Sequence record: OQ561750
From: Escherichia phage LHE83
DNA length: 64,000 bases
Direction: 5' to 3' (one strand)
Positions 1 to 64,000 of the stretch are shown piece after piece; the first letter of the stretch is position 1, and the number at the start of each line of letters is the position of its first letter. The position numbers and the translations under genes are program-made. The notes under the pieces were generated by a model. The model did not search any database, was not told where the DNA came from, and saw only the letters and a list, made by a program, of their open reading frames with translations.

Positions 1-16
1 CCTTTAAGGAATCCGT

Positions 17-613
17 ATGAAAACGTATAAAGAATTTATCGCCGAAGCTTCTGTAGGAAAGGTCCAAGGCATTAATAAAGATGAGTGGACTTACAAAGGA
101 AACGGCGTTGACAACCCAGGAAACGGTTTTGACGCTAAAACAGCTCCTATTGAACGGTATTTAGCTACAAAGGCTTCTGATTTTAAAGCTTTCGCCTGGG
201 AAGGACTTCGCTGGCGTAACGACCTAAATATTGAAGCTGATGGACTTAAATTTGCCCATATCCAAGATGTTGTTGCTAGTAACTTGGACGCAGCTTTTGT
301 TAAAGCTGACGGTGACCTTCGTCGCTGGAATTTAAAACTGTTCTCTAAACAGAAAGGTCCTGTATTTGTACCTAAAGCAGGTAAATGGACTATTGATAAT
401 AAATTGGCTAAGGCGGTCAACTTCGCCGGTCTTGAATTTGCCAAGCACAAATCAGCATGGAAAGGTCTCGATGCAATGACTTTCCGTAAAGAATTTGCCG
501 ATGTTATGGCTAAAGGCGGCTTTAAGGCAGAAATAGATACCTCTAAAGGTACGTTTAAAGACGCTAATATTCAGTACGCTTACGCCGTTGCTAATGCTGC
601 CCGTGGTAATTAA
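17..613 (+). CDS. ipIII: internal head protein IPIII-like
   Basis: ORF track; N-terminal MKTYKEFIAEA capsid-targeting motif shared by T4 internal proteins; length and sequence resemble T4 IPIII (memory). Confidence 0.8.
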   Translation: MKTYKEFIAEASVGKVQGINKDEWTYKGNGVDNPGNGFDAKTAPIERYLATKASDFKAFAWEGLRWRNDLNIEADGLKFAHIQDVVASNLDAAFVKADGDLRRWNLKLFSKQKGPVFVPKAGKWTIDNKLAKAVNFAGLEFAKHKSAWKGLDAMTFRKEFADVMAKGGFKAEIDTSKGTFKDANIQYAYAVANAARGN

Positions 614-654
614 TAAAGCGAATACTCGGACCTATTTACATTTAAAGGAAACAT

Positions 655-957
655 ATGAAAACCTATCAAGAATTTATCACCGAAGCGCGAGTAAGTGCGG
701 GTAAATTAGAAGCCGCCGTAAATAAAAAGGCCCATTCATTTCATGATTTGCCCGATAAAGACCGTAAGAAACTTGTAAGCCTTTATATTGACAAAGAGCG
801 TATTCTCGCTCTCCCAGGCGCTAATGAAGGTAAACAGGCCAAGCCTTTGAATTCTGTCGAAAAGAAAATTGATAACTTTGCTTCTAAGTTCGGTATGTCT
901 ATGGATGACCTTCAGCAAGCGGCTACCGAAGCAGCTAAAGCAATTAAAGGTAAATAA
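655..957 (+). CDS. ipII: internal head protein IPII-like
   Basis: ORF track; MKTYQEFITEA capsid-targeting N-terminus; about 100 aa. Confidence 0.75.
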   Translation: MKTYQEFITEARVSAGKLEAAVNKKAHSFHDLPDKDRKKLVSLYIDKERILALPGANEGKQAKPLNSVEKKIDNFASKFGMSMDDLQQAATEAAKAIKGK

Positions 958-959
958 CG

Positions 960-990
960 GTTTATTTTTACGATAGTTGTGATATAGTGT
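960..990 (+). promoter_or_regulatory. early-type promoter upstream of denV
   Basis: GTTTAT then about 17 nt then TATAGT; inverted repeat AGTGTTCTC/GAGAACACT places the Shine-Dalgarno in the 3' arm. Confidence 0.4.
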
Positions 991-1017
991 TCTCATACAA
1001 ACATGGAGAACACTAAA

Positions 1018-1425
1018 ATGACTCGTATCAACCTTACCTTAGTATCTGAATTGGCTGACCAACACTTAATGGCTGAATATCGTGAATTACCACGTGTTTT
1101 CGGTGCAGTTCGTGAACGTATTGCCAAAGGGCAAGGCTTCTCTGATATCCCTAAAGACTTCCGCCTTGGTTCAGGGCACGTCAAGTTCTTTTATGACAAA
1201 ATTGGTTTTTTGTTCTTGCGACAAAATGCAATAATTGAGGAACTTCTGAAGCGTGGTTACCAGATTCAAAATACCCATGTAGACGTAGCGGATATTCCAT
1301 TACGGCTTATGAACGATTTCACTCCAACCGAAGCTGATATAGCTTTAAGCCAAGCTCGTCTGGACGAAAAAATTGCACAGCGTCCTACCTGGTACAAACA
1401 TTATGGCAAGGCTATTTACGCTTAA
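1018..1425 (+). CDS. denV: endonuclease V (pyrimidine-dimer DNA glycosylase)
   Basis: Start moved to internal ATG ([29 protein letters not shown]); near-identical to T4 DenV N- and C-termini from memory; track start is an upstream in-frame ATG. Confidence 0.85.
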
Positions 1426-1468
1426 TTAAATCCGTGATAGAATACTTCTATCAACTTAAGGAATAACA

Positions 1469-1768
1469 ATGAAAACTTATCAAGAATTTATCACAGAAGC
1501 CAAAGCTCCTAAAGCATTTCAAATTGGAGTTCAAGGCAATTTAGACCAAGAATATGTTGATGCTATTGTAGCAAGCCTCGGTAAACAGGGCGTACAAGTC
1601 GATTTTGTTGATTTTACCAAAGGTAATACTTTTAATATTGTTACATCTAAAGGTTCTTTAGCTAAAGTTAAAAAGGCCTTTGGCGTAGCACAAGCATATG
1701 AAATCGACCACTCCGAATTAGAAAATAAAGGTCGCCAGAACACAATTAGAGGTTCTGGTTCTTTCTAA
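1469..1768 (+). CDS. ipI: internal protein IPI-like (T4 IPI inhibits GmrSD-type restriction)
   Basis: MKTYQEFITEA capsid-targeting motif; 99 aa; CTATCAAC/AAGGA cassette upstream. Confidence 0.7.
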   Translation: MKTYQEFITEAKAPKAFQIGVQGNLDQEYVDAIVASLGKQGVQVDFVDFTKGNTFNIVTSKGSLAKVKKAFGVAQAYEIDHSELENKGRQNTIRGSGSF

Positions 1769-1929
1769 TAAAGGCAAGCCGGCCCTCTCCTCATGAACGT
1801 CGCGTCCTCTGAGTGATGGACCTTTCCCTACCTGTAATAAGGTCGAGCCCAAGTGCGGTAAAGGGTTTACATACGGATACATGGATGAATTATGTGCCAA
1901 GGAACGGCCCCACCAACTAAGAGACAATT

Positions 1930-2457
1930 ATGAAATTTTTAACTCCCATTTATCTAACCTTAATGCACGCCTTCGCTGAACGCGCCATTGAACGTTTAGA
2001 CTCAGACCAATACACCTGGTATGAACCCGCTTCAAGAATGCAAGAGTTTGGTACTCTGAGACTTGACGGTGGGCGACAAACAGGTAAAACAAGTGCCATT
2101 GCGCAGTTTGCTGCGGATTGGGTTTCCAAGGGTAATGATGTGATTGTTATGTCGAGTTCTTCGCATCGCTCGCGAGAAATTTGTAATGTAATAAAACAGG
2201 TTTCTAAGGCACACCCACATCTCCAAGTCGAAGGTCCTGGTTTTGTTGTCTATGATACTGTGCGCAGTTTCCTTGATGAAGACAATTTCCATAAGTATCG
2301 TGGACTATCTGTTACTCGATTATTGATTATTATCGAAGAGCCAATGCGCCTTCCAGCGATGGATAAGTTCTATGAAGCTTACCAGGTAATGATTAATAAA
2401 TTTATGTGCCAAGGCGACAAGCCTTTGCCTCTGTTCTTTGTGATAGGAATGCAATGA
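1930..2457 (+). CDS. hypothetical protein with P-loop-like motif (GGRQTGKTS)
   Basis: ORF track; Walker-A-like motif; follows a GC-rich noncoding island. Confidence 0.55.
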   Translation: MKFLTPIYLTLMHAFAERAIERLDSDQYTWYEPASRMQEFGTLRLDGGRQTGKTSAIAQFAADWVSKGNDVIVMSSSSHRSREICNVIKQVSKAHPHLQVEGPGFVVYDTVRSFLDEDNFHKYRGLSVTRLLIIIEEPMRLPAMDKFYEAYQVMINKFMCQGDKPLPLFFVIGMQ

Positions 2458-2750
2458 TGACTGATGAAGAACTTTTTGAGTTCTGTTATTTCTCACGTAA
2501 GGTTCGAAGAGAGGACCTTACTGCAAATTTCGAGTATGCTTATTTCTATCCATTAGAATATGTATTCATGACAGGGCCCTTTAAGGGCTCTCGTTTTAGA
2601 TGTCATGCCCCAAGCATCCGATTAATGAAACAGGTTCCTTACTTCACCCTCGAGTTCATCTCAGGGCCTTGTAAGGGTATTATAACTCGTAGTCTCTTGA
2701 CATATGACCAAGAGATTCATATGATTTCTGACTGGAAAAAATATGTCTAA
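2454..2750 (+). CDS. hypothetical protein
   Basis: ATGA overlap with upstream stop; track start 2406 lies inside the upstream gene. Confidence 0.45.
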   Translation: MMTDEELFEFCYFSRKVRREDLTANFEYAYFYPLEYVFMTGPFKGSRFRCHAPSIRLMKQVPYFTLEFISGPCKGIITRSLLTYDQEIHMISDWKKYV

Positions 2751-2961
2751 ATTGTCAATTGAAGGCTCTGATGAAGCTCTGAAGATGTTTGTTGATTGGT
2801 TCCACGAACAGGGCGAACAAGGCTTTTTGGAATGTTGGAATGGTGGACAATGGAACGGTAAAGAAACCGTTTATCCGAGCACATATATCTCTGTTCGTGG
2901 CGGACCCAACGGCCTTCGTTTAGTGGAATACGATATCGCAACTGGTGAGGAAGTAAAATGA
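2743..2961 (+). CDS. hypothetical protein
   Basis: ORF track; ATG overlapping the preceding stop. Confidence 0.5.
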   Translation: MSKLSIEGSDEALKMFVDWFHEQGEQGFLECWNGGQWNGKETVYPSTYISVRGGPNGLRLVEYDIATGEEVK

Positions 2962-3236
2962 TTGAAGATATCAAGGGTTACAAACCACATACCGACGATA
3001 AAATCGGTAAAGTGAATGCTATTAAAGATGCCGAAATTCGGTTAGGGCTGATGTTTAAAGCTCTAGAAGAAGAACATGTTACCTATTATATGAACTTAGA
3101 TACCGAAGAGGTTTCTGAACAAGAACTAGACCAGGCTCATGAACGCATTACCCAGATTCGTAATGCAATTGACCGTCTTAAAGAAGCTAGTATGTGGGCT
3201 TGTCGCTCTGTGTTCCAACCAGAAGAAAAGTACTAA
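2958..3236 (+). CDS. hypothetical small helical protein (vs-region)
   Basis: ORF track; ATGA overlap with upstream stop. Confidence 0.5.
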   Translation: MIEDIKGYKPHTDDKIGKVNAIKDAEIRLGLMFKALEEEHVTYYMNLDTEEVSEQELDQAHERITQIRNAIDRLKEASMWACRSVFQPEEKY

Positions 3237-3240
3237 AGCA

Positions 3241-3270
3241 GTTTACATCTCCTGTAGGTATGATACTATA
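3241..3270 (+). promoter_or_regulatory. early promoter cassette upstream of regB
   Basis: GTTTAC then 17 nt then TGATACTAT then CCTATCAAC; inverted repeat CTCCTGTAG/CTACAGGAG flanks the -10 and includes the Shine-Dalgarno. Confidence 0.55.
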
Positions 3271-3297
3271 AACCTATCAACTACAGGAGATTACAAA

Positions 3298-3756
3298 ATG
3301 TCAGAAATTAATTCAGAAGTATTCATCCGCCGCAATAAATTACGTCGTCAGTTCGAAACCGAATTCCGCGAACTGAATGCGTCCATCAAAAAAGCCGCCA
3401 TTAAGAGCGGAGTCCCAGCCTTCTTTATTAAGTACTCTAATCACTTGTTGGACCGTGCTATCCAACGTGAAATCGACGAAAAATACGTTTTTGCTTTATT
3501 CAAGCAACTCCATAACCATGTTAAAGAAATTCATGAATTTTTAATCCAGGAACCTCTGCCTGATGTAGAAGCCGAAATCATTCCTGGTAAAGTGTATCGC
3601 CCATTGCGTCTCGAAATTACCGATAAAACCTTATGGCTAGGTATGACTGTAGATCGTAAACATCCTGATAAAGGATACTCGTTAAAATGTCGTATGGCAT
3701 TTGTTAACTCTAAACGTTTAGAAGGTAAAACCAGCACGAAAGTAATCTATCTTTAA
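3298..3756 (+). CDS. regB: RegB site-specific endoribonuclease
   Basis: Internal ATG after the promoter cassette; MSEINSEVFIRRNKLRR...LLDRAIQREIDE resembles T4 RegB; track start 3139 runs through the promoter. Confidence 0.85.
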   Translation: MSEINSEVFIRRNKLRRQFETEFRELNASIKKAAIKSGVPAFFIKYSNHLLDRAIQREIDEKYVFALFKQLHNHVKEIHEFLIQEPLPDVEAEIIPGKVYRPLRLEITDKTLWLGMTVDRKHPDKGYSLKCRMAFVNSKRLEGKTSTKVIYL

Positions 3757-3768
3757 TAATGAGGTCTC

Positions 3769-4308
3769 ATGAAAAAAGTATTAGCCACTTTACTATTGAC
3801 AGTTAGTATGTCTGCCCATAGCGTAGAGCCTACTTTCAGTAATGAACAACTCGATAATTTACATTATGCGTATGCTTTCGGTGAACAATACCAAAAGTCG
3901 GGAAAGTTCAAAGAAACCCCTAATCAAAAAGGATTAGGATATATCATGGCCGGATTACTATGGCAGGAATCATCCGCCGGAATTAATCAAGGTTTAAATA
4001 AAGATAAGCACCATGCTTATGGCATGTTCCAAAATTACTTGCCTACGTTAAGAAGTCGTGTTCAACAGGTAGGTTGGAAGATGTCTGACAAAGAAATAAT
4101 TCGTATGGTCCAAAAACGACAGAACAGTGCCTCTTGGGCCTACATTGAACTGTCTTATTGGATTGATGTTCACAAAGGTGACCTGAGAAAAGCGATTGCT
4201 TCTTATAATGCGGGCTGGAACGCCAAAGCAGGCAGTAAATATGCTTCTGAAGTTCTAGAAAAGGCCAATTACCTAAAATCTAAAAAGATGTTTGAGGCGG
4301 TGTATTAA
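3769..4308 (+). CDS. secreted lytic transglycosylase-like protein
   Basis: N-terminal signal peptide; motifs LWQESSAG, AYGMFQ and SYNAGWN resemble the SLT-domain catalytic Glu-Ser and AYNAG motifs. Confidence 0.55.
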   Translation: MKKVLATLLLTVSMSAHSVEPTFSNEQLDNLHYAYAFGEQYQKSGKFKETPNQKGLGYIMAGLLWQESSAGINQGLNKDKHHAYGMFQNYLPTLRSRVQQVGWKMSDKEIIRMVQKRQNSASWAYIELSYWIDVHKGDLRKAIASYNAGWNAKAGSKYASEVLEKANYLKSKKMFEAVY

Positions 4309-4665
4309 ATGATTAAGCAGATGACTATAGCGCTTATGTTGATTGCTCCGGGAGTATTAGCGTCACAAGTTGATGATAGTAATAATTCAATTGTCGAGTA
4401 TGCTACCCGTACAGCAAAAGATTATTGTCATCCGAGTAATACTGAATGCATTATCGAATTCAGTTCAAAAATCACAGCTGCTTTTAAAGATGGCCAGAAC
4501 GACGTAGAGCATCGCCGAATGAAAGAGAAAACTCTTTCTAAAAGATACGAGCAACGTCTAAACGTTACTGAATGTATTCCATCTGATAAAAAGTACAAAG
4601 AAATGTGCGCGTCTATGGTAGACAGACTCGTTGATTCATACAACCGAGGATTAAACTCTAAATGA
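4309..4665 (+). CDS. secreted or periplasmic hypothetical protein
   Basis: ORF track; hydrophobic N-terminus; several Cys. Confidence 0.5.
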   Translation: MIKQMTIALMLIAPGVLASQVDDSNNSIVEYATRTAKDYCHPSNTECIIEFSSKITAAFKDGQNDVEHRRMKEKTLSKRYEQRLNVTECIPSDKKYKEMCASMVDRLVDSYNRGLNSK

Positions 4666-5129
4666 TTATTGATTATATTAAGGGCGATATCGTCGCCCTG
4701 TTTCTTCAAGGTAATAATGTTGCACACGGGTGCAACTGTTTCCACACAATGGGTTCAGGTGTAGCTGGGCAATTGGCTAAGGCTTATCCGCCTATTCTCG
4801 CTATCGATAAAACTACTTATTTAGGCAATTTGGCAAAACTTGGCACGTTTACTCAAGCTACAGGTAATAATGGCCAAATTTGCTATAATTTATATACCCA
4901 ATACGAACCAGGCCCTAATCTTGATTATGGTGCTTTAGTAAACTGTATGATAGAATTAAACCGTACCGCAAAAGGTCTTTTGTTTAAACCAAGAATTTAT
5001 ATTCCTCGCATTGGTTGTGGTATTGCTGGTGGTGATTGGGACAAGGTTTACCAATTGATTAATTTGTTTACTCCTGATATTAATTTAGTGGTGGTAGATT
5101 ATGAAAGCCCATTACCCGCATCCGTTTGA
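4662..5129 (+). CDS. macrodomain-like protein (putative ADP-ribose binding or hydrolase)
   Basis: GDIV...VAHGCNC...MGSGVAGQLAKA...IGCGIAGG pattern resembles macro-domain glycine-rich loops; ATGA overlap with upstream. Confidence 0.45.
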   Translation: MIIDYIKGDIVALFLQGNNVAHGCNCFHTMGSGVAGQLAKAYPPILAIDKTTYLGNLAKLGTFTQATGNNGQICYNLYTQYEPGPNLDYGALVNCMIELNRTAKGLLFKPRIYIPRIGCGIAGGDWDKVYQLINLFTPDINLVVVDYESPLPASV

Positions 5130-5313
5130 CCCTAAAAACAAAGCGGAAATTATTCGACGCTGGACCGAAACACGAGTAACTAAATGCCCTATAAAAAGTC
5201 AACACAACACCGATAAATGGTATATTGGTGAATATGTTGAATATACTTTTATAGATAAAAATAAACGTAAACAGCATGTAGAAGAATATTGCTTAAAGGT
5301 GCAATGGTTATGA
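5101..5313 (+). CDS. hypothetical protein
   Basis: ORF track; overlaps the 3' end of the previous gene. Confidence 0.4.
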   Translation: MKAHYPHPFDPKNKAEIIRRWTETRVTKCPIKSQHNTDKWYIGEYVEYTFIDKNKRKQHVEEYCLKVQWL

Positions 5314-5483
5314 GTCTGAGTAAAGAACAGAAAGATAAATTGTTTGAGCTTATCCATGAGCTTATGGAACTCAACATAGAATGTGAATTTGATAACTCTC
5401 TGGATTGGGATTGGAGAGGTGGTGAAGAGGATGAGTTTTCTAAAAAGGAAAATGAATTAATTGCTTATGTAAATAGTCTTTAA
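5310..5483 (+). CDS. hypothetical acidic protein
   Basis: ATGA overlap start chosen instead of track start 5289. Confidence 0.4.
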   Translation: MSLSKEQKDKLFELIHELMELNIECEFDNSLDWDWRGGEEDEFSKKENELIAYVNSL

Positions 5484-5492
5484 GAAGGTAAT

Positions 5493-6065
5493 ATGGCTCA
5501 ACTTTATTTTCATTATGCGGCGATGAATTCCGGGAAAACCGCTTCATTGCTAACGGCAGCTCATAACTACAAAGAACGTGGTATGGGCGTACTCCTTTTA
5601 AAGCCTGCGATAGACAATAGAGAATCAAGCCATAGCATTTCGTCTCGTATAGGGATTAGTCAAGAGGCTAATGCCGTGACTCCGGATATGGACCTATACG
5701 AGTTCTATCGTTGGGCTGAATCTCAAAAAGATATCCACTGCGTATTTGTGGATGAAGCACAGTTCTTAGAACCTGCACAGATAAAACAACTGGCAAAGAT
5801 AGTAGACAATTATAATGTTCCGGTTATGTGCTATGGGCTAAGAACTGATTTTCAGGGTAAACTGTTTCCTGGCTCTGCTGAATTACTCGCTACGGCAGAT
5901 AAACTCGTTGAGTACAAAGGTGTGTGCCATTGCGGCCGTAAAGCTACTATGACGGCTCGTATCCAAGATGGTATCGCAATTAAGGACGGAGCCCAAGTTT
6001 CTATAGGTGGCAACGATTCTTACGTGTCATTGTGCAGGAAGCACTGGATAGAAATAACGAGTTGA
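5493..6065 (+). CDS. tk: thymidine kinase
   Basis: AAMNSGKT P-loop, VFVDEAQF, Zn-ribbon CHCG...LCRKHW; near-identical to T4 Tk from memory. Confidence 0.9.
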   Translation: MAQLYFHYAAMNSGKTASLLTAAHNYKERGMGVLLLKPAIDNRESSHSISSRIGISQEANAVTPDMDLYEFYRWAESQKDIHCVFVDEAQFLEPAQIKQLAKIVDNYNVPVMCYGLRTDFQGKLFPGSAELLATADKLVEYKGVCHCGRKATMTARIQDGIAIKDGAQVSIGGNDSYVSLCRKHWIEITS

Positions 6066-6072
6066 GGGTACT

Positions 6073-6351
6073 ATGGACCTAAATTCAAAGATTTTAATTC
6101 TAGCGTTCGCTGTGGCTATTTCTTATATTGTTCTTTCGCCTATCATGGATGATGTGGCTTACAAAAGAGAGATAGAGGTTGTAGCAGCGACGTATAATGC
6201 TAATAATAAAGAGTGTCCTAATAAAAATGGGATGGATTTAATTAAAGCGCATTATATGCTTTCCATTACCTCGCCTATACAGAGGAATTGGGTTGAATAT
6301 AATTTTAACGACGTGTTCTATTCTTATTGTCGTAAGCTTAAAAAGCTATAA
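6073..6351 (+). CDS. hypothetical membrane protein
   Basis: ORF track; N-terminal transmembrane segment. Confidence 0.5.
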   Translation: MDLNSKILILAFAVAISYIVLSPIMDDVAYKREIEVVAATYNANNKECPNKNGMDLIKAHYMLSITSPIQRNWVEYNFNDVFYSYCRKLKKL

Positions 6352-6354
6352 ATA
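6347..6354 (+). promoter_or_regulatory. late-promoter-like TATAAATA
   Basis: Exact match to the T4 late -10 consensus, about 90 nt upstream of rI. Confidence 0.35.
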
Positions 6355-6443
6355 ATAATACTAACCGTAGAGCTTTAGCTTTTGGTAATCGCTATCGGTT
6401 AAGGCCGAAAGGCAAATAGTATAAAACAACAAAGGACTTTTGT

Positions 6444-6737
6444 ATGGATATTTTCCGTACAGCGGCTTGTATCCTTATGGCGGGATGTTTAAGCCCTACA
6501 GTTTCACTAGCAAATGACACCAACGATAAATTGATGGATGCATTTGCTAGTAGTGCGATGCCTGTTTATGCGCAAATGAGTAGACCTAGCATAAAGGCCT
6601 CCGAAGACTATTGGGCCTACCTTAATGCTTCTTGGAAGGTATCAAGTTGTCAGACTATAGAAGCGTGCTCAATTGAAGGTCGTGCCATCGGAGAGCGTTA
6701 TGCAAAACTAATGAAGGTGGAAGATGAAGTTCAATGA
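6444..6737 (+). CDS. rI: lysis inhibition regulator rI-like
   Basis: 97 aa; signal-anchor N-terminus; Cys pattern and size as T4 RI; sits between tk and the nrdC-region genes. Confidence 0.6.
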   Translation: MDIFRTAACILMAGCLSPTVSLANDTNDKLMDAFASSAMPVYAQMSRPSIKASEDYWAYLNASWKVSSCQTIEACSIEGRAIGERYAKLMKVEDEVQ

Positions 6738-7107
6738 TTTCGTACCCGGTCGAGGGTCTGAAGTGGATTCTTATATTGGTTGGCTACTGGTTTCTTTAGC
6801 CTATTTTAAGTCAGCCCATTTAGAAACCAAAAGCTATGCAAGACACAAAGCATATGACTTCTATTATGTAGAAGTTCAAGGACCACTGGACCAATTTAGT
6901 GAGCAATATCTTGGATTCAGTGGCAAAGAATATAAAGCATCATTACCGTCTGCTTCAGACTTGCCTAAGGACCCGGTAGATTTTCTTGACGAGCTTCTTA
7001 AAGCATCTGATAAAATCTATGATACACTTCCTAAGGCCATCCAGTCGACTTTGGACGATATCACTGGTGTCTTTTACCAGACTAAGTATTTGTTGACGTT
7101 AGAATAA
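6724..7107 (+). CDS. hypothetical protein
   Basis: ORF track. Confidence 0.5.
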   Translation: MKFNDFVPGRGSEVDSYIGWLLVSLAYFKSAHLETKSYARHKAYDFYYVEVQGPLDQFSEQYLGFSGKEYKASLPSASDLPKDPVDFLDELLKASDKIYDTLPKAIQSTLDDITGVFYQTKYLLTLE

Positions 7108-7110
7108 TCA

Positions 7111-7138
7111 AAGGTCTCACTTCGGTGGGACCTTTTTT
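7111..7138 (+). terminator. rho-independent terminator (UUCG-loop hairpin plus U-run)
   Basis: AAGGTCTCAC-TTCG-GTGGGACCTTTTTT. Confidence 0.6.
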
Positions 7139-7147
7139 CGTTTAGGT

Positions 7148-7180
7148 GTTTACATCCTCTAGGAACATGATACTATAGAC
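7148..7180 (+). promoter_or_regulatory. early promoter cassette
   Basis: GTTTAC...TGATACTATAGACCTATCAACT, then GAGGAG Shine-Dalgarno. Confidence 0.55.
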
Positions 7181-7204
7181 CTATCAACTAATGAGGAGAA
7201 CAGT

Positions 7205-7441
7205 ATGAAACTTACAAGTACTACGGTTTCATTAGAATATGAAATCAACGGTCGTATCCTTGAGATTAAGATATTCGACGACCGAAGTATCTTCGCTGAT
7301 TATCGAGGATACAGAATTCGTCTAGAAAAGGACGAGCTCAAGGAACCGTGGCTCCTTAAAGACACATTAAAGGGTTGTGGATGTAAACTGAAGACTACCC
7401 AAGCCCAAGAATTAATTTCTACTATCAACAAATACTGGTGA
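7205..7441 (+). CDS. hypothetical protein
   Basis: ORF track; canonical cassette and Shine-Dalgarno upstream. Confidence 0.55.
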   Translation: MKLTSTTVSLEYEINGRILEIKIFDDRSIFADYRGYRIRLEKDELKEPWLLKDTLKGCGCKLKTTQAQELISTINKYW

Positions 7442-7445
7442 TATT

Positions 7446-7628
7446 ATGTTAACTACTGAACAGATTGAACAAATCCTTAAACTAGCTACTGCTATTGAAC
7501 GTGATTCTTATGATAGTGCAGTAGAACATTGCGAAGGCTATTCATATTCCGGAATAGAGCAGTGTAAACGAGATTTGGCTAATTCTAAAGCGGCCTTGGT
7601 TGAGTATCTTAATGAGTTGAAAGCATAA
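7446..7628 (+). CDS. hypothetical protein
   Basis: ORF track. Confidence 0.45.
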   Translation: MLTTEQIEQILKLATAIERDSYDSAVEHCEGYSYSGIEQCKRDLANSKAALVEYLNELKA

Positions 7629-7749
7629 TGGCTGATGGCACAGGAGCCTGAAGATGATTTATTACTTAGAACCCTGGGCTTGGTCAACAATGATTATAGG
7701 CCCTATTTTAATCGGTTTATTCTTTTCATGGTTAGCGAGGAAATTGTAA

Positions 7750-7947
7750 ATGTTATACGATCCAAATGGTTGTTCTGAAGATGGTGTGATTGCCCTTTTA
7801 GCAGATGTTGAAGAATCTGACGATGACGTCTTTGTTAAAGATTGGGAAGAAAAAGGTGGAATTACGCTCCAACAAGAAAATGATATGATTTGTCTGAATG
7901 CAGACCAAGTCGAAGAGCTTTATAGTATTTTAAAACATAACCGTTGA
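7750..7947 (+). CDS. hypothetical acidic protein
   Basis: ORF track. Confidence 0.45.
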   Translation: MLYDPNGCSEDGVIALLADVEESDDDVFVKDWEEKGGITLQQENDMICLNADQVEELYSILKHNR

Positions 7948-7957
7948 GGAATAGAAA

Positions 7958-8518
7958 ATGATTATTGAAACAACTGAATTGTTTGGCGAACTGTCCGCTG
8001 AAGTAGTTAATAACGCAATTGAGCTTTCACAAGAAGACGATAAAATCGTACTGACTATCGCTGATATTAAACCGCTTTATGATTTAATGGTTTTAGATAG
8101 ACACGATTATCTTAACGGTCGACATAGCGCTCCTATCGATATCAATGATGGTGTGTTTGCCTATATCTATAAAAATGAAACTGGGTTTAATCTGGAAAAT
8201 GGTATTGAATGTCTGAGCATCAGCGATTCTGATAAATTCTTTGATTGTATTTTCAAACTGTTCCAGGAAGAATGCAAGCCAGAAGTTGAATGGAAAGTCC
8301 CAGGTCAAGATGCACTGATTCGTTCTAGTGAAACGTTTGAAGGCGATGAAGAGGAATTAGATTATAATACTGAACTGACTGTGCTTCAACATCAGGGTCG
8401 TGATTTGCTATCCTTGACCCAAAGACACGATGGTGAAAGTGAAGTGGTATTTACTAAGGATGAGCTCAAAGCTTTAGTCTCTTATCTGAACTCTGTTATC
8501 CCAACTATGAACTCTTAA
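7958..8518 (+). CDS. hypothetical acidic protein
   Basis: ORF track; GGAATAGAAAATG RBS. Confidence 0.55.
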   Translation: MIIETTELFGELSAEVVNNAIELSQEDDKIVLTIADIKPLYDLMVLDRHDYLNGRHSAPIDINDGVFAYIYKNETGFNLENGIECLSISDSDKFFDCIFKLFQEECKPEVEWKVPGQDALIRSSETFEGDEEELDYNTELTVLQHQGRDLLSLTQRHDGESEVVFTKDELKALVSYLNSVIPTMNS

Positions 8519-8528
8519 GGAAAATATT

Positions 8529-8981
8529 ATGATTATCAATGCAAACTCTTGGCACGTTAAATTACACGACCGTTTTTATGACCGTCATTCTCGACCACAC
8601 TCTTTGTGTGCTTACTTCTGGAAAATGGTTTGGGCTTGTTTTGCTTGTGCTGTTGTTGCAGGTAGTACGCTTTTTGGATTAACTGTTGCAGGTGTTGGTG
8701 TATTAGAGCATTTCTTTGTATTAAGTACCCCTGTTCTGTTGAGTCTAGGGTTTGTTTTAGGATTGGTTGCAATAGCTCTTATTATTGCGCTATCCATTGG
8801 TTTGGCATTCGGTGTGATGAATTTACACTCATGGTATGATTTACGTAAAGAAGAAAAGGAATGGCAACTAATTAAAGCTAAACGTGAAGGAAAGGAAATT
8901 AAAGAAAACATTGTTATCCAATATATCAAAGCTCGTAAATCTAAGGTCTGTCCGGTAATCCACTTCGAGGACAAAGAATGA
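8529..8981 (+). CDS. hypothetical membrane protein
   Basis: ORF track; multiple hydrophobic segments. Confidence 0.55.
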   Translation: MIINANSWHVKLHDRFYDRHSRPHSLCAYFWKMVWACFACAVVAGSTLFGLTVAGVGVLEHFFVLSTPVLLSLGFVLGLVAIALIIALSIGLAFGVMNLHSWYDLRKEEKEWQLIKAKREGKEIKENIVIQYIKARKSKVCPVIHFEDKE

Positions 8982-9988
8982 GAACAGTTATGAAAGGCTA
9001 CTTCGGTAGCCACCTTTATGGAACAAGTACTCCAGAATCTGATGTCGATTTTAAAGAAATCTTTGTTCCACATCCGCGTGATATTCTGTTAGGTACGGCT
9101 ATGAACCATACCAACCTGAACACGAATAACACTGCTTCCAAAAACACCAAAGATGATGTAGACCATGAGCTTTACAGTCTGAAATATTTCTTTAAACTAG
9201 CGGCTGAAGGTGAAACCGTTGCTCTGGATATGCTTCACACTCCACCTGAACTAGTGGTTAAATCTGATTTACCTGATGTATGGAAATTTATCCAAGACAA
9301 CCGTTCTCGGTTCTATACAACCAACATGAAAGCCTATTTAGGGTACGTCCGTAAGCAAGCTTCTAAATATGGTGTTAAAGGTTCTCGTCTGGCTGCTCTG
9401 CGTGGTGTACTGGCAATCGTTAACCAGATTCCTGAACAGTGGATTGATTACCAAGAAGATGGTTCTACTAAACAACGTCGCACTAAGGTAGAAGATATCA
9501 AACATCGACTCCCTGAAAATGAGTTCTGTGAATGGGCATTCCATAACCATGAGAAAACAGGTCCTCAAACGTTCTATACTGTTCTCGGACGTAAATACCA
9601 AACCACTCTGTCATTAATCGAGCTCAAGCAATCTCTGAATAAGCTTGATGCCGAATATGGTGAACGTGCTCGTAAGGCTGAAGCTAACGAAGGTATTGAC
9701 TGGAAAGCTCTGAGCCATGCTTATCGTGCTGGTTATCAGTTGAAGGAAATCTATCAAACTGGTGACCTTCAATATCCTTTACGTACAGCGCCGTTTATCC
9801 TTGAAATCAAACAAGGGCTTCATGCTTTTAAAGATGTACAGGCCGAACTTGAAGCTATCGTTGATGAAGTCGAAACTAATGCTATCTGGGCCGCTAAGAA
9901 CGGTATGCCTGAGAAGGTAGACATGAAGTTCTGGGACAAGTTCGTTGAGCAGGTTTACCTAGAAAACCATAACTCGTATTATAAATGA
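8978..9988 (+). CDS. nucleotidyltransferase-fold protein (Pol-beta superfamily)
   Basis: N-terminal GSHLYGTSTPESDVDFKEIFV matches the G-S...D-x-D nucleotidyltransferase motif; ATGA overlap start. Confidence 0.55.
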   Translation: MRTVMKGYFGSHLYGTSTPESDVDFKEIFVPHPRDILLGTAMNHTNLNTNNTASKNTKDDVDHELYSLKYFFKLAAEGETVALDMLHTPPELVVKSDLPDVWKFIQDNRSRFYTTNMKAYLGYVRKQASKYGVKGSRLAALRGVLAIVNQIPEQWIDYQEDGSTKQRRTKVEDIKHRLPENEFCEWAFHNHEKTGPQTFYTVLGRKYQTTLSLIELKQSLNKLDAEYGERARKAEANEGIDWKALSHAYRAGYQLKEIYQTGDLQYPLRTAPFILEIKQGLHAFKDVQAELEAIVDEVETNAIWAAKNGMPEKVDMKFWDKFVEQVYLENHNSYYK

Positions 9989-9990
9989 TA

Positions 9991-10010
9991 AAGGCCTTCG
10001 GGCCTTTTTT
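9991..10010 (+). terminator. rho-independent terminator
   Basis: AAGGCC-TTCG-GGCC followed by TTTTTT. Confidence 0.6.
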
Positions 10011-10029
10011 GGGTTTAGTGCAAAAAAGA

Positions 10030-10060
10030 GTTTACACTCTCGTAGAGCATGTTATTATGG
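10030..10060 (+). promoter_or_regulatory. early promoter cassette
   Basis: GTTTAC then 17 nt then TGTTATTAT, then CCTATCAAA. Confidence 0.5.
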
Positions 10061-10095
10061 ACCTATCAAATCTACTGAGTGAAATGGAGAATATA

Positions 10096-11076
10096 ATGTT
10101 AACTATCAAAATCAACAAAGGTATCTATCGCGGTAATGTAATCTCTGGTACGTTCATGAGTTCAGGTAAAACCTGGTTCCCTAATAAAATTCATGAATCA
10201 GAAGCTCACCTCGGTGACGGCAAGGTATTCGTACAGATTGATGGTGTTGAACGTGGTGTATGGGTGTTCAAATGTGACGTTGAAATGGAAGGTGCTGAAG
10301 CTCCTGCAGTTGTTACTGAATCCGCTGAAGAAATGAAACATCGCATTAACAAACGTTTTAAAGTAATGAACATGATGACCAACGGAATCATCGATGGTAA
10401 AATTCGTTCCCTTATCATCTCTGGTGCCGCAGGTATTGGTAAAACGTATTCTTTGGATAAAGCATTACAAAATGCCCACGAAAATGAAACTATCGAATAT
10501 AAATCAATCAACGGAAAGATTAGTGGAATCGGTCTTTACGAGCAGCTTTGGAATAACCGCGGCCCTAATAGTGTTCTTCTTATTGATGATGTTGATGTAT
10601 TCTCTGATATGGATATCCTGAACCTGTTAAAAGCAGCATTGGATACCGGTGAAAAACGTAAGGTGTGCTGGAGCACTTCAAGTTCTTACCTCGATGATAA
10701 AAACATCGATAAAGAATTCGAATACGAAGGCACCATCGTGTTCATCACCAACGTTGATATCGACCGTGAATTAGAGCGTGGAACTAAACTTGCTCCACAC
10801 CTCCAGGCTTTAGTATCTCGTTCAGTTTACTTAGACCTCGGAGTTCACTCTAACGAAGAGATTATGGTCCGTGTTGAAGACGTTATCCTGTCCACTGATA
10901 TGATGCAAAACCGTGGTCTGACTGATGCCGAGACTTATCAAGCACTGTCCTGGATGAAGGCTAATGTATCTCGTCTTCGTAACGTATCATTACGTACAGC
11001 TCTTTATCTGGCGGACTTCATTGCCACCGATAAAAATGACTGGAGCGAAATCGCTGAAGTTACACTTCTGAAATAA
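10096..11076 (+). CDS. P-loop NTPase (Walker A GAAGIGKT, Walker B LLIDDVD)
   Basis: Start moved to the ATG after the terminator/promoter; track start 9985 reads through the terminator. Confidence 0.55.
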   Translation: MLTIKINKGIYRGNVISGTFMSSGKTWFPNKIHESEAHLGDGKVFVQIDGVERGVWVFKCDVEMEGAEAPAVVTESAEEMKHRINKRFKVMNMMTNGIIDGKIRSLIISGAAGIGKTYSLDKALQNAHENETIEYKSINGKISGIGLYEQLWNNRGPNSVLLIDDVDVFSDMDILNLLKAALDTGEKRKVCWSTSSSYLDDKNIDKEFEYEGTIVFITNVDIDRELERGTKLAPHLQALVSRSVYLDLGVHSNEEIMVRVEDVILSTDMMQNRGLTDAETYQALSWMKANVSRLRNVSLRTALYLADFIATDKNDWSEIAEVTLLK

Positions 11077-11086
11077 AGGTGAAATT

Positions 11087-11428
11087 ATGTTCGAACAATT
11101 TATTTACAATCTTTATAACGCAGGTCAGACTTTTTCCAAAGCCATGAAACAGTCTGTTGAAGACTATATTAATGAATGTAGTACTAAGTTTTCTGAGAAA
11201 TTCTATAAAAATCCGTGTAGTGGAGGAGACTTCAGGAGACTGCGCTTGGCCGTTAACACCCGGGCCTTAATAAATCTAGACCGCAAGCAGGTAAAGTTGG
11301 CAGGCGACTTCCGAGATGAACTCTGCGCCATCAGGAATGAATATCGCATTCGTATTGAACACCAACGGAAAGAGAACACTCAATCCGCATGGTTTAGTGG
11401 TCAAGCCGGTGAAAAAAGTTTCTATTAG
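11087..11428 (+). CDS. hypothetical protein
   Basis: ORF track. Confidence 0.5.
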   Translation: MFEQFIYNLYNAGQTFSKAMKQSVEDYINECSTKFSEKFYKNPCSGGDFRRLRLAVNTRALINLDRKQVKLAGDFRDELCAIRNEYRIRIEHQRKENTQSAWFSGQAGEKSFY

Positions 11429-11430
11429 TT

Positions 11431-11460
11431 GTTTACATCTCCAGTAGAAATGATACTATA
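11431..11460 (+). promoter_or_regulatory. early promoter cassette
   Basis: GTTTAC...TGATACTATAGACCTATCAACT; inverted repeat CTCCAGTAG/CTACTGGAG. Confidence 0.55.
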
Positions 11461-11485
11461 GACCTATCAACTACTGGAGGTTATC

Positions 11486-12010
11486 ATGAACGCTAAAGAT
11501 ATTTTTTCACTGATTAATTTCAACAACGGTAATTTCAAATCTGAAAAACAAAGCAAGTTCTTTAATGATGTTGCTTGTGGTAATGAGATTACCGTATCTG
11601 GAGGAGAGATTTACAAAAGCCGTTGGAACTGGATTGTTATCATCGATTCAGTTGGTATTGTAGAGCTCTATAAAAACACTAACAAAAAACGTACTCTTCA
11701 CTGGAGTCGTGAAACCAATCAAGCTTATCAAGCTGAACGTAACAAACGTTTAATGCCTACCGAATCCGACCTGGCAAACGTTAAATCTGATATCGCTTAT
11801 TTCGATAATCTGATTGCAGAGGAACAAGCGGTTATTGATAAGTTTGACGAAATCAAAGCTTGTAAAGAGATTCCTGAATTTATGCGGGAATCAGTAAATG
11901 AACAGTACGCCCTCACTTCAGGTCGTATCGAGCAGTACAAATCGCAACGAGCTGAACGCCAAGCTCTGCTTCAGAAATTTGAAGAGCGTTTAAAGACGGT
12001 TCTCGCATAA
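11486..12010 (+). CDS. hypothetical protein with C-terminal coiled-coil tail
   Basis: ORF track. Confidence 0.5.
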   Translation: MNAKDIFSLINFNNGNFKSEKQSKFFNDVACGNEITVSGGEIYKSRWNWIVIIDSVGIVELYKNTNKKRTLHWSRETNQAYQAERNKRLMPTESDLANVKSDIAYFDNLIAEEQAVIDKFDEIKACKEIPEFMRESVNEQYALTSGRIEQYKSQRAERQALLQKFEERLKTVLA

Positions 12011-12073
12011 ACGCTTTATACCAAGGATGGTATAATGGTTTTAGGTTCTTAATTACTTACTGAGGAAATTATT

Positions 12074-12916
12074 ATGTCACAGGCAATTAATCAAATTCGT
12101 TCTGAAGTTAAAAAAGTTGTTAAATTTGGTCGTATTCCGAGTTCTAAAGAAGTGGTTGAAAAGGTTCTATATATGATGTGGGACAAGTTCAATGTTTGTA
12201 CTGTTAAAGATGACTTCACTAAAATCTTTGATAAGACCAGGTCGTTTACCTTAGAAGACCGGGTCATGAAAACTCTTCGTAAAACAGGTATGTTGTCTCG
12301 TGCTAATGCCAAAATTATTCTTAAAAATTATAACAAAGGCTACGACCTCTATGGTCGTTTAATCCCGGCGATGTCATTTGACGAAGTGGTTCAAGACCTT
12401 CATGCCAACCAACGACGTCTACTAGCACTAGGTGCTCGCCTTGCAAAAGGTCAAGATAAACAAATGACCTTTAAGACTAATGGTTCAGGTGATTGGATTA
12501 TCTTTAGTATTGTTAACCACCCCAGAAATGAAAATGAGTATACCATTTCAACTTTTAGTGGTTGTCAATATGACAACTGGAAGTTCCATCTCCGATTAGC
12601 CTTGTCCGAATTAGAACAGCACGGTGTTCTTGGTTTTGGTGATGCCGAAACTGGGGTGGGTCAGCGTATTAAACTTTATAAAATTAAAGACCTGGCTGAA
12701 GAGCATTCAGAACAAGCTCCTAAACCGGAACCTGTGCCAGTGCGCAGCAATGAGAAGCATCAAGCCCAGATTGAGTATTTTAGCAATTTGCTTACTTGCT
12801 TGAATGTTACAATTCAACAACAAGATGATGAGATTTTCCGACTCTCTGGTCTGAATGCTAAAGCCAAGGCTGAACGTCAAAAATATATCGATATCCTAAA
12901 TCTTCTTAAGGATTAA
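12074..12916 (+). CDS. hypothetical protein with C-terminal coiled-coil tail
   Basis: ORF track; start cassette duplicated at 19250-19283. Confidence 0.55.
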   Translation: MSQAINQIRSEVKKVVKFGRIPSSKEVVEKVLYMMWDKFNVCTVKDDFTKIFDKTRSFTLEDRVMKTLRKTGMLSRANAKIILKNYNKGYDLYGRLIPAMSFDEVVQDLHANQRRLLALGARLAKGQDKQMTFKTNGSGDWIIFSIVNHPRNENEYTISTFSGCQYDNWKFHLRLALSELEQHGVLGFGDAETGVGQRIKLYKIKDLAEEHSEQAPKPEPVPVRSNEKHQAQIEYFSNLLTCLNVTIQQQDDEIFRLSGLNAKAKAERQKYIDILNLLKD

Positions 12917-12918
12917 TT

Positions 12919-13134
12919 ATGGAAATTATTGGTTTTATTCTTGCTTATCTTGTGATAGGATTTATTACTGCTTTGATTGCGCATAAAACAGGCGCGTGGA
13001 ACCCGGTTAAAATTGAATCAAGCTATGATGCGGTATTCATTACATTTGTATGGCCAGTATTTTGCTTTGCCTGGTTATGTATGCTAATTCTGTGGCCTAT
13101 CGCTAAACTCTATGAAAAATTATTTGGACTCTGA
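12919..13134 (+). CDS. hypothetical small membrane protein
   Basis: ORF track; two hydrophobic segments. Confidence 0.5.
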   Translation: MEIIGFILAYLVIGFITALIAHKTGAWNPVKIESSYDAVFITFVWPVFCFAWLCMLILWPIAKLYEKLFGL

Positions 13135-13135
13135 T

Positions 13136-14005
13136 ATGAACATTAAAACACGTAAAGAATATTCCATCTATGACCATGACACGACTCGTCGTATCGCTAT
13201 CGATCGGCTGGCAGACTTTGGCCATATTTGTAATGGTAATTATACTTATGGTGTAGGTCGTAAAGGGACTTATATTAGTTCTTTGAACGATTATTGCCGT
13301 TGCCCTGCTCATTTATTTGGTGCAACACTGCGAGCTAATATCAAAGACCTCTTGGCTACCGCAGGACGTATTTCTACGGTTCCTGTCAATATCAAGAATA
13401 TTAATTTTACGGCTCGTAACCTAGTCATTAATATTCTGCCTGACGGTATTCAAGTTCGTTTCCGTCCCACCTCAAAAGGCAATAAGGCTCTTCGTGAAGC
13501 ATTCGAAACCTTATTCAGGGAAGCAATGACTCGTATTAAGGCAGTAGAATCATATAAAGTTACAACCGATGAATATGCTGATTGTTTTGAGCGGGCTGAT
13601 GCAGTTTATTTTAATATTAAACTAACTCGTGAATATCTTTTGTCTTATGCCCCTTATCAATCCCAACAAAAGGAACCACAAATGGAACGTCGTATCTCTG
13701 CAGTATCATGTGACAGCGTAGGCCAGTATGCAGCCTATGACAAATTCAAAACCACTGCTGTACCAAGCCCATTCAATTCCGAACCGTATCATTGGAAAAT
13801 TAAACCTGATAATTCTTTGGTTATTACTAACCCTACGATGAAACCTATCGAGAAGTATCATGAGGACCACCTCCAGGAATCAATCCACCGTTTAAACGGC
13901 CAGATCGAAGATGAGAAAAAGAGTATTCAAGACGTATTGATTCGCATCAAGAACATGGAACTCCAGCGTGACAAGCTCCGCGCGGCAGTATTAGCTCTAA
14001 AATAA
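13136..14005 (+). CDS. hypothetical protein with C-terminal coiled-coil tail
   Basis: ATG immediately after the upstream stop chosen over track start 13112. Confidence 0.55.
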   Translation: MNIKTRKEYSIYDHDTTRRIAIDRLADFGHICNGNYTYGVGRKGTYISSLNDYCRCPAHLFGATLRANIKDLLATAGRISTVPVNIKNINFTARNLVINILPDGIQVRFRPTSKGNKALREAFETLFREAMTRIKAVESYKVTTDEYADCFERADAVYFNIKLTREYLLSYAPYQSQQKEPQMERRISAVSCDSVGQYAAYDKFKTTAVPSPFNSEPYHWKIKPDNSLVITNPTMKPIEKYHEDHLQESIHRLNGQIEDEKKSIQDVLIRIKNMELQRDKLRAAVLALK

Positions 14006-14006
14006 T

Positions 14007-14040
14007 GTTTACATCCAAGGACGGATGGAGTATAATCTTT
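14007..14040 (+). promoter_or_regulatory. early promoter
   Basis: GTTTAC then TATAAT with about 19 nt spacing, then CTACTGAGGAG Shine-Dalgarno. Confidence 0.5.
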
Positions 14041-14063
14041 TTAAATCTACTGAGGAGAATATC

Positions 14064-15074
14064 ATGACTCGTACTGAATACATTAATGCCTTTACTACGT
14101 ATATCACTGCCAACACCCCTCCGTTAACCCCATACGAGGTAATAGTTTCTAATATCAATAAATGGGTCGACCAAATTGATGATGCATTATCGCGCTGTTT
14201 CAAAGCTGAAATCGAAAAGATTGCAGGCCGTTTGTGCATTCATGATATCATTAAAACATTTAAAGGTTCTCGACTGCTTTCGCGCCTGGTCAATAAGGAC
14301 ATCCTTTCTGAGTTCGGTAAAGAGAAATATCCAGGTTCCAACCGTGTTGTTAGCTACAAATGGTTTGGTGATACCATAAAAGGTTATATCAAAATTAAAG
14401 GTATGGACCCTAATAGTTTATTTCCGCAACGTTGGGTTAGCGAATTCAAGGCTAACTCTGCATTAATTCTCAAAGCGGCCTCTAAAACTATAGTTTCCGG
14501 TGATTGTCGTACTATTCACCCGATGGCTAATTGCATGATTAAAACAAATAGTTATAAAGGAAAAGCTATTATTTCTGTTATTTGGTCACCTAATAGGAAA
14601 CCTAAAGATGATGCGGAAGTTGTAAAGTATCAAGATATTGCTTACGATACCTTGAATACTATCGAACAAGCTTTAGCTCTGATGGATACCGTAGAGAAAT
14701 ATGAGACCCAAGAAGTTAAACACCACTTAGGCTGGAAAGGATATGAGGTCTTAGTAACAGTCCGTGAAATCAAATGTACCGTTCCAAAAACTGATGCTGA
14801 AATTTACAAAGAAAAATGTGAGGAAATTGTGAACACTGATAAAGAGCCTGCTACATTAGAAGATTTGATTAACGACTTGAACAGCCCTATCATGGCCCCT
14901 ACACCAATTACTAAATCCAAGTTACCGGAAGTCGTTGCCTTGGAAAAAGCGTATAAAGACGCCCTTGCTATCAACAAAAAACTGACTGGCCAATATACTG
15001 CTGCCAAGAAACTTTGGGAAGAGTCTACCAATCGTTTAGACCGTCTTGAACAGGCTCTGGAGCTGCTGAAATGA
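14064..15074 (+). CDS. hypothetical protein with C-terminal coiled-coil tail
   Basis: ATG after GAGGAG Shine-Dalgarno; track start 14025 lies inside the promoter. Confidence 0.55.
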   Translation: MTRTEYINAFTTYITANTPPLTPYEVIVSNINKWVDQIDDALSRCFKAEIEKIAGRLCIHDIIKTFKGSRLLSRLVNKDILSEFGKEKYPGSNRVVSYKWFGDTIKGYIKIKGMDPNSLFPQRWVSEFKANSALILKAASKTIVSGDCRTIHPMANCMIKTNSYKGKAIISVIWSPNRKPKDDAEVVKYQDIAYDTLNTIEQALALMDTVEKYETQEVKHHLGWKGYEVLVTVREIKCTVPKTDAEIYKEKCEEIVNTDKEPATLEDLINDLNSPIMAPTPITKSKLPEVVALEKAYKDALAINKKLTGQYTAAKKLWEESTNRLDRLEQALELLK

Positions 15075-15382
15075 AACAACGTTTAGCTGAAGATATTGCT
15101 TCAGCATCTAATACTGGTTTATTGAAATTTATTAAAGCCGCGGATGTTGAAGTTGAATTGGTTGGTAAAATTCATGGTTGTGATGATTATGATGATGCCG
15201 TTAATTGGGATGCTGTAATGGCTATGGTCGCACGACGAGAACAAGCTTCTAAGAATGTTCCTAACTGTCCTAAGTGCGGCACAGAACAGGTTCAATTGGT
15301 CCATTGGCAGACTAGTAATCTTCGTTACAAATGCCGCCATTGTAAACATAAATTTGAGCGAGAAGAAAATGGCAAAGCGTAA
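15071..15382 (+). CDS. hypothetical Zn-ribbon protein (CPKCG...CRHCKHKF)
   Basis: ORF track; ATGA overlap. Confidence 0.5.
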
Positions 15383-15605
15383 AGAATATGTAGAGGCTGC
15401 CGATAAGGCAGTCCGCGAACTTACTTTAGCTTATTATAAAGAGCATGGTAAATTTCCGGACAGTTATTCAGTATTGAAATCTGCTTTAACTCGCTCGTAT
15501 AATAATATACTATCTGATGTGTATAATTTAAAATATGAGCACATGGAAAAATATGGAACAGAACTTGACCGTTCTGAAGCATTCAAACAAATATTAGGAA
15601 TTTAA
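15369..15605 (+). CDS. hypothetical protein
   Basis: Internal ATG ([10 protein letters not shown]) of track ORF 15255..15605. Confidence 0.45.
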
Positions 15606-15606
15606 A

Positions 15607-15870
15607 ATGTTTAAAGTTTATGGTTATGATTCAAATATTCACCGTTGTGTTTTCTGTGATAATGCCAAACGTCTGCTTGATGTTAAGAAACAACCTTACG
15701 AATTCATTAACGTGATGCCGGAAAAAGGCGTATTTGATGATGAGAAGATTGCTCAACTCCTGGCTGCGCTTGGTCGCGAATCTCAAATCGGTTTGACCAT
15801 GCCGCAAGTATTTGCCCCTGATGGAAGTCATATCGGTGGCTTTGACCAACTGCGAGCGTATTTCAAATGA
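15607..15870 (+). CDS. nrdC: glutaredoxin/thioredoxin NrdC
   Basis: 87 aa; VFCDNAKRLL...QVFAPDGSHIGGFDQL near-identical to T4 NrdC from memory. Confidence 0.85.
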   Translation: MFKVYGYDSNIHRCVFCDNAKRLLDVKKQPYEFINVMPEKGVFDDEKIAQLLAALGRESQIGLTMPQVFAPDGSHIGGFDQLRAYFK

Positions 15871-16028
15871 TTGAATTAATGTTGGTTGTTTTGTATCTTA
15901 TCATCGGTATTGGTTATGCTAAGACCCTAGCTAAATTAGATGATTCAGGTGACTTTTGTTGGTGGTTGACGTCTATGATTTGTTGGCCTTTATTTCTGGT
16001 TGGTGCTTCATTCTGGAACTTCAAATGA
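15867..16028 (+). CDS. hypothetical small membrane protein (53 aa)
   Basis: Read by eye; ATGA overlap with the nrdC stop; hydrophobic; below the track length cutoff. Confidence 0.35.
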   Translation: MIELMLVVLYLIIGIGYAKTLAKLDDSGDFCWWLTSMICWPLFLVGASFWNFK

Positions 16029-16333
16029 TTGAATTAAACGAACAAACCATTTTTCTAGGTGATGGTACCGAAGATGACCTGGAATATAAACTATACGAAT
16101 ATATGGTTTGGTTGGCTAAAGCAGAAGGTATAGACTTTGCTGTAGCCCATCCATATGGCGAGAACACTGTTGTAATCGGCGGCACCGCTTACGAAGTCCA
16201 ATGGCAATACGTTGGCCTTGAATCTGAAGAATTTGAAGAAGATGAACACGGTGATTGGCATCCAGTCGGTCCTTGGTACTGGGAACACGGTGAACCTGAT
16301 TTTGAAGTAAGTAGTTGGTGGTGTGACCGTTAA
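16025..16333 (+). CDS. hypothetical acidic protein
   Basis: Internal ATG (MIELNEQ) of track ORF 15956..16333; ATGA overlap. Confidence 0.5.
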   Translation: MIELNEQTIFLGDGTEDDLEYKLYEYMVWLAKAEGIDFAVAHPYGENTVVIGGTAYEVQWQYVGLESEEFEEDEHGDWHPVGPWYWEHGEPDFEVSSWWCDR

Positions 16334-16390
16334 GCCATGGTATGTCGCTCGGTGGGATACGATAGAACCTACCGAGCCAGAGGAACCCGT

Positions 16391-16420
16391 TTACAACGAT
16401 TCCGAAATAGAGTATAATGA
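16391..16420 (+). promoter_or_regulatory. early promoter
   Basis: GTTTAC then 16 nt then TATAAT. Confidence 0.45.
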
Positions 16421-16452
16421 ACCTTCAAACAATGATTTAATTGATATGGAAT

Positions 16453-16650
16453 ATGGGTTTTACTATGAAAACTGAACTGATTTATACTGAAAAGTTAAAT
16501 GGCGGTAAAGTCTGGAAACTTCTTATTAAAGGAAGTCCTACTGATCAGTTTATGGCCACTTGTGTAGGGTTATACACCCGTCCTACTAAAAAGATGATTC
16601 GTCAATTTAAACGGTTGCATCGCTCGTTTTATAGTACATTTGAAAAATAA
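16453..16650 (+). CDS. hypothetical basic protein
   Basis: Track ORF starts with TTG at 16441; first in-frame ATG used; start uncertain (16465 is an alternative). Confidence 0.4.
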   Translation: MGFTMKTELIYTEKLNGGKVWKLLIKGSPTDQFMATCVGLYTRPTKKMIRQFKRLHRSFYSTFEK

Positions 16651-16655
16651 TAAAT

Positions 16656-16685
16656 ACCCTTATCTAATAATGGTAAGGGTTTATT
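16656..16685 (+). terminator. hairpin, possible terminator
   Basis: ACCCTTA...TAAGGGT inverted repeat followed by TTATT. Confidence 0.3.
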
Positions 16686-17159
16686 ATGTTGTTGACCGGC
16701 AAATTATACAAAGAAGAAAAACAAAAACTTTATGATGCACAATGTGGTAAGTGTTTGATTTGTAAACGTGAATTAAACCCTGATGTTCAAAGTAACCACC
16801 TTGACCACGACCATGAATTGAACGGGCCAAAAGCCGGTAAGGTTCGTGGTTTACTATGTAATCTGTGCAATGCTGCAGAAGGACAAATGAAGCATAAGTT
16901 CAACCGTTCTGGTCTTAAAGGTCAAAACGTTGACTACCTCGAATGGTTAGAGAATTTGCTGGTCTATCTGAAAGCTGATTATACTGAAAACAATATCCAT
17001 CCTAATTTCGTTCCTGATAAAACCAAAGAGTTCAGCAGGTTAGGTAAGGAAGAAATGATTGCTGAAATGCTTTCACATGGAATGACTTATAATGAATCTG
17101 ACACTAAGAAACAAATGGTCGATTCATTTAAAAAACAACTGAGGAAATCGCTTAAATGA
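16686..17159 (+). CDS. 49: endonuclease VII (Holliday-junction resolvase)
   Basis: 157 aa; MLLTGKLYKEEKQK...HLDHDHELNGPKAGKVRGLLCNLCNAAEG near-identical to T4 gp49 from memory. Confidence 0.9.
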   Translation: MLLTGKLYKEEKQKLYDAQCGKCLICKRELNPDVQSNHLDHDHELNGPKAGKVRGLLCNLCNAAEGQMKHKFNRSGLKGQNVDYLEWLENLLVYLKADYTENNIHPNFVPDKTKEFSRLGKEEMIAEMLSHGMTYNESDTKKQMVDSFKKQLRKSLK

Positions 17160-17265
17160 TTAATTTTTATGCCTTAACCGAATCCATGAATGATATTATC
17201 CGGCGCATGGGTGTTGAGTATCCTGCTCAATGGTTATTTGTTGTAACTAATACGTGGACTATCGT

Positions 17266-17481
17266 ATGAACAAATTTCGTAATGCTGTCTCTGATATCCT
17301 GGCCAATATTACATTTGTCTTGTTTATCGTGTGCCTTTTAATCCTGGTCGTCCCATTTGGATTGCTGTTTATGATTATTGGTGCCCTGAGTACTGAAAAA
17401 GGTCTTGAAGGGTCTGAGTTCGAAAAACGAATCCAGTCTGTCCATGGTGTTATTTCTAAAATGATGAAGGTGAAAGAATGA
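17266..17481 (+). CDS. hypothetical small membrane protein
   Basis: First ATG of track ORF 17254 (which starts at GTG); hydrophobic core. Confidence 0.45.
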   Translation: MNKFRNAVSDILANITFVLFIVCLLILVVPFGLLFMIIGALSTEKGLEGSEFEKRIQSVHGVISKMMKVKE

Positions 17482-17774
17482 AACGTTTTGAAGAATATGT
17501 AGCTACTAATTGGACCGCATGGGACAAATTCGGTGATGATTGGTACTTCCATGACTGTGACCTGAACCCGGAATTCTTTAAAGATAAGGAAGAAGACCTT
17601 AAAGACATCTATGTCCTGTCAGAGATTCATGGTATTAAACCGACTGTCTACTTCTCTTTTGATGACACCGGGTTCCTTATCCAGATTTACGTCCCGTATG
17701 GAACTAATGAGGACGAAGTTCTAAAAACCTGGGACTACCAAGGAGTTATTTCCTGTGGACCAAAAGTTAACTAA
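17478..17774 (+). CDS. hypothetical protein
   Basis: ORF track; ATGA overlap. Confidence 0.5.
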   Translation: MKRFEEYVATNWTAWDKFGDDWYFHDCDLNPEFFKDKEEDLKDIYVLSEIHGIKPTVYFSFDDTGFLIQIYVPYGTNEDEVLKTWDYQGVISCGPKVN

Positions 17775-18072
17775 AATTGAGATTTACGGTATCCCTGAGA
17801 CAGTCATGCGCTGTCCAGGGTGCATTGCTGTTCTATCGCTCCTAAATTCCCTTTCTATCCCACATACTTTCTATCCTGTGATTAATCAGACGCCGTCAGG
17901 CGCAGTATATGACAAGCCTCTTATAGTATCATTGGCCAAACGTGCAGGCTTCAAGAGCTTAGCGATACGCTATCCTGTCATATTTGTCGATAATAAGAAA
18001 ATAGAAAATATTCCTGCCTTCAAATCGCTTTTGATTGAACTTGGTTATGACCGAGATTTAATTGAAGATTAG
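17755..18072 (+). CDS. thioredoxin/glutaredoxin-fold protein (CPGC)
   Basis: GTG start with AAGGAG Shine-Dalgarno 9 nt upstream; CxxC after the first beta-strand. Confidence 0.45.
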   Translation: MDQKLTKIEIYGIPETVMRCPGCIAVLSLLNSLSIPHTFYPVINQTPSGAVYDKPLIVSLAKRAGFKSLAIRYPVIFVDNKKIENIPAFKSLLIELGYDRDLIED

Positions 18073-18131
18073 TATTTACTTCCTCTCCTCACGTGTTATA
18101 GTCTATCCTATCAACACATGAGGAGAACATT

Positions 18132-18314
18132 ATGACTATCCAAGATAAAGAAATTAAAGCCGACCAGTATTATTCAGTAAATGGCTACCCTGTTCAAATA
18201 ACAAAGGTAACAAATCTCGATGTATGGTATCAACCTTTGACTCACCCTGATGCTCCATTGATGGTGTGCGACCGTCCTTTATTTTGTTCAGTAGCTAAGG
18301 AAATTAAATCATGA
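18132..18314 (+). CDS. hypothetical protein
   Basis: ORF track; cassette with GAGGAG Shine-Dalgarno upstream. Confidence 0.5.
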   Translation: MTIQDKEIKADQYYSVNGYPVQITKVTNLDVWYQPLTHPDAPLMVCDRPLFCSVAKEIKS

Positions 18315-18565
18315 GCCTGAAATTACATTCAATGAAAAATGTCGTCACCCTTAATCTGGATGATGAGCGCCTGATTTTTCTCACCGTCACTGATAAGAAT
18401 ATTGAAATCGCCAACGGCCCGAAAACTTATTGCTGTCCTGTTAAGAATTGGAAACGTGTATCATTTCTTACTCTGACCGAACGCCTGAAAGATATTAAGT
18501 TAGATTTGGATGTCAAAGATGTCCAATACATTAAAAATCTTATTGGATACAAACTGCTGAGGTAA
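18311..18565 (+). CDS. hypothetical protein
   Basis: ORF track; ATGA overlap. Confidence 0.5.
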   Translation: MSLKLHSMKNVVTLNLDDERLIFLTVTDKNIEIANGPKTYCCPVKNWKRVSFLTLTERLKDIKLDLDVKDVQYIKNLIGYKLLR

Positions 18566-18567
18566 CT

Positions 18568-18861
18568 ATGGGTAAAACTATTCGTCGTAAAGAATTGTCT
18601 GTAAAAGATTTTTATTATTCCGGACGTCGTAAAGCACCGGACGGCGTAAGTCAGGAACTGGTTGAAGAAAATATCTTCCGTTCTGACAAGTGGAAACGTA
18701 TGCGCGGTGTTGATTCTGAAGTTAAGAACGAAATGAACCGCCAGCTTCGTAAAGAAGTGAGAAAGCTGAAAAAAGATGTTTACAATGACGATGAACCTGA
18801 TTACAATACTTCTCATCGAGTTGCAAAACGTAAATCAAACGAATGTTATCGTTATAGCTGA
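18568..18861 (+). CDS. hypothetical basic protein
   Basis: ORF track. Confidence 0.5.
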   Translation: MGKTIRRKELSVKDFYYSGRRKAPDGVSQELVEENIFRSDKWKRMRGVDSEVKNEMNRQLRKEVRKLKKDVYNDDEPDYNTSHRVAKRKSNECYRYS

Positions 18862-18868
18862 GGAAAAT

Positions 18869-19000
18869 ATGAATATCAAACGAATGCTTTTTAAGCAAGG
18901 ACTATACACTTTAAATGTTAGTCCAAAGGGCGATACAACCACGTGGTCAGTAAATGACTGGATTAAATTCATTGATAAACACGGAAACTGGAAAATTTAA
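18869..19000 (+). CDS. hypothetical small protein
   Basis: Internal ATG after GAGGAAAAT Shine-Dalgarno; track start 18776 lies inside the upstream gene. Confidence 0.4.
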   Translation: MNIKRMLFKQGLYTLNVSPKGDTTTWSVNDWIKFIDKHGNWKI

Positions 19001-19201
19001 ATGAATCCTGAATCTAAATTATCACAGCGAATTGCTGAAGCTCGTCGTCAGTTCTTTGAAAATATGATAGCCCAAGGTATTGATGACGAAGTTTTTCTGA
19101 ACTGGTTTTGGAACCACAAATATTCAAGTTGTTCAGGCGCTTTATTAATTTCAGCTGCATCTATGTACGAAGGCTGGAAAGGTGCAATGAGTCAAAAATA
19201 G
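19001..19201 (+). CDS. hypothetical protein
   Basis: ORF track. Confidence 0.5.
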   Translation: MNPESKLSQRIAEARRQFFENMIAQGIDDEVFLNWFWNHKYSSCSGALLISAASMYEGWKGAMSQK

Positions 19202-19232
19202 TTTACAAACTCTTGGGACCAGAGTATAATGG
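19201..19232 (+). promoter_or_regulatory. early promoter
   Basis: GTTTAC then 18 nt then TATAAT; GGACC/GGTCC inverted repeat flanks the -10. Confidence 0.5.
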
Positions 19233-19268
19233 TCCTACGGATTATAAATTTTAACTGAGGAAATTATT

Positions 19269-19598
19269 ATGTCACAAGCTATTAAAAACGTACTGAACTC
19301 TTTCGCTTTCGATAAAGTAAACGAACTGATGAAAACTGGTTTTGTAACTCCTCAGGTTCTTGACCAATGGGTTGCTGAACTGTTACCTATCATGCACTCT
19401 AAAGACCAGAAAATTGGTAAGAATGGTATTCGTGAAATCCTGGTTCAATATATCCTTGATGAATTCGATGTCGCTGCCTTTGGTGTCGAATCCAAAGCTT
19501 GGCACCCAGGTGAAATCACGGATAAAACTATCCGTCGTATGAAAAACCAACGTAAGAAAAAATTCGTTGACCTGAAAATTGTTAAGGCAGCGAAATGA
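19269..19598 (+). CDS. hypothetical protein
   Basis: ORF track; start cassette about 30 nt near-identical to that of 12074. Confidence 0.55.
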   Translation: MSQAIKNVLNSFAFDKVNELMKTGFVTPQVLDQWVAELLPIMHSKDQKIGKNGIREILVQYILDEFDVAAFGVESKAWHPGEITDKTIRRMKNQRKKKFVDLKIVKAAK

Positions 19599-19861
19599 TT
19601 AAAATAAAACTCTCTAATTACGATAAAAACTTGGAAATGATTGCTATGAAAGAAGAACTCTTGAATGATGTCCGCTTTACAGGTTATGCAGTTCAATTTA
19701 ATGGTGATGGGACTCTCCAGATTGAGGGTGACCACTTTATCATCGAATACGAATTTAAACAGTATTGGCTGTATGCAAAAGATGAGGTTGGCGGTGTTGA
19801 TTACGTCGACGAGTTCGATAACCTAGATGACGCATTGGAAGGAGCTCGATTCCTACAATGA
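19595..19861 (+). CDS. hypothetical acidic protein
   Basis: ORF track; ATGA overlap. Confidence 0.5.
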   Translation: MIKIKLSNYDKNLEMIAMKEELLNDVRFTGYAVQFNGDGTLQIEGDHFIIEYEFKQYWLYAKDEVGGVDYVDEFDNLDDALEGARFLQ

Positions 19862-20121
19862 AACCCATATCCACCACCCTCGCCTACGAAGGTCTCGGAT
19901 TTTTCTTAATAGATAACCGTATGGATGTTGAGTTTGTTTGTGGTGAGACTTCTTTAGTATGGAAGTCTCATATTTCCAAATACAACCATCGCGAATATCC
20001 AGGTCTTTTTAAAGAATTTTGTGGATATATGTCTGAACATGGATGTACTGATACAATTTCTTATTCCGAGTTCACACAAATCCTTGAAACCGTATTTCAG
20101 GCTTATTGCTTACTCCGTTGA
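19858..20121 (+). CDS. hypothetical protein
   Basis: ORF track; ATGA overlap. Confidence 0.5.
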   Translation: MKPISTTLAYEGLGFFLIDNRMDVEFVCGETSLVWKSHISKYNHREYPGLFKEFCGYMSEHGCTDTISYSEFTQILETVFQAYCLLR

Positions 20122-20178
20122 TGCTTTAAGCCAATTGGTATATAATAGATTCATTATTTAAATTAAAGATTAATCATT

Positions 20179-20874
20179 ATGCACTATTGTTATATGACCA
20201 CTATAAAATCCGAAAATGATACTTATTACTATTTCGGTAAACACACCGGATTTATAGATGACGGGTATGTCGGTAGTGGCAAATTCGTAGAAGATGCTAA
20301 GGCCTCAGGGAAATGCTCTTTTAATATAGAGGCCTTATGTTATTTTGAGACAAGTGAGCTTGCTTTTGAATTTGAAGAGCTTTTGGTAGAAAATGCCATG
20401 TCCGAAATAACTAACTGCGTCAATATGAAACCTGGTGGTATAGGTGGTTATGCTCCTCCGACACCGGAAAGACTTGAAGAACAGTCTAAAGAAGTTACCG
20501 AACGCTGGCAGGACCCTGAATATAAAGAGCGGGTTTCCAACTCTATTAAAAAGTCTTGGGAAAATGAAGAGCATCGAGAAATGATGCGTCGAATCCATAA
20601 AGAGTATAATGCTAATCCTGAAGTTAGAGAGGCCAAAAGTAAAAAGAACAAAGAATATTACTCTATAGAGAATTATTCCAAGTTTGCTAAAAATCCAACA
20701 TATGTATTATATGATGAGTTCCATGAACTTTGGATTAAGGAAGGACGCCCTAGTTATTCTAAATTCTGGCGCAAATGCTGTGAACTATGTTATCCATATA
20801 CGATAAATAATTTTAGACCACTAGTTGATAGGTTTAAGAGGGCTTATGAATCAGGTGAAGTTAACAAAAAATAA
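20179..20874 (+). CDS. GIY-YIG homing-endonuclease-like protein (Seg/Mob-like)
   Basis: YYYFGKHTG...YVGSGK GIY-(10 to 11 aa)-YIG spacing; basic C-terminal half; 3' end overlaps the gene 55 start. Confidence 0.55.
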
Positions 20875-21403
20875 TTATGTAAATAACAAGGAGCTTCTTA
20901 AAGCTATTACAAGTTGGAAGCAGGAATTATATGCTAACACCGACCCTAATAAAATCATTAGACAAAATGATACTATAGGATTGGCTATTATGCTTATAGC
21001 AGAAGGCCTCAGCAAGCGTTTCAACTTCTCAGGATATACCCAATCTTGGCGGCAGGAAATGATAGCTGATGGAATCGAAGCTTCGATTAAAGGTCTTCAC
21101 AATTTCGACGAAACAAAATACGACAACCCACATGCATATATCACTATGGCTTGTTTTAATGCCTTCGTTCAGCGTATCAAAAAAGAACGTAAAGAAATGG
21201 CAAAGAAATATAGCTACTTCGTCCATAATGTCTATGACAGTAATGATGACGACATGGTAGGTATTGCAGATGAAACCTTTATCCAAGATATCTACGACAA
21301 AATGACTCAGTATGAAACCTCTTTAACTAAAGCACCAGGGTCTGATAAGAGTGCCGAACCTAAAGTTGGTGAACTGGATTTTTTATATGGAACATCAGAT
21401 TAA
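20846..21403 (+). CDS. 55: late-transcription sigma factor gp55
   Basis: Internal ATG gives 185 aa; NYVNNKELL...[28 protein letters not shown] near-identical to T4 gp55 from memory. Confidence 0.9.
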
Positions 21404-21617
21404 TATCACTCCACTTTTAGATGGAATGGAAGACTTCGAAGCACTCCCTTATTTTATTAAATTGATATTACGGGATGTTAAAGGTCTTCCTATTGATATT
21501 GACCCACTTAACGTCAGGAATATTGAATTCACTTCTCCTGACAATAACGTAGATTATCGTTATCATGTTGAGAACGCTAATTTCTACTTCACTATTGAAT
21601 TGACTCCAAAGGATTAA
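21387..21617 (+). CDS. hypothetical protein
   Basis: Internal ATG of track ORF 21351; overlaps the gp55 3' end. Confidence 0.4.
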
Positions 21618-21618
21618 T

Positions 21619-21930
21619 ATGCAAAGCCATGACATTTCTCAATTGACTGATGAGCAAATTGAAGAAGCCCAGCAACGTTTAGAAGAGCACAATATTAAAG
21701 AAGCTAATTCTCAAGCGGCTAAGATTCTTAAGAAAAATGCTCGTGAAATCCGTCGTTTAAATCTCCATGCCCAAGGCGCTGTACTTGAAAACAACTTTGA
21801 AGCATATAAGTACGCTTTAATTAAATTACGTGGTATTTACCGTCAACCTGTTACTGATGAACTTGTTCAATTGATGTGGAAATCTACCCGCAAACAAATT
21901 TGGGAAATCGTCAATGGCCCTAGTAAATAA
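21619..21930 (+). CDS. hypothetical protein
   Basis: ORF track. Confidence 0.5.
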   Translation: MQSHDISQLTDEQIEEAQQRLEEHNIKEANSQAAKILKKNAREIRRLNLHAQGAVLENNFEAYKYALIKLRGIYRQPVTDELVQLMWKSTRKQIWEIVNGPSK

Positions 21931-22114
21931 ACCCTTTAAACGGCTTCTTATTGGAGCCGCCTTTAGACTTCGCTCATACGGTAATATCTGTATTAAGCAG
22001 TCCGAAACCGAATATAAAATGGTCGGCCAGTATTCCGATGGAATTTTTCGGATTGAGCCCGTAGCCAAGGTTTGGGTAGATTCTCATCAACTTAAGAAAT
22101 GGTGGCAACGATGA
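21914..22114 (+). CDS. hypothetical protein
   Basis: ORF track; weak RBS. Confidence 0.35.
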   Translation: MALVNKPFKRLLIGAAFRLRSYGNICIKQSETEYKMVGQYSDGIFRIEPVAKVWVDSHQLKKWWQR

Positions 22115-22172
22115 TAACGTGGACAGGCGGCTAATGAAAGACGAATACGAAAAAGTTTAAGAGGTTGTATGA

Positions 22173-22346
22173 ATGACGAATTCGATGGATTTTGATAAGA
22201 TTAAATCTGACAAAAATGAGATGATACTTCAATTTGAAGCCGCTCGTATTAAAGCAGAAAATGAAGGTACTATTACCTATAAGCCTATCAAGTTCAGGTC
22301 TTCTCACGAACCTCTGTACGGTGTATTGGTTGGTAAAGGAGCTTAG
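22173..22346 (+). CDS. hypothetical small protein (57 aa)
   Basis: Read by eye; AGAGG Shine-Dalgarno; stop codon sits in the terminator hairpin loop. Confidence 0.3.
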   Translation: MTNSMDFDKIKSDKNEMILQFEAARIKAENEGTITYKPIKFRSSHEPLYGVLVGKGA

Positions 22347-22358
22347 GCTCCTTTTTTG
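22336..22358 (+). terminator. rho-independent terminator
   Basis: AGGAGC-TTAG-GCTCCT followed by TTTTTT. Confidence 0.6.
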
Positions 22359-22400
22359 CTTTATATTTGGATGATAAAATGAACCAACTGAGGAGAACAT

Positions 22401-22544
22401 ATGGAACTACTTTTAGGATATGTCGTGTTATTCATGGCATTCTACACATTCACACGAGCTTGTTGGATAGGATTCTTTTCCACTCCTGACGGGTTCATTT
22501 CAATAATTTTATTTTGCATTGCAATAACGGCGCTTGGCTTATGA
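22401..22544 (+). CDS. hypothetical small membrane protein (47 aa)
   Basis: Read by eye; CTGAGGAGAACATATG Shine-Dalgarno; hydrophobic; ATGA overlap with the gene 47 start. Confidence 0.4.
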   Translation: MELLLGYVVLFMAFYTFTRACWIGFFSTPDGFISIILFCIAITALGL

Positions 22545-23563
22545 AAATATTAAACACAGGTGACTGGCACCTTGGAGTGAAGGCCGATGATGTGTGGGTA
22601 CAAAATATCCAACGTCAAGGTATCCAAGACGCTATTAATTATTCTAAAGCAAATGGCATTACTGTATGGATTCAATACGGTGATATCTTTGACGTTCGTA
22701 AAGCAATTACCCATAAGTGTATGGAATTCGCTCGCGAAATCTCCGATTTGCTTAAAGCCAACGGCATTACCATGTATACGGTCGTTGGTAACCATGATAT
22801 GCACTACAAAAACACATTGACTCCGAACGCTGCTTCTGAAGTTCTGGGTAAATACGACCATATCAAGGTTATTGAGAAACCTACTACGGTTAATTTTGAT
22901 GGTACAGAAATTGATTTGATTCCATGGATGTGTGAAGAAAACACGACCGATATCATGGACCATATCAAAAATACTACTGCCGATTTCTGTATTGGCCACT
23001 GGGAATTAAATGGTTTCTATTTCTATAAAGGAATGAAATCACATGGTTTAGAACCTGATTTCCTTAAGAAGTATAAGCAAGTATGGTCTGGTCACTTCCA
23101 CACCATTTCTGATGCAGCAAACGTCAAGTATATTGGTACGCCATGGACCCTGACTGCAGGTGATGAGAACGACCCTCGCGGCTTCTGGATTTTCGATACA
23201 GAAACCCATAAGATGGATTTCATCATCAATGAAACCTGTTGGCACCGTAAGATTCATTATCCAAATGCGACTATCGATTACAAAGATTTTACAAATATCG
23301 CAGTTCGTGTTATAGTCGATAAAATTGATGACGGCCTTACTAAGTTTGAATCAGAGCTTGAAAAGGTCGTCCATTCTTTACGTATTGTGTCTAAGGTAGA
23401 TAACAGTGTTGATATCGATGATTCTGAAGAGGAAGATGAAGTCAAGTCCCTCTTGGATATGATGTATGATTATATCGATGCTCTTCCTGATGGCCACACT
23501 GAAGACGATGTTAAAGCCCTTAAGACTATGGCTGCACAACTTTATAATGAGGTTACACGATGA
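22541..23563 (+). CDS. 47: recombination endonuclease subunit gp47 (Mre11-like)
   Basis: MKILNTGDWHLG phosphoesterase motif; internal ATG chosen; track start 22514 is TTG. Confidence 0.9.
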   Translation: MKILNTGDWHLGVKADDVWVQNIQRQGIQDAINYSKANGITVWIQYGDIFDVRKAITHKCMEFAREISDLLKANGITMYTVVGNHDMHYKNTLTPNAASEVLGKYDHIKVIEKPTTVNFDGTEIDLIPWMCEENTTDIMDHIKNTTADFCIGHWELNGFYFYKGMKSHGLEPDFLKKYKQVWSGHFHTISDAANVKYIGTPWTLTAGDENDPRGFWIFDTETHKMDFIINETCWHRKIHYPNATIDYKDFTNIAVRVIVDKIDDGLTKFESELEKVVHSLRIVSKVDNSVDIDDSEEEDEVKSLLDMMYDYIDALPDGHTEDDVKALKTMAAQLYNEVTR

Positions 23564-23823
23564 CTTTAGATGAATTCAAAAAATCAGGACTTGAACTGGA
23601 GCATGACTGCACAGTTATTGATGACGATAACCAAACGAATATCATTAAGTTCTGGTTTGAAGCCGTGAGCACTCGCGATACCAACGAGCTTATTAAAGTT
23701 TATGTTGCTACTGATTGGGCTGTGGAATTTAGCTTTAATGTAATGGTAGATGATACTCCAGAAACATTAATTCATATGGCTGAATCATGCATCAAGGATG
23801 CTTATAACGATGAAGACTTTTAA
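23560..23823 (+). CDS. hypothetical acidic protein
   Basis: ORF track; ATGA overlap. Confidence 0.5.
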   Translation: MTLDEFKKSGLELEHDCTVIDDDNQTNIIKFWFEAVSTRDTNELIKVYVATDWAVEFSFNVMVDDTPETLIHMAESCIKDAYNDEDF

Positions 23824-25492
23824 GTTAAAGAAAGTAACGTATAAAAATATTATGTCGGTAGGCCAGCAACCTATTACAATCCAACTTGACAAGGTCCAAA
23901 AGACCTTAGTCACCGGTAAAAATGGTGCTGGGAAATCTACGTTCCTTGAAGCCGTTACATTTGCTCTGTTCGGTAAGCCTTTTCGTGATGTTAAGAAAGG
24001 GCAGTTGATTAACTCAAGTAATAAGAAAGACCTTTTGGTCGAACTGTGGATGGAATATGATGGCAAAGAATACTATATCAAGCGCGGGCAAAAACCCAAT
24101 ATTTTTGAAATCTCTTGTGGCGGTGAACGTCTTGATGAATCTGCCAGCAGTAAAGACTTCCAAGCAGAATTTGAACAGCTTATCGGAATGTCATATACCA
24201 GTTTCAAACAGATTGTCGTACTTGGTACAGCAGGGTATACCCCTTTCATGGGTTTGTCGACCCCTGCGCGCCGAAAGCTTGTGGAAGACCTCTTAGAGGT
24301 TTCTGTATTAGCGGATATGGACAAGTTGAACAAATCTTTGATTCGTGAGACTAATAGCCAAATCCAAGTAATCGACGTTAAACAGGATTCTATTATCCAG
24401 CAAATTAAAATTTATAATGACAACGAAGAACGTCAGCGTAAATTATCAGGTGAGAACGCAGCACGTCTACAAACAATGTACGATGAGCTCGTTAAAGAAG
24501 CCAGGACTGCGAAGGGCAATATAGAAAAACTGACTGATGAATTACTCAATGTCATCGTCGATGATGACCCTAGCAACTCTATGAGTGACCTGAGCAATAA
24601 AGGATTTGCAATCAAGAATGATATGGCAACCTTTACTAAGGTCGTGAAATTATACGAAACAGGCGGCAGCTGTCCTACGTGTATGCAAGGATTGGAAGAG
24701 CATGGAAACATCCTTACTAAAATTAAGGATAAGAACTTTGAGCTTCAAAAATCTTTGGATAAGATTAATGAGCAGTACCAAGAACTCAAGCTCATTAAGG
24801 ACCAAGTAACCGAACAACGTAATAAAGCGCTGGCTATTAAATCTCAGATAGCTACTCATAAGCAACAGGCCATTACTGCTGTAGAGAAAGCTAAAAAAGT
24901 TAAAGTATTAATTGACCAAGCAGCTGCTGAGTTCGTAAGTAATGCCGAAGAGATTGCCGCGCTTCAAGCAGAGCTTGATAAAATCGTCTCTACCAAATCG
25001 TCCTTGGTAATGGAAAAATACCATCGTGGAATTCTGACAGAAATGTTGAAGGATACAGGTATTAAAGGTTCCATTATTAAGAAATACATTCCTATCTTTA
25101 ATAAGCAGATAAATTCTTATTTGAAGATTATGGAAGCCGACTACGTCTTTACCCTAGACGAAGAATTCAATGAGACGATTAAATCACGTGGACGTGAAGA
25201 CTTTAGTTATGCTTCATTTTCACAGGGTGAGAAAGCACGTATTGATATCGCACTACTTTTTACATGGCGCGATATTGCTTCTAAGGTATCAGGTGTTAAT
25301 ATCAGCACGTTAATTCTTGATGAGGTATTTGACAGTGCTACTGACGCTGAAGGCGTTAAGACCATTGCAACCATCTTGAATAGCCTTGAGGATACGAACG
25401 TGTTCATTATCTCTCACCGAGACCATGACCCACAAGCTTATGGCCAACATCTTCAAATGAAGAAAGTTGGACGATTCACGGTGATGGAATGA
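23810..25492 (+). CDS. 46: recombination endonuclease subunit gp46 (Rad50/SbcC-like ATPase)
   Basis: Walker A GKNGAGKST, coiled-coil middle, CPTC zinc hook, signature SFSQGEKAR, Walker B LILDEVFD; start at MKTFKLKKV by T4 alignment. Confidence 0.9.
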   Translation: MKTFKLKKVTYKNIMSVGQQPITIQLDKVQKTLVTGKNGAGKSTFLEAVTFALFGKPFRDVKKGQLINSSNKKDLLVELWMEYDGKEYYIKRGQKPNIFEISCGGERLDESASSKDFQAEFEQLIGMSYTSFKQIVVLGTAGYTPFMGLSTPARRKLVEDLLEVSVLADMDKLNKSLIRETNSQIQVIDVKQDSIIQQIKIYNDNEERQRKLSGENAARLQTMYDELVKEARTAKGNIEKLTDELLNVIVDDDPSNSMSDLSNKGFAIKNDMATFTKVVKLYETGGSCPTCMQGLEEHGNILTKIKDKNFELQKSLDKINEQYQELKLIKDQVTEQRNKALAIKSQIATHKQQAITAVEKAKKVKVLIDQAAAEFVSNAEEIAALQAELDKIVSTKSSLVMEKYHRGILTEMLKDTGIKGSIIKKYIPIFNKQINSYLKIMEADYVFTLDEEFNETIKSRGREDFSYASFSQGEKARIDIALLFTWRDIASKVSGVNISTLILDEVFDSATDAEGVKTIATILNSLEDTNVFIISHRDHDPQAYGQHLQMKKVGRFTVME

Positions 25493-25680
25493 GTGATTTT
25501 ATAACAGGCCAGCATTTGTTGGCCGTTCCTGAACTAAAGCGGTATGTTTTAGTTAATAACTTCTCTGGAGACGAACATCTTGTTACTGAAGATTATCTCC
25601 GAAATGCTTTTAAGTCGGAGTATGATAGAATCATGTCGAACAGGAATCCTGCCTGGTTCGTTTATGAATACTTTGATTAA
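25489..25680 (+). CDS. hypothetical protein
   Basis: ORF track; ATGA overlap. Confidence 0.5.
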   Translation: MSDFITGQHLLAVPELKRYVLVNNFSGDEHLVTEDYLRNAFKSEYDRIMSNRNPAWFVYEYFD

Positions 25681-25740
25681 ATTAAGTGCTTTAAAATATT
25701 GATTTATAATACATCTACCAACCAAATGAGAGAAAATATT

Positions 25741-26154
25741 ATGTTTGCTAACGCTATTACTGTTAAAGATATCCAAGTTAAAACCATTCGTACTGATTCC
25801 AACCCACATAATCAAAACCGTATCCGTAAATCATGGGTACTGAATATTGATACCGACTCTGCACGTCGTCTGCAGTCTCTTCCACAAGAAACTAAGTTCA
25901 TGCTCTACGGTATCATTGATAACGACGTATCCGATAAGTGGGTAGAAATTATGCGTCGCCACTATAATGATTCACTGGCCGCAGGTGCTAAACTGGTTAT
26001 CGACCGTGATGGTTCTGAACGTCTCGAAGATGATTATTGTGTAGATTTTGACGAACAACTGCTTGAAGCTGGTGCTATTGTTGCTTCCCAGATTCCAGAG
26101 TATATTGAATCTCTGCCTGAATCCATTCGTAAACAAATGATCGTTATTGCTTAA
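25741..26154 (+). CDS. rpbA: RpbA-like protein (by position between 46 and 45)
   Basis: Internal ATG after GAGAGAAAAT Shine-Dalgarno; syntenic with T4 rpbA; sequence not independently recognised. Confidence 0.45.
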   Translation: MFANAITVKDIQVKTIRTDSNPHNQNRIRKSWVLNIDTDSARRLQSLPQETKFMLYGIIDNDVSDKWVEIMRRHYNDSLAAGAKLVIDRDGSERLEDDYCVDFDEQLLEAGAIVASQIPEYIESLPESIRKQMIVIA

Positions 26155-26182
26155 TTAATTTTTGACTTGATAAGGAAACATT

Positions 26183-26881
26183 ATGAAATTCTCTAAAGAA
26201 ACTCTGAACATTCTGAAAAACTTCTCCAGTATTAACCCAGGTATCATGCTTAAGCCTGGTAACACTATTCTAACTCGTTCAGTAACGGGTGCAAGTTATG
26301 GTGAAGCTACTGTAAATGACACCTTTGATATCGAAGCCGCAATCTACGACCTGAACGGCTTCTTAAGTATTCTGTCATTGGTATCTGAAAGTGCTGAAGT
26401 TTCGGTAAGTGAAGACCAAACCACTCTAATTATTAAAGACCAACGTTCAACTATTAAGTGGCCTATTGCCGACCCAAGCACAATTGCATTCCCAAGCAAA
26501 GCTATTCCATTCCCGGTGGCTGAAGTTATTTTTGACCTTAAAGCCGAAGATTACCAGCAGTTGATGCGTGTGTCCTCTGGACTGAGTATTGATACATTTG
26601 CTATTACTGTAGACAATGGTAAAATTGTAATCAATGGCTACAAACAAGTTGATGATAAGGACCTGGCCCGTCCATTGTATTCCTTAGTGGTTGCAGACCA
26701 TGATGGCCCTGAATTCAAATTCATTATCAACAAAACTAATATGAAAATGATGCCTGCCGATTACCATGTATTGTTATGGGCCCGTGGTGAAGGCCAGGAC
26801 GCTCGTTTCGCAGCCAAGTTTGAAGGTTCACAAGCTTCTTATGTATTGGCTATGGAAGCAGGCTCAAGCCACTCGTTCTAA
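26183..26881 (+). CDS. 45: sliding clamp gp45
   Basis: About 230 aa; ILKNFSSINPGIMLKPG...PFPVA resembles T4 gp45 throughout. Confidence 0.9.
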   Translation: MKFSKETLNILKNFSSINPGIMLKPGNTILTRSVTGASYGEATVNDTFDIEAAIYDLNGFLSILSLVSESAEVSVSEDQTTLIIKDQRSTIKWPIADPSTIAFPSKAIPFPVAEVIFDLKAEDYQQLMRVSSGLSIDTFAITVDNGKIVINGYKQVDDKDLARPLYSLVVADHDGPEFKFIINKTNMKMMPADYHVLLWARGEGQDARFAAKFEGSQASYVLAMEAGSSHSF

Positions 26882-26887
26882 AGCATA

Positions 26888-26916
26888 GGGAGGAAATTCC
26901 TCCCTTGGAGTATAAT
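26888..26916 (+). promoter_or_regulatory. promoter region with perfect palindrome
   Basis: GGGAGGAAATTCCTCCC palindrome then TATAAT, upstream of gene 44. Confidence 0.4.
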
Positions 26917-26942
26917 GTAAAAACAAACCTGAGGAAATTAAT

Positions 26943-27902
26943 ATGCTTACAGTAAACAATAATGAATTCATGTGGGAACAGAAATATCGTCCAGGTACTT
27001 TATCTGAGTGTATTCTGCCTGCGCATGATAAAGAAACCCTCCAAGCCATTGTTAATAAGGGCCTAATCCCTAACATTATCCTAGTCTCTGCTTCACCAGG
27101 CACAGGTAAAACTACCGTAGCTAAAGCATTGTGTGCTGATACAAATTCAGACATGTTGTTTGTTAACGGTTCTGACTGCCGTATTGATTTCGTTCGTAAT
27201 GAACTTACTCGTTTTGCATCTTCCAAATCTATCGAAGGTAAGCGTAAGGTAATTGTTATCGACGAATTCGACCGCGCCGGTGTTGCTGAAGCTCAACGTC
27301 ACCTTCGTTCGTTCTTAGAAGCCTATTCCTCAAACTGTTCTGTAATTATTACAGCAAACAATATTGATGGTATTATCGGCCCACTTCAATCCCGTTGTCG
27401 TGTTATTAAATTTGGTGAAGCCACTCCAGCTGACCAAACATCCATGATGAAAGAAATGATTCATCGTGCTGTAGCGATCTGTAAAAACGAAAATATCGAA
27501 GTCGAAGACCTTAAAGTTATTGCTGCTTTAGTTAAACAAAACTTTCCTGACTTCCGTAAAACAGTTAACCAACTGGACCGTTACTCATCCAGTGGTAAAA
27601 TCGATACAGGCATTTTGAGTATTGTAATGAATACCAATTCGCCTATCGATGAAGTAGTGGCTGCACTTAAAGATAAAAACTTTAAAGAACTCCGTGCATT
27701 AGCTCCACGTCATGTCAACGATTATTCCAACTTTATTATGTCGCTGGCTAACGAACTCTATGGTAAATTGCCTGGGCCAAGCATTGTTAGAATGTACGAA
27801 ATTGTCGGTGAAAATAACCAATACCACGGTATTGCGGCTAACCCAGAAATTCACATGACTTATCTGTTCATCCAACTTGCTCTGGAGCTCCAATGGCTAT
27901 AA
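26943..27902 (+). CDS. 44: clamp-loader ATPase gp44
   Basis: 319 aa; SPGTGKTT Walker A, VIDEFDR, SRC motif; near-identical to T4 gp44 from memory. Confidence 0.9.
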   Translation: MLTVNNNEFMWEQKYRPGTLSECILPAHDKETLQAIVNKGLIPNIILVSASPGTGKTTVAKALCADTNSDMLFVNGSDCRIDFVRNELTRFASSKSIEGKRKVIVIDEFDRAGVAEAQRHLRSFLEAYSSNCSVIITANNIDGIIGPLQSRCRVIKFGEATPADQTSMMKEMIHRAVAICKNENIEVEDLKVIAALVKQNFPDFRKTVNQLDRYSSSGKIDTGILSIVMNTNSPIDEVVAALKDKNFKELRALAPRHVNDYSNFIMSLANELYGKLPGPSIVRMYEIVGENNQYHGIAANPEIHMTYLFIQLALELQWL

Positions 27903-28465
27903 GTCTTTTTGATGATGACGTTGAACTGAACGAACATGAAGTTGCTTGGAAATCACGTAACGACGCTGCAATTCAAGCCTTGGCCGATTCATTTAAAGAA
28001 AAGGCTGAAAACGAACTGTTCGCCATTATGAACGATATCACATATGGTAAGAACCAACGTAACTTGGCTCAGTCGGAAAACTACAATCAATTTTGGCTCG
28101 ATAATAGTTTGAGCCAACATGTGGATTGTATTATGCAGGCTGCAATGGTTAACTGTCTGAAACTTGATGACCAAAGTCATTTCAACTATCTTTTACACGC
28201 TGTTCCTAAGGGTAAGAGGTTTGGTAAATGGGCTAAGGCCCATGATGATGAAGTTAGTGTAGTTTTTATTACTCGTTTATTGATGAAATACCATTCAATT
28301 AATAATGATGACGCTTATCGTTATCTCGAGACTTATAAAATTAAAGGCCATCTTCCGGCAGTGCTTAAGAAGATGAAAGGGTTGGTTACGGACGAATTCC
28401 TGAAATCCGTAACTAAAAATGTTAAAGAACAAAAAGACTTGAAAAAGAAAGCATTGGAATGGTAA
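27893..28465 (+). CDS. 62: clamp-loader subunit gp62
   Basis: About 190 aa; overlaps the gp44 stop; C-terminal KNVKEQKDLKKKALEW as in T4 gp62. Confidence 0.85.
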   Translation: MAISLFDDDVELNEHEVAWKSRNDAAIQALADSFKEKAENELFAIMNDITYGKNQRNLAQSENYNQFWLDNSLSQHVDCIMQAAMVNCLKLDDQSHFNYLLHAVPKGKRFGKWAKAHDDEVSVVFITRLLMKYHSINNDDAYRYLETYKIKGHLPAVLKKMKGLVTDEFLKSVTKNVKEQKDLKKKALEW

Positions 28466-28471
28466 ATTAAA

Positions 28472-28834
28472 ATGATTGAAATTACTCTGAAACAACCTGA
28501 AGACTTCTTGAAAGTTAAAGAGACCCTAACTCGTATGGGTATCGCTAATAATAAAGAAAAGAAACTATATCAATCCTGTCACATTCTGCAAAAGCAAGGG
28601 CTATACTATATCGTCCACTTTAAAGAGATGTTGCGTATGGATGGCCGCCAAGTTGATATCGATGGTGAAGACTATCAACGTCGAGATTCAATTGCCCAGC
28701 TTCTTAAGGAGTGGGGACTGATTGATATCGTAGACGACTCTGAGCTGTTCGAAATCACTAATAATTTCCGTGTCATTTCCTTTAAGCAGAAAAATGACTG
28801 GGAACTACTGTCTAAGTATACCATCGGTAATTAA
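28472..28834 (+). CDS. regA: translational repressor RegA
   Basis: MIEITLKQPEDFLKVKETLTRMGIANNKEKKLYQSCHILQK near-identical to T4 RegA. Confidence 0.85.
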   Translation: MIEITLKQPEDFLKVKETLTRMGIANNKEKKLYQSCHILQKQGLYYIVHFKEMLRMDGRQVDIDGEDYQRRDSIAQLLKEWGLIDIVDDSELFEITNNFRVISFKQKNDWELLSKYTIGN

Positions 28835-28835
28835 T

Positions 28836-29051
28836 ATGATTCTTGAAATTGAAATGTGTGAACGTCTTAAAGAGGTATACGGACTTTCCCCAACTCAAAC
28901 TGTTTTTGACCTTTCCGAAGAGCTCCAAATAGAATTTCAAAAAGAACTCCATAAGTTGCTACATCCGGGTCAGAAAGTCTTCCAGGCTATGATTAAAACT
29001 AAAGACGAAGATGGTAATTCAACCATTAAACGTCAAACAATAGAAATTTAA
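28836..29051 (+). CDS. hypothetical protein
   Basis: ATG one nt after the regA stop; track start 28770 lies inside regA. Confidence 0.45.
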   Translation: MILEIEMCERLKEVYGLSPTQTVFDLSEELQIEFQKELHKLLHPGQKVFQAMIKTKDEDGNSTIKRQTIEI

Positions 29052-29054
29052 GCA

Positions 29055-29075
29055 AAGGGACTTCGGTCCCTTTTT
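29055..29075 (+). terminator. rho-independent terminator
   Basis: GGGAC-TTCG-GTCCC followed by TTTTT. Confidence 0.6.
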
Positions 29076-29133
29076 GGAGTATAATGATTCATCAACAAAC
29101 AAAAGACAATCACTCGTCTATAAAGGAAATGAA

Positions 29134-31845
29134 ATGCAAGAATTCTATTTGACAGTCGAACAAATCGGTGATAATATTCTCGAACGTTACATCGATAAAA
29201 ATGGTAACGAACGTAGTCGTGAAGTTCCATACAAGCCTACAATGTTTATGCATGCTAATCCAGAGCAAGCCGTAAAATACATTGATATCTATGGTAAGGG
29301 TTGTGTTAAGAAAGAATTCGATTCTATGCGTGATGCATCCCAATGGATGAAACGTATGGATGATATGGGTCTCGAAGCCCTGGGTATGGACGACTATAAA
29401 TTAGCCTATTTGTCTGATACCTATCGTAAAGAAATCAAATATGATTCTTCTAAGATTCGTATTGCTAACTTCGACATCGAGGTAACATCTCCTGATGGAT
29501 TCCCTGAACCAGCTCAGGCTAAACATCCTATCGATGCCATTACCCACTACGACTCGATTGACGATAAATTCTATGTATTCGACCTTTTAGTTTCGCCTTA
29601 TGGTACTGTCGAAGAGTGGTCGATTAAAATCGCTGAGAAACTCCAAGACGAAGGCGGTGACGAAGTTCCACAAGAAATCATTGACAAAATCGTTTATCTT
29701 CCGTTTAATTCTGAAGAAGAAATGATGCTTGAGTACTTGAATTTCTGGCAACAGAAAACTCCTGTGATTTTGACTGGATGGAACGTTGAGTCGTTTGACG
29801 TACCATACGTTTATAACCGTCTGAAAAATCTGTTCGGTGAGAACACTGCTAAGCGATTAAGCCCACATCGTAAAACTCGTGTTAAAGTTATCGAGAACAT
29901 GTACGGTGCTCGTGAAATCATTACATTGTTCGGTATCTCTGTTCTGGATTATATCGACCTGTATAAAAAATTCAGCTTTACCAACCAGCCTTCTTATTCT
30001 CTGGATTATGTTTCTGAATATGAATTGAAAGTAGGTAAGTTGAAATATGATGGCCCAATCTCCAAGTTACGTGAGACGAACCACCAACGATATATTTCCT
30101 ATAACATTATCGACGTATATCGTGTAGTGCAGATTGATATGAAGCGTCAGTTCATTCTTCTGAGTTTGGACATGGGTTATTATGCCAAGATGCAGATTCA
30201 GTCGGTGTTCAGCCCAATTAAGACTTGGGACGCTATTATCTTTAATAGCCTTAAAGAACAAGGCAAGGTAATTCCACAAGCTCGCTCACACGTGGTCCAA
30301 CCTTATCCTGGTGCTTTCGTTAAGGAACCGATTCCTAACGCTTACAAATATGTAATGAGTTTCGACCTTACATCTCTGTACCCGAGTATCATTCGACAAG
30401 TGAATATAAGCCCAGAGACCATCGCAGGGACATTCGCTAACGCACCGATACATGAATATATTGCCGGAACTGCTCAGCGTCCTAGCGACACCTACAGTTG
30501 CTCTCCTAACGGCATGATGTACTATAAAGACCGTGAAGGTGTGATTCCGACAGAAATCACCAAGGTATTCTTGCAGCGTAAAGAACATAAAGGTTACATG
30601 CTTGCAGCTCAACGTAATGGTGAGTTAATTAAAGAAGCATTGGAAAATCCTAATCTCTCAGTTGATAGTCCACTGGATATCGATTATCGTTTTGACTTCT
30701 CTGACGAAATCAAAGCCCAGATTAAAGCACTGTCAGCGCCTTCTTTAAGAGAAATGTTGAAGAAAGCCGAGCTCACTGAAGTTGCAGGTAACACTGCTCA
30801 GATTAACCGTAAGTTGCTTATCAACTCCCTTTATGGTGCACTTGGTAACGTATGGTTCCGTTACTATGACCTCAGGAACGCAACTGCAATCACATTGTTT
30901 GGTCAAATGGCCCTCCAATGGATTGAACGTAAGGTTAACGAATATCTGAATAGCGTGTGTAAGACTGAAAACCAGAAGTTCGTGCTCTACGGTGATACTG
31001 ACTCCATTTATGTTAAGGCAGATGCAATCATCAATAAAGTAGGCGAAGATAAATTCCGTGATACTAACCACTGGGTCGACTTCTTAGATAAATTTGCACG
31101 TGAACGTATGGAACCAGCTATTGATGCAGGCTTCCGTGAGATGTGCGAATACATGAACAACAAACAACACTTGATGTTCATGGACCGAGAAGCTATCGCA
31201 GGTCCTCCACTTGGTTCTAAAGGCCTTGGTGGATTCTGGACAGGCAAGAAACGTTATGCACTTAACGTTTGGGACATGGAAGGTACTCGTTATGCTGAAC
31301 CACACTTGAAAATCATGGGTCTCGAAACTCAGAAATCAAGTACACCTAAAGCAGTTCAGAAAGCTCTGAAGGAATGTATCCGTCGTATGCTTCAGGAAGG
31401 CGAGGCATCTTTGCAAGAATATTTCAAACAGTTTAATAAGGAATTTAACGAACTCGATTATGTAAGCATTGCAGCAGTATCCAGTGCTAACAACATCGAG
31501 AAATATAATGAAGGTGGATTCCCGGGTTCTAAATGTCCATACCACATCAAAGGTTGCTTAGCTTACATGCGTGCTTCTGCAGGTGATTTGACTATGCCTC
31601 GTATCGTTGATGGTGAAAAGGTATATGTACTGCCACTTAAAGAAGGCAACCCGTTTGGTGAAGCTTGTATGGCATGGCCGTCAGGTATTGAACTTCCGGT
31701 TCAGATTCGTGACCAAGTCCTCCGTTGGATGGACTACAACGTACTGTTCCAAAAGACCTTTATCAAACCTCTGACCGGTTTTACTGAGTCTGCTAAAATC
31801 GACTACGAGAAAAAAGCAACATTATTTGATATGTTCGACTTTTAA
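29134..31845 (+). CDS. 43: DNA polymerase gp43 (family B)
   Basis: Start at internal ATG (MQEFYLTVEQIGDN) after AAAGGAAATGAA RBS, giving 903 aa; exo motifs FDIEV and YNIIDV; pol motifs SLYPSI, KILINSLYGALG, YGDTDS; track start 29074 is TTG. Confidence 0.95.
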   Translation: MQEFYLTVEQIGDNILERYIDKNGNERSREVPYKPTMFMHANPEQAVKYIDIYGKGCVKKEFDSMRDASQWMKRMDDMGLEALGMDDYKLAYLSDTYRKEIKYDSSKIRIANFDIEVTSPDGFPEPAQAKHPIDAITHYDSIDDKFYVFDLLVSPYGTVEEWSIKIAEKLQDEGGDEVPQEIIDKIVYLPFNSEEEMMLEYLNFWQQKTPVILTGWNVESFDVPYVYNRLKNLFGENTAKRLSPHRKTRVKVIENMYGAREIITLFGISVLDYIDLYKKFSFTNQPSYSLDYVSEYELKVGKLKYDGPISKLRETNHQRYISYNIIDVYRVVQIDMKRQFILLSLDMGYYAKMQIQSVFSPIKTWDAIIFNSLKEQGKVIPQARSHVVQPYPGAFVKEPIPNAYKYVMSFDLTSLYPSIIRQVNISPETIAGTFANAPIHEYIAGTAQRPSDTYSCSPNGMMYYKDREGVIPTEITKVFLQRKEHKGYMLAAQRNGELIKEALENPNLSVDSPLDIDYRFDFSDEIKAQIKALSAPSLREMLKKAELTEVAGNTAQINRKLLINSLYGALGNVWFRYYDLRNATAITLFGQMALQWIERKVNEYLNSVCKTENQKFVLYGDTDSIYVKADAIINKVGEDKFRDTNHWVDFLDKFARERMEPAIDAGFREMCEYMNNKQHLMFMDREAIAGPPLGSKGLGGFWTGKKRYALNVWDMEGTRYAEPHLKIMGLETQKSSTPKAVQKALKECIRRMLQEGEASLQEYFKQFNKEFNELDYVSIAAVSSANNIEKYNEGGFPGSKCPYHIKGCLAYMRASAGDLTMPRIVDGEKVYVLPLKEGNPFGEACMAWPSGIELPVQIRDQVLRWMDYNVLFQKTFIKPLTGFTESAKIDYEKKATLFDMFDF

Positions 31846-31847
31846 GT

Positions 31848-31880
31848 GTTTACATACCACAAGGAACGTGGTAGTATCCT
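31848..31880 (+). promoter_or_regulatory. early promoter cassette
   Basis: GTTTAC...GTAGTATCC...CCTATCAAC; TACCAC/GTGGTA inverted repeat. Confidence 0.5.
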
Positions 31881-31907
31881 TCCTATCAACTACATGAGGA
31901 AATTACA

Positions 31908-32144
31908 ATGGAAGCTTTAATCGTTAGTGCTGGTGTTTTAGGATTCGGTTCTCTGGTTATTATGTTCATCGGTTACTTTTTACCATGGATTCTGGCTCTT
32001 CTGCGAGGCACTCGTAGTAATGTCGGAATTTTCTTCCTTAATCTCCTGTTAGGCTGGACGATGATTGGTTGGGTAGTGGCTTTAATCTGGGCTATCGTCG
32101 CTGAACGTAAATCAAACGCACAAATCATTATTGTTAAGCAATGA
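31908..32144 (+). CDS. imm: superinfection immunity protein Imm-like
   Basis: 78 aa, two transmembrane segments; FFLNLLLGWTMIGWVVALIWA resembles the Imm family signature; syntenic with T4 imm downstream of 43. Confidence 0.65.
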   Translation: MEALIVSAGVLGFGSLVIMFIGYFLPWILALLRGTRSNVGIFFLNLLLGWTMIGWVVALIWAIVAERKSNAQIIIVKQ

Positions 32145-32285
32145 AAATAATTATTTTATTTCTTATAATGACTGCCTTTACCATTTATTGGGCAGTGGCA
32201 ATTCCGCCAATGATTCCGACACTCATCATTGGATGGATTATTCTTATAGCACAAATTAAGTATAACTGTTTTAATTGAGGATATT

Positions 32286-32786
32286 ATGAAAAAGTTAATT
32301 ATCGCAATGAGTATGCTCCTATCAGGTTGCGCGGTCCAATATGGTGATACAGTTTCGGCTGATGAAGTTGGTAAAGCTCGTATCGCAGCTGAACAGAAAC
32401 AATTCGATGGCGAAATGAAATTCCGTGCAGGTTCTGGACTTGTGTACACCCGAGCTAATAATCAATGCGGTAATAACTGTGCAAAATATGCTCAACAAGA
32501 AATCGAATTCCAACGTGAACAAGAGTCCAAGCGTGAAGCGGTACTAGCCAAACACCAGGCAGAAATGAAGCGTCAAGATGATTTGTACAAAAAGCAGAAA
32601 CTGTATGCGATGTGCGTAAACCATATCAATCTACAGATTTCCATCCACGAGGCTCGTTATTACGAAATGCTCGAAACCGAGAGCTTCGGTAAAGCTCGTG
32701 ATTATAAGAAACAAATCGATAAGCTCAAGACCAAAGCACCGGCGGCAATAGAACAGTGTATTGAAATCGGTAAAGATAAGATTTAA
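32286..32786 (+). CDS. hypothetical lipoprotein
   Basis: Signal peptide with LSGC lipobox; charged helical remainder. Confidence 0.55.
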   Translation: MKKLIIAMSMLLSGCAVQYGDTVSADEVGKARIAAEQKQFDGEMKFRAGSGLVYTRANNQCGNNCAKYAQQEIEFQREQESKREAVLAKHQAEMKRQDDLYKKQKLYAMCVNHINLQISIHEARYYEMLETESFGKARDYKKQIDKLKTKAPAAIEQCIEIGKDKI

Positions 32787-32846
32787 GCAATACCAATTTA
32801 TTAAAAATAGTGTATAATGTACCTACATTCACTTGAGGAACAGATA

Positions 32847-34520
32847 ATGAAAAAGGTTGTTATTTTAGGCGCGGGTCTTGGCTCACGGTTGTATCCAATT
32901 ACCAACGAAATCCCGAAGGTACTGGTTAACTACAAACAACATACTGTATTAAAACATTTGTATGATTTGTATAGTAATCAATCAGATGAAATTATTCTGG
33001 TTATTCACAGCAAATTTAACGACCTCGTTAAAGGCTATATTAAATCCATTAACATGATTAATAGTGATAAGCCTAAATTCACTATTCGTAACGTTGATGT
33101 TGCCAATGGTTCGGCTCATGCTATCGATTGCATTGCCGAAGATATCATTGGGCACAATGTCTTGTTTAACTGGTGTGATATTATTCCTGAAGGTCATAAA
33201 GTTGAGTGGGATAACGACTACTGTTATACCTATGGGACCGACTGTCGTTTTACATTTGAAGAACCGTACTTGCGTGAAATTGGTACCGGTGGTGGCGTAG
33301 TTGGCTTGTATCAGGTGGCTAATTGGACAGGTTTCGACCGTTCTAATTATGGTGAAGACCTTGCTGACAACCTGGATTCAATGGTCCATTTGACTGAACG
33401 TAAGTTAGACTTTGTAGTTGATGTTGGTGACAAACTGAAACTGGCTAAGGCCCATGAAGATTCTGAAATTAACCGTGAATTTAATAAATTAGAGTTCACT
33501 GAGAATCTAGCTATTAAAGTACCTACAAACGAATTAGGTAAAGAAATCCAATCTAAAGAAATCAATTGGTACAATTCTATTGATTCTGAATTCGTTCCTA
33601 GCATTGTAGACTTTGCTCCAGGTGAATTCATTAAAATGGAACGTATCTTTGGTCGAACCATGGCAGATGCCTACCGGTTTATGTCTAAAGAAACTAAAGT
33701 CCTAATGGTTTATAAGGTTATTAGTGCATTACGTTCGTTCGGTGGAACTATCGATAATCCGTCCGATGAGCAATGGTATTCTGATGTTAAGAAAGAAGTA
33801 TTGGACAAGGTCCTTATTCGTAATGCTTCTATTGCCGGATTGATTGAAGGCTTTGCTCCACAGGGTATTACCCATGTTAACGACTTCAAGGTAGGCGACC
33901 CAGAAAAACTTCTTCGTCACGCCTTAGAAATTCTGTCTGAACATAAAGAACCGTACCAACTTATTCATGGCGACCCGCACTACAGTAATATTATGTTGTC
34001 GGACGAAGGTAATATTAAAATCATCGACCCACGTGGTTATTTTGGTAATAGTTCTAAAGGCCCTGCGATTTATGATGAAGCTAAGGTGCTTTATTCTATC
34101 GATGGTTATGACAAATTTAACTCTGACCCTCTATGGGGTGGCTTAACTCGTAACGGAACTCGTGTATTCGTTGATATTGAAAAGGTTATGCCTTTAGATG
34201 ATATTCCGATGTGTACATTTAAGCACAAGCTCTGGATTGCCGTTATTTGGATGGCATTGGCAGGTTACTTTAAAAATAACCCTCTGAAAGCTCTGGGCGC
34301 TTATTACAATGGGCTATATCAACTGAGTGTGCTGCTGAAGCGGCATCCTCGTAAGCGTAAGCTTATCACAGGTGAATTCGTTGATGAAGTTCGCGACCCT
34401 ATCACGGCTCAAATTATCACTCGTTGTCCTGATAAGTGGGTTTTGCTTGACCAGGAAACTGGTGTAAAATATAAACCTACAGGTTCTACCGAACTCCACA
34501 AACAATGGAAGAAAATTTAA
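32847..34520 (+). CDS. bifunctional nucleotidyltransferase / kinase (LicC- or MurU-like N-terminus, APH/choline-kinase-like C-terminus)
   Basis: ATG after GAGGA Shine-Dalgarno; N-terminal KVVILGAGLGSRLYPIT sugar-phosphate nucleotidyltransferase motif; C-terminal IHGDPHYSNIML...IIDPRGY kinase catalytic-loop pattern. Confidence 0.7.
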   Translation: MKKVVILGAGLGSRLYPITNEIPKVLVNYKQHTVLKHLYDLYSNQSDEIILVIHSKFNDLVKGYIKSINMINSDKPKFTIRNVDVANGSAHAIDCIAEDIIGHNVLFNWCDIIPEGHKVEWDNDYCYTYGTDCRFTFEEPYLREIGTGGGVVGLYQVANWTGFDRSNYGEDLADNLDSMVHLTERKLDFVVDVGDKLKLAKAHEDSEINREFNKLEFTENLAIKVPTNELGKEIQSKEINWYNSIDSEFVPSIVDFAPGEFIKMERIFGRTMADAYRFMSKETKVLMVYKVISALRSFGGTIDNPSDEQWYSDVKKEVLDKVLIRNASIAGLIEGFAPQGITHVNDFKVGDPEKLLRHALEILSEHKEPYQLIHGDPHYSNIMLSDEGNIKIIDPRGYFGNSSKGPAIYDEAKVLYSIDGYDKFNSDPLWGGLTRNGTRVFVDIEKVMPLDDIPMCTFKHKLWIAVIWMALAGYFKNNPLKALGAYYNGLYQLSVLLKRHPRKRKLITGEFVDEVRDPITAQIITRCPDKWVLLDQETGVKYKPTGSTELHKQWKKI

Positions 34521-34879
34521 TGCATCTGTGTTTTGATATCGATAATACCATTACTCACTGGCAAGATGACCGTGATTACGAAAACTTTAAACCGGACACC
34601 GAAATGGTGTCCATGATTAATAAGCTTTATGATGAAGGGTACGAGATTACCTTGTTCACTGCCCGTGGTATGACTTCATGCGGCCCGGGTCGAATCTTGG
34701 TTGAAGTAGTTCCTGCATTAGTTAAGAACCTTGAAAAGATTGGATTGAAATATCACAATCTGCTTACACATAAGCCGAGTTATACTTTTATCATCGATGA
34801 CCGAGCAATCCGTCCTGACCACTTTAAAGAAATGGTTCGTGAAGGAACTCTTGAAACCTATAAGGCATATCATCCGTGA
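34520..34879 (+). CDS. HAD-superfamily phosphatase
   Basis: TAATG coupling to the upstream gene; motif I FDIDNTIT (DxDxT) near the N-terminus; LFTARG motif II-like. Confidence 0.6.
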   Translation: MHLCFDIDNTITHWQDDRDYENFKPDTEMVSMINKLYDEGYEITLFTARGMTSCGPGRILVEVVPALVKNLEKIGLKYHNLLTHKPSYTFIIDDRAIRPDHFKEMVREGTLETYKAYHP

Positions 34880-35412
34880 AACCAAAAATCATTGTTATCG
34901 ACGGCCCGGATAATTCCGGGAAGTCTACTTTAATTGAATCACTTTTATCTGATAAGAAATATCGTCTTATTGATTTCCCTAAAAAGATTAATGGCAAATG
35001 CATTTCATTAGGGACCGATAATGACAAGGCTTTAGTCGAGACGTTGTATAAGTTTTTAGACCCTAATTTCGTTTACATCCTTGACCGTGGTTATCCAAGT
35101 AATATTGTTTACTCGGGATTCCTTCGCGGTGAAATGGACCCTTATGTAGAACTGGAAGATTGGAAAAGGTTTAAATCTGAATTCAATATTATTGAGGTTA
35201 TTTTAACCCGTAATCCACTGGATAAAGACTTTGAAGATGACCTTATTAAATTAACCAAAGATGAGTTCAACCTAACTATCCGGCAATATGAAACATGTTT
35301 TGAAAACGTGTTTAAAATCTTAAATCACGACGGCCATAATAACTTGCTTAACGTCGATATGGTAGAATTAAAACGTCTGAATGAATATATTGAAAATAAG
35401 GTGAATAAATGA
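34876..35412 (+). CDS. P-loop kinase (nucleoside/nucleotide-kinase-like)
   Basis: GTG start overlapping the upstream stop; KIIVIDGPDNSGKSTL Walker A resembles dNMP or small-molecule P-loop kinases. Confidence 0.55.
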   Translation: MKPKIIVIDGPDNSGKSTLIESLLSDKKYRLIDFPKKINGKCISLGTDNDKALVETLYKFLDPNFVYILDRGYPSNIVYSGFLRGEMDPYVELEDWKRFKSEFNIIEVILTRNPLDKDFEDDLIKLTKDEFNLTIRQYETCFENVFKILNHDGHNNLLNVDMVELKRLNEYIENKVNK

Positions 35413-36107
35413 AACACATTACCGCTGTTAGTTTTGAAAACGCGTTTAAGCAAATGAACGAAGAAATCCTGGAAGCTCCACAGTTTGCAGTTGATTCTCG
35501 TATCGGCCGTTGTTATGAAATTGGTTCTGCTTCGGTAGAAGTACTGGATGCAAGCACCTATAAATTCACCGACCCTCGTATTAATCGTATCAACTATGAT
35601 TATGCCGAATCTTTCTGGAAGTTTATGATTTCTGGTGGTACTGACGCCGCCGAAGCATTTAAGGAATACCCTAATGTTGCTAAGTTCATTGATAAGCCGA
35701 AAAGTGACGTATTGCCTGCAAACTTCAACACTTTCTATGGACCTAGAATTGTGGCCCAACTCCCAGCCTTACTTAAAGAGCTTAAAGAGAAGCCTAACTC
35801 AAGACGAGTTGTGTTCCAAATTCTCCAAGAACAAGACCAAGCCCTCCTTGATTCTGACGAATCCTTAGAATATCCATGTACTGATTCAGTGACATATTAT
35901 ATTCGTGATGGACGTCTTTATGCACATACCCATATGCGTTCACAGAACTGTGCTATTGTTATGCAGCTGGATTTCTATCTGCAGGGTAAACTGATGGCCT
36001 TTATTGCTGAACAGTGTGGTGTTGGTCTGGGTACGTATTCCCATACTATGGTTAGTGCACACGTATTTGAACGTGATTTTGACTACGTTCGAGGATTCCT
36101 GAAATGA
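35409..36107 (+). CDS. 42: dCMP hydroxymethylase (thymidylate-synthase fold)
   Basis: KPNSRRVVF, YPCTDSVTYYIRDG...HMRSQN and VSAHVFER align with T4 gp42 active-site segments from memory; syntenic position. Confidence 0.75.
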   Translation: MKHITAVSFENAFKQMNEEILEAPQFAVDSRIGRCYEIGSASVEVLDASTYKFTDPRINRINYDYAESFWKFMISGGTDAAEAFKEYPNVAKFIDKPKSDVLPANFNTFYGPRIVAQLPALLKELKEKPNSRRVVFQILQEQDQALLDSDESLEYPCTDSVTYYIRDGRLYAHTHMRSQNCAIVMQLDFYLQGKLMAFIAEQCGVGLGTYSHTMVSAHVFERDFDYVRGFLK

Positions 36108-36997
36108 GTTTGTTTATCGTTCCTATTTTCAGTATGCGTAGTTACGAAACAGGTGAATATGCCGTCCTTAAGGACGGTAATTTTCAACTCCATTTAAACC
36201 GTGCTTGCCCAGGTGATTATCTGGCTTATCCTAGAAATTCGAGCGATATCAAAGAATGCATTGAATTATTTCCTGAACTGAATTTTGTACCTCTTTGGTA
36301 TAAAGAAAATGCTTATGAAACTCGTAAACATTTTTGGTCTGAAAATGAGTTCGTTGTTGATTCGTTAATCGAATACTATGACTGCTCAGGATTGGTAACC
36401 GATATCACAGGTTATGATGGTGCTCATACCGTACAATTCAACTTTAACATTACAATGGACCCTGAAGTTCCTCGTTATTACATCGATGAGTTTATTGATA
36501 CCGACGTGGGTTCAGTTGAACGTTCGATTTATACCACAGTCCTGAATCAATGCCAGAAAGACGTCCTGGTGTCACGAGGTGCGTCCTCTGATAAGATTTT
36601 TGTAGACCAAAAGGTAATTAATCCGGCAGTAATTGAGCGTTACTCTGAAGGCCTAGCGCCTATTAAAATTGATGGTATTTTCCATCCATTCCGTATCTCT
36701 GATAAATGTTATCAATTCGAAAGAGTTGTAGACCAAGCTGCGGCTGAAGGTTCTCGCCTTTATATCACCGATCCGAATGATTCATTTAAGCGTGAAGACT
36801 ATCGTCCTGATGTAGAGATTATTAAATTCAAACCGAGTAAGGTTGAATATTATCAGATTCTGAAATCAAGACCTCATATCATTTATCATGAGAATCCCAG
36901 TTTAGTATTTCATCCTGGTCTAGCTGAATTCATTTATTTCGGTGCCCATATCCATTCTGAGCACGAAATGCCAAGTTATGAGGACGTGGTCCTTTAA
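36104..36997 (+). CDS. hypothetical protein in the beta-glucosyltransferase slot (putative DNA glycosyltransferase)
   Basis: ATGA-coupled to gene 42 and directly upstream of uvsX, where T4 carries beta-gt; no recognisable similarity to T4 beta-gt. Confidence 0.45.
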   Translation: MSLFIVPIFSMRSYETGEYAVLKDGNFQLHLNRACPGDYLAYPRNSSDIKECIELFPELNFVPLWYKENAYETRKHFWSENEFVVDSLIEYYDCSGLVTDITGYDGAHTVQFNFNITMDPEVPRYYIDEFIDTDVGSVERSIYTTVLNQCQKDVLVSRGASSDKIFVDQKVINPAVIERYSEGLAPIKIDGIFHPFRISDKCYQFERVVDQAAAEGSRLYITDPNDSFKREDYRPDVEIIKFKPSKVEYYQILKSRPHIIYHENPSLVFHPGLAEFIYFGAHIHSEHEMPSYEDVVL

Positions 36998-37074
36998 CGC
37001 TGTAAATGTGAAGTGATATAATTACCCTATCTTAAAACGTGAGTAAAATATAATGATGCCTATGGAAAAATATA

Positions 37075-38247
37075 ATGTCTGATTTAAAATCCCGTTTGAT
37101 TAAAGCTTCTACTTCTAAAATGACTGCCGACCTGACCAAATCTAAATTGTTTAATGGTCGTGACGAAGTTCCTACTCGTATCCCTATGCTGAATATTGCA
37201 TTAGGCGGTGCGTTGAATGCAGGCTTACAATCAGGTTTGACAATCTTTGCTGCTCCATCTAAACACTTTAAAACGTTGTTTGGACTTACCATGGTTGCGG
37301 CATATATGAAGAAATATCCAGACGCAATTTGTTTGTTCTACGACTCTGAGTTTGGTGCTTCAGAATCTTATTTCCGTTCGATGGGTGTTGATTTAGAACG
37401 TGTGGTTCATACACCAATCCAGTCAGTCGAACAGCTTAAAGTTGATATGACCAACCAATTAGAAGAAATTACTCGTGGCGAAAAGGTTATTATCTTTATC
37501 GACTCCATCGGTAACACTGCTTCTAAGAAAGAAACCGAAGATGCTTTGAACGAGAAAGTTGTAGGTGATATGACTCGTGCTAAATCACTGAAATCTCTGT
37601 TCCGTATCGTAACACCTTATCTGACCATCAAGGATATCCCTTGTGTAGCAATTAACCACACGGCTATGGAAATTGGTGGAATGTACCCTAAAGAGATTAT
37701 GGGTGGTGGTACTGGTATTCTGTACTCTGCTTCTACCGTGTTCTTTATCTCTAAACGTCAGGTTAAAGATGGTACTGAGCTCACTGGTTATGACTTCACA
37801 CTGAAGGCCGAGAAATCTCGTACGGTTAAAGAGAAATCAACGTTCCCGATTACAGTGAACTTCGAAGGTGGTATCGACCCATTCAGTGGATTGCTTGAAA
37901 TGGCTACTGATATTGGCTTTGTCGTGAAACCTAAAGCTGGCTGGTATAATCGTGCATTCCTTGACGAAACCACAGGCGAAATGGTTCAAGAAGAAAAAGC
38001 ATGGCGTGCTAAAGCTACTGATTGTGTTGAGTTCTGGGGACCACTGTTTAAACATGCTCCGTTCCGTGAAGCAATCGAGAATAAGTATAAGCTTGGTGCA
38101 ATTAATTCTATTAAAGAAGTTGACGATGCGGTTAATGACCTTATTAACTCTCGTGTCTCTAAGAACGTTGCTGTTAAATTAGGTGGTAATGCCCAAAGCG
38201 CCGCTGATATCGAAAACGATTTGGAAGAGATGGATTTAGATGACTGA
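37075..38247 (+). CDS. uvsX: RecA-like recombinase UvsX
   Basis: 390 aa; MSDLKSRLIKASTS...; Walker A APSKHFKT region; near-identical to T4 UvsX from memory. Confidence 0.9.
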   Translation: MSDLKSRLIKASTSKMTADLTKSKLFNGRDEVPTRIPMLNIALGGALNAGLQSGLTIFAAPSKHFKTLFGLTMVAAYMKKYPDAICLFYDSEFGASESYFRSMGVDLERVVHTPIQSVEQLKVDMTNQLEEITRGEKVIIFIDSIGNTASKKETEDALNEKVVGDMTRAKSLKSLFRIVTPYLTIKDIPCVAINHTAMEIGGMYPKEIMGGGTGILYSASTVFFISKRQVKDGTELTGYDFTLKAEKSRTVKEKSTFPITVNFEGGIDPFSGLLEMATDIGFVVKPKAGWYNRAFLDETTGEMVQEEKAWRAKATDCVEFWGPLFKHAPFREAIENKYKLGAINSIKEVDDAVNDLINSRVSKNVAVKLGGNAQSAADIENDLEEMDLDD

Positions 38248-38569
38248 TTTATCTGATTTAGATAATTTCGTTAAAGATACCGAAGAGGGTCCTAGTGACC
38301 CTCGTTATTATGAGAAATCGTTAGATATAATCCGTAAGTCAATGGGGTCTGTTAAGCAGGAAATTATGCTTACTTTACCCGATGGCACTGCTCACATCGT
38401 TTATGTGATGAATATTGTTATTGAGAAAGATGGAAAAGTGTCGGTTGATTTCGGAACACCTTCCGAAGACCGAAAAGAAGAGCTAGCGCTTCATGTAGAA
38501 AAATGTGTTACAATGCAAATACAAGAAGAACTGGATAAAATTAAATCTAAGAGGTGGTGGAAGTGGTAG
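38240..38569 (+). CDS. 40: gp40-like head vertex assembly chaperone (by position)
   Basis: ORF track; syntenic between uvsX and 41; size as T4 gp40. Confidence 0.55.
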   Translation: MTDLSDLDNFVKDTEEGPSDPRYYEKSLDIIRKSMGSVKQEIMLTLPDGTAHIVYVMNIVIEKDGKVSVDFGTPSEDRKEELALHVEKCVTMQIQEELDKIKSKRWWKW

Positions 38570-39993
38570 AAACTATTTTGGCTCAACTGCTAGGCAATAG
38601 TGATTATTTCACTAAGGTCTGGCCTTATATGAATGATTCTTATTTTGACCAGGGTCCTGCAAAGACCCTTTTCAAAGAAATTAAAAAACACGTCAATGAA
38701 TATAATGCAGTGCCTTCTAAGAACGCGCTGAGCATTGCATTAGATAACAGCACGCTTTCAGAAGTTGAACACCAAGGCGCTAAAGAGCTTTTAAGTTCAC
38801 TGAATGCCGGACCTGAAGACCAAGAATGGTTGGTTAAAGAGACGGAGAAATACGTTCAGAAAGCAGCGATGTATAATGCAACTTCAAAAATCATTGAAAT
38901 CCAAACTAATGCAGACCTTCCGGTTGAGCAACAAAATAGAAAACTTCCAGGTATTGGTGCTATTCCAGATATCATGCGTGATGCATTATCGATTTGTTTC
39001 GATTCTGAATTAGGTCATGACTGGATGGATGACTATGAAGAACGTTTCAAAAGTTATTCTGATAAAGCACGTAAGGTTCCGTTCCGTCTTAATATTCTGA
39101 ATAAGATTACCAAAGGTGGTGCCGAGTTTGGTACTGAAAACGTATTGTTGGCAGGAACAAACGTAGGTAAGTCTCTTGGTCTTTGTTCATTGGCTGCTGA
39201 TTATCTTCAATCTGGTTACGATGTTCTTTATATCTCCATGGAGATGGCAGAGGAAGTATGTGCTAAGCGTATCGATGCCAACCTTCTGGATGTGTCACTG
39301 GATGATATCGATGACGGCCATGTCTCTTGGCCTGAATATAAAGCTAAGATGGATAAATGGCGTTCAACTGCTACTTTAGGTCGTTTAAAGATTAAACAGT
39401 ACCCTACCGGTGGCGCTAATGCCGATACATTCCGTGCATTATTAAACGAATACAAACTCAAACAAAACTTTGTTCCACAGGTCGTTATCGTCGACTACTT
39501 GGCCATCTGTGCATCATCTCGTACGAAAGTTTTCTCTGAAAACAGTTACGGATTGATTAAGATGGTAGCCGAAGAACTACGTGGACTTGCAGTAGAAAAG
39601 AAATTATTGTTGTGGACTGCAGCCCAGACTACTCGTGGTGCGAACGTTGCAGCCGAAATCGATATGGCTGATATTGCTGAATCCTTTGGTATTGCACATA
39701 CTGCAGACTTCATGTTAGGTGTGGTCGAGACAGAAGAGTTTGCTCAGATGGGTATGCAGATGGTTAAGCAGCTTAAATCTCGTTATGGTGATAAGAGCTA
39801 CTACAACAAATTTAAGATTGGTGTTAAGAAAGGAAATCAACGTTGGTACGAAGTTGAAGACGATTCCAACCCAGGCCAGGTGAACACCGTTCGTGAGGCT
39901 ACAGGTGAGATGAATCGTCAAGCCGAGGTCAATCGACAGACGCTTGTTAATAGAAGTGATTTGGACGATTTAGCAGCATCTATCAAATTTTAA
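38563..39993 (+). CDS. 41: replicative DNA helicase gp41 (DnaB-like)
   Basis: GTG start chosen by alignment to the T4 gp41 N-terminus (MVE.IL); AAGAGGTGG Shine-Dalgarno; Walker A GTNVGKS; C-terminus as T4. Confidence 0.9.
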   Translation: MVETILAQLLGNSDYFTKVWPYMNDSYFDQGPAKTLFKEIKKHVNEYNAVPSKNALSIALDNSTLSEVEHQGAKELLSSLNAGPEDQEWLVKETEKYVQKAAMYNATSKIIEIQTNADLPVEQQNRKLPGIGAIPDIMRDALSICFDSELGHDWMDDYEERFKSYSDKARKVPFRLNILNKITKGGAEFGTENVLLAGTNVGKSLGLCSLAADYLQSGYDVLYISMEMAEEVCAKRIDANLLDVSLDDIDDGHVSWPEYKAKMDKWRSTATLGRLKIKQYPTGGANADTFRALLNEYKLKQNFVPQVVIVDYLAICASSRTKVFSENSYGLIKMVAEELRGLAVEKKLLLWTAAQTTRGANVAAEIDMADIAESFGIAHTADFMLGVVETEEFAQMGMQMVKQLKSRYGDKSYYNKFKIGVKKGNQRWYEVEDDSNPGQVNTVREATGEMNRQAEVNRQTLVNRSDLDDLAASIKF

Positions 39994-40013
39994 GGAGCTT
40001 CGGCTCCTTTTTT
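39992..40013 (+). terminator. rho-independent terminator
   Basis: AGGAGC-TTCG-GCTCCT followed by TTTTTT. Confidence 0.6.
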
Positions 40014-40022
40014 GTTTTAAGG

Positions 40023-40052
40023 GTTTACATCTCCTGTAGGCGTGATACTATA
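40023..40052 (+). promoter_or_regulatory. early promoter cassette
   Basis: GTTTAC...GTGATACTATAGACCTATCAACT. Confidence 0.55.
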
Positions 40053-40075
40053 GACCTATCAACTTGGAGAACAAA

Positions 40076-40393
40076 ATGAAAACCATCGACTGTAAAGCAG
40101 AATATAAAGTGTATTATCATGGAAGTTGTAGTGTCGCTAATATCGGTAATATGCTTTGTCCTCCTGAGGAAACAGGAGTTTTGTCTGAAACCGGTCGTAA
40201 GAAAAACCTAAATCGTGTGTTCTTTACTGAAGATATCGGTTTGGCTAAGATTTATGCTGGACGTGCAGCCCGTTCAGTGGGAGGAGAACCTCGTCTTTAT
40301 CGTGTAATTGCTCCGGTGGATGTGGTTTGTTTAAATGATACTAAAGGCGCTACGGTTTATCATGCTGAATGGGCCTTCTGTGAGGAAATCTAA
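40076..40393 (+). CDS. hypothetical protein
   Basis: First ATG of track ORF 40064 (TTG). Confidence 0.5.
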   Translation: MKTIDCKAEYKVYYHGSCSVANIGNMLCPPEETGVLSETGRKKNLNRVFFTEDIGLAKIYAGRAARSVGGEPRLYRVIAPVDVVCLNDTKGATVYHAEWAFCEEI

Positions 40394-40597
40394 ATGCCTA
40401 AATTAGAGAAAGTAGTGTTTATTGGTTGGTTTGAAAATGGTAATATGTTTACCAAAGAAACCGTTCTGGATGTTAGTGACCAAAATATGATTGAATGGGT
40501 TACAGTGCAGTATGCAGAAGTGAATAATGCGCTGGTGAAAGCCTTTGTTGATGACAATAAAGTTTTTGAGTGTGATTACCGTTCTAACGAAAAATAA
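40394..40597 (+). CDS. dmd: Dmd (antitoxin against RnlA/LsoA-type RNases)
   Basis: KVVFIGWFENGNMFTKE...QYAEVNNALVKAFVDDNKVFECD resembles T4 Dmd from memory. Confidence 0.75.
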   Translation: MPKLEKVVFIGWFENGNMFTKETVLDVSDQNMIEWVTVQYAEVNNALVKAFVDDNKVFECDYRSNEK

Positions 40598-40599
40598 CA

Positions 40600-40635
40600 G
40601 TTTACATCAAAGGGATAATGCAGTATATTATCCCT
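40600..40635 (+). promoter_or_regulatory. early promoter cassette
   Basis: GTTTAC...GCAGTATATTATCCCTATCAACT; GGGATAAT/ATTATCCC inverted repeat. Confidence 0.5.
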
Positions 40636-40657
40636 ATCAACTACCGAGGAGAACATT

Positions 40658-40951
40658 ATGAAAAAGTTATTAATCGCAGCAATTCTTGCCGTAGCATCAT
40701 GTGGTACAGCTCCAGTTACTGCTGGACTTGATAAAGACCTTTGTGAATGGTCTATGACTGCAGACCAAGAATCGGTCGAACATCAGATTTATGCTGATAT
40801 CATGAACATCACTAAACGTGACCGCCCTGATATGGTTAAAGAAGTGTCAGACCAATTGGCTTCAAGCGGCGTTATGCAGTATAACTATGTTCTGTATTGT
40901 GACGCTAATTTCGATAACAAAAACATCGTTAAAGAGGTGACAGGTGAATAA
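40658..40951 (+). CDS. sp: Spackle (periplasmic superinfection-exclusion protein)
   Basis: 97 aa; signal peptide; DKDLCEWSMTADQ...GVMQYNYVLYCD near-identical to T4 Sp from memory. Confidence 0.75.
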   Translation: MKKLLIAAILAVASCGTAPVTAGLDKDLCEWSMTADQESVEHQIYADIMNITKRDRPDMVKEVSDQLASSGVMQYNYVLYCDANFDNKNIVKEVTGE

Positions 40952-41384
40952 GATTAACAGAAATTTGGTTATCAAAAAACTTCGTTGTAAAAATCCAAAT
41001 GCACAAGCATACAGGATGTTTTGGAGCGACGACCACCAATACCTAGGTTATTTTCTTGTTGATAGCGATGATCGAATTACAATGGCTCATAAACTTCTTA
41101 ACAGAGAATTAAACCATTGGCAAGAACTTATTGCGGTGAGGTCTAAATTATTTTCATGCAATACAATGCACCAATTGGTTTATTTTTTCGCCGATGGTAT
41201 TCCTGACAAGGTTGAGTTTGATGGGTTTGAATTTAAAGATATCCACCCGGACAACGAATTGAACGACCGCGTTAATATAGATATCCCTAGCAAGTATATC
41301 AAAAACAGTCTGTTGAAAATTCTGGAAGCTCCGGTTTATTCAATTGACGACCAGATTTTTAATGCCTTTATGAATCGAGGTTAA
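40944..41384 (+). CDS. hypothetical protein
   Basis: ORF track (GTG start); start uncertain. Confidence 0.45.
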   Translation: MNKINRNLVIKKLRCKNPNAQAYRMFWSDDHQYLGYFLVDSDDRITMAHKLLNRELNHWQELIAVRSKLFSCNTMHQLVYFFADGIPDKVEFDGFEFKDIHPDNELNDRVNIDIPSKYIKNSLLKILEAPVYSIDDQIFNAFMNRG

Positions 41385-41385
41385 T

Positions 41386-41607
41386 ATGTTTGTTTTAACT
41401 CAATTCTCTAAAGCGGTATATGGTTACTCCTGCCAGTGGGAAGTCTTTATCGATTCTCCTTCACCTAAGTACGGTGTTTTTGGACGAGTAACTACTCAAG
41501 CTTATGTTGCACGGCCTACTAAGCGCCAGCTTCGTAAACTTAAAAAGGCCCATCGCCAACTGATTGAAAGAAGGGAACAATATGAGTGCAATGTGTACGG
41601 GCTCTAA
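41386..41607 (+). CDS. hypothetical basic protein
   Basis: ORF track. Confidence 0.5.
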   Translation: MFVLTQFSKAVYGYSCQWEVFIDSPSPKYGVFGRVTTQAYVARPTKRQLRKLKKAHRQLIERREQYECNVYGL

Positions 41608-41773
41608 GATTTCTGTATTCGAGTTATTCGAAGAATATGAAATCATATCAAAAGACCAAGAAGCTATCCATATTATTGCTGATGATGGTGTGACTTGGAT
41701 TATTCCACTTTACCACGAAGATACCTATGAAGTCACTGATGCAAATGGTGATAAAGCTATTTTCGTAATATAA
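41582..41773 (+). CDS. hypothetical protein
   Basis: Internal ATG after AGGGAA Shine-Dalgarno of track ORF 41564. Confidence 0.4.
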   Translation: MSAMCTGSKISVFELFEEYEIISKDQEAIHIIADDGVTWIIPLYHEDTYEVTDANGDKAIFVI

Positions 41774-41776
41774 ATA
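41769..41776 (+). promoter_or_regulatory. late promoter TATAAATA
   Basis: Exact T4 late consensus, 14 nt upstream of AGGAG and a small ORF. Confidence 0.4.
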
Positions 41777-41789
41777 AGGCCAGGAGCCT

Positions 41790-41951
41790 ATGAAATCTTT
41801 TAAAGAAGTTATGAACGAAGATATGGTCGCAGGCGATGCAGGTGGTAATCCTACTGCTATTGCCTCCGGAACTACCTCAGGCGCAGTCGTCAATAAAGGG
41901 CCTGAACAAATCCCATCTAAAAAGCGTAAAGAAAAATCCGAAAACGAATGA
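41790..41951 (+). CDS. hypothetical small Gly/Ala-rich protein (53 aa)
   Basis: Read by eye; AGGAG Shine-Dalgarno; below the track length cutoff. Confidence 0.4.
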   Translation: MKSFKEVMNEDMVAGDAGGNPTAIASGTTSGAVVNKGPEQIPSKKRKEKSENE

Positions 41952-41989
41952 TATAATGGCTCTATTAATTTAGAGCCTAAGGAAAAATA

Positions 41990-43018
41990 ATGTCATATGT
42001 CGATAGAGAATTTGCTGTACGTGCCTTGAATTACCAACCTAAATTCAGACAAGTAACTGGTAGTGATTTTAAATTAAACTGTCGTTGTCGTGTATGTGGC
42101 GACTCCCAAAAAGATGAGAACAAAGCTCGTTTTTGGGCCTATCCGGCTAATGACGGCTCCGTAATGCTGCACTGTTTTAACTGTGACTATTCAGCAGGAA
42201 TTAAGAAGTATCTATACGAATATGAGCCTGATTTATATCGCGAATATATTCTTGAGAAACATAAAGAGCAATCGTTCGGGAGACAAGCGGCACCTAAGGT
42301 GGAGATATCAGAAAAGATTAAAGCCAAGATGCCTGTCATCGAAAAGCTTAATTTCTGTGAACGTCTGGATAGAATGCCAAACGACCATCCTATTATCAAA
42401 TATGTAACACTACGTTGCATTCCTGAAAACAAATGGAATCGGCTGTGGTTTACTAAAGAATGGCCTGCATTAGTTAACTCTGTCAATCCAGGGACCTATT
42501 CTAAAGAAATGCCTGAGCCTCGTTTGGTTATTCCTATTTTCAATAAGGATAAACAAATAGAAAGTTTTCAAGGTCGAGCCTTGCGTAAAGATGCTCCACA
42601 AAAATATATTACAATAAAGGCTCATGACCAAGCTACAAAAATATATGGAATGGATACAGTTGACGAACGTCAGTTGGTGTGGGTAATGGAAGGTCCTATT
42701 GATTCATTATTCGTACCGAATGCAATAGCAATTACTGGCGGGTCGTTGGACTTGGCTATGGTTCCATGTAAAGAAACTCGTGCCTGGGTAATGGACAATG
42801 AACCCCGCCATCCCGACACAATTAAGCGTATGCAACGATTAGTTGATGCTGGCGAAAGGGTTCTATTCTGGGACAAGGCTCCATGGCCTTCTAAAGATAT
42901 AAATGATATGATTATGAAAGATAAAGCTGATATAAATGATGTACTGGCATATATGAAAGCTAATATAGCCCAAGGTCTAATGGCTAAAATGAGACTTTCA
43001 AAATATTCTAAAATTTAG
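41990..43018 (+). CDS. 61: DNA primase gp61
   Basis: 342 aa; Zn-ribbon CRCRVCGDS...CFNCDY; TOPRIM; C-terminal QGLMAKMRLSKYSKI as T4 gp61. Confidence 0.9.
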   Translation: MSYVDREFAVRALNYQPKFRQVTGSDFKLNCRCRVCGDSQKDENKARFWAYPANDGSVMLHCFNCDYSAGIKKYLYEYEPDLYREYILEKHKEQSFGRQAAPKVEISEKIKAKMPVIEKLNFCERLDRMPNDHPIIKYVTLRCIPENKWNRLWFTKEWPALVNSVNPGTYSKEMPEPRLVIPIFNKDKQIESFQGRALRKDAPQKYITIKAHDQATKIYGMDTVDERQLVWVMEGPIDSLFVPNAIAITGGSLDLAMVPCKETRAWVMDNEPRHPDTIKRMQRLVDAGERVLFWDKAPWPSKDINDMIMKDKADINDVLAYMKANIAQGLMAKMRLSKYSKI

Positions 43019-43215
43019 GCAGGAACTCCGCTAAAGAATCCAATTATGCTTAATACGTGTTCCATTGTAACCGCTGGTAAAATTATCCCTTGGCTAGCGG
43101 CTACAGGGACTACTAGAAGATTCCAAAGGAATACGTCTAGCGCAAGAAAACCTAACATCATTTTCTTGTCTTTCTTTTCGGCCAATTTCCAGATTTGGTA
43201 AAAAATACTGCCCAT
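43015..43215 (-). CDS. hypothetical small membrane protein (antisense to the early-gene direction)
   Basis: ATG preceded by AGGAGG with a 5-nt spacer on the minus strand; lies in a 288-bp + strand coding gap between 61 and 56; hydrophobic. Confidence 0.4.
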   Translation of the reverse strand: MGSIFYQIWKLAEKKDKKMMLGFLALDVFLWNLLVVPVAASQGIILPAVTMEHVLSIIGFFSGVPA

Positions 43216-43306
43216 GTTATCCTCCTGTTAAATTAATATTTATTCGCTTTAATCTAACAGTTTATAATTATCTAACTTACTAATGAATTGAAAAGGAAAA
43301 AATATA

Positions 43307-43828
43307 ATGGCACACTTTAACGAATGCTCACAACTTATTGCTGGTGTTGATAAAGCTGAGGAAGCTTATTTTAATGCTCTGATTCACGAAGATAAAGACC
43401 CTCTGCAGGTTATGCTTGATATGCAGAAATCATTACAGGTCCGTTTGGCTAAAGATAAACCTGAATATAACCGTCATCCTGATGACTTGGCTACTGCAGG
43501 TGAAGTTGTTGATTGGTTGCGCAATCAGAAAGATTATATTGATGATGAATTCCGCGAACTTCTGACTTCTCTTGGTGGCATGAGCAATGGCGAAAAAGAT
43601 GCGAGCGCTGTATGGAAGCCTTGGAAAGCTCAACATGCTGAACGTCGTGAAACCCTGATTAACGATTTGTCTCCTGAAGACCAGCTCGAAATTAAATTCG
43701 AAATGATTGATATTCTGCACTTTGTTCTGAATATGTTCCAAGGTCTTGGACTGACTGCTGAAGAAATCTTTAAACTGTATTACCTGAAAAATGCCGAGAA
43801 CTTTGCTCGCCAGGACCGAGGTTATTAA
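43307..43828 (+). CDS. 56: dCTPase/dUTPase gp56
   Basis: MAHFNECSQLIAGVDKAEE...DPLQVMLDMQ...EIFKLYYLKNAENFARQDRGY near-identical to T4 gp56 from memory. Confidence 0.9.
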   Translation: MAHFNECSQLIAGVDKAEEAYFNALIHEDKDPLQVMLDMQKSLQVRLAKDKPEYNRHPDDLATAGEVVDWLRNQKDYIDDEFRELLTSLGGMSNGEKDASAVWKPWKAQHAERRETLINDLSPEDQLEIKFEMIDILHFVLNMFQGLGLTAEEIFKLYYLKNAENFARQDRGY

Positions 43829-43830
43829 GT

Positions 43831-43838
43831 TATAAATA
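43831..43838 (+). promoter_or_regulatory. late promoter TATAAATA upstream of soc
   Basis: Exact late consensus about 30 nt upstream of the soc ATG. Confidence 0.55.
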
Positions 43839-43869
43839 CACCTGTAATTAAACAACAAAGGAGTTAATT

Positions 43870-44103
43870 ATGGGTGGTTTCGTTAATATTAAAACCTTTA
43901 CGCATCCGGCTGGTGAAGGTAAAGAAGTTAAAGGTGTTGAAGTATCTGTCCCGTTTGAAATCTATTCAAACGAGCATCGTATTGCGAATGCACACTATCA
44001 GACATTTCCTTCTGAAAAGGCGGCATACACTACTGTAGTAACTGATGCAGCCGATTGGCGAACTAAGAACGCGGCGATGTTTACGCCTACCCCAGTAGTT
44101 TAA
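43870..44103 (+). CDS. soc: small outer capsid protein Soc
   Basis: 77 aa; VNIKTF...AHYQTFPSEKAAY as T4 Soc; late promoter upstream. Confidence 0.85.
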   Translation: MGGFVNIKTFTHPAGEGKEVKGVEVSVPFEIYSNEHRIANAHYQTFPSEKAAYTTVVTDAADWRTKNAAMFTPTPVV

Positions 44104-44107
44104 TTAT

Positions 44108-44131
44108 AAGGAACCTTCGGGTTCCTTTTTT
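44108..44131 (+). terminator. rho-independent terminator
   Basis: AAGGAACC-TTCG-GGTTCCTT followed by TTTT. Confidence 0.6.
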
Positions 44132-44141
44132 GGTTTTAAGG

Positions 44142-44175
44142 GTTTACTTTCTAAGAAGGTTATGTTAAGATGGTC
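44142..44175 (+). promoter_or_regulatory. early promoter
   Basis: GTTTAC then downstream -10-like TATGTTAAGAT. Confidence 0.4.
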
Positions 44176-44197
44176 TTATCTTATAGAGGAGAATGCT

Positions 44198-44407
44198 ATG
44201 TTAAATCGTTGGATTAAACCAAATAAAACTTTAGATGAAATTATCGCTAACCACGTATTGAAAAAGTACTTTTATACGCCTTGGTATACCGAAGTTATTG
44301 TCCATTCATTTATGATGCATGAAGACGGTTCTATCGAATTTAATGCCGAAATCCGTCACGAGACTGATGATATTGATAAAGTTGAATTTAAACGAGGTTT
44401 CCTATGA
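44198..44407 (+). CDS. hypothetical protein
   Basis: Internal ATG after GAGGAGAATGCT Shine-Dalgarno of track ORF 44162. Confidence 0.45.
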   Translation: MLNRWIKPNKTLDEIIANHVLKKYFYTPWYTEVIVHSFMMHEDGSIEFNAEIRHETDDIDKVEFKRGFL

Positions 44408-44727
44408 TTCGTTGGCTTAAGAATTTTTTCAAGACCAAACCTGGTGAAGGGGTGGTTCCTATCTCAGGTCTGAAGGAATATGTTTATGTGGGCGATGGTA
44501 TGATGGAAGAAGTTATCCGTCAACCTGAAAAAGCCGGTAATGTAGGCCCGGGTGCCCTTCCTTTGAATTCTAAAAAGTTTAAAGAGCATCTAGAAGCTCG
44601 TCGCACAAGCCATATTGATACTACTCCTATTATGGTTGCGGCTGCTGTCAGTTCTTGGACTGGTGATTCTTCTTATTCGTCTTATGACTCAGGAAGCTGT
44701 GACTCATCGTCCGGCTCGTGTGATTAA
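44404..44727 (+). CDS. hypothetical protein with Ser/Cys-rich C-terminal tail
   Basis: ORF track; ATGA overlap. Confidence 0.5.
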   Translation: MIRWLKNFFKTKPGEGVVPISGLKEYVYVGDGMMEEVIRQPEKAGNVGPGALPLNSKKFKEHLEARRTSHIDTTPIMVAAAVSSWTGDSSYSSYDSGSCDSSSGSCD

Positions 44728-44927
44728 TGAAACCTTTATCATGGCTTAAAGATTGGCTGGACCGTCCTGGTGATTATCTTGATGACGGGTGGTTGGACCA
44801 AGCTAATGCAGAAATGAAACGCGAGTCCGAAGAATGGATTCTTAAAGGTATCCGTGAAGAACGCGAAAAGAAATTAGAACGCGAAGCTCTTAGAATTATG
44901 CGTGACATCTATGGGGATAAATCATGA
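44727..44927 (+). CDS. hypothetical protein
   Basis: ORF track; TAATG coupling. Confidence 0.5.
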
Positions 44928-45091
44928 CTACTGAAGAGGCCGAAAAACAAGCTAAAGAGGCACTGGATTTGCTTCTTAAAATTGGTAGTAAAATGATGAA
45001 AGAAAACGAGAAATACATCCAAGAAAATAAAATTCCGGATGGTCCTTTAGTAGGTAAACTAAGAAGAGGAAATCATAATGAAAGTTTATGA
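44924..45091 (+). CDS. hypothetical small protein (55 aa)
   Basis: Read by eye; ATGA overlap with the upstream stop. Confidence 0.35.
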
Positions 45092-45566
45092 ACTAGAATT
45101 CCATGTACGTGATTCATCTGGACAGACACGTCCTTATGATGCTACAGTGTGTCTTATCTTTGTCGACAATGGTACGAATTCTATAACCCAGTTAGAAACA
45201 CGATTAAAAGATATTAAGCTTCCAGAAAATATTATGATGAAGGCTTACCATAACAAAAATGTTGATGTTGCTGAAGATTGTCCTTTTAGCCTGGCTGAAG
45301 CATTACATATCAAGGGTTATCGCCATCCGGACCCGTATGGCGAAGGAACAATGGACATTTTCTATAAAGATACCGATAGAATGTCCAACGAACGTCTTAA
45401 AGGTCGTACTTATCTTATTTCCGCTACCGAAGACCTTATTGAAGTTGAACGTCAGATTTGGAAGCACTTTGATATTGGATTGCGCTTTACCATGACTGAA
45501 GACGCTATTCGTGATGCTAAGGTACGAGCTCGTATGTACGAGTACGGTCCTATCGGTGGTTACTAA
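45078..45566 (+). CDS. hypothetical protein (Mrh-like by position)
   Basis: ORF track; 162 aa, between soc and the ADP-ribosyltransferase pair as T4 mrh; sequence not independently recognised. Confidence 0.5.
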
Positions 45567-45754
45567 TGGACTTATTTGATATGTTTGTCATTCCGGACCC
45601 TGAGCCTGAAACAACTCAGGAGCCGCCTGTTGACCTTGTCAACGAACTTGATATGATTATACAGAAGCATGGTTTTAAGTTGCCTAAAGATGTTCTTAGT
45701 GACCTAGCTTCTTATTACTTAGACCCTCCACCCTGGGCTCCTTGGGTAAAATAA
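45566..45754 (+). CDS. hypothetical Pro-rich acidic protein
   Basis: ORF track. Confidence 0.5.
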   Translation: MDLFDMFVIPDPEPETTQEPPVDLVNELDMIIQKHGFKLPKDVLSDLASYYLDPPPWAPWVK

Positions 45755-45809
45755 AGTTTTACACCTCCTCCCTTCATGTTATAATGACCTCTAAATCACT
45801 GGAGGTCAT

Positions 45810-46379
45810 ATGAACATCGAACAAAAATGTCTTTATCAAGACCGAATCAATTCCAAATTCTCAAAACACGAACAGAATCTTTTAGAAAAATGTCTAGATG
45901 CTAAAAAGGACCCTAACTTCCATTACGACCTTGATAAGCTAGTTCGTAAGCATGTTACTTCAGCGGTTCCGGTAGAGCTTTATCGTGGGATTACCGCTAT
46001 GGAACTTGAGCAACTTGAAGTTCTTTCTGTTGGGTGCCAGTGGTCTCCTGGCCGGGTTACTTCTTTTAGTACACAATACTCACAGGCTCGTCAGTTCGCA
46101 GGGGCATGGGAATATGGAACCAGAACCATTTTAAGTCTCAGGAATGCACCGTTCATTTTCGACTACTATAACCATGCTATCGACCTTGTTCTTGCAGGGA
46201 ATGTAGATGAGCTTGAAATAGATGAAACCCGTATAGACCTCTACGATATGGTCGAAACTGAATGTGAGTTCATGGTCTCCAGCCAATCACGATTTGAGAT
46301 TGTGGAAATCGAAACTATCAAAAGGGACCCGTACGAAATCGAGTACAAAACAATTCATTTAAAAATGTTGGATTTTTAG
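45810..46379 (+). CDS. ModA/ModB-family ADP-ribosyltransferase
   Basis: R-S-E signature: YRG, SFS(T), acidic catalytic segment; syntenic with T4 modA/modB. Confidence 0.6.
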   Translation: MNIEQKCLYQDRINSKFSKHEQNLLEKCLDAKKDPNFHYDLDKLVRKHVTSAVPVELYRGITAMELEQLEVLSVGCQWSPGRVTSFSTQYSQARQFAGAWEYGTRTILSLRNAPFIFDYYNHAIDLVLAGNVDELEIDETRIDLYDMVETECEFMVSSQSRFEIVEIETIKRDPYEIEYKTIHLKMLDF

Positions 46380-46410
46380 TTTACAGGCAAGGAAGCTTGT
46401 GGTACTATCT
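46379..46410 (+). promoter_or_regulatory. early promoter cassette
   Basis: GTTTAC...GTGGTACTATCTTTCTATCAACT. Confidence 0.5.
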
Positions 46411-46433
46411 TTCTATCAACTGAGGAGAATAAT

Positions 46434-47048
46434 ATGTTATATCCAAGCCATAAATTAGCAGAATTTATCAACAACGCCAAATGCGATGATTTCCGTGAGA
46501 ATACTCAGATAGAAATTGATGAGGTGTATTCTGATTTAGAACAGAGCACGCTCTGGCAGTGTATGGAAAATAAACCAGATACTATCCAGGAAACTCTGAA
46601 CAAAATTATTCGTAAGAACCTGACTTCTGCAGTGCCTGATAAGTTGTATCGCGGAATTTCTAAGAAGACTATGGCATATCTTGAATCTACGATGTGCGTA
46701 GGTGCTGTAATTGAATTCGACCGTGTGATGAGCTTCTCAAAAGATTTCAATGTAGCTCGTAACTTCGCATCTTATAACTTCTACGGCACATTTAATATCT
46801 TTTGTATTAATGATGCACCATTTGTGTACAATTATCAGGAAGAAATCTTTAAAATGTTATGTGCCGCGCCCCCTGAAGAGTTCCCAGGTGCATTTCCTGA
46901 ATCTACCCGTGTAGCAAACTTACAATTAATCAATGATGAAGATGAGATGATGTTCCCTGCGGGAACTACGCTGAGCGTAGACTCTATTGAGAGAAATCCT
47001 AAATGGAATAATTACACCATTTGGAATCTTTCCGTTCTTTCTTACTGA
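46434..47048 (+). CDS. ModA/ModB-family ADP-ribosyltransferase (paralog)
   Basis: YRG, SFSK and EDEMMF (E-x-E-like) motifs; paralog of 45810. Confidence 0.6.
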   Translation: MLYPSHKLAEFINNAKCDDFRENTQIEIDEVYSDLEQSTLWQCMENKPDTIQETLNKIIRKNLTSAVPDKLYRGISKKTMAYLESTMCVGAVIEFDRVMSFSKDFNVARNFASYNFYGTFNIFCINDAPFVYNYQEEIFKMLCAAPPEEFPGAFPESTRVANLQLINDEDEMMFPAGTTLSVDSIERNPKWNNYTIWNLSVLSY

Positions 47049-47116
47049 ACCACCCGGTTTAATTGAAAGGCAAAGTCCTTGATTCATTATACCGTCGAAA
47101 ATTTAAAGCAAAAAAG

Positions 47117-47148
47117 TGTTTACTTTACCGAGCAACATGATACTATAG
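47117..47148 (+). promoter_or_regulatory. early promoter cassette
   Basis: GTTTAC...CATGATACTATAGACCTATCAGCT. Confidence 0.55.
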
Positions 47149-47186
47149 ACCTATCAGCTAATCGTCCGTAAGATGAGAAAAATATT

Positions 47187-47936
47187 ATGCCTACTATTAA
47201 AACTAACGATGAATTTGAGTTAAAGGTTTACAAACGTCGCGAACACACTAAAGCCTCTGCCAAAAAACGTGGTAAGGACTTTAACCTGTCTAGTAAGTAC
47301 GTTCGTAGACTTCTTGAACAAAAAGTGTGTGCATATTCAGGCGAGCGCTTTGATGAGAATTCAGATAAAGATAAGATTTCGTTTGAACGCTTTAACAACG
47401 ATATAGGTTATATCGAAGGTAATGTAATCCCGGTTAAAGTTAAGTACAACGGGTTGCGAGCTGATTTGTCTTTAGATGAATTGAAACGTGCACAGACTCG
47501 TTTAGCGTCCCGTATTTCAGGTGGTTCTAAAATGCCTAATAGTTTTAAAGTTACCCCAGATAATTATTATAAAATTCGTAAAATAGTTAAAAATATTAAA
47601 GATACCCAAAGAGGTCTTAAAAAGCGTGAAAAACGTCTTAAGGACCTTATTAAATCAGGAGCCACTGATAATACCCCTTCTGTCATCGCGGTTAAGGCCC
47701 GTATCCATGGTTCTAACGCTTCAATAGGTACTATGGAAAAGGGTCTTAAATCTTTAATTGGTGGGCCTGATTGGCGTGTCAAGTTTAAATTGTCTGAAGC
47801 AGAAACGCGTTACGATATGTATGATAAAATTATTCAAGGTCTGGAGCGTTTAGAACACCTTTCTTTTATTGACAAAATGAAGTTGAAAAAAGGTCTTCCG
47901 CTGAATGCTTCAATTTTTTCACTGATTAGAGGTTAA
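47187..47936 (+). CDS. srd: Srd-like protein (by position and size)
   Basis: 249 aa, basic; sits between the ADP-ribosyltransferases and dda as T4 srd. Confidence 0.5.
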   Translation: MPTIKTNDEFELKVYKRREHTKASAKKRGKDFNLSSKYVRRLLEQKVCAYSGERFDENSDKDKISFERFNNDIGYIEGNVIPVKVKYNGLRADLSLDELKRAQTRLASRISGGSKMPNSFKVTPDNYYKIRKIVKNIKDTQRGLKKREKRLKDLIKSGATDNTPSVIAVKARIHGSNASIGTMEKGLKSLIGGPDWRVKFKLSEAETRYDMYDKIIQGLERLEHLSFIDKMKLKKGLPLNASIFSLIRG

Positions 47937-47940
47937 CGTG

Positions 47941-48237
47941 ATGTACTATGCATACGTATTAGTTCACAAGGACAAAGACGGGTACGAAATTCCATTAGAA
48001 GAGGCCGGTGAAGTGACTTTGTATTCGACAAAGATTGGAGCCGATACCGCTCTATCCGTTTATGAAATGTCAACAAAAAGATATCTTCGGCTTGGACGCC
48101 TTGAAACGGTGTGCACACCTAGAAAATGGTGGTTTGATAAGTGGGAAACTAAAACAGTATATCCTACCGAAGAACGAGCCCGAGAACTTAAATTAGTTTT
48201 AGACACTTTATATGTTAAGCGAGTAAAATTGGCATGA
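47941..48237 (+). CDS. hypothetical protein
   Basis: ATG after AGAGG Shine-Dalgarno (track start 47938 is GTG). Confidence 0.5.
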   Translation: MYYAYVLVHKDKDGYEIPLEEAGEVTLYSTKIGADTALSVYEMSTKRYLRLGRLETVCTPRKWWFDKWETKTVYPTEERARELKLVLDTLYVKRVKLA

Positions 48238-49565
48238 TTACATTTGAAGACTTGAACAACGGCCAGAGGACGGCCTTTAAAGAAATCATTGAAGCTATTA
48301 AACGACGTAAGGGTGAATGGATTACATTGAACGGTCCTGCTGGTACAGGTAAAACAACCCTTACCAAATTTATTCTTGACCATCTAGTCAAGAATGGTGA
48401 ACTCGGAGTTATTTTGACTGCGCCTACTCATGCGGCCAAAAAGGTATTGTCGAAACTCGCAGGTCAAGAAGCATCAACAATTCATAGAATTCTAAAAATT
48501 AACCCTACTACGTACGAAGACCAGGACATCTTTGAACAACGCGAAGCTCCTGACTTGAGCAAATGTAATGTTCTAGTTGTTGACGAAGGCTCGATGATTG
48601 ACGGTAAGCTGTTTAAGATTATTGAATCCTCCGTGCCACCATGGTGTACTGTATTAGGGATTGGCGACAGAGCTCAGCTACAGCCAGTGGAACCTGGAAG
48701 TGATGGTAGCCCTCAGTTGTCTCCATTCTTTACACATCCAAAAATCAAACAATTACATTTGACTGAAGTGATGCGTAGTAATGCTCCTATCATTGAGGTG
48801 GCTACTGAAATCCGTAATGGTGGGTGGTTTAGAGATTGTGTATTCGAAGGACATGGTGTCCATGGTTTTAAATCCCAAACAGCATTAAAAGATTTTATGA
48901 TGAATTATTTTTCCATTGTAAAAGATGCTGATGCCCTGTTTGAGAATAGGATGTTTGCTTATACCAATAAATCGGTTGAAAAGCTGAATAGCATTATTCG
49001 TAAAAAGCTTTATGAAACCGATGCACCTTATATCAAGGGCGAAATCCTAGTGATGCAAGAGCCTTTTATGAAGGAACTTGAATACGATGGTAAGAAATTC
49101 TCTGAAACCATTTTTAATAACGGACAAATGGTTCGTATTCTGGATGTGAACCATACCTCGTTGTTTTTGTCTGCTAAGGATGTAGGCACTCGTCAAATGA
49201 TTAATTACTGGGACCTGCAAGTAGAATCTGTTGATGAAGACGACGAGTACTATGTAGAGCATTTAAAGGTTATCGATGAGGCTTCAGTTGAGAAGTTCCA
49301 TTATTTCTTGGCTAAGGTTGCTACAGAGTACAAAGCCATGCGTGGTAGTGGTAAGAAACCTAAGTGGGCTGATTTCTGGAAAGCCAAGCGAATGTTCAGT
49401 AAGGTTCGAGCTCTTCCTGTGAGCACTGTTCATAAATCCCAAGGACTTACAGTCCAAAACAGTTTCATCTATACTCCATGCATGCATATGGCTGATGCGA
49501 ATTTAGCTTCACAGCTGGCTTATGTTAGTATTACTCGTGCTCGTACTGACGCCTACTACGTTTGA
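48234..49565 (+). CDS. dda: Dda DNA helicase (SF1B)
   Basis: 443 aa; Walker A GPAGTGKTT, VDEGSM; C-terminal VSITRAR; syntenic. Confidence 0.9.
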   Translation: MITFEDLNNGQRTAFKEIIEAIKRRKGEWITLNGPAGTGKTTLTKFILDHLVKNGELGVILTAPTHAAKKVLSKLAGQEASTIHRILKINPTTYEDQDIFEQREAPDLSKCNVLVVDEGSMIDGKLFKIIESSVPPWCTVLGIGDRAQLQPVEPGSDGSPQLSPFFTHPKIKQLHLTEVMRSNAPIIEVATEIRNGGWFRDCVFEGHGVHGFKSQTALKDFMMNYFSIVKDADALFENRMFAYTNKSVEKLNSIIRKKLYETDAPYIKGEILVMQEPFMKELEYDGKKFSETIFNNGQMVRILDVNHTSLFLSAKDVGTRQMINYWDLQVESVDEDDEYYVEHLKVIDEASVEKFHYFLAKVATEYKAMRGSGKKPKWADFWKAKRMFSKVRALPVSTVHKSQGLTVQNSFIYTPCMHMADANLASQLAYVSITRARTDAYYV

Positions 49566-49572
49566 GGAAAAT

Positions 49573-49812
49573 ATGATTAAAGTAACTAAAGACCAATTTT
49601 ATAAGTTGAAATTCGAAACCGAACATATTATTAAAGTCAACCAAAATAATATCAGCATTAGGCAAAAGGCCCATACTGTCCTGAACTCTCTTAAAGAGAT
49701 TGAAAGTGATTTTATTGCAGTACAAAATCTGATGGACGACAATATCTCTTCGGTTTATATTGAAGACTACACCGTTGGCCAAATCCGAGACCTTATGAGG
49801 TACGTTAAATGA
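49573..49812 (+). CDS. hypothetical protein
   Basis: Internal ATG after GAGGAAAAT Shine-Dalgarno of track ORF 49522. Confidence 0.45.
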   Translation: MIKVTKDQFYKLKFETEHIIKVNQNNISIRQKAHTVLNSLKEIESDFIAVQNLMDDNISSVYIEDYTVGQIRDLMRYVK

Positions 49813-50483
49813 AAGATATAATTATTGACTTTGAAACCTTTGCCACTACTCAAAATGCAGCGGTTATCGACCTAGCCGTAATTGCTTACGACCCTAATCC
49901 AGAGGTTGTAGAAACGTTTGAAGAGCTTACTAAACGAGGCCTTCGTATTAAATTTGACCTCGCTTCTCAACGTGATAAACGACTGTTTTCTAAAAGCACG
50001 TTGCAGTGGTGGAAAGAGCAAGGGCCTGAAGCGCGTAAAAACCTGGCTCCATCTGAAATTGATGTGTCCACTTCTATTGGTCTCGGTAATTTCCTGGAAT
50101 ACTGTCGTAAAAACGAAGTAGACCAATGGAAATCCCAGATGTGGTGTCGTGGAATGTCCTTTGACTTTCCTATCTTAGTCGACCTTATTCGTGATGCTTA
50201 TCGTTCTGAAGGGGTTCCTGAGAATGAAATCGATACCAGTAAATTAGAACCGGTTAAATTCTGGAACCAACGTGACATCCGTACAGCTATTGAAGCATAT
50301 TCACTAACTCGTGGATTGAGCATGTGTCCTCTGCCTAACGGAACATTGAACGGCTTTGTTGCTCATGACTCCATCCATGACTGTGCTAAGGATATCTTGA
50401 TGCTGAAATATGCCCAACGTTATGCCTTAGGCCTGGAAGATGTCCCTGAGAATCCGGACCCATTAAGTATAAAAAATCGATAA
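49809..50483 (+). CDS. dexA: exonuclease A (DexA)
   Basis: 224 aa; N-terminal IIDFETF DEDD-type exonuclease motif; syntenic. Confidence 0.8.
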   Translation: MKDIIIDFETFATTQNAAVIDLAVIAYDPNPEVVETFEELTKRGLRIKFDLASQRDKRLFSKSTLQWWKEQGPEARKNLAPSEIDVSTSIGLGNFLEYCRKNEVDQWKSQMWCRGMSFDFPILVDLIRDAYRSEGVPENEIDTSKLEPVKFWNQRDIRTAIEAYSLTRGLSMCPLPNGTLNGFVAHDSIHDCAKDILMLKYAQRYALGLEDVPENPDPLSIKNR

Positions 50484-50487
50484 AAGT

Positions 50488-50520
50488 GTTTACTTCTCCT
50501 CATGACATGTTATTATCTAC
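50488..50520 (+). promoter_or_regulatory. early promoter cassette
   Basis: GTTTAC...TGTTATTATCTACCCTATCAAC; CTCCTCATG/CATGAGGAG inverted repeat includes the Shine-Dalgarno. Confidence 0.55.
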
Positions 50521-50543
50521 CCTATCAACATGAGGAGAACAAA

Positions 50544-51053
50544 ATGAAAATTTATCGAGTCGAGTCATCGTTCAGTATCTTAGATAACAGCGATGTTATA
50601 GCAATCACTCACCAACAGTGCCGCCAATTAACACCGTATAGAGGCTCGTTTGATGAATGGAGCGAAGGTTGGTTATTAGAAGTAGGTTTCGACAGACCCA
50701 ATTTTAGGCACCACCATACCAATAATAAAAATATTCCGCTACCAGGTCAAGACAAGTTGTTGGTGGAAAATTCTAATAAAAGCATTAGAACTAAGTGGAA
50801 CCAGCCTGATTATGAAGGCTGTGATGATTATATTCCAGGTTGGTTTGTTAATCTCTACCATTTTGCTTTTGCCAGTGAGTATGATATGATGCGCTGGTTC
50901 ACTCGTGAAGAGCGTGAAGAATTATCTTCTAAAGGATTCTATCTTGCCGTTTACGAAATCCCTGAAGATGAGGTTGTCATTGGTGGCCGCCAAGTAATGT
51001 TCCGCAAATCCCATGCTGAACTCGTAGATTTTATTGAATTGAGAACAATATGA
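50544..51053 (+). CDS. hypothetical protein
   Basis: ATG after GAGGAGAAC Shine-Dalgarno; track start 50502 lies inside the promoter. Confidence 0.5.
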   Translation: MKIYRVESSFSILDNSDVIAITHQQCRQLTPYRGSFDEWSEGWLLEVGFDRPNFRHHHTNNKNIPLPGQDKLLVENSNKSIRTKWNQPDYEGCDDYIPGWFVNLYHFAFASEYDMMRWFTREEREELSSKGFYLAVYEIPEDEVVIGGRQVMFRKSHAELVDFIELRTI

Positions 51054-51598
51054 AATTTAATTACAACCCTAAATACACCCCGAATCCGGCAGCTAAACTG
51101 ATTGATTTTGATGTTTTAAGCACTTATGTATGCCCTGTTAAACCACTGGAAATTAAGGAACCTGCTATGAATACTCAGACTATCGAAATCGGCAAAACCT
51201 ACAAACTGGTTGAACCTGAAATTAAAACTAAGGCCTTGATTTCCGGCCATAAAACCCTGACTGATGTTTTTGGTGAAGGCGAATTTATTGTTGAAGAATT
51301 TGCCAAAAGTGAGTGGTTCTCTAAAGCCTATATTCTCCACGGCCGTCGTTTAGACAATAACAAAATTGAGCAAACCCTGGTTTATGAAGATGAGTTCATC
51401 CTGTTCCAAGAAGTTGAAGAACAAGACCCTACCGACCTTCTAACTCGTGCTGTGTCTATCCGTCGTCCTTTTGATAATCCTATCTGTGGATGGGTAACAG
51501 ACCAGTGGGTTGAAGACGGTGTTGAGCTGCTGAACGTTGTACATGCTGGTGATTTTAGCGTAGTACCTCGTAGTGCAGTGGTTAATGTATTGAATTAG
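51050..51598 (+). CDS. hypothetical protein (tandem paralog A)
   Basis: ORF track; C-terminal TDQWVEDGVELLNVV shared with the next gene. Confidence 0.55.
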   Translation: MKFNYNPKYTPNPAAKLIDFDVLSTYVCPVKPLEIKEPAMNTQTIEIGKTYKLVEPEIKTKALISGHKTLTDVFGEGEFIVEEFAKSEWFSKAYILHGRRLDNNKIEQTLVYEDEFILFQEVEEQDPTDLLTRAVSIRRPFDNPICGWVTDQWVEDGVELLNVVHAGDFSVVPRSAVVNVLN

Positions 51599-51600
51599 TA

Positions 51601-51630
51601 GTTTACTTTATCGAGAGCCATGTTATAATG
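51601..51630 (+). promoter_or_regulatory. early promoter
   Basis: GTTTAC then 17 nt then TATAAT; GAGAGCCAT/ATGGCTCTC inverted repeat. Confidence 0.55.
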
Positions 51631-51671
51631 GCTCTCATGGAGAATAAACTTATTAACCAAGAGAGAAAATT

Positions 51672-52223
51672 ATGATTACTATCGGTGAAATTGTTCGTGT
51701 ATCCAAAGAATCTCGCTCAAAAGCCGCAGGTCGTTTTGTTGAAGTTGCAGGTATTCGTACTAATTTAGTAGGCGGAATTAAAGAAGTTAAAGTGCGTATT
51801 ATTCCTAAAAATGGCCATACCGAAACCGAATTTGCCTATGTGCATCCTAAATTCTTGGAATCGACTGAATTTACTGGACACATCGCTCCTGTAGTTGAAG
51901 AAGTTGAATCCCATGATGGGTATGTATGTGAAAGCAATGATATCCGTGGCGTAGTAGCTCAAGACGTTGAAACTATTGACCAATCTCATGTTGGTGTTGA
52001 TTTCAAATGGAAATTAGGTAAAGGTGTCTTTTTCGTTTCACCTAAACCGTTTGAATACAATTGCAAGTATGGCCCGACTTATGAAACCACTAGTATGTCC
52101 GGTTACATCACAGACCAATGGGTTGAAGAAGGTGTTAAGCTGTATAACATCGTGTTCCTTGGCACCTTTAAAGTAGTTCCTGAAAGTTTTATTGTTGAGT
52201 ACGCTGATATTCATTTTGCATAA
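51672..52223 (+). CDS. hypothetical protein (tandem paralog B)
   Basis: ORF track; C-terminal TDQWVEEGVKLYNIV. Confidence 0.55.
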   Translation: MITIGEIVRVSKESRSKAAGRFVEVAGIRTNLVGGIKEVKVRIIPKNGHTETEFAYVHPKFLESTEFTGHIAPVVEEVESHDGYVCESNDIRGVVAQDVETIDQSHVGVDFKWKLGKGVFFVSPKPFEYNCKYGPTYETTSMSGYITDQWVEEGVKLYNIVFLGTFKVVPESFIVEYADIHFA

Positions 52224-52295
52224 AGTTTAAAAACAGTATACACTATGGTAGGGTAGTGATACTATTACCCTATCAACAAATGAGAGGAAAATAAA

Positions 52296-52514
52296 ATGGC
52301 TAAAGTTACTGTGAACTCGACTCGTGAAGAATTTGAAGATGTTCTGTTCAACCCTGATTTAATCGTGGTTCAAAAGGAACATTCTGATACGTTTTCTCAT
52401 TTATCGTCGGTTTATGTATACGAAAACCAAGGTGACAAAAATCCTATCTATGCAGTGTTCCGTGAAATCACTGCTGAAGGCATTGACTACTGGAAGGAGA
52501 CTTATAATGTCTAA
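52296..52514 (+). CDS. hypothetical protein
   Basis: ORF track. Confidence 0.5.
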   Translation: MAKVTVNSTREEFEDVLFNPDLIVVQKEHSDTFSHLSSVYVYENQGDKNPIYAVFREITAEGIDYWKETYNV

Positions 52515-52911
52515 TGAAGCTAAATTTGAAGCCGGTAAATGGTACTATTTTAAAGATGAGGCGGCCGAAGCTGAATTCCGTCGTAGAGATATCAATAATA
52601 TTGTAGCCGATGTTATTATTGAAGGTGAAGGTTTTTCCCCGGTTAAAATTTCAAATGGATGTGTAATCAACTTCGACCTGGTTTACGGCGATAATAAAGA
52701 TATGGTTATATACGCTAGTGAGAGGAAATTTTTTACCGAAATGGTTGAAGTTGAGTGCGACGAAGAATTGGATGAAGACCGTGATTATGGCTACGATGAT
52801 AGTGATGATCTGTCCGAACTAAGTGATTTCCCTTTGACTAAAATCACTATCTCTAATAATTCTGAAGCCTGGTCAGTTTACCAGATGTTGAAAGCTCACT
52901 TTAAGGAATAA
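52507..52911 (+). CDS. hypothetical acidic protein
   Basis: Internal ATG after AGGAGA Shine-Dalgarno of track ORF 52414. Confidence 0.5.
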   Translation: MSNEAKFEAGKWYYFKDEAAEAEFRRRDINNIVADVIIEGEGFSPVKISNGCVINFDLVYGDNKDMVIYASERKFFTEMVEVECDEELDEDRDYGYDDSDDLSELSDFPLTKITISNNSEAWSVYQMLKAHFKE

Positions 52912-52912
52912 T

Positions 52913-53089
52913 ATGCCACTTTATGATTACAAATGCCAATCTGAAGACTGTGCAAAAGAATACGAAAAAATCAAGAAAATCTCTGAAAGAGATAATGATG
53001 TTTGTCCTGATTGCCATCGGCTGGCTGTTCGGTTAGTCTCGGCTCCTAAACATGTTAATGGCGGTTTTTACGACCTGCTGACTAAGTGA
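52913..53089 (+). CDS. FmdB-type zinc-ribbon protein (58 aa)
   Basis: Read by eye; MPLYDYKCQSEDC...CPDCH pattern; AAGGAA Shine-Dalgarno. Confidence 0.5.
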   Translation: MPLYDYKCQSEDCAKEYEKIKKISERDNDVCPDCHRLAVRLVSAPKHVNGGFYDLLTK

Positions 53090-53095
53090 GAAATT

Positions 53096-53356
53096 ATGAA
53101 ATATATTAATCGTTCTATTGCAGCTCTCGTATTAGCAGTTTCTTTGGTTGGATGTACTGATGCCGATAATGCTACCCGTGTATTGGATGCAAATGGCTAC
53201 GAACAAATCCAAATCACAGGATACAACCTATTTGGCTGCTCTGAAGATGATTTCCAACGTACAGGCTTTATTGCTGTGGGTCCGACAGGTAAAAGGGTTG
53301 AAGGAACTGTTTGTTCTGGATTATTCTTTAAAAAGTCGACCATTCGATTTGATTAA
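53096..53356 (+). CDS. hypothetical lipoprotein
   Basis: Signal peptide plus LVGC lipobox. Confidence 0.55.
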   Translation: MKYINRSIAALVLAVSLVGCTDADNATRVLDANGYEQIQITGYNLFGCSEDDFQRTGFIAVGPTGKRVEGTVCSGLFFKKSTIRFD

Positions 53357-53373
53357 GGGCTTCGGCCCTTTTA
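53355..53373 (+). terminator. rho-independent terminator
   Basis: GGGC-TTCG-GCCC followed by TTTTAT. Confidence 0.5.
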
Positions 53374-53422
53374 TGCTTTAAGTGAAATGGGATAATATTC
53401 TCCTACTACATGAGGAAATAAC

Positions 53423-55240
53423 ATGATTAAGAATGAAATTAAAGTACTGTCCGACATTGAACATATCAAAAAACGTAGTGGGATGTATATTGGCTCAAGT
53501 GCTAATGAAGCTCACGGTCGATTCCTGTTTGGTAATTTTACACAGGTAAACTATGTTCCTGGACTGGTTAAATTAATTGATGAAATCATTGATAACTCTG
53601 TCGATGAAGCTATTCGTACCAATTTTAAATTCGCAAATAAAATTGATGTTCAAATTAAGAATAACCAGGTTTCAGTTTCTGATAATGGTCGTGGTATTCC
53701 ACAAGCAATGGTCACCGACCAAAATGGTGAACAGATTCCAGGTCCTGTAGCTGCATGGACTATTCCAAAGGCAGGTGGTAACTTTGGAGATGACGCTGAG
53801 CGTAAGACAGGCGGCATGAATGGTGTCGGTAGTAGTTTAACTAATATCTTCTCTGTTTTGTTCACCGGCATCACCTCTGATGGTGAGAATGAGATTACTG
53901 TTAACTGTTCAAACGGAATGGAAAACAAAGGTTGGTCTACTAAGAAATCTAAAGGTAAGGGTACTTCGGTTATATTCACCCCAGACTTTAATCATTTCGA
54001 AGAAAATAGCCTGTCACAAATTTATCTGGATATTACATTAGACCGATTGCAAACTCTGGCCGTAGTTTATCCTGATATTCAATTTACTTTTAATGGTAAA
54101 AAAGTAGATGGCAACTTTAAAAAGTATGCTAAGCAATTTGGTGAAGACTTTGTAATCCAAGAAACCGATAATGTTTCGATGGCATTTACTCCTTCTCCGG
54201 ATGGATTCCGTCAACTGACTTATGTAAACAATATCCACACCAAGAATGGTGGCCACCACGTTGAATGTGTATTCGATGATATTTGTGAACACCTTCTGCC
54301 AGGCATTAAAAAGAAATACCGTGGAATTGAAGTAACTAAAGCTCGTGTTAAAGAATGCCTTACGATGGTGATGTTCATTCGTGATATGAGCAACATGCGT
54401 TTTGATTCACAGACTAAAGAACGTTTGACCTCTCCTTTTGGTGAGATTCGCAATCATATCCAAATTGATGCTAAGAAAATTGCTCAAGCCATTCTTAAAG
54501 TTGATGGGTTGATTATGCCTATCGTTGAAGCTGCTTTAGCACGTAAATTAGCAGCTGAAAAGGCTGCCGAAACTAAAGCCGCTAAGAAAGCTTCTAAAGC
54601 CAAGGTCCATAAGCATATTAAAGCTAACCTATACGGCAAAGATGCTGATACAACCCTGTTCCTAACCGAAGGTGATTCCGCTATGGGTCCTTTCATTGAA
54701 GTTCGTAATAAAGACCTTCAAGGTGGTTACCCATTGCGTGGTAAGGTTATGAATACCTGGGGAATGACAGCAACAGATATCATGAAGAACAAGGAACTAT
54801 TTGATATCTGTGCAATCACTGGATTGGTTATTGGTGAACCCGCAGATAAAACCAACTATCGTAATATTGCTATTATGACCGATGCCGATGTGGATGGTAC
54901 TGGTTCGATTTATCCATCATTGCTAGCCTTCTTTAGTCAATGGCCCGAATTGTTCGAACAAGGCCGAGTACGGTTCTGTAAAACTCCGGTGATTATTGCT
55001 CAGGTTGGTAAAGAACAGGAATGGTTCTATGATGTGCCTAGTTATACCAAAGCTAAGGACTCTCTACCAAAACACTCCATTCGTTATATCAAAGGACTGG
55101 GTTCTCTTGAGAAGGCTGAATACCGTCGAATGATTCAAGACCCTAAATTTGATGTGGTTCAATTACCTGAAGATTGGAAAGAACAGTTCGAAATGCTCCT
55201 TGGTAATGACCCACAACTCCGTAAGGCCTGGATGTCGTAA
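53423..55240 (+). CDS. 39: DNA topoisomerase II large subunit gp39, full length (GyrB-like; unsplit 39+60)
   Basis: 605 aa continuous ORF; GHKL ATPase motifs (IDNSVDEA, GMNGVGSS) and TOPRIM (EGDSA); C-terminal part corresponds to T4 gp60. Confidence 0.9.
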   Translation: MIKNEIKVLSDIEHIKKRSGMYIGSSANEAHGRFLFGNFTQVNYVPGLVKLIDEIIDNSVDEAIRTNFKFANKIDVQIKNNQVSVSDNGRGIPQAMVTDQNGEQIPGPVAAWTIPKAGGNFGDDAERKTGGMNGVGSSLTNIFSVLFTGITSDGENEITVNCSNGMENKGWSTKKSKGKGTSVIFTPDFNHFEENSLSQIYLDITLDRLQTLAVVYPDIQFTFNGKKVDGNFKKYAKQFGEDFVIQETDNVSMAFTPSPDGFRQLTYVNNIHTKNGGHHVECVFDDICEHLLPGIKKKYRGIEVTKARVKECLTMVMFIRDMSNMRFDSQTKERLTSPFGEIRNHIQIDAKKIAQAILKVDGLIMPIVEAALARKLAAEKAAETKAAKKASKAKVHKHIKANLYGKDADTTLFLTEGDSAMGPFIEVRNKDLQGGYPLRGKVMNTWGMTATDIMKNKELFDICAITGLVIGEPADKTNYRNIAIMTDADVDGTGSIYPSLLAFFSQWPELFEQGRVRFCKTPVIIAQVGKEQEWFYDVPSYTKAKDSLPKHSIRYIKGLGSLEKAEYRRMIQDPKFDVVQLPEDWKEQFEMLLGNDPQLRKAWMS

Positions 55241-55284
55241 TAAATATGTATGGTACTAATTGGTGCCATACAAAAGGAGACTTT

Positions 55285-55446
55285 ATGAGAAAGTACTGGG
55301 TTACGCTCGTCACCGGTGAATACGGTTATATCTGGACTGATACTAGACCTCAGTTTGCAGAATACGTGACTATTACAGTCGAGACATGGGACGGCGAAGT
55401 TTACCAAACCCGCGGACAAGTCTATAAGGTCGATTCAAGTAACTAA
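55285..55446 (+). CDS. hypothetical small protein
   Basis: Internal ATG after AAGGAG Shine-Dalgarno of track ORF 55246. Confidence 0.45.
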   Translation: MRKYWVTLVTGEYGYIWTDTRPQFAEYVTITVETWDGEVYQTRGQVYKVDSSN

Positions 55447-55447
55447 T

Positions 55448-55467
55448 AAGGGCCTTCGGGCCCTTTT
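55448..55467 (+). terminator. rho-independent terminator
   Basis: AAGGGCC-TTCG-GGCCCTT followed by TT. Confidence 0.55.
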
Positions 55468-55471
55468 CGGG

Positions 55472-55500
55472 GTTTACAACTGATTAAAAGTATGATACGA
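55472..55500 (+). promoter_or_regulatory. early promoter
   Basis: GTTTAC then downstream TATGATACGAT. Confidence 0.45.
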
Positions 55501-55519
55501 TTCTCTAAGAGGTGAGAAT

Positions 55520-55843
55520 ATGATTATGCAAGATAACAGTATAGTGAACACTGACAACCTGGCTCTATCCTTTATGGAAGCAGCCATTCGTAACTGTAAG
55601 GACGAAGGAGTAGTGACTACAAGCGGTAAGGGACTTGAATACCTTAAGGCTGTAAAATCTATTGCCTTAAAGATTAAAGATAACCAGGCGCTCTCTCCTG
55701 TTGTCCAGGAAAAGGTTTTAGAGATAATGTATCGCCACAGAGAGCACAAAAGTACAATAGGTTCTATGAGAAGAATTCTGGCTGAACTAGGTTCTACCAG
55801 AGAATATGTTCAACATGAGGTAGTTAAAAATGACAAACTTTAA
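55520..55843 (+). CDS. hypothetical protein
   Basis: ORF track. Confidence 0.5.
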   Translation: MIMQDNSIVNTDNLALSFMEAAIRNCKDEGVVTTSGKGLEYLKAVKSIALKIKDNQALSPVVQEKVLEIMYRHREHKSTIGSMRRILAELGSTREYVQHEVVKNDKL

Positions 55844-56033
55844 AGTGAATATTGATTTGTTTGATAAAGCTGTTCATAAAGAATTCCGGTTAATCCAGCG
55901 ATTTTTTGATATCAATGCAGCTGAGGATTTTAAAGAACGCTTTAAAGAAATCAGATATAAAATACTCAACGACATCGCTACTAAGGACGAGCTCCTTGAA
56001 GTGGCAAATATTTTCAAACGTAACCTGAATTGA
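55830..56033 (+). CDS. hypothetical protein
   Basis: ORF track; overlaps the upstream 3' end. Confidence 0.5.
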   Translation: MTNFKVNIDLFDKAVHKEFRLIQRFFDINAAEDFKERFKEIRYKILNDIATKDELLEVANIFKRNLN

Positions 56034-56040
56034 GAAAAAT

Positions 56041-58251
56041 ATGATTATTGAAACCGAAAAAGAACAAATCATTGGTAATGGTGCTAAGTCCACAGGCTTT
56101 ACTATCCAGGCATCGCCTAAGGTCTTTAAAATTTTGTCATCAGACCTTTATAGTAATAAAGTACGTGCTGTAGTACGTGAACTAATTACCAACATGATTG
56201 ATGCCCATATTCTGAATGGTAATAAAGAACGTTGGAAAGTACAGGTCCCTGGTAAACTGGACCCTCGTTTCGTGTGTCGTGATTTCGGTCCGGGTATGAG
56301 TGATTTCCAAATTCGTGGTGATGAAAACGAAACAGGTTTGTACAACTCTTATTTCGCATCATCCAAAACGGCTTCTAATGATTTCATCGGCGGCTTTGGC
56401 CTTGGTTCAAAATCTCCGTTCAGTTATACCGAAACGTTTAATATCACCTCATGGCACAATGGCGAAGTTCGCGGTTATGTAGCATATATGGATGGTGATG
56501 GCCCGCAGATTAAACCTACTTTCGTAGAACCTATGCAGCCAGGTGATAAAACAGGTATCGAAATCACGGTTCCTGTTGATGAAGAAGATTTCCGTAAGTT
56601 TGAAACTGAAGTTCGTTATATCATGCGGCCTTTCATTGGTCTTGGTGATGTAGACGGTGTTGAAGTTGATTATTTCCCTGAATTTGACGATTACCATCCT
56701 GTAACCACTACAAATTATGGCAGCTTCGAACGTTCAGGACTTTATGCAGTTTATGGTGGTATTGTTTATCCATTGGATTCCGCCTATAATAAAGGCACGT
56801 GGATGCGTACTCGCCATGATGTAGTTTATATTAAGTTCCCTATGGGTTCACTGGATATTGCTCCTTCTCGTGAAGTGTTGTCTCTTGATAAACGTACGAT
56901 GGAAAATATTGCAACCCGTATCGAAGCACTGGACGCAGTGGTCTTTAAAAACGATACACAGGAATGGGTTGAATCTGATAATCCACGCCATGTTTATCGT
57001 GACCTTTCTAACCTTGGTTACAGTGCTCGTGACTATCTTACCAAAAAAGGTGGAACTAGCCTGTTTACTACAGAAAAATTGACATATGAGAAATTATACC
57101 AGCGTTATACCCTTCAAAACGACCTTATTAATTTAGGTGTGGTTTACGAAGTCGTTTCAGACCCACGTTTGAAACGAATTAAGTCAAGTGGTAATACTTC
57201 TTCGGTAGCAGGACTTAGTAATTTATTAGGCATTAATAAGAAAGAAATCCATGTTGTTTATGATGATGAAAAAGGTCGTGTGCCATTAGTTCGAGGTCTT
57301 TGGGCTCTGGCAATGGACAACAGTGCTTCGGCTAAGAAAATTGTTAAAGAGAACAATATTCCTAAATACGGAACTGACCTTATTTTTGTCGACCCAAATT
57401 CAATGTTGCAAATGCAACAACTTGAAAAGGTTAAAGAACTTTTTAAAGGTGACACAATTCATTTTTATAAAGTCTCTGAACTGAATAAAATTGTTAAGCC
57501 ATGGATTCCGGTTACTGTCCGTTCATCAGAACCGCGTCCTAAAACACCGAGTGCTTATCGTTGGTTCATTAAAGACGGGCGCTGGCAACAAGAGACCATG
57601 TATTTGACTGCTGCCGAAGCAGAAGAAATTACAGGTTATGTTCTGTTTGGCAGTCGTTCTGATATTATGGGAATGGATGAAGCTTATGGTATCTTTGACA
57701 TCAATACCATTACCATGTGTCGTATGGCTAATTTGATTGGTGCTACCGAATTCCATATCATTCGCCCTCAGATTGCCAAAAAGATTAAAAAGTTAGGCCA
57801 ATGCGAATGCTTGATGGAAGCTACATTAGAAGCTTATGCTGAAGCCTTAGACGCGGTAGATGTTGATGACTACCTTGGTAGCAATACTCGAGCTCGGTAT
57901 TACCTTGAAATCATTGCTAAGTTCCCTCAGCTTAATTTCATGACCAAGTATTTCAGTGATAAGCCGGTAACTGAAGCATATACTCGTCTGAGTAATTTCT
58001 ATGATATATTCCGTTATATGAATTTCCATGGTTATATCACTGATGATAAGCTTTCCGTTATCAAGAAAATTTGTAACAATACTTTTTTTAAGTTGACTGA
58101 TAATGCTTCAAGCAACAATGATAAAATGACTGTACAGTTTGAATCTGATTACCATTTAGTTTCGGACTACATGTATCGTCGTGGAACATCCATTACCGAG
58201 GCTTCTGTAGCTCAAATTGTTAAATTCATGAAAGCCGTGGAAGCGGCTTAA
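56041..58251 (+). CDS. rIIA: rIIA protein (GHKL-ATPase-like membrane-associated protein)
   Basis: 736 aa; MIIETEKE...VRELITNMIDAH, FVCRDFGPGMSDF, GGFGLGSKSPFSY as T4 rIIA. Confidence 0.9.
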   Translation: MIIETEKEQIIGNGAKSTGFTIQASPKVFKILSSDLYSNKVRAVVRELITNMIDAHILNGNKERWKVQVPGKLDPRFVCRDFGPGMSDFQIRGDENETGLYNSYFASSKTASNDFIGGFGLGSKSPFSYTETFNITSWHNGEVRGYVAYMDGDGPQIKPTFVEPMQPGDKTGIEITVPVDEEDFRKFETEVRYIMRPFIGLGDVDGVEVDYFPEFDDYHPVTTTNYGSFERSGLYAVYGGIVYPLDSAYNKGTWMRTRHDVVYIKFPMGSLDIAPSREVLSLDKRTMENIATRIEALDAVVFKNDTQEWVESDNPRHVYRDLSNLGYSARDYLTKKGGTSLFTTEKLTYEKLYQRYTLQNDLINLGVVYEVVSDPRLKRIKSSGNTSSVAGLSNLLGINKKEIHVVYDDEKGRVPLVRGLWALAMDNSASAKKIVKENNIPKYGTDLIFVDPNSMLQMQQLEKVKELFKGDTIHFYKVSELNKIVKPWIPVTVRSSEPRPKTPSAYRWFIKDGRWQQETMYLTAAEAEEITGYVLFGSRSDIMGMDEAYGIFDINTITMCRMANLIGATEFHIIRPQIAKKIKKLGQCECLMEATLEAYAEALDAVDVDDYLGSNTRARYYLEIIAKFPQLNFMTKYFSDKPVTEAYTRLSNFYDIFRYMNFHGYITDDKLSVIKKICNNTFFKLTDNASSNNDKMTVQFESDYHLVSDYMYRRGTSITEASVAQIVKFMKAVEAA

Positions 58252-58265
58252 TCTAAGGAAATATT

Positions 58266-59231
58266 ATGTACAATATTAAGTGTTTGACCTCCGCTGAGCA
58301 AGTTGAAATCGTTAAGTTATATATTTCTGGTAATTATACTCAGAATGAGTTGGCTGACTGGTACAGTGTATCAGTTGATACAATCCGTAAAGTCCTGAAA
58401 AATGCTAAAGGAGCTGGACAGGCCCAGGTAGTTATTACCGGAAATATCAAAGTAACAGTTCCTAACGAGCCTCGTGAAGTTCCCGTTGAAGTTACTATTG
58501 GCGGCTCTCGCCCTGAAATTATCTGGAACGCGAGTTCTAAATTCGTATCCATCACTGAAGGTCGTACAGTATGGAACACCACTAATAAGAACAAACATTT
58601 TGATGCCATCGTACAGGCCCTTAAAGAATCCCGTTTTGACGACGCGATTAAACTGATTTCCATTAAAGAAGCTGTTAAGGCCTTCGTCAAAGGTAACGTT
58701 CGTATTGAAGGTGGTCGTCTGGTTTACCAAGGCATCGAATTGCGTTCAGGGTTGATTGACCGTATTATTACTTCAATGGAAAATGGTGAAGACTTCGAAT
58801 TCTACCTGCCTTTCCTTGAAAACCTGTTAGAAAACCCAAGCGAAAAAGCTGTACAACGTTTGTTCGACTTCCTGGTTGCAAACGACATCAAAATTACTGA
58901 AGATGGCCACTTTATTACGTGGAAGGTAGTTAACTCCGATTACACCGACTGCCGTACTGGTACGTTTGATAACTCACCAGGCAAACCGGTTAAAATGCCT
59001 CGTTCACGTGTAAACGATGACGATACAGTAACTTGTTCAAGAGGTCTGCACGTTTGCTCTCGTAGCTATATCGGTGCATTCGGTAATTCAAACAACCGTG
59101 TAGTTTCATGTAAAGTTAACCCACGTGATGTTGTTAGTATTCCTGTTGATTATGGTGATGCTAAAATGCGCGTATGTTATTATGAAGTTCTGGAAGACGT
59201 TACCGATCAGTTTAAATCAGATTTACGTTAA
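58266..59231 (+). CDS. rIIB: rIIB protein
   Basis: 321 aa directly downstream of rIIA; syntenic; MYNIKCLTSAEQVEIVKLY N-terminus. Confidence 0.85.
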   Translation: MYNIKCLTSAEQVEIVKLYISGNYTQNELADWYSVSVDTIRKVLKNAKGAGQAQVVITGNIKVTVPNEPREVPVEVTIGGSRPEIIWNASSKFVSITEGRTVWNTTNKNKHFDAIVQALKESRFDDAIKLISIKEAVKAFVKGNVRIEGGRLVYQGIELRSGLIDRIITSMENGEDFEFYLPFLENLLENPSEKAVQRLFDFLVANDIKITEDGHFITWKVVNSDYTDCRTGTFDNSPGKPVKMPRSRVNDDDTVTCSRGLHVCSRSYIGAFGNSNNRVVSCKVNPRDVVSIPVDYGDAKMRVCYYEVLEDVTDQFKSDLR

Positions 59232-59267
59232 AATTAAACGGAGGCTTCGGCCTCCTAAGAGGAAATT

Positions 59268-59465
59268 ATGTTAGATTACCAAGCACGTGTAGTTGAAGAA
59301 TACGACCAGTTGGTTCTTAAAATTAATGCTCTCGAAGAGTTTATTAAAGGCGGTGTTTTTGAAACTCTTGATATCCGTCAACAAGGGTTACTGATTTCAC
59401 AACTGGATGCGATGGGTGCTTATGCTCATTGTTTAGAGGTTCGTATTTCTTATTTCGGTGAGTAA
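59268..59465 (+). CDS. hypothetical protein
   Basis: ORF track; GAGGAAATTATG RBS. Confidence 0.5.
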   Translation: MLDYQARVVEEYDQLVLKINALEEFIKGGVFETLDIRQQGLLISQLDAMGAYAHCLEVRISYFGE

Positions 59466-59466
59466 A

Positions 59467-59766
59467 ATGATTAATTACCTGAATGTCGGTGAACGTGATA
59501 TCAAGATTTCCAATTTGCGTGGGTTCCATCGTGCAGGTACTGTTTATTGTGCTAAGCTCGTTAAACACCCTGGTGATGTTCATTACGCTTTTCTAGAATG
59601 CGATGAGGTGGTTGAAGGCGAGTTTCCTTTAGTAGATTCTGATACTTTAGAACCCGACGACCGAATTTATTACGGTGAACTTCATATTCGAGGCATTTAT
59701 GGTGAAGACGAACCCGGGACTACTCCGATTGGCAGCGATGCCGACATTTACCCTGAAGACATCTGA
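59467..59766 (+). CDS. hypothetical acidic protein
   Basis: First ATG of track ORF 59458 (GTG). Confidence 0.5.
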   Translation: MINYLNVGERDIKISNLRGFHRAGTVYCAKLVKHPGDVHYAFLECDEVVEGEFPLVDSDTLEPDDRIYYGELHIRGIYGEDEPGTTPIGSDADIYPEDI

Positions 59767-59779
59767 TTTAACAGGCGAA

Positions 59780-60256
59780 ATGAAGGTCAAGATTAAGGAT
59801 ACCGTATTGTATTCCTTAAGTCAAGACCCGTCCCAAGATAAGAAAGAAGTATTGACTCGGTGTGTCATTGCAACGTACGCCGAGTACATGGTTGCAGATT
59901 GGTTGAAAGGATATGTTAACAGTGGTCTGGAAGACCATGACGACCCTTATACCTATGCATGGGATGTTTTAGCTCATCCTATGTACTGTGGACTACGCGT
60001 AGAGGTCAAGACCCATCAGTCGGATTCTAAGTGGATTTCCTGCACTACAGGATACTCCGGTGACTTCCCTTATGGAACAGGGATTAACCTGGGCCCGCTC
60101 TTGAATCATAAAGTTGCAGACTGTATAATTATATTCGACACTTCAGTAAATGAGGCAGGCGACGTCCTGTTCACTCCTAAGTTCTCTGGCGACAGAGAAG
60201 CCATCAAAAAACTAGTCCGTAAGAGTAATTTCAACGGCTGGTATCTCGCCTTATAA
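59780..60256 (+). CDS. hypothetical protein
   Basis: Internal ATG after the upstream stop; track start 59675 lies inside the upstream gene. Confidence 0.5.
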   Translation: MKVKIKDTVLYSLSQDPSQDKKEVLTRCVIATYAEYMVADWLKGYVNSGLEDHDDPYTYAWDVLAHPMYCGLRVEVKTHQSDSKWISCTTGYSGDFPYGTGINLGPLLNHKVADCIIIFDTSVNEAGDVLFTPKFSGDREAIKKLVRKSNFNGWYLAL

Positions 60257-60271
60257 ATTTTTTAAATAAGT

Positions 60272-60305
60272 GTTTACATACACCAAGGATGGTGTTACTA
60301 TCTTC
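60272..60305 (+). promoter_or_regulatory. early promoter cassette
   Basis: GTTTAC...GTGTTACTATCTTCCTATCAACT; CACCA/TGGTG inverted repeat. Confidence 0.5.
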
Positions 60306-60329
60306 CTATCAACTTGAGAGGAAAACAAA

Positions 60330-60587
60330 ATGAAATTCTATTACGCCAAACATAAAATTACCCGTGAGTTTGTATCGTTTTCAACCTTTTCAGATGAAGA
60401 AGACTTTTGCATCACTGGTCTGGATTTATCTAAATATGAAACCGACCAGCCTTATTTGACCACTCATGACGAGATTCAACGTTTGGTGAACGGTGAGCTA
60501 AATAATTCTTACTGCACTCAAATTTACCCTGCTTTGAAAAAAGCTATCAATGCTAATCAGATTGAAATCATTGAGGTGGAATTGTGA
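60330..60587 (+). CDS. hypothetical protein (tandem paralog)
   Basis: ORF track; KFYYAKHK N-terminus shared with the next gene. Confidence 0.5.
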   Translation: MKFYYAKHKITREFVSFSTFSDEEDFCITGLDLSKYETDQPYLTTHDEIQRLVNGELNNSYCTQIYPALKKAINANQIEIIEVEL

Positions 60588-60850
60588 ATATCAAATTATA
60601 TTACGCTAAACACAAAGTTACGGGTACGGTTGTTGCCGCCATGTATGACGCGTCAGGTGATGGTGACGATATTACTACAGAGTTATCTCTTTCTGAATGT
60701 AAATTTCTCCGTCCTTTAATCGCATCAAAGGAAGATTTACAAAAACTTATCGATGGAAAACTGGATAATGTTGATGGCATAGATATTCTTTATGACCTTC
60801 GCACTGCATTGTACAGAGGATTGATTGAAATTAAAGAGGTAGTATTTTGA
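60584..60850 (+). CDS. hypothetical protein (tandem paralog)
   Basis: GTG start with GAGGTGG Shine-Dalgarno; KLYYAKHK N-terminus. Confidence 0.5.
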   Translation: MNIKLYYAKHKVTGTVVAAMYDASGDGDDITTELSLSECKFLRPLIASKEDLQKLIDGKLDNVDGIDILYDLRTALYRGLIEIKEVVF

Positions 60851-60995
60851 GTAGCAAAATGTGGTGCCTTATTTGGTTGACCTGTATCCCAGTGATTTGC
60901 GTATGTTTTAGTTTATTGTTGTGAAAATTGGCATAAAACAGTGTACATCTCCATTAATCATGATATTATAGACCTATCAACTAATGGAGATGATT

Positions 60996-61106
60996 ATGAA
61001 AAACTTACTTAAAGCAATTTGGAACATGTTTGTGTTGTTAATGGTATTGAGCATTTTCCCAATCGTTTTTATGATTGACCATGTACGTGTATTCTTTAAT
61101 TTCTGA
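60996..61106 (+). CDS. hypothetical small membrane peptide (36 aa)
   Basis: Read by eye; follows the promoter cassette at 60941-60990. Confidence 0.35.
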   Translation: MKNLLKAIWNMFVLLMVLSIFPIVFMIDHVRVFFNF

Positions 61107-61116
61107 GGAAAATATT

Positions 61117-61329
61117 ATGAAACTTTTTAAAGATGTCGCAGTTGGTGAGAGCTTTGTATTACATAACGGCCAACAACTGATTCGCATTTCTCCTTTGCAA
61201 GTTGGTACTGAATTACAACCTGTTAATGCCACAGACCTTTATGATTCAACTAAGCGTTTTTGTGTAGGCCCTAGTGTGCAATGCCTTACTGTTGATGAAC
61301 TGATGGCTATTTCTGTTGACGCTGAATAA
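61117..61329 (+). CDS. hypothetical protein
   Basis: Internal ATG after GAGGAAAAT Shine-Dalgarno of track ORF 61075. Confidence 0.5.
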   Translation: MKLFKDVAVGESFVLHNGQQLIRISPLQVGTELQPVNATDLYDSTKRFCVGPSVQCLTVDELMAISVDAE

Positions 61330-61339
61330 GGAAAATATT

Positions 61340-61684
61340 ATGTCTAAATTATTTTTTGGTAATCGCAACATTATGTTCTTTAAACAACTCAGCCTCCAAG
61401 ATGCATCGGTGGCATTCAATCAAAGTATGATTCCCGGTGTAGATTCAAAAATTATGACGAGTGCTGATTTCGTTTTCGTTCAAGACCCAGAAACAGGCTT
61501 TTATCGGTTCATTAAATTTCGTATGAGTATGGACCCAGGTTATCATAGTGCTTACTACGTGAGTTATGAAAACGTTATCAAAGAATTACGTGATACCTAT
61601 GGACGCGCTTTGAACCCGCTGAACAAGGTTTATAATGCTTCTTTTTATACGAGCGGATTTATTTTAGAACAGCTACAAAAATAG
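61340..61684 (+). CDS. hypothetical protein
   Basis: Internal ATG after AAGGAAAAT Shine-Dalgarno of track ORF 61316. Confidence 0.5.
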   Translation: MSKLFFGNRNIMFFKQLSLQDASVAFNQSMIPGVDSKIMTSADFVFVQDPETGFYRFIKFRMSMDPGYHSAYYVSYENVIKELRDTYGRALNPLNKVYNASFYTSGFILEQLQK

Positions 61685-61712
61685 TTTACAACCTCGAGAA
61701 TCGTGTTATAAT
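61684..61712 (+). promoter_or_regulatory. early promoter
   Basis: GTTTAC then 17 nt then GTTATAAT; inverted repeat around the -10. Confidence 0.5.
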
Positions 61713-61761
61713 GGTTCTCGTTGACTGGATAACAAAACATTAATCTACTGAGGAAATTGAT

Positions 61762-62211
61762 ATGAATACTTATATGACTCGCCGTAACGTTCTGTCTGCT
61801 GGTGCTACTACTGTTGCTTATGTTAAGAACGGTGAATACCAAAATGGTAAACCTTCTAAAGAAATCTCTGCTCAGCCAGGCTTCTACTTCTTTGTTAAAG
61901 GTGGTGCTGATTCTCGTGTCGTAGCGGCTCGTTTTTATGTCGGTAATCAACGTTCGGCCCAAGGGCTCGACGGTATCGTGGCTAACATTCGTAAGAAACG
62001 TTCTCAATCAGCTCGCACTATGGCAGTGAACGGTGTTGTGTATGAAGTTCTTTATGTACCGGCTTCTAAGATGAAACCCCTGACTACAGGTTTTGGTAAG
62101 GGTCAAATTGCAATGGCTTTCACTCGTAATCATAGTTCCGACCTCCAGACACTGGAAGAAATGAACCGTATGTTGGCTGATAACTTTAAATTCATCCTGC
62201 AGGCTTACTAA
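61762..62211 (+). CDS. ndd: Ndd-like nucleoid disruption protein (tentative)
   Basis: 149 aa; position upstream of stp; FYVGNQRS...[12 protein letters not shown]...MLADNFKF recalled as Ndd-like; unverified. Confidence 0.5.
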
Positions 62212-62288
62212 TGAGTAATTTCCATAACGAGCATGTGATGCAGTTCTATCGTAACAATCTTAAAACTAAAGGCGTCTTCGGACGCTAA
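62211..62288 (+). CDS. stp: Stp peptide (activator of host PrrC anticodon nuclease)
   Basis: 25-aa [28 protein letters not shown] matches the T4 Stp sequence as recalled; TAATG coupled. Confidence 0.7.
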
Positions 62289-62298
62289 TGAGGAAAAT

Positions 62299-62460
62299 AT
62301 GGTTATCCTAGTTTTTATTGAACTTATTATGGCTATAGTCTGTTCAGTTTGCTTCTTTTTAGGTGTGTGGGCCCCTCGTCCGATATTCTTAAGTTTTCTG
62401 CTTATTGGTTGGGTTCTTTCTACTTTTGTCGGTTTACTTAAGACGATTAAAAATGATTAA
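62299..62460 (+). CDS. hypothetical small membrane protein (Ac-like by position and size)
   Basis: Read by eye; 53 aa, hydrophobic; GAGGAAAAT Shine-Dalgarno. Confidence 0.4.
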   Translation: MVILVFIELIMAIVCSVCFFLGVWAPRPIFLSFLLIGWVLSTFVGLLKTIKND

Positions 62461-62593
62461 TAAAATCCTGGGCTACTCGTTAGCCCTTGCTGCTTTATTA
62501 GTAGCGCTGTATTACGGAGTAATGTTCGGACTTATCCAAGTTGTGCTTTTTATTTCCGATGTTATTATGGCTATTCATTCACTAGTATGGTAA
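62453..62593 (+). CDS. hypothetical small membrane protein
   Basis: Internal ATG of track ORF 62405; ATGA overlap. Confidence 0.4.
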   Translation: MINKILGYSLALAALLVALYYGVMFGLIQVVLFISDVIMAIHSLVW

Positions 62594-62597
62594 AATT

Positions 62598-63977
62598 ATG
62601 GCTGATGTAATTGATACCCTTTTTAAACAGGCTTTAGATGTTTACGATGATTCTTTCACTCGTCGTGACTTAAAAAGTATTATCGACAACGAAGCATTGG
62701 CTTATGCAATGTATACTGTCGAAAACCGAGCCATTCCAAATATGATTGATGGCTTTAAACCTGTACAACGTTTTGTAGTGGCTCGTTGTCTTGATATGGC
62801 TCGTGGTAATAAAGAAAAATTCCACAAACTGGCTTCTATCGCTGGTGGTGTAGCCGACCTCGGATATCACCACGGTGAAGGTTCTGCTCAGGAAGCAGGG
62901 GCTTTGATGGCTAACACATGGAACAACAACTATCCATTGTTAGACGGTCAAGGTAACTTCGGTTCTCGATTGGTTCAAAAGGCTGCAGCCTCTCGTTATA
63001 TTTTTGCTCGTATCGGAAGTAACTTTGCAAAAGTTTATAAGGACACAGAATATGCTCCGGTTCATGCGGATGTCGAACATAAGCCACCGGCTTTTTATCT
63101 GCCTATTATTCCTACTGTTCTTCTTAATGGCGTTTCCGGTATTGCAACTGGTTATGCAACTAATATTCTTCCTCATAGTTTTGATTCTGTTAAGAAAGCT
63201 GTACTGCAAGTTCTTCAGGAAAAACGAGTAACCAAACCCAAAGTGGCTTATCCTGAATTCCGTGGTGAAGTTGTTGAGATTGAACCTGGTAGTTATGAGA
63301 TTCGTGGAACGTATAAGTTCACATCCCGAACCCAAATGCATATCACGGAAATCCCATACAAATACGACCGTGAAACATATGTGGCTAAGGTATTAGACCC
63401 TCTGGAAGACAAAGGGTATATCACATATGATGATGACTGTGACGAGAACGGTTTTGGCTTCAAGGTTAAGATTCGTAAAGAATACGAATTGCCTACCGAA
63501 GAAAACAAGAAGCATGAAAAAATCATGAAGGACTTCGGGTTAATCGAACGTCGTTCACAAAACCTGACCGTCATTAATGAAAAAGGTAAACTTAAGGTTT
63601 ACGAAGATGCAGTTGAACTGATTCGTGATTTCGTTGAGGTCCGTAAGACCTTTGTACAAAAACGTATTGATGGTAAAATCATCGAAACCGAAGAAGCTTT
63701 TAAACTAGCATTGGCTAAAGCCACATTCATCAAAGATGTTATTGACGGGACTGTAGTTATCCAAGGTAAGACTCGTAAGGTTTTAACTGAGGAATTGGCT
63801 GGTAATAAAGTCTACGGCGAATACGCTGATAAACTGGTTGCAATGAACATTTTCCATATCACATCCGATGAAGCCAAGAAACTGGCCCTCGAAGCCAAGG
63901 CTAAGAAAGAAGAGCATCAATACTGGAAATCTACTGATGTGGTAACTGAGTATGTTAAAGATTTGGAGGCTCTATGA
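62598..63977 (+). CDS. 52: DNA topoisomerase II medium subunit gp52 (GyrA-like)
   Basis: 459 aa; N-terminus YAMYTVENRAIPNMIDGFKPVQRF (GyrA signature); active-site region SRYIFARI. Confidence 0.9.
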   Translation: MADVIDTLFKQALDVYDDSFTRRDLKSIIDNEALAYAMYTVENRAIPNMIDGFKPVQRFVVARCLDMARGNKEKFHKLASIAGGVADLGYHHGEGSAQEAGALMANTWNNNYPLLDGQGNFGSRLVQKAAASRYIFARIGSNFAKVYKDTEYAPVHADVEHKPPAFYLPIIPTVLLNGVSGIATGYATNILPHSFDSVKKAVLQVLQEKRVTKPKVAYPEFRGEVVEIEPGSYEIRGTYKFTSRTQMHITEIPYKYDRETYVAKVLDPLEDKGYITYDDDCDENGFGFKVKIRKEYELPTEENKKHEKIMKDFGLIERRSQNLTVINEKGKLKVYEDAVELIRDFVEVRKTFVQKRIDGKIIETEEAFKLALAKATFIKDVIDGTVVIQGKTRKVLTEELAGNKVYGEYADKLVAMNIFHITSDEAKKLALEAKAKKEEHQYWKSTDVVTEYVKDLEAL

Positions 63978-64000
63978 GCCTTGGAGTCGAGTTCTTGTTA

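What the first reader, a model, noticed from the sequence alone, without database searches (positions are those of the whole stretch)
3769..4665. Two consecutive secreted proteins, the first with lytic-transglycosylase motifs
3769-4308 has a cleavable signal peptide and the motifs LWQESSAG, AYGMFQ and SYNAGWN, which resemble the catalytic Glu-Ser and AYNAG signatures of SLT-domain lytic transglycosylases. 4309-4665 also has a signal peptide and multiple Cys. They are distinct from the virion lysozyme domain and the endolysin, and an early-region periplasmic murein hydrolase could act in superinfection exclusion, lysis timing or cell-wall remodelling.
Basis: partly seen in the sequence, partly recalled or inferred. 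Interest (0 to 1): 0.5.

Follow-up and report, generated by a model that had tools for sequence, protein, structure and literature searches.

The report
T4 vs.1 transglycosylase and exported Vs
These two genes are the T4-type phage genes vs.1 and vs: vs.1 is a predicted exported cell-wall-cutting enzyme, as already published, but its partner, always labelled a modifier of a cytoplasmic tRNA synthetase, looks built for export out of the cytoplasm.

Summary
The window is a T4-like phage of the JS10/Bp7/WG01 group. ORF 3769-4308 is the orthologue of T4 vs.1, and ORF 4309-4665 is the orthologue of T4 vs, annotated "valyl-tRNA synthetase modifier". They sit between regB and tk.4.

**Vs.1.** It has a Sec-type signal peptide and the three family-1 lytic-transglycosylase motifs, in Slt70's order and spacing:
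- E67-S68, with Glu67 aligned to the catalytic Glu478 of Slt70
- G85-M-F-Q88
- Y146-N-A-G149

**Vs.** This is the less ordinary part. In every homologue examined, Vs has a signal peptide and four conserved Cys in a small four-helix protein. One clade has a lipoprotein lipobox instead. It starts within a few bases of the vs.1 stop codon, and I never found it without vs.1. That topology conflicts with its textbook cytoplasmic role.

Published T4 transposon data show that insertions in both genes are under-represented. vs insertions are strongly depleted in minimal medium.

Enzyme activity, export and any Vs-Vs.1 interaction remain untested.

The parts
3761..3764 (+). Shine-Dalgarno GAGG of vs.1, 4 nt upstream of the ATG. 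The regB stop codon is at 3754-3756.
   Evidence: Read directly from the sequence.
3769..4308 (+). vs.1 orthologue, 179 aa: a predicted exported family-1 (GH23, SLT-domain) lytic transglycosylase.
3769..3822 (+). Predicted Sec signal peptide of Vs.1 (residues 1-18, MKKVLATLLLTVSMSAHS|VEP). There is no Cys, so it is not a lipoprotein. The mature protein is 161 aa, 18.5 kDa, pI 9.4.
   Evidence: Heuristic analysis across 36 homologues. Masses.
3967..3969 (+). Codon of Glu67, the predicted catalytic acid/base (E-S motif).
   Evidence: Invariant in A1. Aligns with Slt70 Glu505 of the precursor, which is Glu478 of the mature protein. Motif spacing ES -> G(L/M)(M/F)Q -> YNAG is 67/85/146, against 505/520/579 in Slt70.
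4309..4665 (+). vs orthologue, 118 aa (family PF26829, 'ValRS_modifier'): a predicted exported four-helix protein with four conserved Cys.
   Evidence: phrog_1256 E=3e-34. Homologues carry PF26829. 46% identical to T4 Vs. AF2 model: signal peptide plus helices 23-39, 45-68, 73-89, 94-115, pLDDT 77.
4309..4365 (+). Predicted Sec signal peptide of Vs (residues 1-19, MIKQMTIALMLIAPGVLAS|QVD). The mature protein is 99 aa, 11.5 kDa.
   Evidence: Homologues of one clade carry the lipobox ALSGC instead.
4426..4608 (+). Span holding the four conserved Cys codons: C40 at 4426-4428, C47 at 4447-4449, C89 at 4573-4575, C100 at 4606-4608. C40/C47 flank the helix1-helix2 loop and C89/C100 flank the helix3-helix4 loop.
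   Evidence: Invariant in A2. The pattern C-x5-10-C ... C-x8-10-C is kept in divergent homologues. Positions relative to the helices. Disulfide pairing is inferred.
4662..5129 (+). Flanking gene tk.4 (macro domain), whose start overlaps the vs stop (ATGA). It is context only, not part of the pair.
   Evidence: Pfam Macro E=7e-8. The T4 orthologue is named AdfM, an anti-DarT factor, in preprint 10.1101/2025.11.20.689424.

Best explanation
The two ORFs are the vs.1-vs gene pair of T4-like phages, lying between regB and tk.4 in the regB-to-tk block of the genome.

**Vs.1.** It is made as a precursor, exported by Sec, and cleaved after about residue 18 to give a soluble 18.5-kDa periplasmic enzyme. 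The enzyme has the goose-lysozyme/SLT (GH23) fold. By homology, Glu67 acts as the single acid/base that cleaves the MurNAc-beta-1,4-GlcNAc bond of peptidoglycan, forming 1,6-anhydroMurNAc.

**Vs.** It is probably translated in coupling with Vs.1: its ATG abuts the vs.1 stop here, and the two genes overlap by 8 nt in T4. It is likewise exported and folds into an 11.5-kDa four-helix protein, probably stapled by two disulfides. It therefore most likely acts in the cell envelope, in the same pathway as Vs.1. The most concrete model is a modulator or inhibitor of the transglycosylase, like a periplasmic immunity protein next to a muramidase effector.

**What is shown and what is inferred.**
- Shown: orthology, motifs, predicted fold, conservation of the signal peptides and Cys, and gene linkage.
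- Inferred: export, enzyme chemistry, disulfides, and any Vs-Vs.1 functional link.
For: **Identity.**
- The region is 97-99% identical in DNA to phages WG01, Bp7, MX01, KIT01 and IME08, and 95% to JS10. Several of these records, such as Bp7, IME08 and JS10, name the genes regB, vs.1, vs and tk.4.
- PHROG hits support both genes, as does comparison with the T4 locus.

**Vs.1 as an SLT enzyme.**
- Pfam SLT is hit by 35 of 36 relatives, best E=1.3e-7.
- E67, S69, G85, Q88, N89, Y146, N147 and G149 are invariant.
- E67 aligns with the catalytic Glu of Slt70, and the motif spacing matches.
- The AF2 model has pLDDT 85.

**Export.**
- The signal-peptide architecture is conserved in all homologues of both families despite sequence drift.
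- A Vs clade carries the lipobox ALSGC|K.
- Vs has four conserved Cys.
- N-terminally His-tagged T4 Vs made in the cytoplasm was insoluble (PMC8076793).

**Linkage.**
- In about 55 of 59 parsed IMG/VR loci, the ORF starting -8 to +7 nt from the vs.1 stop is Vs-family. In more distant T4-likes it lies one or two genes downstream.
- All 27 loci found by searching with Vs lie on contigs that also carry vs.1.

**Fitness.**
- In T4, transposon insertions in vs and vs.1 are both roughly 7- to 30-fold rarer than in the neighbouring genes (regB, tk.4, vs.3) in LB.
- From LB to M9-glucose, vs drops by log2FC -2.19 (padj 0) and vs.1 by -0.87 (p=0.0055). tk.4 and vs.3 do not change.
- A vs deletion impairs plaque formation in M9Glc.
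Against: - The window protein itself scores below Pfam's SLT gathering cut-off (16.2 against 21.3 bits).
- Sequence and profile searches of the PDB gave nothing significant.
- The hhalign match to Slt70 is only 14 columns long, with low probability.
- No dedicated signal-peptide predictor was run, and there is no experimental localisation.
- vs.1 occurs without any recognisable Vs in Aeromonas T4-likes, Kuttervirus, Mooglevirus and jumbo phages. Vs is therefore not an obligatory partner.
- vs.1-vs adjacency could simply reflect the conserved regB-to-tk gene order.
- The fitness effect of vs.1 insertions could be polarity on vs.
- Classical work (recalled from memory, not readable here) assigns Vs to binding cytoplasmic ValRS.
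- The Vs model matches no known lysozyme or transglycosylase inhibitor fold.
Confidence: 0.8

Rival explanations
1. Vs is what its label says: a cytoplasmic peptide (the 'tau' factor) that binds host valyl-tRNA synthetase and changes its properties. On this view the hydrophobic N-terminus is not used for export, or only partly, and the position next to vs.1 is just conserved gene order with no functional link.
For: - Every annotated record calls it the valyl-tRNA synthetase modifier.
- Papers cite Muller & Marchin 1975/1977 for binding to ValRS.
- The T4 vs deletion is defective in minimal medium, where amino-acid supply and tRNA charging matter.
- vs.1 exists without Vs in several phage groups.
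Against: - A canonical signal peptide is conserved in all 50-plus homologues examined.
- One clade has a lipoprotein lipobox, which makes sense only outside the cytoplasm.
- Four conserved Cys lie at loop ends of a small helical protein.
- Mature T4 Vs would be 11.0 kDa against 13.1 kDa for the precursor. The about-10-kDa size I recall for tau fits the processed, hence exported, form.
- I could not read the original evidence that ties the vs locus to this particular ORF.
Confidence: 0.35
2. Vs.1 is not an active lytic transglycosylase. It could instead be a hydrolytic g-type lysozyme, or a catalytically silent peptidoglycan-binding protein that has kept the fold.
For: - The protein is sub-threshold for Pfam SLT.
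Against: - The catalytic Glu-Ser, G-x-x-Q and Y-N-A-G motifs are invariant over relatives down to 43% identity in the alignment. They are still readable in homologues of roughly 29-34% identity, such as Sf13 and LPST94. That argues for retained catalysis.
- No second acidic residue is conserved after the catalytic Glu, unlike the arrangement I recall for hydrolytic g-type lysozymes.
- The best hits are transglycosylases.
Confidence: 0.1
3. Vs.1 is an accessory lysis or superinfection-exclusion factor acting alone. Vs is an unrelated envelope protein, for example one that blocks incoming phage as Spackle does.
For: - Both are predicted periplasmic proteins of a T4-like phage, like Sp, Imm and RI.
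- rI lies 2 kb downstream.
- In Mooglevirus Sf13 the vs.1 homologue sits directly after rIIA/rIIB.
Against: - In the T4 transposon data, sp and imm show no change from LB to M9 (+0.20 and +0.06), and their mean insertion counts are 7- to 17-fold higher than those of vs and vs.1. The phenotypes therefore differ.
- The Vs fold does not match Spackle or any lysozyme inhibitor in the PDB.
- There are no direct data on lysis timing or exclusion.
Confidence: 0.15

Closest known systems
Bacteriophage T4 Vs.1 (gene vs.1, NP_049725) and its orthologues in Straboviridae
   Same: Direct orthologue: 66% identity over the full length, the same position between regB and vs, and the same signal peptide and motifs. 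The SLT similarity was already reported for T4 and five T4-like phages (PMC1524935).
   Different: Nothing material. A protein 100% identical is already in GenBank as 'hypothetical protein'.
Family-1 (GH23) lytic transglycosylases: E. coli Slt70, MltE/EmtA, P. aeruginosa MltF/Slt, and the small 'specialised' enzymes such as EtgA
   Different: - Only 13-18% identity.
- A single 161-residue domain with its own conserved N-terminal extension (residues about 20-56).
- No lipid anchor and no accessory domains.
- Phage-encoded and not virion-associated.
- Below Pfam's curated threshold.
Bacteriophage T4 Vs, 'valyl-tRNA synthetase modifier' (PF26829)
   Same: Orthologue: 46% identity, the same length, signal peptide, four Cys, C-terminal SMVDRLVDSYNRGL motif and position.
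   Different: The defining biochemical property, binding ValRS, was not testable here. The predicted extracytoplasmic topology is at odds with it.
Periplasmic effector-immunity pairs of type VI secretion (for example Tse3-Tsi3) and proteinaceous lysozyme/transglycosylase inhibitors (Ivy, PliG, T4 Spackle)
   Same: - The gene layout: a lysozyme-fold enzyme followed immediately by a small exported or lipoprotein partner that diverges faster than the enzyme. In L002, Vs.1 is 65% identical while Vs is only about 25%.
   Different: - The Vs model has no fold similarity to any such inhibitor.
- No interaction has been shown.
- Some phages have the enzyme without Vs.

This is an analogy only.

Membership tests
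Family-1 lytic transglycosylase (SLT domain, PF01464, GH23) | Catalytic Glu followed by Ser (motif I, E-S) | tested here: met
   E67-S68. E67 is invariant and S68 nearly invariant in 36 homologues. E67 aligns with Slt70 precursor Glu505, which is mature Glu478.
Family-1 lytic transglycosylase (SLT domain, PF01464, GH23) | Motifs II (G-L-M-Q) and III (A-Y-N-A-G) downstream, at the family's spacing | tested here: met
   G85-M-F-Q88 and S-Y146-N-A-G149. Offsets from the Glu are 18 and 79, against 15 and 74 in Slt70. G85, Q88, Y146, N147 and G149 are invariant.
Family-1 lytic transglycosylase (SLT domain, PF01464, GH23) | Score above Pfam's curated gathering threshold | tested here: not met
   The window protein scores 16.2 bits against a cut-off of 21.3. 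However, 35 of 36 relatives match at E<=0.1, best 1.3e-7, and many homologues carry a precomputed PF01464 hit.
Family-1 lytic transglycosylase (SLT domain, PF01464, GH23) | Lysozyme-like all-alpha fold with a substrate groove | tested here: met
Family-1 lytic transglycosylase (SLT domain, PF01464, GH23) | Non-hydrolytic cleavage of peptidoglycan giving 1,6-anhydroMurNAc | not testable with these tools
   Needs an enzyme assay and muropeptide analysis.
Family-1 lytic transglycosylase (SLT domain, PF01464, GH23) | Access to peptidoglycan (export to the periplasm) | tested here: met
   A predicted Sec signal peptide is conserved in all 36 homologues. This is a heuristic prediction only.
T4 Vs / ValRS_modifier (PF26829, phrog_1256) | Sequence membership | tested here: met
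   phrog_1256 E=3e-34. All 28 homologues carry PF26829. 46% identical to T4 Vs.
T4 Vs / ValRS_modifier (PF26829, phrog_1256) | Binds and modifies host valyl-tRNA synthetase | not testable with these tools
   Known only from cited 1970s biochemistry. The original papers are not held.
T4 Vs / ValRS_modifier (PF26829, phrog_1256) | Cytoplasmic location, as ValRS binding in vivo implies | tested here: not met
   The signal peptide is conserved in all homologues and one clade has a lipobox. Four Cys are conserved. This is a prediction only.
Proteinaceous lysozyme/transglycosylase inhibitors (Ivy, MliC/PliC, PliG, Spackle) or T6SS immunity proteins | Fold or sequence similarity to a known inhibitor | tested here: not met
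   Foldseek of the Vs model against the PDB gives only generic helical bundles (E>=0.4, probability <=0.23). There are no PDB sequence hits.
Proteinaceous lysozyme/transglycosylase inhibitors (Ivy, MliC/PliC, PliG, Spackle) or T6SS immunity proteins | Direct binding and inhibition of the adjacent enzyme | not tested

The most novel reading that the evidence does not exclude
Proteins of the Vs family work outside the cytoplasm, as soluble periplasmic proteins or as lipoproteins. There they act as partners or inhibitors of the Vs.1 lytic transglycosylase, or otherwise on the cell envelope. If so, the fifty-year-old label 'valyl-tRNA synthetase modifier' would describe one of three things: an association formed after lysis, a side activity of unexported precursor, or a mis-assignment of the genetic vs locus to this ORF. 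The minimal-medium defect of T4 vs mutants would then be an envelope phenotype.
Probability: 0.3. Interest if true: 0.65.

Novelty: already known. Interest (0 to 1): 0.33.

Why it matters
As written, the finding rediscovers a published annotation-level prediction: T4 vs.1 resembles SLT. It therefore adds little by itself.

It does matter in two modest ways.

1. **The enzyme claim is now firmer.** The SLT assignment, previously called "marginally significant", rests here on a confident structure model, a catalytic-residue alignment and family-wide motif invariance. Vs.1 is thus a third, non-virion, non-endolysin muralytic enzyme of T4-like phages. Its role is unknown, and its loss carries a measurable fitness cost in T4.
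2. **The Vs annotation has an unaddressed problem.** Vs has a textbook cytoplasmic function, yet it has the hallmarks of an exported, disulfide-bonded protein and is genetically tied to the transglycosylase. Resolving this would either correct a long-standing annotation propagated to hundreds of phage genomes, or reveal how an exported protein affects a cytoplasmic synthetase.

Tried and rejected
- **PDB sequence searches.** phmmer and a profile search with Vs.1 gave no significant hit. The best were metacaspase at E=0.17 and goose lysozyme at E=0.8. These were uninformative rather than negative.
- **hhalign of the Vs.1 alignment against the Slt70 C-domain.** It gave only a 14-column match of low probability. 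I used it only to place Glu67, together with the motif spacing.
- **Foldseek of the Vs model against the PDB.** Only generic helical bundles came back, so no fold assignment was made.
- **Exhaustive profile search for Vs.** It found 8 clusters in 1.84 billion proteins. One of them, a 3,694-aa protein with 17 weak repeat matches, is an artefact of summed repeats and was rejected.
- **NCBIfam.** No hit for either protein.
- **The search for related loci with the broad Vs alignment A3.** It failed because no stretch was conserved enough. I used A2 instead.
- **Literature.**
  - Miller 2003 and Muller & Marchin 1975 are not held.
  - Searches for vs.1 function, for Vs localisation and for Marchin's work found nothing beyond Nolan 2006, the T4 protein-expression paper and the HIDEN-SEQ preprint.
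- **Promoter and terminator scan.** It showed nothing above the shuffled expectation for promoters.
- **A Zn(Cys)4 site as an alternative to disulfides in Vs.** I considered this but cannot exclude it without coordinates. The signal peptide makes disulfides the more likely reading.
- **Mirror-tree co-evolution of Vs and Vs.1.** I considered it and did not run it, because tight linkage would confound the result.

Full report
**What is there.** The window is a T4-like myovirus. Bases 3200-5200 are 97-99% identical to Escherichia phages WG01, Bp7, MX01, KIT01 and IME08, and 95% identical to JS10. Several of these records, such as Bp7, IME08 and JS10, name the genes in this stretch regB, vs.1, vs, tk.4 and tk.3.

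The ORF list and the sequence confirm both ORFs of the finding:
- **3769-4308** encodes 179 aa, with a GAGG ribosome-binding site four bases upstream of the ATG.
- **4309-4665** encodes 118 aa. Its ATG directly follows the TAA of the first ORF, and its TGA overlaps the ATG of the next gene.

Upstream lies RegB (Pfam REGB_T4, E=8e-69). Downstream lies a macro-domain protein. PHROGs places the first protein in phrog_600 (unknown function, E=3e-67) and the second in phrog_1256 (valyl tRNA synthetase modifier, E=3e-34).

The T4 locus has the same gene order. T4 Vs.1 is 66% identical and T4 Vs is 46% identical to the window proteins. The two "secreted proteins" are therefore the orthologues of T4 vs.1 and vs.

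**Is the first protein a lytic transglycosylase?**

*Sequence evidence*
- The window protein alone is below Pfam's SLT threshold: 16.2 against 21.3 bits, E=0.008.
- 35 of 36 diverse homologues hit SLT, with a best E-value of 1.3e-7. Many homologues carry a precomputed PF01464 hit.
- In the 36-sequence alignment, which reaches down to 43% identity, these residues are invariant: W65, E67, S69, G85, Q88, N89, E127, Y146, N147 and G149. They make up the three signature motifs of family-1 transglycosylases.
- Compared with E. coli Slt70 (locus L009), Glu67 aligns with precursor Glu505. That is Glu478 of the mature enzyme, which I recall as the published catalytic residue.
- The motif positions are 67/85/146 in Vs.1 and 505/520/579 in Slt70.

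*Structure evidence*
- The AlphaFold model is confident: pLDDT 85, pTM 0.79.
- Foldseek ranks MltD and Slt first, at probability 0.99.

No second acidic residue is conserved after the catalytic Glu. That favours transglycosylase chemistry over hydrolytic lysozyme chemistry, but only an assay can settle it.

This similarity is not new. Nolan et al. 2006 reported it for six vs.1 orthologues and cite Miller et al. 2003 for T4 (PMC1524935). Some GenBank records already say "SLT transglycosylase".

**Are the two proteins exported?** No dedicated predictor was available, so I applied the classical criteria to all homologues.
- **Vs.1 (36 sequences).** Every sequence has 1-2 Lys/Arg, then a 7-14 residue hydrophobic core, then a small-x-small site. 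The window's site is AHS|VEP after residue 18. The segment varies in sequence while its properties are conserved, which is how real signal peptides behave.
- **Vs (27 sequences).** The same holds. The window's site is LAS|QVD after residue 19, and T4's is ASA|DTS after residue 20.
- **Specificity of the criteria.** Only 6 of 115 + strand ORFs in the window pass a comparable filter.

For Vs there are two further signs:
1. **Four conserved Cys.** Cys 40, 47, 89 and 100 are invariant among close homologues. The pattern C-x5-10-C ... C-x8-10-C persists in relatives only about 20-25% identical.
2. **A lipoprotein variant.** One clade replaces the signal-peptidase-I site with the canonical lipobox ALSGC|K. 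This clade comprises P0132 (locus L002) and loci L036, L037, L040, L042 and L057. A lipobox makes sense only for an extracytoplasmic protein.

The AF2 model of Vs (pLDDT 77) is a four-helix bundle. Cys40/Cys47 flank the first loop and Cys89/Cys100 flank the third. That arrangement is compatible with two loop-stapling disulfides, but this is inference because I could not read coordinates. N-terminally His-tagged T4 Vs expressed in the cytoplasm was insoluble (PMC8076793), which is weakly consistent with an exported protein.

**Are the two genes linked?**
- **Distribution.** Vs.1 relatives occur in 2,075 phage records, including Aeromonas, Vibrio and Acinetobacter T4-likes, Kuttervirus, and Ounavirinae phages such as Mooglevirus. 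With the window protein as query, Vs is detected in only 795 records. Much of that gap is due to fast divergence of Vs.
- **Adjacency.** In 70 IMG/VR loci found with Vs.1, a broadened Vs HMM recognises the ORF that starts -8 to +7 nt from the vs.1 stop in about 55 of 59 parsed loci (E from 1e-14 to 1e-58). Each of these has a signal-peptide-like N-terminus and, apart from two truncated copies (L011, L042), the four Cys.
- **More distant T4-likes.** In six of the eight 175-180 kb T4-like loci (L069-L076), Vs lies one or two genes further downstream.
- **The converse.** All 27 loci found by searching with Vs lie on contigs that also carry vs.1. The two most divergent Vs homologues also sit directly after a vs.1 gene that is 63-65% identical to the window's.
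- **True absences.** Aeromonas T4-likes, Kuttervirus, Mooglevirus and two jumbo contigs have vs.1 but no Vs.
- **Restriction to phages.** An exhaustive profile search found only 8 Vs clusters among 1.84 billion proteins. One was a repeat artefact.

**Functional data from the literature.** The HIDEN-SEQ preprint (10.1101/2025.11.20.689424) classifies T4 vs and vs.1 as non-essential in LB. Its tables nevertheless show that insertions in both genes are far rarer than in their neighbours. Mean reads per TA site in liquid LB:

| Gene | Mean reads per TA site | log2FC, LB to M9-glucose |
|---|---|---|
| vs | 26.6 | -2.19 (adjusted p = 0) |
| vs.1 | 22.6 | -0.87 (p = 0.0055, adjusted 0.155) |
| regB | 178.6 | +1.17 |
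| tk.4 | 289.6 | -0.07 |
| vs.3 | 652 | -0.06 |
| sp | 183.8 | +0.20 |

The vs depletion was the strongest in that comparison, and it was confirmed with a clean deletion. The vs.1 effect could be polarity on vs. These data show that the pair matters for fitness. They do not say where the proteins act.

**The conflict with the Vs annotation.** Every record calls Vs the valyl-tRNA synthetase modifier, citing work by Marchin and colleagues from the 1970s. From memory, that work describes an approximately 10-kDa phage peptide that binds host ValRS. I also recall genetic interactions between vs and valS(ts) hosts. I could not read those papers, nor the paper that tied the genetic locus to this ORF.

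Mature T4 Vs would be 11.0 kDa, against 13.1 kDa for the precursor. So the reported size, if anything, fits the processed form. I found no paper that discusses this topology problem.

Four readings are possible: post-lysis association, dual localisation, a non-exported pool, or a mis-assigned ORF. I give about 0.35 to the classical cytoplasmic function being the main in vivo role. I give about 0.3 to Vs being primarily an envelope protein working with Vs.1.

**Verdict.** The core of the finding is already known at annotation level.

The best-supported mechanism is this. Vs.1 is a Sec-exported soluble GH23 lytic transglycosylase that uses Glu67. It is co-expressed with an exported four-helix, four-Cys partner, Vs. 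The residual interest lies in the unexplained role of this third muralytic enzyme and in the topological paradox of Vs.

Noticed in passing
window 4662-5129: tk.4 orthologue with a macro domain (Pfam Macro E=7e-8, weak DarG-like NCBIfam hit). Its ATG overlaps the vs stop. The T4 orthologue was recently named AdfM, an anti-DarT2 factor (preprint 10.1101/2025.11.20.689424).
   Followed up: partly
window 17-613, 655-957, 1469-1768: Three internal virion/head proteins flank denV (1003-1425). All begin with MKTY(K/Q)EFI(A/T)EA, which looks like the shared capsid-targeting leader of T4 internal proteins.
   Followed up: partly
window 32286-32786, 40658-40951, 53096-53356 (also 17806-18072): These are the only other + strand ORFs that pass the crude signal-peptide filter. 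Three have lipobox-like sites (LLSGC, VASC, LVGC). The 97-aa ORF at 40658 is the size I recall for T4 Spackle.
   Followed up: no
GenBank/UniRef records of vs.1 homologues (hits H48, H54, H55; P0019, P0056): Several vs.1 homologues are annotated 'endoribonuclease' or 'site-specific RNA endonuclease'. This looks like an error carried over from the neighbouring regB gene. The Kuttervirus homologue (L008:1971-2588) clearly has the E-S and YNAG motifs.
   Followed up: partly
L011 (IMGVR_UViG_2974741249, phage vB_EcoM_005; P0105) and L042: Naturally truncated Vs genes. One is an 85-aa form lacking the region that holds the first Cys pair. The other is a 65-aa form ending after the first pair. Vs may therefore be dispensable or decaying in some phages.
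   Followed up: no
window 4681-4699: A terminator-like GC-rich hairpin followed by a T-rich run (AGGGCGATATCGTCGCCCT GTTTCTT) lies just inside the tk.4 coding region, 16 nt after the vs stop. Terminator-like sites in this 2.5-kb stretch were somewhat more frequent than in shuffles (5 against 1.8).
   Followed up: no
L005:2856-3296, L062:3856-4296, L064:4109-4549 (Aeromonas T4-like phages): Where Vs is absent, a 146-aa predicted lipoprotein (MKKSIA..YGC) lies two genes downstream of vs.1, just before the macro-domain gene. It could be a non-homologous replacement for Vs.
   Followed up: no
window 6073-6351 and 6444-6737: An rI.1-like ORF and the RI lysis-inhibition protein (phrog_1246, E=2e-29) lie about 2 kb downstream. 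RI is only 26% identical to T4 RI, far more diverged than its neighbours.
   Followed up: partly
P0130 (3,694 aa, from the representative-protein search): A giant protein made of about 17 copies of a 206-aa repeat reached E=7e-10 against the Vs profile by summing weak per-repeat matches. I judged it spurious.
   Followed up: yes

Follow-up and report, generated by a model that had tools for sequence, protein, structure and literature searches.

The gene at 4662..5129 on the plus strand of the window, by which we mean the whole 64,000-nucleotide stretch of Escherichia phage LHE83 that was analysed, is the syntenic Dhakavirus ortholog of T4 tk.4 (adfM). It codes for a stand-alone protein with one domain, a macrodomain of the ALC1/TARG1/DarG class. 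We argue that this protein is likely an orphan, purely enzymatic eraser, which would act on single-stranded phage DNA and hydrolyse ADP-ribose linked to thymidine there, in a glutamine-dependent and lysine-independent way. The gene is not new. The A1pp/macro annotation of T4 tk.4 is years old, and the anti-DarTG2 function of that ortholog is already known, having been reported in 2025. What we add to this prior knowledge is a predicted glutamine-type active site in the Tk.4 family, as in SCO6735, the non-orthology of two phage proteins that are both called AdfM, and a conserved hairpin. Further additions are that the protein has no long mobile loop and no DarT-binding domain, and that no DarT2 lies within 4 kb of its closest bacterial relatives, which are orphan genes.

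The first-pass annotation of this DNA had placed an open reading frame in the interval between regB and tk. That frame is confirmed with exactly the borders given above. It has 155 codons, an ATG start and a TGA stop, and the genes vs.1, vs, tk.3 and tk.2 lie in the same interval (Table 1). Both peptides that had been singled out are present. The N-terminal one (GDIVALF...QLAKA) covers residues 8-41 and the glycine-rich one (IGCGIAGG) covers residues 117-124. The gene overlaps vs at its start and tk.3 at its 3' end, which places it inside a tightly packed cluster on one strand. A GAGGA ribosome-binding site lies 11 nt 5' of the start codon, and T4 has the same arrangement of this site and the ATGA at its vs-tk.4 junction. 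This arrangement suggests that tk.4 is co-transcribed with vs, and the two are probably translationally coupled. The vs gene, which lies upstream in that unit, is context and stands apart from the macrodomain function. The GC content of tk.4 is 38.5%, in line with 39.3% for the window, and this too speaks for the orthology with T4 tk.4. A sigma-70 promoter scan of 2500-6500 gave 11 promoter-like sites where shuffled sequence gives 12.3 +/- 3.2, which is no excess.

Table 1. Features of the regB-tk interval and related genes, in positions of the window
Feature	Position	Strand	Basis or remark
regB	3298-3756		upstream border of the interval
vs.1	3769-4308		between regB and vs
vs (valyl-tRNA synthetase modifier)	4309..4665	+	PHROG 1256, E=3e-34; Bp7 and T4 annotation
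Ribosome-binding site GAGGA (4646-4650) and ATGA of vs stop / tk.4 start (4662-4665)	4646..4665	+	sequence read directly
tk.4 / adfM ortholog, 155-aa stand-alone macrodomain protein	4662..5129	+	ORF listing
H22-G23-C24-N25, predicted first ADP-ribose-binding/catalytic loop	4725..4736	+	coordinates checked; alignments
Q80, Gln at the catalytic-Lys position of TARG1 K84 / DarG K80	4899..4901	+	profile and multiple alignments
I117-G124 (IGCGIAGG), glycine-rich phosphate-binding loop; A122 at the TARG1 D125 position	5010..5033	+	coordinates checked
tk.4/tk.3 overlap, 29 nt	5101..5129	+	ORF list; Bp7 annotation with the same overlap
tk.3	5101-5313	+	PHROG 2008 match
tk	5493-6065		downstream border of the interval; tk.2 between tk.3 and tk
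ModA/ModB-like ADP-ribosyltransferase gene	45810-46379
ModA/ModB-like ADP-ribosyltransferase gene	46434-47048

A terminator scan of 2500-6500 detected a GC-rich hairpin of 8 bp at 4681-4699, inside codons 7-13 of tk.4. It reads AGGGCGAT-ATC-GTCGCCCT and is followed by GUUUCUUC. T4 tk.4 has the same stem. In 88 loci, taken from phage records and viral contigs, the number of paired stem positions has a bimodal distribution, with 8/8 pairs in 17 loci, 7 in one and 1-6 in the rest. There are four stem variants, and two base pairs are altered on both sides. One is a change of G-C to A-U that combines the synonymous changes Lys AAG-to-AAA and Leu CUN-to-UUR. The other, found in a Vequintavirus, is a change of C-G to A-U that combines Gly GGC-to-GGA with Ala GCC-to-Ser UCC. 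Compensatory changes keep the hairpin intact in different phage genera. With the amino acids and the codon usage of the genome taken into account, full pairing including wobble is expected at about 19%, so pairing as such is not rare. On the same terms a stem with at least five G-C pairs is expected at about 0.5%, because the minor codons GGC, GUC and GCC are needed together. The hairpin is the dominant element in the centroid structure of a 91-nt segment that spans the start codon, and this segment as a whole folds no better than shuffled sequence (z = -1.2, not significant). An Rfam scan of 3700-6100 at E <=1 returned one sub-threshold snoRNA match, which is a chance match. It is possible that the hairpin acts between vs and tk.4, either as a terminator that is sensitive to translation or as an element for processing or stability.

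The assignment to T4 tk.4 comes from the neighbours as well as from the protein. The window belongs to Dhakavirus (Tevenvirinae). Over 2.1 kb it shares 98.7% identity with vB_EcoM-E33 and QL01, both of them Escherichia phages, and its identity to Bp7 is 97%. The Bp7 ortholog is annotated as tk.4, 'similar to bacteriophage T4 Tk.4'. The order regB-vs.1-vs-tk.4-tk.3-tk.2-tk is common to the window and Bp7, and T4 has one small gene more (regB-vs.1-vs-tk.4-tk.3-tk.2-tk.1-tk). T4 Tk.4 aligns with our protein over the full length, 155 aa against 155 aa, at 53% identity (E=1e-62). The T4 record carries the note 'contains A1pp phosphatase motif'.

On T4 tk.4 the published evidence is genetic and stands in a preprint. 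In a transposon sequencing experiment (HIDEN-SEQ) a T4 mutant library was grown on a DarTG2 host, and tk.4 was the single T4 gene that was depleted (bioRxiv 10.1101/2025.11.20.689424). A clean tk.4 knockout makes T4 sensitive to DarTG2, and tk.4 is dispensable on plain, defence-free K-12 (10.1101/2025.11.20.689424). The authors noted a similarity to DarG of M. tuberculosis, renamed the gene adfM for anti-DarT factor Macrodomain, and proposed on genetic data only that it removes ADP-ribose from DNA enzymatically (10.1101/2025.11.20.689424). T4 without adfA and adfN is still resistant to DarTG2, and a further factor had been predicted from this (PMC11825919). A macrodomain of a chimallivirus, PhiKZ gp104, was independently given the name AdfM as well. 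On a TNTC oligonucleotide it removes, in vitro, the ADP-ribose that DarT2 has attached, and it also rescues cells from this toxin (Cell Rep 2026, PMC13309987). The first-pass annotation had suggested that a phage macrodomain might act against defences that ADP-ribosylate their targets, and this matches the depletion of tk.4 and the DarTG2-sensitive knockout in T4 (10.1101/2025.11.20.689424). Its hint at signalling molecules derived from ADP-ribose finds no support. T5 is the DarTG2-sensitive control phage, and by BLAST and HMM it has no tk.4 homolog in nt 1-86000 of its 121750 nt. This is consistent with an anti-DarTG2 role.

The fold is clear. Pfam Macro (PF01661), which had been proposed as a check, matches the protein at 32.8 bits against a gathering cutoff of 22 (E=7.4e-8). 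The match runs over model positions 2-117 of 118, or 116/118 positions. The earlier macrodomain reading thus holds on both score and fold, although the gene had not been recognised as T4 tk.4. The protein has the three-layer alpha/beta/alpha macro fold, and its AlphaFold2 model has a pLDDT of 94.2 and a pTM of 0.88. When Foldseek is run with this model the top PDB matches are TARG1, Poa1p and M. tuberculosis DarG, with E from 3e-10 to 3e-8. A search with the single sequence also finds solved macrodomains, among them BT1257 (7.5e-9), M. tuberculosis DarG (6.6e-5), SCO6735, Poa1p and TARG1. A profile of 61 family sequences gives 7.6e-20 for BT1257, 1.4e-18 for TARG1, 1.1e-16 for SCO6735, 1.9e-14 for Poa1p and 2e-11 for DarG, with the coronavirus macrodomains at 1e-3. 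The structure library is clustered at 40%, and the BT1257 entry 2afc presumably also represents SCO6735 (5E3B), because these two proteins are 54% identical (PMC9411070). The sole PADLOC match is DarG, in its macrodomain part only (E=3e-6). The closest relatives in both structure and sequence are of the ALC1-like/TARG1 class, and not MacroD, viral or PARG macrodomains. ADP-ribose binding is predicted from the conserved N25 and the residues of the G118-G124 loop.

The predicted active site differs from that of DarG. N25 of the first loop is aligned with N23 of PhiKZ AdfM in the multiple alignment, and an N23A mutant of that protein has reduced activity (PMC13309987). H22, G23 and N25 correspond to H24, V25 and N27 of SCO6735, both by motif (VAHGCN here, IAHVCN in SCO6735) and by the numbering of that paper. 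In SCO6735 the His24-Val25-x-Asn27 loop positions the catalytic water (PMC9411070). The profile alignment sets TARG1 'LITK' over our 'NLYTQ', so that Lys84 falls over Q80, and it sets Asp125 of TARG1 over A122. In the multiple alignment the 'FPTK' Lys that PhiKZ gp104 shares with the two DarG proteins falls over Q80 of 'LYTQ'. Gln85 replaces the Lys in SCO6735 too, and both Q85A and Q85E abolish its activity on dT-ADPr DNA and on protein substrates (PMC9411070). SCO6735 removes DarT2-made ADP-ribose from DNA in vitro, and it also acts on protein substrates and inhibits DarT by binding (PMC9411070). The glycine-rich loop IGCGIAGG aligns with 'IGCGLDRL' of TARG1 and 'IGCGLAGG' of BT1257. G118 and G120 are invariant in the 61-sequence family alignment.

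Conservation was counted in the 149 best representatives of a pattern-free HMMER search, and loci that had been selected by motif were set aside as partly circular. N25 is found in 149/149 of these and H22 in 142/149. The Q80 position is Gln in 147/149 and Lys in 0/149. The loop that follows Q80 (QYEPGPNLDY) is short and contains no Lys, and a short mobile loop is found in 79 of the 148 representatives that could be scored, about half of the family. The mobile loop of SCO6735 is about 5 residues longer than that of DarG/TARG1, it carries Lys89/Lys93, and its authors tie it to efficient DNA binding (PMC9411070). Compared with the Tk.4 family profile, BT1257 carries six additional residues immediately behind the Gln. 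A seven-reference MAFFT alignment misplaced BT1257 around this Gln, and the HMM alignment was used for it instead. Since the Tk.4 family is mostly without the long Lys-bearing loop, activity on DNA is not simply transferable from SCO6735.

We infer for the 53%-identical Dhakavirus ortholog the same activity and mechanism as in its relatives, and its chemistry is probably of the lysine-independent SCO6735 kind. The fold and class, the orthology and synteny with T4 tk.4, the residue pattern and the missing DarT-binding domain are all observations on the protein itself. In the scenario that we favour, tk.4 would be expressed from the regB-vs.1-vs-tk.4 early-gene cluster. The host DarT2 toxin would ADP-ribosylate thymidines in single-stranded phage DNA, and replication would be blocked. 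The tk.4 protein would then bind the ADP-ribose and cleave the thymidine-ribose bond, restoring normal DNA. Q80, which stands where DarG and TARG1 have their catalytic Lys, would position the substrate, and the H22-G23-C24-N25 loop would hold the distal ribose and the catalytic water.

One can imagine a different scenario with the same residues. In it the Tk.4 proteins of T-even phages would make up a third, distinct type of ALC1-like active site, with the Gln of SCO6735 and the short loop of DarG/TARG1, that phages recruited independently of the Lys-type 'AdfM' of PhiKZ. Its substrates might then extend beyond thymidine-ADP-ribose on DNA, for example to protein-linked or RNA-linked ADP-ribose. 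We entertain this tentatively, as a possibility that we do not prefer. If it is true, Tk.4 would be a general eraser that works against several ADP-ribosyltransferase defences, and not a dedicated anti-DarTG2 factor.

The distribution of the family bears on how narrow the role is. Homologs turn up in 2732 of 50,697 phage records. Besides the T4-like genera these include Vequintavirus, Ackermannviridae, and Pseudomonas and Vibrio phages. The HMMER search, over 1.84 billion cluster representatives, found 5373 relatives at E <=1e-3, which are clusters at 50% identity, and 1563 at E <=1e-10. The 80 closest bacterial relatives have <=43% identity and are stand-alone genes of ~150 aa. They come from Rhodobacterales, Verrucomicrobia, Planctomycetota, Desulfobacterota, Bacteroidota and others. 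With a single DarT2 query, no DarT2 homolog was found within 4 kb at the 80 bacterial loci or within 1.5 kb at 79 viral loci. This search served as a test of a toxin-antitoxin origin, and it gave no sign of one at these loci. The spread over so many phage records, and over bacteria without a nearby DarT2, hints at a role that is broader than countering DarTG2.

A related idea is a broad eraser that acts mainly on other ADP-ribosylating defences or toxins, such as RNA-targeting ones of the CmdTAC kind, protein-targeting toxins and variants of DarT. In that case DarTG2 would be just one target among others. The many phage genera, the number of clusters and the orphan bacterial genes all speak for it, and so does the wide substrate range of SCO6735 (PMC9411070). 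The authors of the AdfN work speculate that some erasers target RNA ADP-ribosylation (PMC11825919). However, the T4 screen took defence systems one by one, and tk.4 is reported from it for DarTG2 only (10.1101/2025.11.20.689424). We consider the broad eraser improbable, and our preferred reading is still an enzyme that would act on thymidine-linked ADP-ribose in phage DNA.

It is also conceivable that the protein is not catalytic and either binds and blocks DarT2 or sequesters molecules that contain ADP-ribose. The dead SCO6735 mutant Q85A still inhibits DarT in vitro, and does so more strongly than DarG K80A or TARG1 K84A (PMC9411070). The anti-DarT factors AdfA and AdfB act by binding. However, the tk.4 protein has no counterpart of the C-terminal DarT-binding domain of DarG. 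Its catalytic-site residues are all strongly conserved, and this argues for enzymatic activity, so we find a non-catalytic role very hard to credit.

Alt and Mod enzymes modify arginine, and the known targets of macrodomains of the ALC1/TARG1 class are Glu/Asp esters and nucleic-acid linkages. We know of no member of this class that cleaves arginine N-glycosides. This counts against the idea that tk.4 reverses or tunes the ADP-ribosylation (or RNAylation) of host proteins by the phage's own Alt, ModA and ModB. The first-pass annotation had pointed out that this phage encodes ADP-ribosyltransferases as well, and it does, since there are two ModA/ModB-like genes in the window (Table 1). SCO6735 and TARG1 act on protein substrates too (PMC9411070). 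However, the ModA/ModB-like genes are ~41 kb from tk.4 and not co-located with it, and T4 does not need tk.4 on K-12 without defences (10.1101/2025.11.20.689424). We disfavour this idea because the marks are linked to arginine and tk.4 is dispensable without a defence system, and its chances seem slight at best.

Database labels such as 'phosphatase' and 'A1pp motif' would make the protein an ADP-ribose-1''-phosphate phosphatase like Poa1p, clearing a compound that 2'-phosphotransferases of tRNA metabolism leave as a by-product, but these labels are inherited by homology, the protein is closer in sequence to BT1257, TARG1 and SCO6735 than to Poa1p (E 1.9e-14), and we know of no phage or host pathway that makes the Appr-1''-p substrate during infection. 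The sole known phenotype of an ortholog is DarTG2 sensitivity, with tk.4 dispensable on plain K-12 (10.1101/2025.11.20.689424), and we give the phosphatase almost no weight. A literature search for the active-site determinants of Poa1p gave nothing usable.

The labels matter in their own right. Homologs of tk.4 are variously called 'phosphatase', 'macro domain protein', 'Poa1p-like' and 'hypothetical', and thousands of phage records say 'phosphatase' or 'hypothetical protein'. Most likely these genes encode a DNA ADP-ribosylglycohydrolase. The case also illustrates that a reading of sequence alone can single out a genuine counter-defence gene.

Among the known systems T4 Tk.4 is the nearest. 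It is like our protein in length, in its neighbours (vs and tk.3/tk), in the HGCN and LYTQ motifs and in the 5' hairpin. It belongs to another genus, Tequatrovirus instead of Dhakavirus, and its glycine loop is IGAGIGKGNW where ours is IGCGIAGGDW. SCO6735 and BT1257 share the Gln at the Lys position and, in the first loop, a His and an Asn (Q80, H22 and N25 here). They are only ~26-29% identical to the tk.4 protein and have a chromosomal context, not a phage one. Their mobile loop, 5-6 residues longer and with Lys89/Lys93 in SCO6735, is mostly missing in the tk.4 family. Human TARG1/OARD1 shares the fold (Foldseek E 2.8e-10, TM 0.76-0.85) and the arrangement of the ADP-ribose-binding loops, but its catalytic dyad K84/D125 is replaced by Q80/A122.

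The tk.4 protein is not a DarG. The DarG proteins of M. tuberculosis and T. aquaticus have ~330-340 aa with a C-terminal DarT-binding domain, whereas the tk.4 protein has 155 aa and no such domain. Its match to the PADLOC model of DarG, which has 329 positions, is confined to 3-142, and it scores 20.4 bits against the NCBIfam DarG equivalog, where the cutoff is 250. The catalytic residue is Lys80 in T. aquaticus DarG and Q80 here. DarG is encoded beside darT, while the neighbours of tk.4 are vs and tk.3. AdfB of ICP1 was considered as a relative and rejected. The available part of its description presents a DarT-binding antitoxin mimic with low identity to DarG, and that part contains no identification of a macrodomain.

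T4 gp30.3, or AdfN, follows the same strategy, since it is also an orphan, antitoxin-like eraser of T-even phages. It has the unrelated NADAR fold, removes guanine-linked ADP-ribose and counters DarTG1, not DarTG2. PhiKZ gp104 is, like the tk.4 protein, a stand-alone anti-DarTG2 phage macrodomain, and the two share the catalytic-site Asn (N23 there, N25 here). However, they are only ~20% identical. PhiKZ gp104 is DarG-like, with E=9e-25 to M. tuberculosis DarG against 6.6e-5 for the tk.4 protein, and it keeps the 'FPTK' Lys. It follows that the two proteins named AdfM were recruited separately, each from its own branch of the class. They are not orthologous even though they carry the same name, and they probably use different chemistry, Lys-type in PhiKZ and Gln-type in T4 and its relatives. 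The split matters for the design of catalytic mutants and for predicting which phages overcome DarTG2.

A GC-rich hairpin lies within the early codons of tk.4 and is followed by GUUUCUUC, with a U-rich tail reaching about window 4707. The hairpin is found in Dhakavirus, Tequatrovirus, Krischvirus and Vequintavirus, and draws on the minor codons GGC, GUC and GCC. Its stem occurs in four variants, with both sides altered at two base pairs, and full 8/8 pairing is seen in 17 of 88 loci. It may be a terminator, or else a processing or stability element.

Upstream of tk.4 lies vs, whose coding sequence overlaps the start codon of tk.4; this overlap suggests that the two are translationally coupled. 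In T4, vs is reported to be the gene depleted most strongly in minimal medium (HIDEN-SEQ, 10.1101/2025.11.20.689424). Two conditionally needed genes are neighbours here. Further into tk.4 there is a middle-promoter-like sequence oriented towards tk.3-tk. The T4 gene has a counterpart at the same place (CGCTTTA-13 nt-TAGAAT), and matches to the pattern are more frequent in the window than expected, 15 against 5.1 +/- 2.6 in shuffles. According to a 2026 preprint (10.64898/2026.06.19.733364), the tk.4 mRNA of T2 is recovered in RIL-seq chimeras with the host sRNA ArcZ, and the level of Tk.4 protein is unchanged in a delta-arcZ host. That preprint wrongly labels tk.4 a "putative thymidine kinase".

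Features in and around tk.4, in its homologs and elsewhere in the window
Feature	Location	Strand	Remark
vs	window 4309-4665	+	overlaps tk.4 start codon (ATGA)
GC-rich hairpin, 8 bp, AGGGCGAT-ATC-GTCGCCCT	window 4681-4699	+	within tk.4 codons 7-13
T4 equivalent of hairpin	about L003 (T4) 4354-4372	-	
T4 middle-promoter-like sequence	window 4931-4956	+	MotA box TGCTTTA, 13 nt, TAGAAT; pattern match inside tk.4
tk.4 homolog	L005 (PE37) CDS 488-880		late annotated start
tk.4 homolog	L010 (B9-1) CDS 491-859		late annotated start
tk.4 remnant, 34 codons	L002 (T4 clone T4_583L) CDS 1780-1881		genome-reduced T4 clone
146-aa ORF	window 40944-41384	+	position of T4 gene 61.2; PHROG 8539 (unknown function)
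ModA/ModB-like ADP-ribosyltransferase paralogs, adjacent pair	window 45810-46379 and 46434-47048	+	PHROG 832

Annotation of the family in public records is faulty in places. Several homologs are annotated from a late start codon that cuts off about 30 N-terminal residues, and in PE37 these include the HGCN loop. Product names range over "phosphatase", "macro domain protein", "Poa1p-like" and "hypothetical protein". The name AdfM was also given independently to T4 Tk.4 (10.1101/2025.11.20.689424) and to PhiKZ gp104 (PMC13309987). The former is Gln-type, whereas the latter is Lys-type and DarG-like, and they are about 20% identical. These are non-orthologous phage macrodomains.

The first-pass annotation held that this phage also encodes ADP-ribosyltransferases, and it does. 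Two paralogs match PHROG 832, "RNA polymerase ADP-ribosylase", with E-values of 1.5e-37 and 3.6e-44, and are 32-35% identical to T4 ModA/ModB. In T4, gene 61.2 is adfA, an anti-DarT1 factor. The ORF occupying its position in the window has only the last 14 residues in common with gp61.2. The anti-DarT1 repertoire of LHE83 may therefore differ from that of T4.

Follow-up and report, generated by a model that had tools for sequence, protein, structure and literature searches.

In the capsid-targeting leader of T-even internal proteins, unrelated proteins have in common a promoter, a ribosome-binding site and the first ~10 codons (MKTYQEFIAE), which encode a functional targeting peptide that is cleaved; the genes concerned are clustered. 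Examples stand at 17, 655 and 1469 in the 64,000-nucleotide stretch of Escherichia phage LHE83 (record OQ561750) analysed here, hereafter the window. A second system in which start regions recur is that of the promoter-early stem-loop (PeSL) cassettes of T4-type phages, with T-even analogues at internal-protein loci (PMC2839356, PMC4122927); PMC2839356 cites T4 recombination as working on patches of less than 50 bp. A third comprises the operators of the translational repressor RegA, which overlap the AUG as well as the bases that directly follow; gene 44 is the classic operator in T4 and RB69, rIIB and dexA are operators as well, and the SELEX consensus for T4 RegA is AAAATTGTTATGTAA / aaAAUUGUUAUGUAA (PMC3014915).

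The near-identical start regions of the nrdC.6 and 55.2 homologues in the window (Table 1) resemble each of these systems in part. As with the capsid-targeting leader, unrelated proteins have a start region and first codons in common, but only four residues are involved, and these are accounted for by chance. As with PeSL cassettes, the unit upstream of 55.2 consists of an early promoter together with a predicted stem-loop, is repeated ahead of unrelated genes, and lies within a hyperplastic region of small ORFs. However, what nrdC.6 and 55.2 have in common is confined to the final 18 nt, with SD, spacer and AUG, and to 14 bases of coding sequence, the nrdC.6 copy stands behind a candidate MotA-type middle promoter rather than an early one, the breakpoints by which PeSLs are defined (insertion, deletion or replacement) occur at neither copy among the phages compared, and the stems are richer in A/T than the GGGG/CCCC stems of RB49. 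As with the RegA operators of T4 and RB69, the stretch is A/U-rich and weakly structured, has a 5' A tract, overlaps the AUG and agrees with the SELEX consensus at 12 of 15 positions; regA itself is encoded in the window, and the stretch, a candidate operator, lies one mismatch from the phage's own gene 44 site.

Table 1 Coordinates of the start regions, promoters and genes discussed in the text.
Feature	Position in window	Strand	Sequence, parts or basis
Copy 1	12059..12090	+	ACTGAGGAAATTATT + ATG TCA CAG GCA ATT AA; SD GAGG 12062-12065, 8-nt A/T spacer, start codon 12074, codons 2-5 of the nrdC.6 homologue
Copy 2	19254..19285	+	ACTGAGGAAATTATT + ATG TCA CAA GCT ATT AA; SD GAGG 19257-19260, start codon 19269, codons 2-5 of the 55.2 homologue
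nrdC.6 candidate middle promoter	12009..12036	+	MotA-type box AAACGCTTTA 12009-18, 12-bp spacer, TATAAT 12031-36
nrdC.6 homologue	12074..12916	+	280 aa; JS98 curated annotation, tblastn
55.2 regulatory cassette	19193..19253	+	A-rich UP region, early promoter, hairpin, leader ACGGATTATAAATTTTA
55.2 predicted early promoter	19201..19230	+	GTTTACA 19201-07, 17 bp, TATAAT 19225-30; preceded by AAAAATA; promoter scan, 11/12
55.2 predicted hairpin	19215..19236	+	GGGACC/GGTCCT (19215-20, 19231-36), enclosing the -10
55.2 homologue	19269..19598	+	109 aa; JS98 curated annotation; DUF7570, Pfam PF24454, E = 1.7e-38
Gene 44 (clamp loader) ribosome-binding site	26928..26945	+	CCTGAGGAAATTAATATG; Pfam Gp44_lid, Gp44_C
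regA, translational repressor	28472..28834	+	Pfam PF01818, E = 5e-59
ndd-upstream cassette, looser third member	61676..61764	+	AAAAATAGTTTACAACCTC, hairpin around TATAAT, TGGATAACAAA, then ACTGAGGAAATTGATATG; repeat search

Two unrelated genes and their shared start region

Both regions match Dhakavirus genomes (98.7% identity to QL01 and WG01, about 92% to JS98), and the window is that of a Dhakavirus, a JS98-like T4-type phage. Both genes are among the small prereplicative genes that make up the nrdC-to-55 block; gp45, gp44, gp62, RegA and gp43 are also encoded in the window, as are three further proteins that we take, from their translations, to be gp49, NrdC and gp55. By tblastn, some 1,000 phage records align with the 55.2 product from residue 1 onwards; its T4 counterpart, gp55.2, inhibits topoisomerase I of the host, is dose-sensitive and is toxic when over-expressed (PMC4396842). 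A Pfam scan of NrdC.6 returned no family, and its full-length alignments show 72% identity with VR26, 47% with T4 and 31% with JS09. A swap of the NrdC.6 N-terminal module, suggested by a T4 tblastn alignment that starts only at residue 58, was ruled out by global alignment, in which the N-terminus is diverged but orthologous (MS..IN...K..V) and T4 has a 21-aa insertion.

The two proteins were predicted to begin alike, with MSQAI, and to be otherwise unrelated, and this is borne out. Homology extending over the full length, beyond the shared N-terminus, was looked for by BLASTP and Pfam and none was found: no BLASTP alignment between NrdC.6 and gp55.2 is obtained at E <= 100, and DUF7570 stands on one side against no Pfam family on the other, so that full-length or hidden homology was rejected.

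The two copies are identical at 30 of 32 bases (28/30 over 12059-12088 vs 19254-19283, and 30/32 once the following AA is included), and their longest exact core is 23 nt, ACTGAGGAAATTATTATGTCACA. The near-identity of some 30 nt around two starts in the original prediction is thus real, whereas its coordinates, 12056 and 19251, lie 3 nt too early. The 30-nt pattern ACTGAGGAAATTATTATGTCACARGCWATT occurs two times and no more in the window, each time on the + strand (at 12059-12088 and at 19254-19283), and has no match in 100 dinucleotide-preserving shuffles. A repeat search of the window returns the pair as 41 nt at 85% (12050-12090 vs 19245-19285). The high identity ends sharply, at −15 on one side and at +17 on the other, and a −10 hexamer stands 37-38 nt upstream of each copy.

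When the 118 predicted starts of the window were compared all against all (positions −18 to +20, ATG excluded; 6,786 pairs), the nrdC.6/55.2 pair ranked first with 29/35, followed by a pair of internal-protein paralogues with 25/35. The same pair again ranked first of 36,046 in the complete genome of Dhakavirus LQ5 (269 starts). Across LQ5, the upstream part alone reaches at least 16/18 in 11 start pairs and the downstream part alone at least 13/17 in 36; identity upstream and identity downstream are each unexceptional, and only their joint occurrence in one pair is rare. For that joint occurrence, ~0.01 pairs are expected per genome in LQ5 if the two parts are independent, and ~1e-3 pairs per window as estimated from the pair-score distribution of the window, which makes the coincidence unlikely but not extreme for something picked by a genome scan. 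An independent position-specific null model (8e-6 expected pairs) was rejected: it underestimated the observed tail more than 10-fold. Start sites mix registers and cassette families, and the empirical pair distributions of the window and of LQ5 were used instead. Pairs with four residues in common after Met are expected at 0.33 in a window and at 1.7 in a genome of 270 genes, and one non-paralogous pair was observed; the sharing of MSQAI is within chance expectation.

Promoters, leaders and the age of the two starts

The box upstream of nrdC.6 agrees at 9 of 10 positions with the MotA consensus (a/t)(a/t)(a/t)TGCTTtA, which stands 12+/-1 bp from the −10 in T4 middle promoters (PMC2988021). 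This box takes the place of a −35, and an early (sigma-70-type) promoter was not found at the nrdC.6 copy. The candidate middle promoter is kept at the same locus in VR26, RZ, P479 and JS09, and a short predicted hairpin, TATACCA/TGGTATA, overlaps its −10. At 55.2, the predicted hairpin is kept via compensatory changes in JS09, VR26, PEi20 and a second cassette, at LQ5 33563; at the T4 locus, a terminator hairpin with a UUCG loop stands in its place. The regulatory regions of nrdC.6 and 55.2 are 70% identical over about 75 nt and 61% identical outside the 18-nt ribosome-binding site, and eight control early promoters of the window are 53-60% identical to the 55.2 cassette. The two regions appear to be of different classes, a middle promoter with a MotA box at nrdC.6 vs an early promoter with a hairpin at 55.2.

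To place these differences in time, start regions were extracted from T4, Mosigvirus JS09, the Dhakaviruses JS98, VR5, ESCO10, QL01, IME281 and 005, the Gapriverviruses VR26, RZ and P479, the Jiaodaviruses W2-7 and ValerieMcCarty05, Moonvirus Merlin and Kanagawavirus PEi20. Upstream of nrdC.6, CATAAACGCTTTA...TATAATGGTT is found in Gaprivervirus and Mosigvirus; upstream of 55.2, Mosig-, Gapriver- and Kanagawavirus have a hairpin followed by the GGATAATAAAATTTTAA leader. For both genes, promoter and leader are orthologous to those at the same locus in other genera. Gene order is likewise conserved (nrdC.8-nrdC.6 and 55.3-55.2-55.1 in Dhaka-, Gapriver- and Mosigvirus, the 55.x genes also in Tequatrovirus), and no natural deletion or duplication of the interval that separates the copies was seen among the database matches. 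Comparison with related phages, which the original prediction had proposed, finds a full-length NrdC.6 orthologue in T4, Mosigvirus and Gaprivervirus and both loci conserved; no gene was replaced at either of them.

The 55.2 start reads MSQAIKNVLNSFA, behind ACTGAGGAAATT..T and then ATG, in Dhaka-, Jiaoda-, Moon- and Kanagawavirus; in four genera the spacer ahead of the start has the form ttACTGAGGAAATT(a/g)(a/c)T and the N-terminus of gp55.2 is MSQAIKN, a version that is old. Diverged N-termini are found in T4 (MTIQI), JS09 (MSTKI) and Gaprivervirus (MTASI). At nrdC.6, the core of copy 1 is invariant in all Dhakaviruses examined. In Gaprivervirus RZ and P479, nrdC.6 reads TTGAGGAAATTATTATGTC(A/G)CAAGCAATTAAT and encodes MSQAIN; it is identical to the Dhakavirus form at 31 of 32 positions, so this version is older than the Dhakavirus-Gaprivervirus split. 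In the same two phages nrdC.6 has TTGAGGAAATTATTATGTCACAAGCAATTAAT, but 55.2 starts with ACTGAGGAATATATCATGACTGCATCT. The T4 form of nrdC.6, ATGTCA......ATTAAT (MSVVIN), is three substitutions from that of Dhakavirus.

Within codons 2-5, synonymous sites (TCA/TCT/TCG, CAA/CAG, GCA/GCT, ATT/ATC) vary independently at both loci, even within one genome (ESCO10), and about 10 Dhakavirus strains gave no signal of concerted evolution of the two copies. The conserved feature of these codons at each locus is the amino-acid sequence. The original prediction had read the shared start as a footprint of recombination that carried the first codons along; the orthology of promoters and leaders to their own loci, the conserved synteny, the independent synonymous sites and the chance level of MSQAI sharing all speak against it.

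A recurrent ribosome-binding site and its possible relation to RegA

The motif ACTGAGGA occurs 8 times in the window vs 1.7 expected, always on the + (coding) strand, and the 15-nt core GAGGAAATTATTATG occurs 11 times with at most 2 mismatches vs 0.27 expected; the gene 44 site, one mismatch from this core, is the nearest third site in the window. In LQ5, the exact 18-mer ACTGAGGAAATTATTATG is found a third time ahead of arn.4, and a one-base variant of it stands ahead of an ORF at 33563; these two share the upstream part only and no codons. The same ribosome-binding site precedes ndd in Kosakonia phage 305, and an unrelated, siphovirus-like contig carries 25 nt of the shared stretch, MSQA included, ahead of an unrelated tail gene. 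The 18-mer is identical in three Dhakavirus genes, and orthologues in sister genera differ from it by one to several bases, a pattern that could reflect homogenisation rather than selection. A further match at arn.4, ACAAGCT at a 1-nt offset, was considered as DNA-level copying and rejected, since MNKL (ATGAAYAAGYT) starts arn.4 in every genus.

The 55.2 unit as a whole (about 75 nt: early promoter, hairpin, leader and SD) is 86% identical to the one at LQ5 33563, where the ORF is unrelated to 55.2 and the match includes a compensatory stem change; identity is 79% with the cassette ahead of ndd in Kosakonia phage 305 and 63% with the ndd cassette of the window, behind which stands an ORF that we presume to be Ndd-like from the end of its translation. 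Membership of the 55.2 start region in a dispersed family of regulatory cassettes is thus supported by these alignments. To this extent the idea of regulatory cassettes in the original prediction was apt for 55.2, but it does not extend to nrdC.6, whose region outside the 18-nt site is no closer than the controls.

The RegA encoded in the window matches the T4 RegA structure 1REG over its full length (E = 4e-58). The sequence GAAATTATTATGTCA (GAAAUUAUUAUGUCA) agrees with the SELEX consensus at 12 of 15 positions, and its two copies rank 1-2 among the 118 starts of the window. To our knowledge, nrdC.6 and 55.2 are not among the documented RegA targets. RegA shut-off of both mRNAs would be plausible, although resemblance to a loose A/U-rich consensus should be taken as weak evidence for an operator. 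The local predicted folds of the two start regions are −3.8 and −5.3 kcal/mol and their predicted accessibility lies below the window median; mRNA accessibility was therefore set aside as an uninformative explanation, both sites being weakly structured yet ranking below the median. The RegB cleavage site GGAG is absent from the shared stretch.

Explanations of the shared start

Our preferred explanation, to which we assign a probability of about 0.6, is that each start belongs to a recurrent T4-type class of ribosome-binding sites, has been conserved independently of the other, and shares MSQAI with it by chance. Both stretches are translation initiation regions of unrelated, syntenic prereplicative genes, with a GAGG SD 8 nt before the AUG, a spacer of A/U only and an A/U-rich coding start. 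The class, (T)nnACTGAGGAAATTnnTATG, also stands ahead of arn.4, gene 44 and ndd, and of one more early ORF; purifying selection would have kept each copy at its own locus since before the genera split, and the identity of codons 2-5 would be a coincidence of two old, independently conserved N-termini. The element may provide strong, unstructured ribosome loading of the gene 44 type. Both mRNAs are probably also subject to RegA translational shut-off, given that the two copies are the best matches to the RegA consensus in the window and that the phage encodes RegA; such shut-off would suit gp55.2, which is toxic at high dose in T4. On this account the repeat, though real, is of an ordinary kind, and it is not a footprint of recent recombination. 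Against coincidence, a joint identity expected in ~0.01 pairs per genome makes pure chance uncomfortable unless the many pairs and windows inspected are allowed for, and 23 nt of contiguous exact identity is what a copied tract would look like.

The most serious alternative, which we consider unlikely, is an ancient short-tract gene conversion or template switch from 55.2 to nrdC.6, of about 25-32 nt (spacer and codons 2-4), in the ancestor of Dhakavirus and Gaprivervirus. It could have been anchored by pre-existing microhomology, with TGAGGAAA at the left end, ATGTCA between and ATTAA at the right end, after which both copies would have been kept by selection and Gaprivervirus would later have rewritten the 55.2 start. 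The direction follows from the 55.2 version being phylogenetically older and wider than that of nrdC.6; the opposite direction within Dhakavirus, hinted at by VR26, T4 and JS09, was rejected, as 55.2 of Jiaoda-, Moon- and Kanagawaviruses starts with MSQAIKN. Besides the improbable joint identity and the contiguous tract, identity may have been 32/32 in ancestral Dhakavirus (nrdC.6 of JS98 and 55.2 of VR5 differ at one base), the three substitutions in T4 nrdC.6 lie inside the flanking matches, T4 recombination is known on patches of this size, and a real event of such a kind is found 4 kb away. However, homology is absent outside the tract, so that ordinary homologous conversion gains no support, there is no present-day concerted evolution, MSQAI sharing does not exceed what chance predicts, the upstream 18-mer recurs at genes without common codons, and the arn.4 coding match is demonstrably coincidental; the event, if any, would fall on an unsampled deep branch.

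About as doubtful is a broader proposal that the 18-nt site was installed or homogenised at no fewer than three unrelated Dhakavirus prereplicative genes (nrdC.6, 55.2 and arn.4, with the one-base variant at a fourth), either as a RegA-type operator regulon or by short-tract copying between start regions, which at nrdC.6 and 55.2 would have reached the first codons. We regard it as improbable that convergent selection produced one operator, bound by RegA or another RNA-binding protein over the whole of −15 to +17, first codons included. The rank of the two copies against the SELEX consensus, a regA product close to the T4 protein, the way known RegA sites extend over the AUG and directly beyond it, the exact 18-mer found in three Dhakavirus genes but altered in the sister genera, and the toxicity of over-expressed gp55.2 would all fit such an operator. 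On the other hand, the amino acids of codons 2-5 are fixed whereas the wobble positions vary freely, from genus to genus and at either locus, which places the constraint downstream of the AUG on the protein rather than the RNA, and what arn.4 and LQ5 33563 share is limited to the upstream part. A recent PeSL-type recombination that placed one promoter-proximal cassette with its first codons before both genes, as the existence of a dispersed cassette family with 55.2 as a member and the PeSL literature might suggest, is effectively excluded by comparative data, given promoters of different classes that are each orthologous to their own locus, identity at control level outside the 18-nt site, genes and gene order conserved from T4 to Dhakavirus, and versions of both starts that predate the genus splits.

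By itself the finding matters little. Near-identical starts of unrelated T4-type genes seem to arise mostly from a constrained, recurrent leader and ribosome-binding-site class, and orthologues should be used to date repeats of this sort before they are called recombination scars. If the less favoured operator reading were true, nrdC.6, 55.2 and arn.4 would add two or three candidate targets to the RegA regulon; if copying were true, the pair could document micro-conversion of ribosome-binding sites as a phage route to retune expression.

Elsewhere in the window, an 18-bp repeat at 15862 and 16020 carries MIEL and is a clear case of the mechanism that the original prediction had envisaged for nrdC.6 and 55.2.

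Early-promoter cassettes before other genes

A set of 60-nt early-promoter cassettes with the layout GTTTACATCTCC(N)..TGATACTATAGACCTATCAACTnnnGGAGA..ATG recurs in the window (see table) and is a second subfamily resembling the PeSL (promoter-early stem-loop) cassettes of T4-type phages, separate from the cassette that precedes the 55.2 homologue. In these units, the interval between the −35 and −10 elements (e.g. ATCTCCTGTAG) and the Shine-Dalgarno region (CTACAGGAGAT) are inverted complements of each other; because of this complementarity, the ribosome-binding site could be sequestered in read-through transcripts but not in transcripts from the cassette's own promoter.

In the complete Dhakavirus genome LQ5 (OR677401.1), outside the window, a near-complete copy of the 55.2 promoter-hairpin-leader-SD cassette (positions 33490-33565, 86% identical) precedes an unrelated 99-aa ORF (MKELLENYIK...) and carries a compensatory change in the stem, GGGAGC/GCTCC vs GGGACC/GGTCC in the 55.2 cassette. 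The exact 18-nt site ACTGAGGAAATTATTATG is also found upstream of arn.4 in LQ5 (6533-6553, likewise outside the window), where it overlaps the motA stop codon; the sites at arn.4 of other genera differ from it.

Recurrent gene-start and promoter elements and their positions in the window
Element	Window positions
RBS and first ~11 codons, MKTY(Q/K)EFI(A/T)EA, common to three adjacent genes	4-48, 642-686, 1456-1500
GAG(G/A)A.ATTATGAAAAAGTTA.T.ATCGCA, common to three genes	32277-32306, 40649-40678, 60987-61016
Early-promoter cassettes, 60-nt units	3241, 7148, 11431, 40023, 47118, 60941
Early-promoter cassettes of the 60-nt family, looser copies	10024, 50482

A repeat at the nrdC junction

An exact 18-bp direct repeat, TTCAAATGATTGAATTAA, occurs at window positions 15862-15879 and 16020-16037 and is made up of two closing codons (FK), the ATGA in which stop and start overlap, and four opening codons (MIEL). 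The 158-bp unit that it flanks encodes a 53-aa hydrophobic ORF (15867-16028, MIELML...NFK*), which is absent from T4 and the Mosigvirus JS09 and present in Dhakavirus and Gaprivervirus; the same junction is unbroken in T4 (nrdC ...YFK* / MIELNEQIIFLGDG). This repeat is a real footprint of insertion or junction duplication, in which the first codons were carried along.

Other gene starts with shared first codons

The capsid-targeting leader of the T-even internal proteins is a known start cassette with functional first codons, and the three MKTY(Q/K)EFI(A/T)EA starts (window 4-48, 642-686 and 1456-1500) presumably represent such a leader; a weak fourth match to this start region lies at 41777-41821. 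The three genes that share the GAG(G/A)A element encode proteins starting with MKKLIIA, MKKLLIA or MKNLLKA, which are probably signal-peptide or lipoprotein-type N-termini, not copied cassettes. Among gene-start pairs of LQ5, that of 103335 and 130337 (the latter equivalent to window 18132) ranks second genome-wide, with a score of 28/35; this match may reflect paralogy between two small proteins, starting with MNIEDKEMQE and MTIQDKEIKA respectively, and not a shared cassette.

Start annotation and an unrelated contig

In the deposited record of phage ESCO10 (OM386655.1, minus strand, positions 9072 and 1530), nrdC.6 and 55.2 are each given a start at an upstream in-frame ATG located within the −10 region (MVLGSYLLTEEIIMSQ..., MDYKFKTEEIIMSQ...), which appears to be a mis-annotation; the product names across this block look shifted as well.

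On the unrelated siphovirus-like contig IMGVR_UViG_2814123064_000003 (5937-5973, minus strand), GAGGAAATTATTATGTCACAAGCAA is found upstream of a gene for a 135-aa protein (MSQATITING...), where 25 nt of the shared cassette are an independent occurrence. This gene is flanked by a major-tail-like ORF on one side and an 857-aa tape-measure-like ORF on the other.
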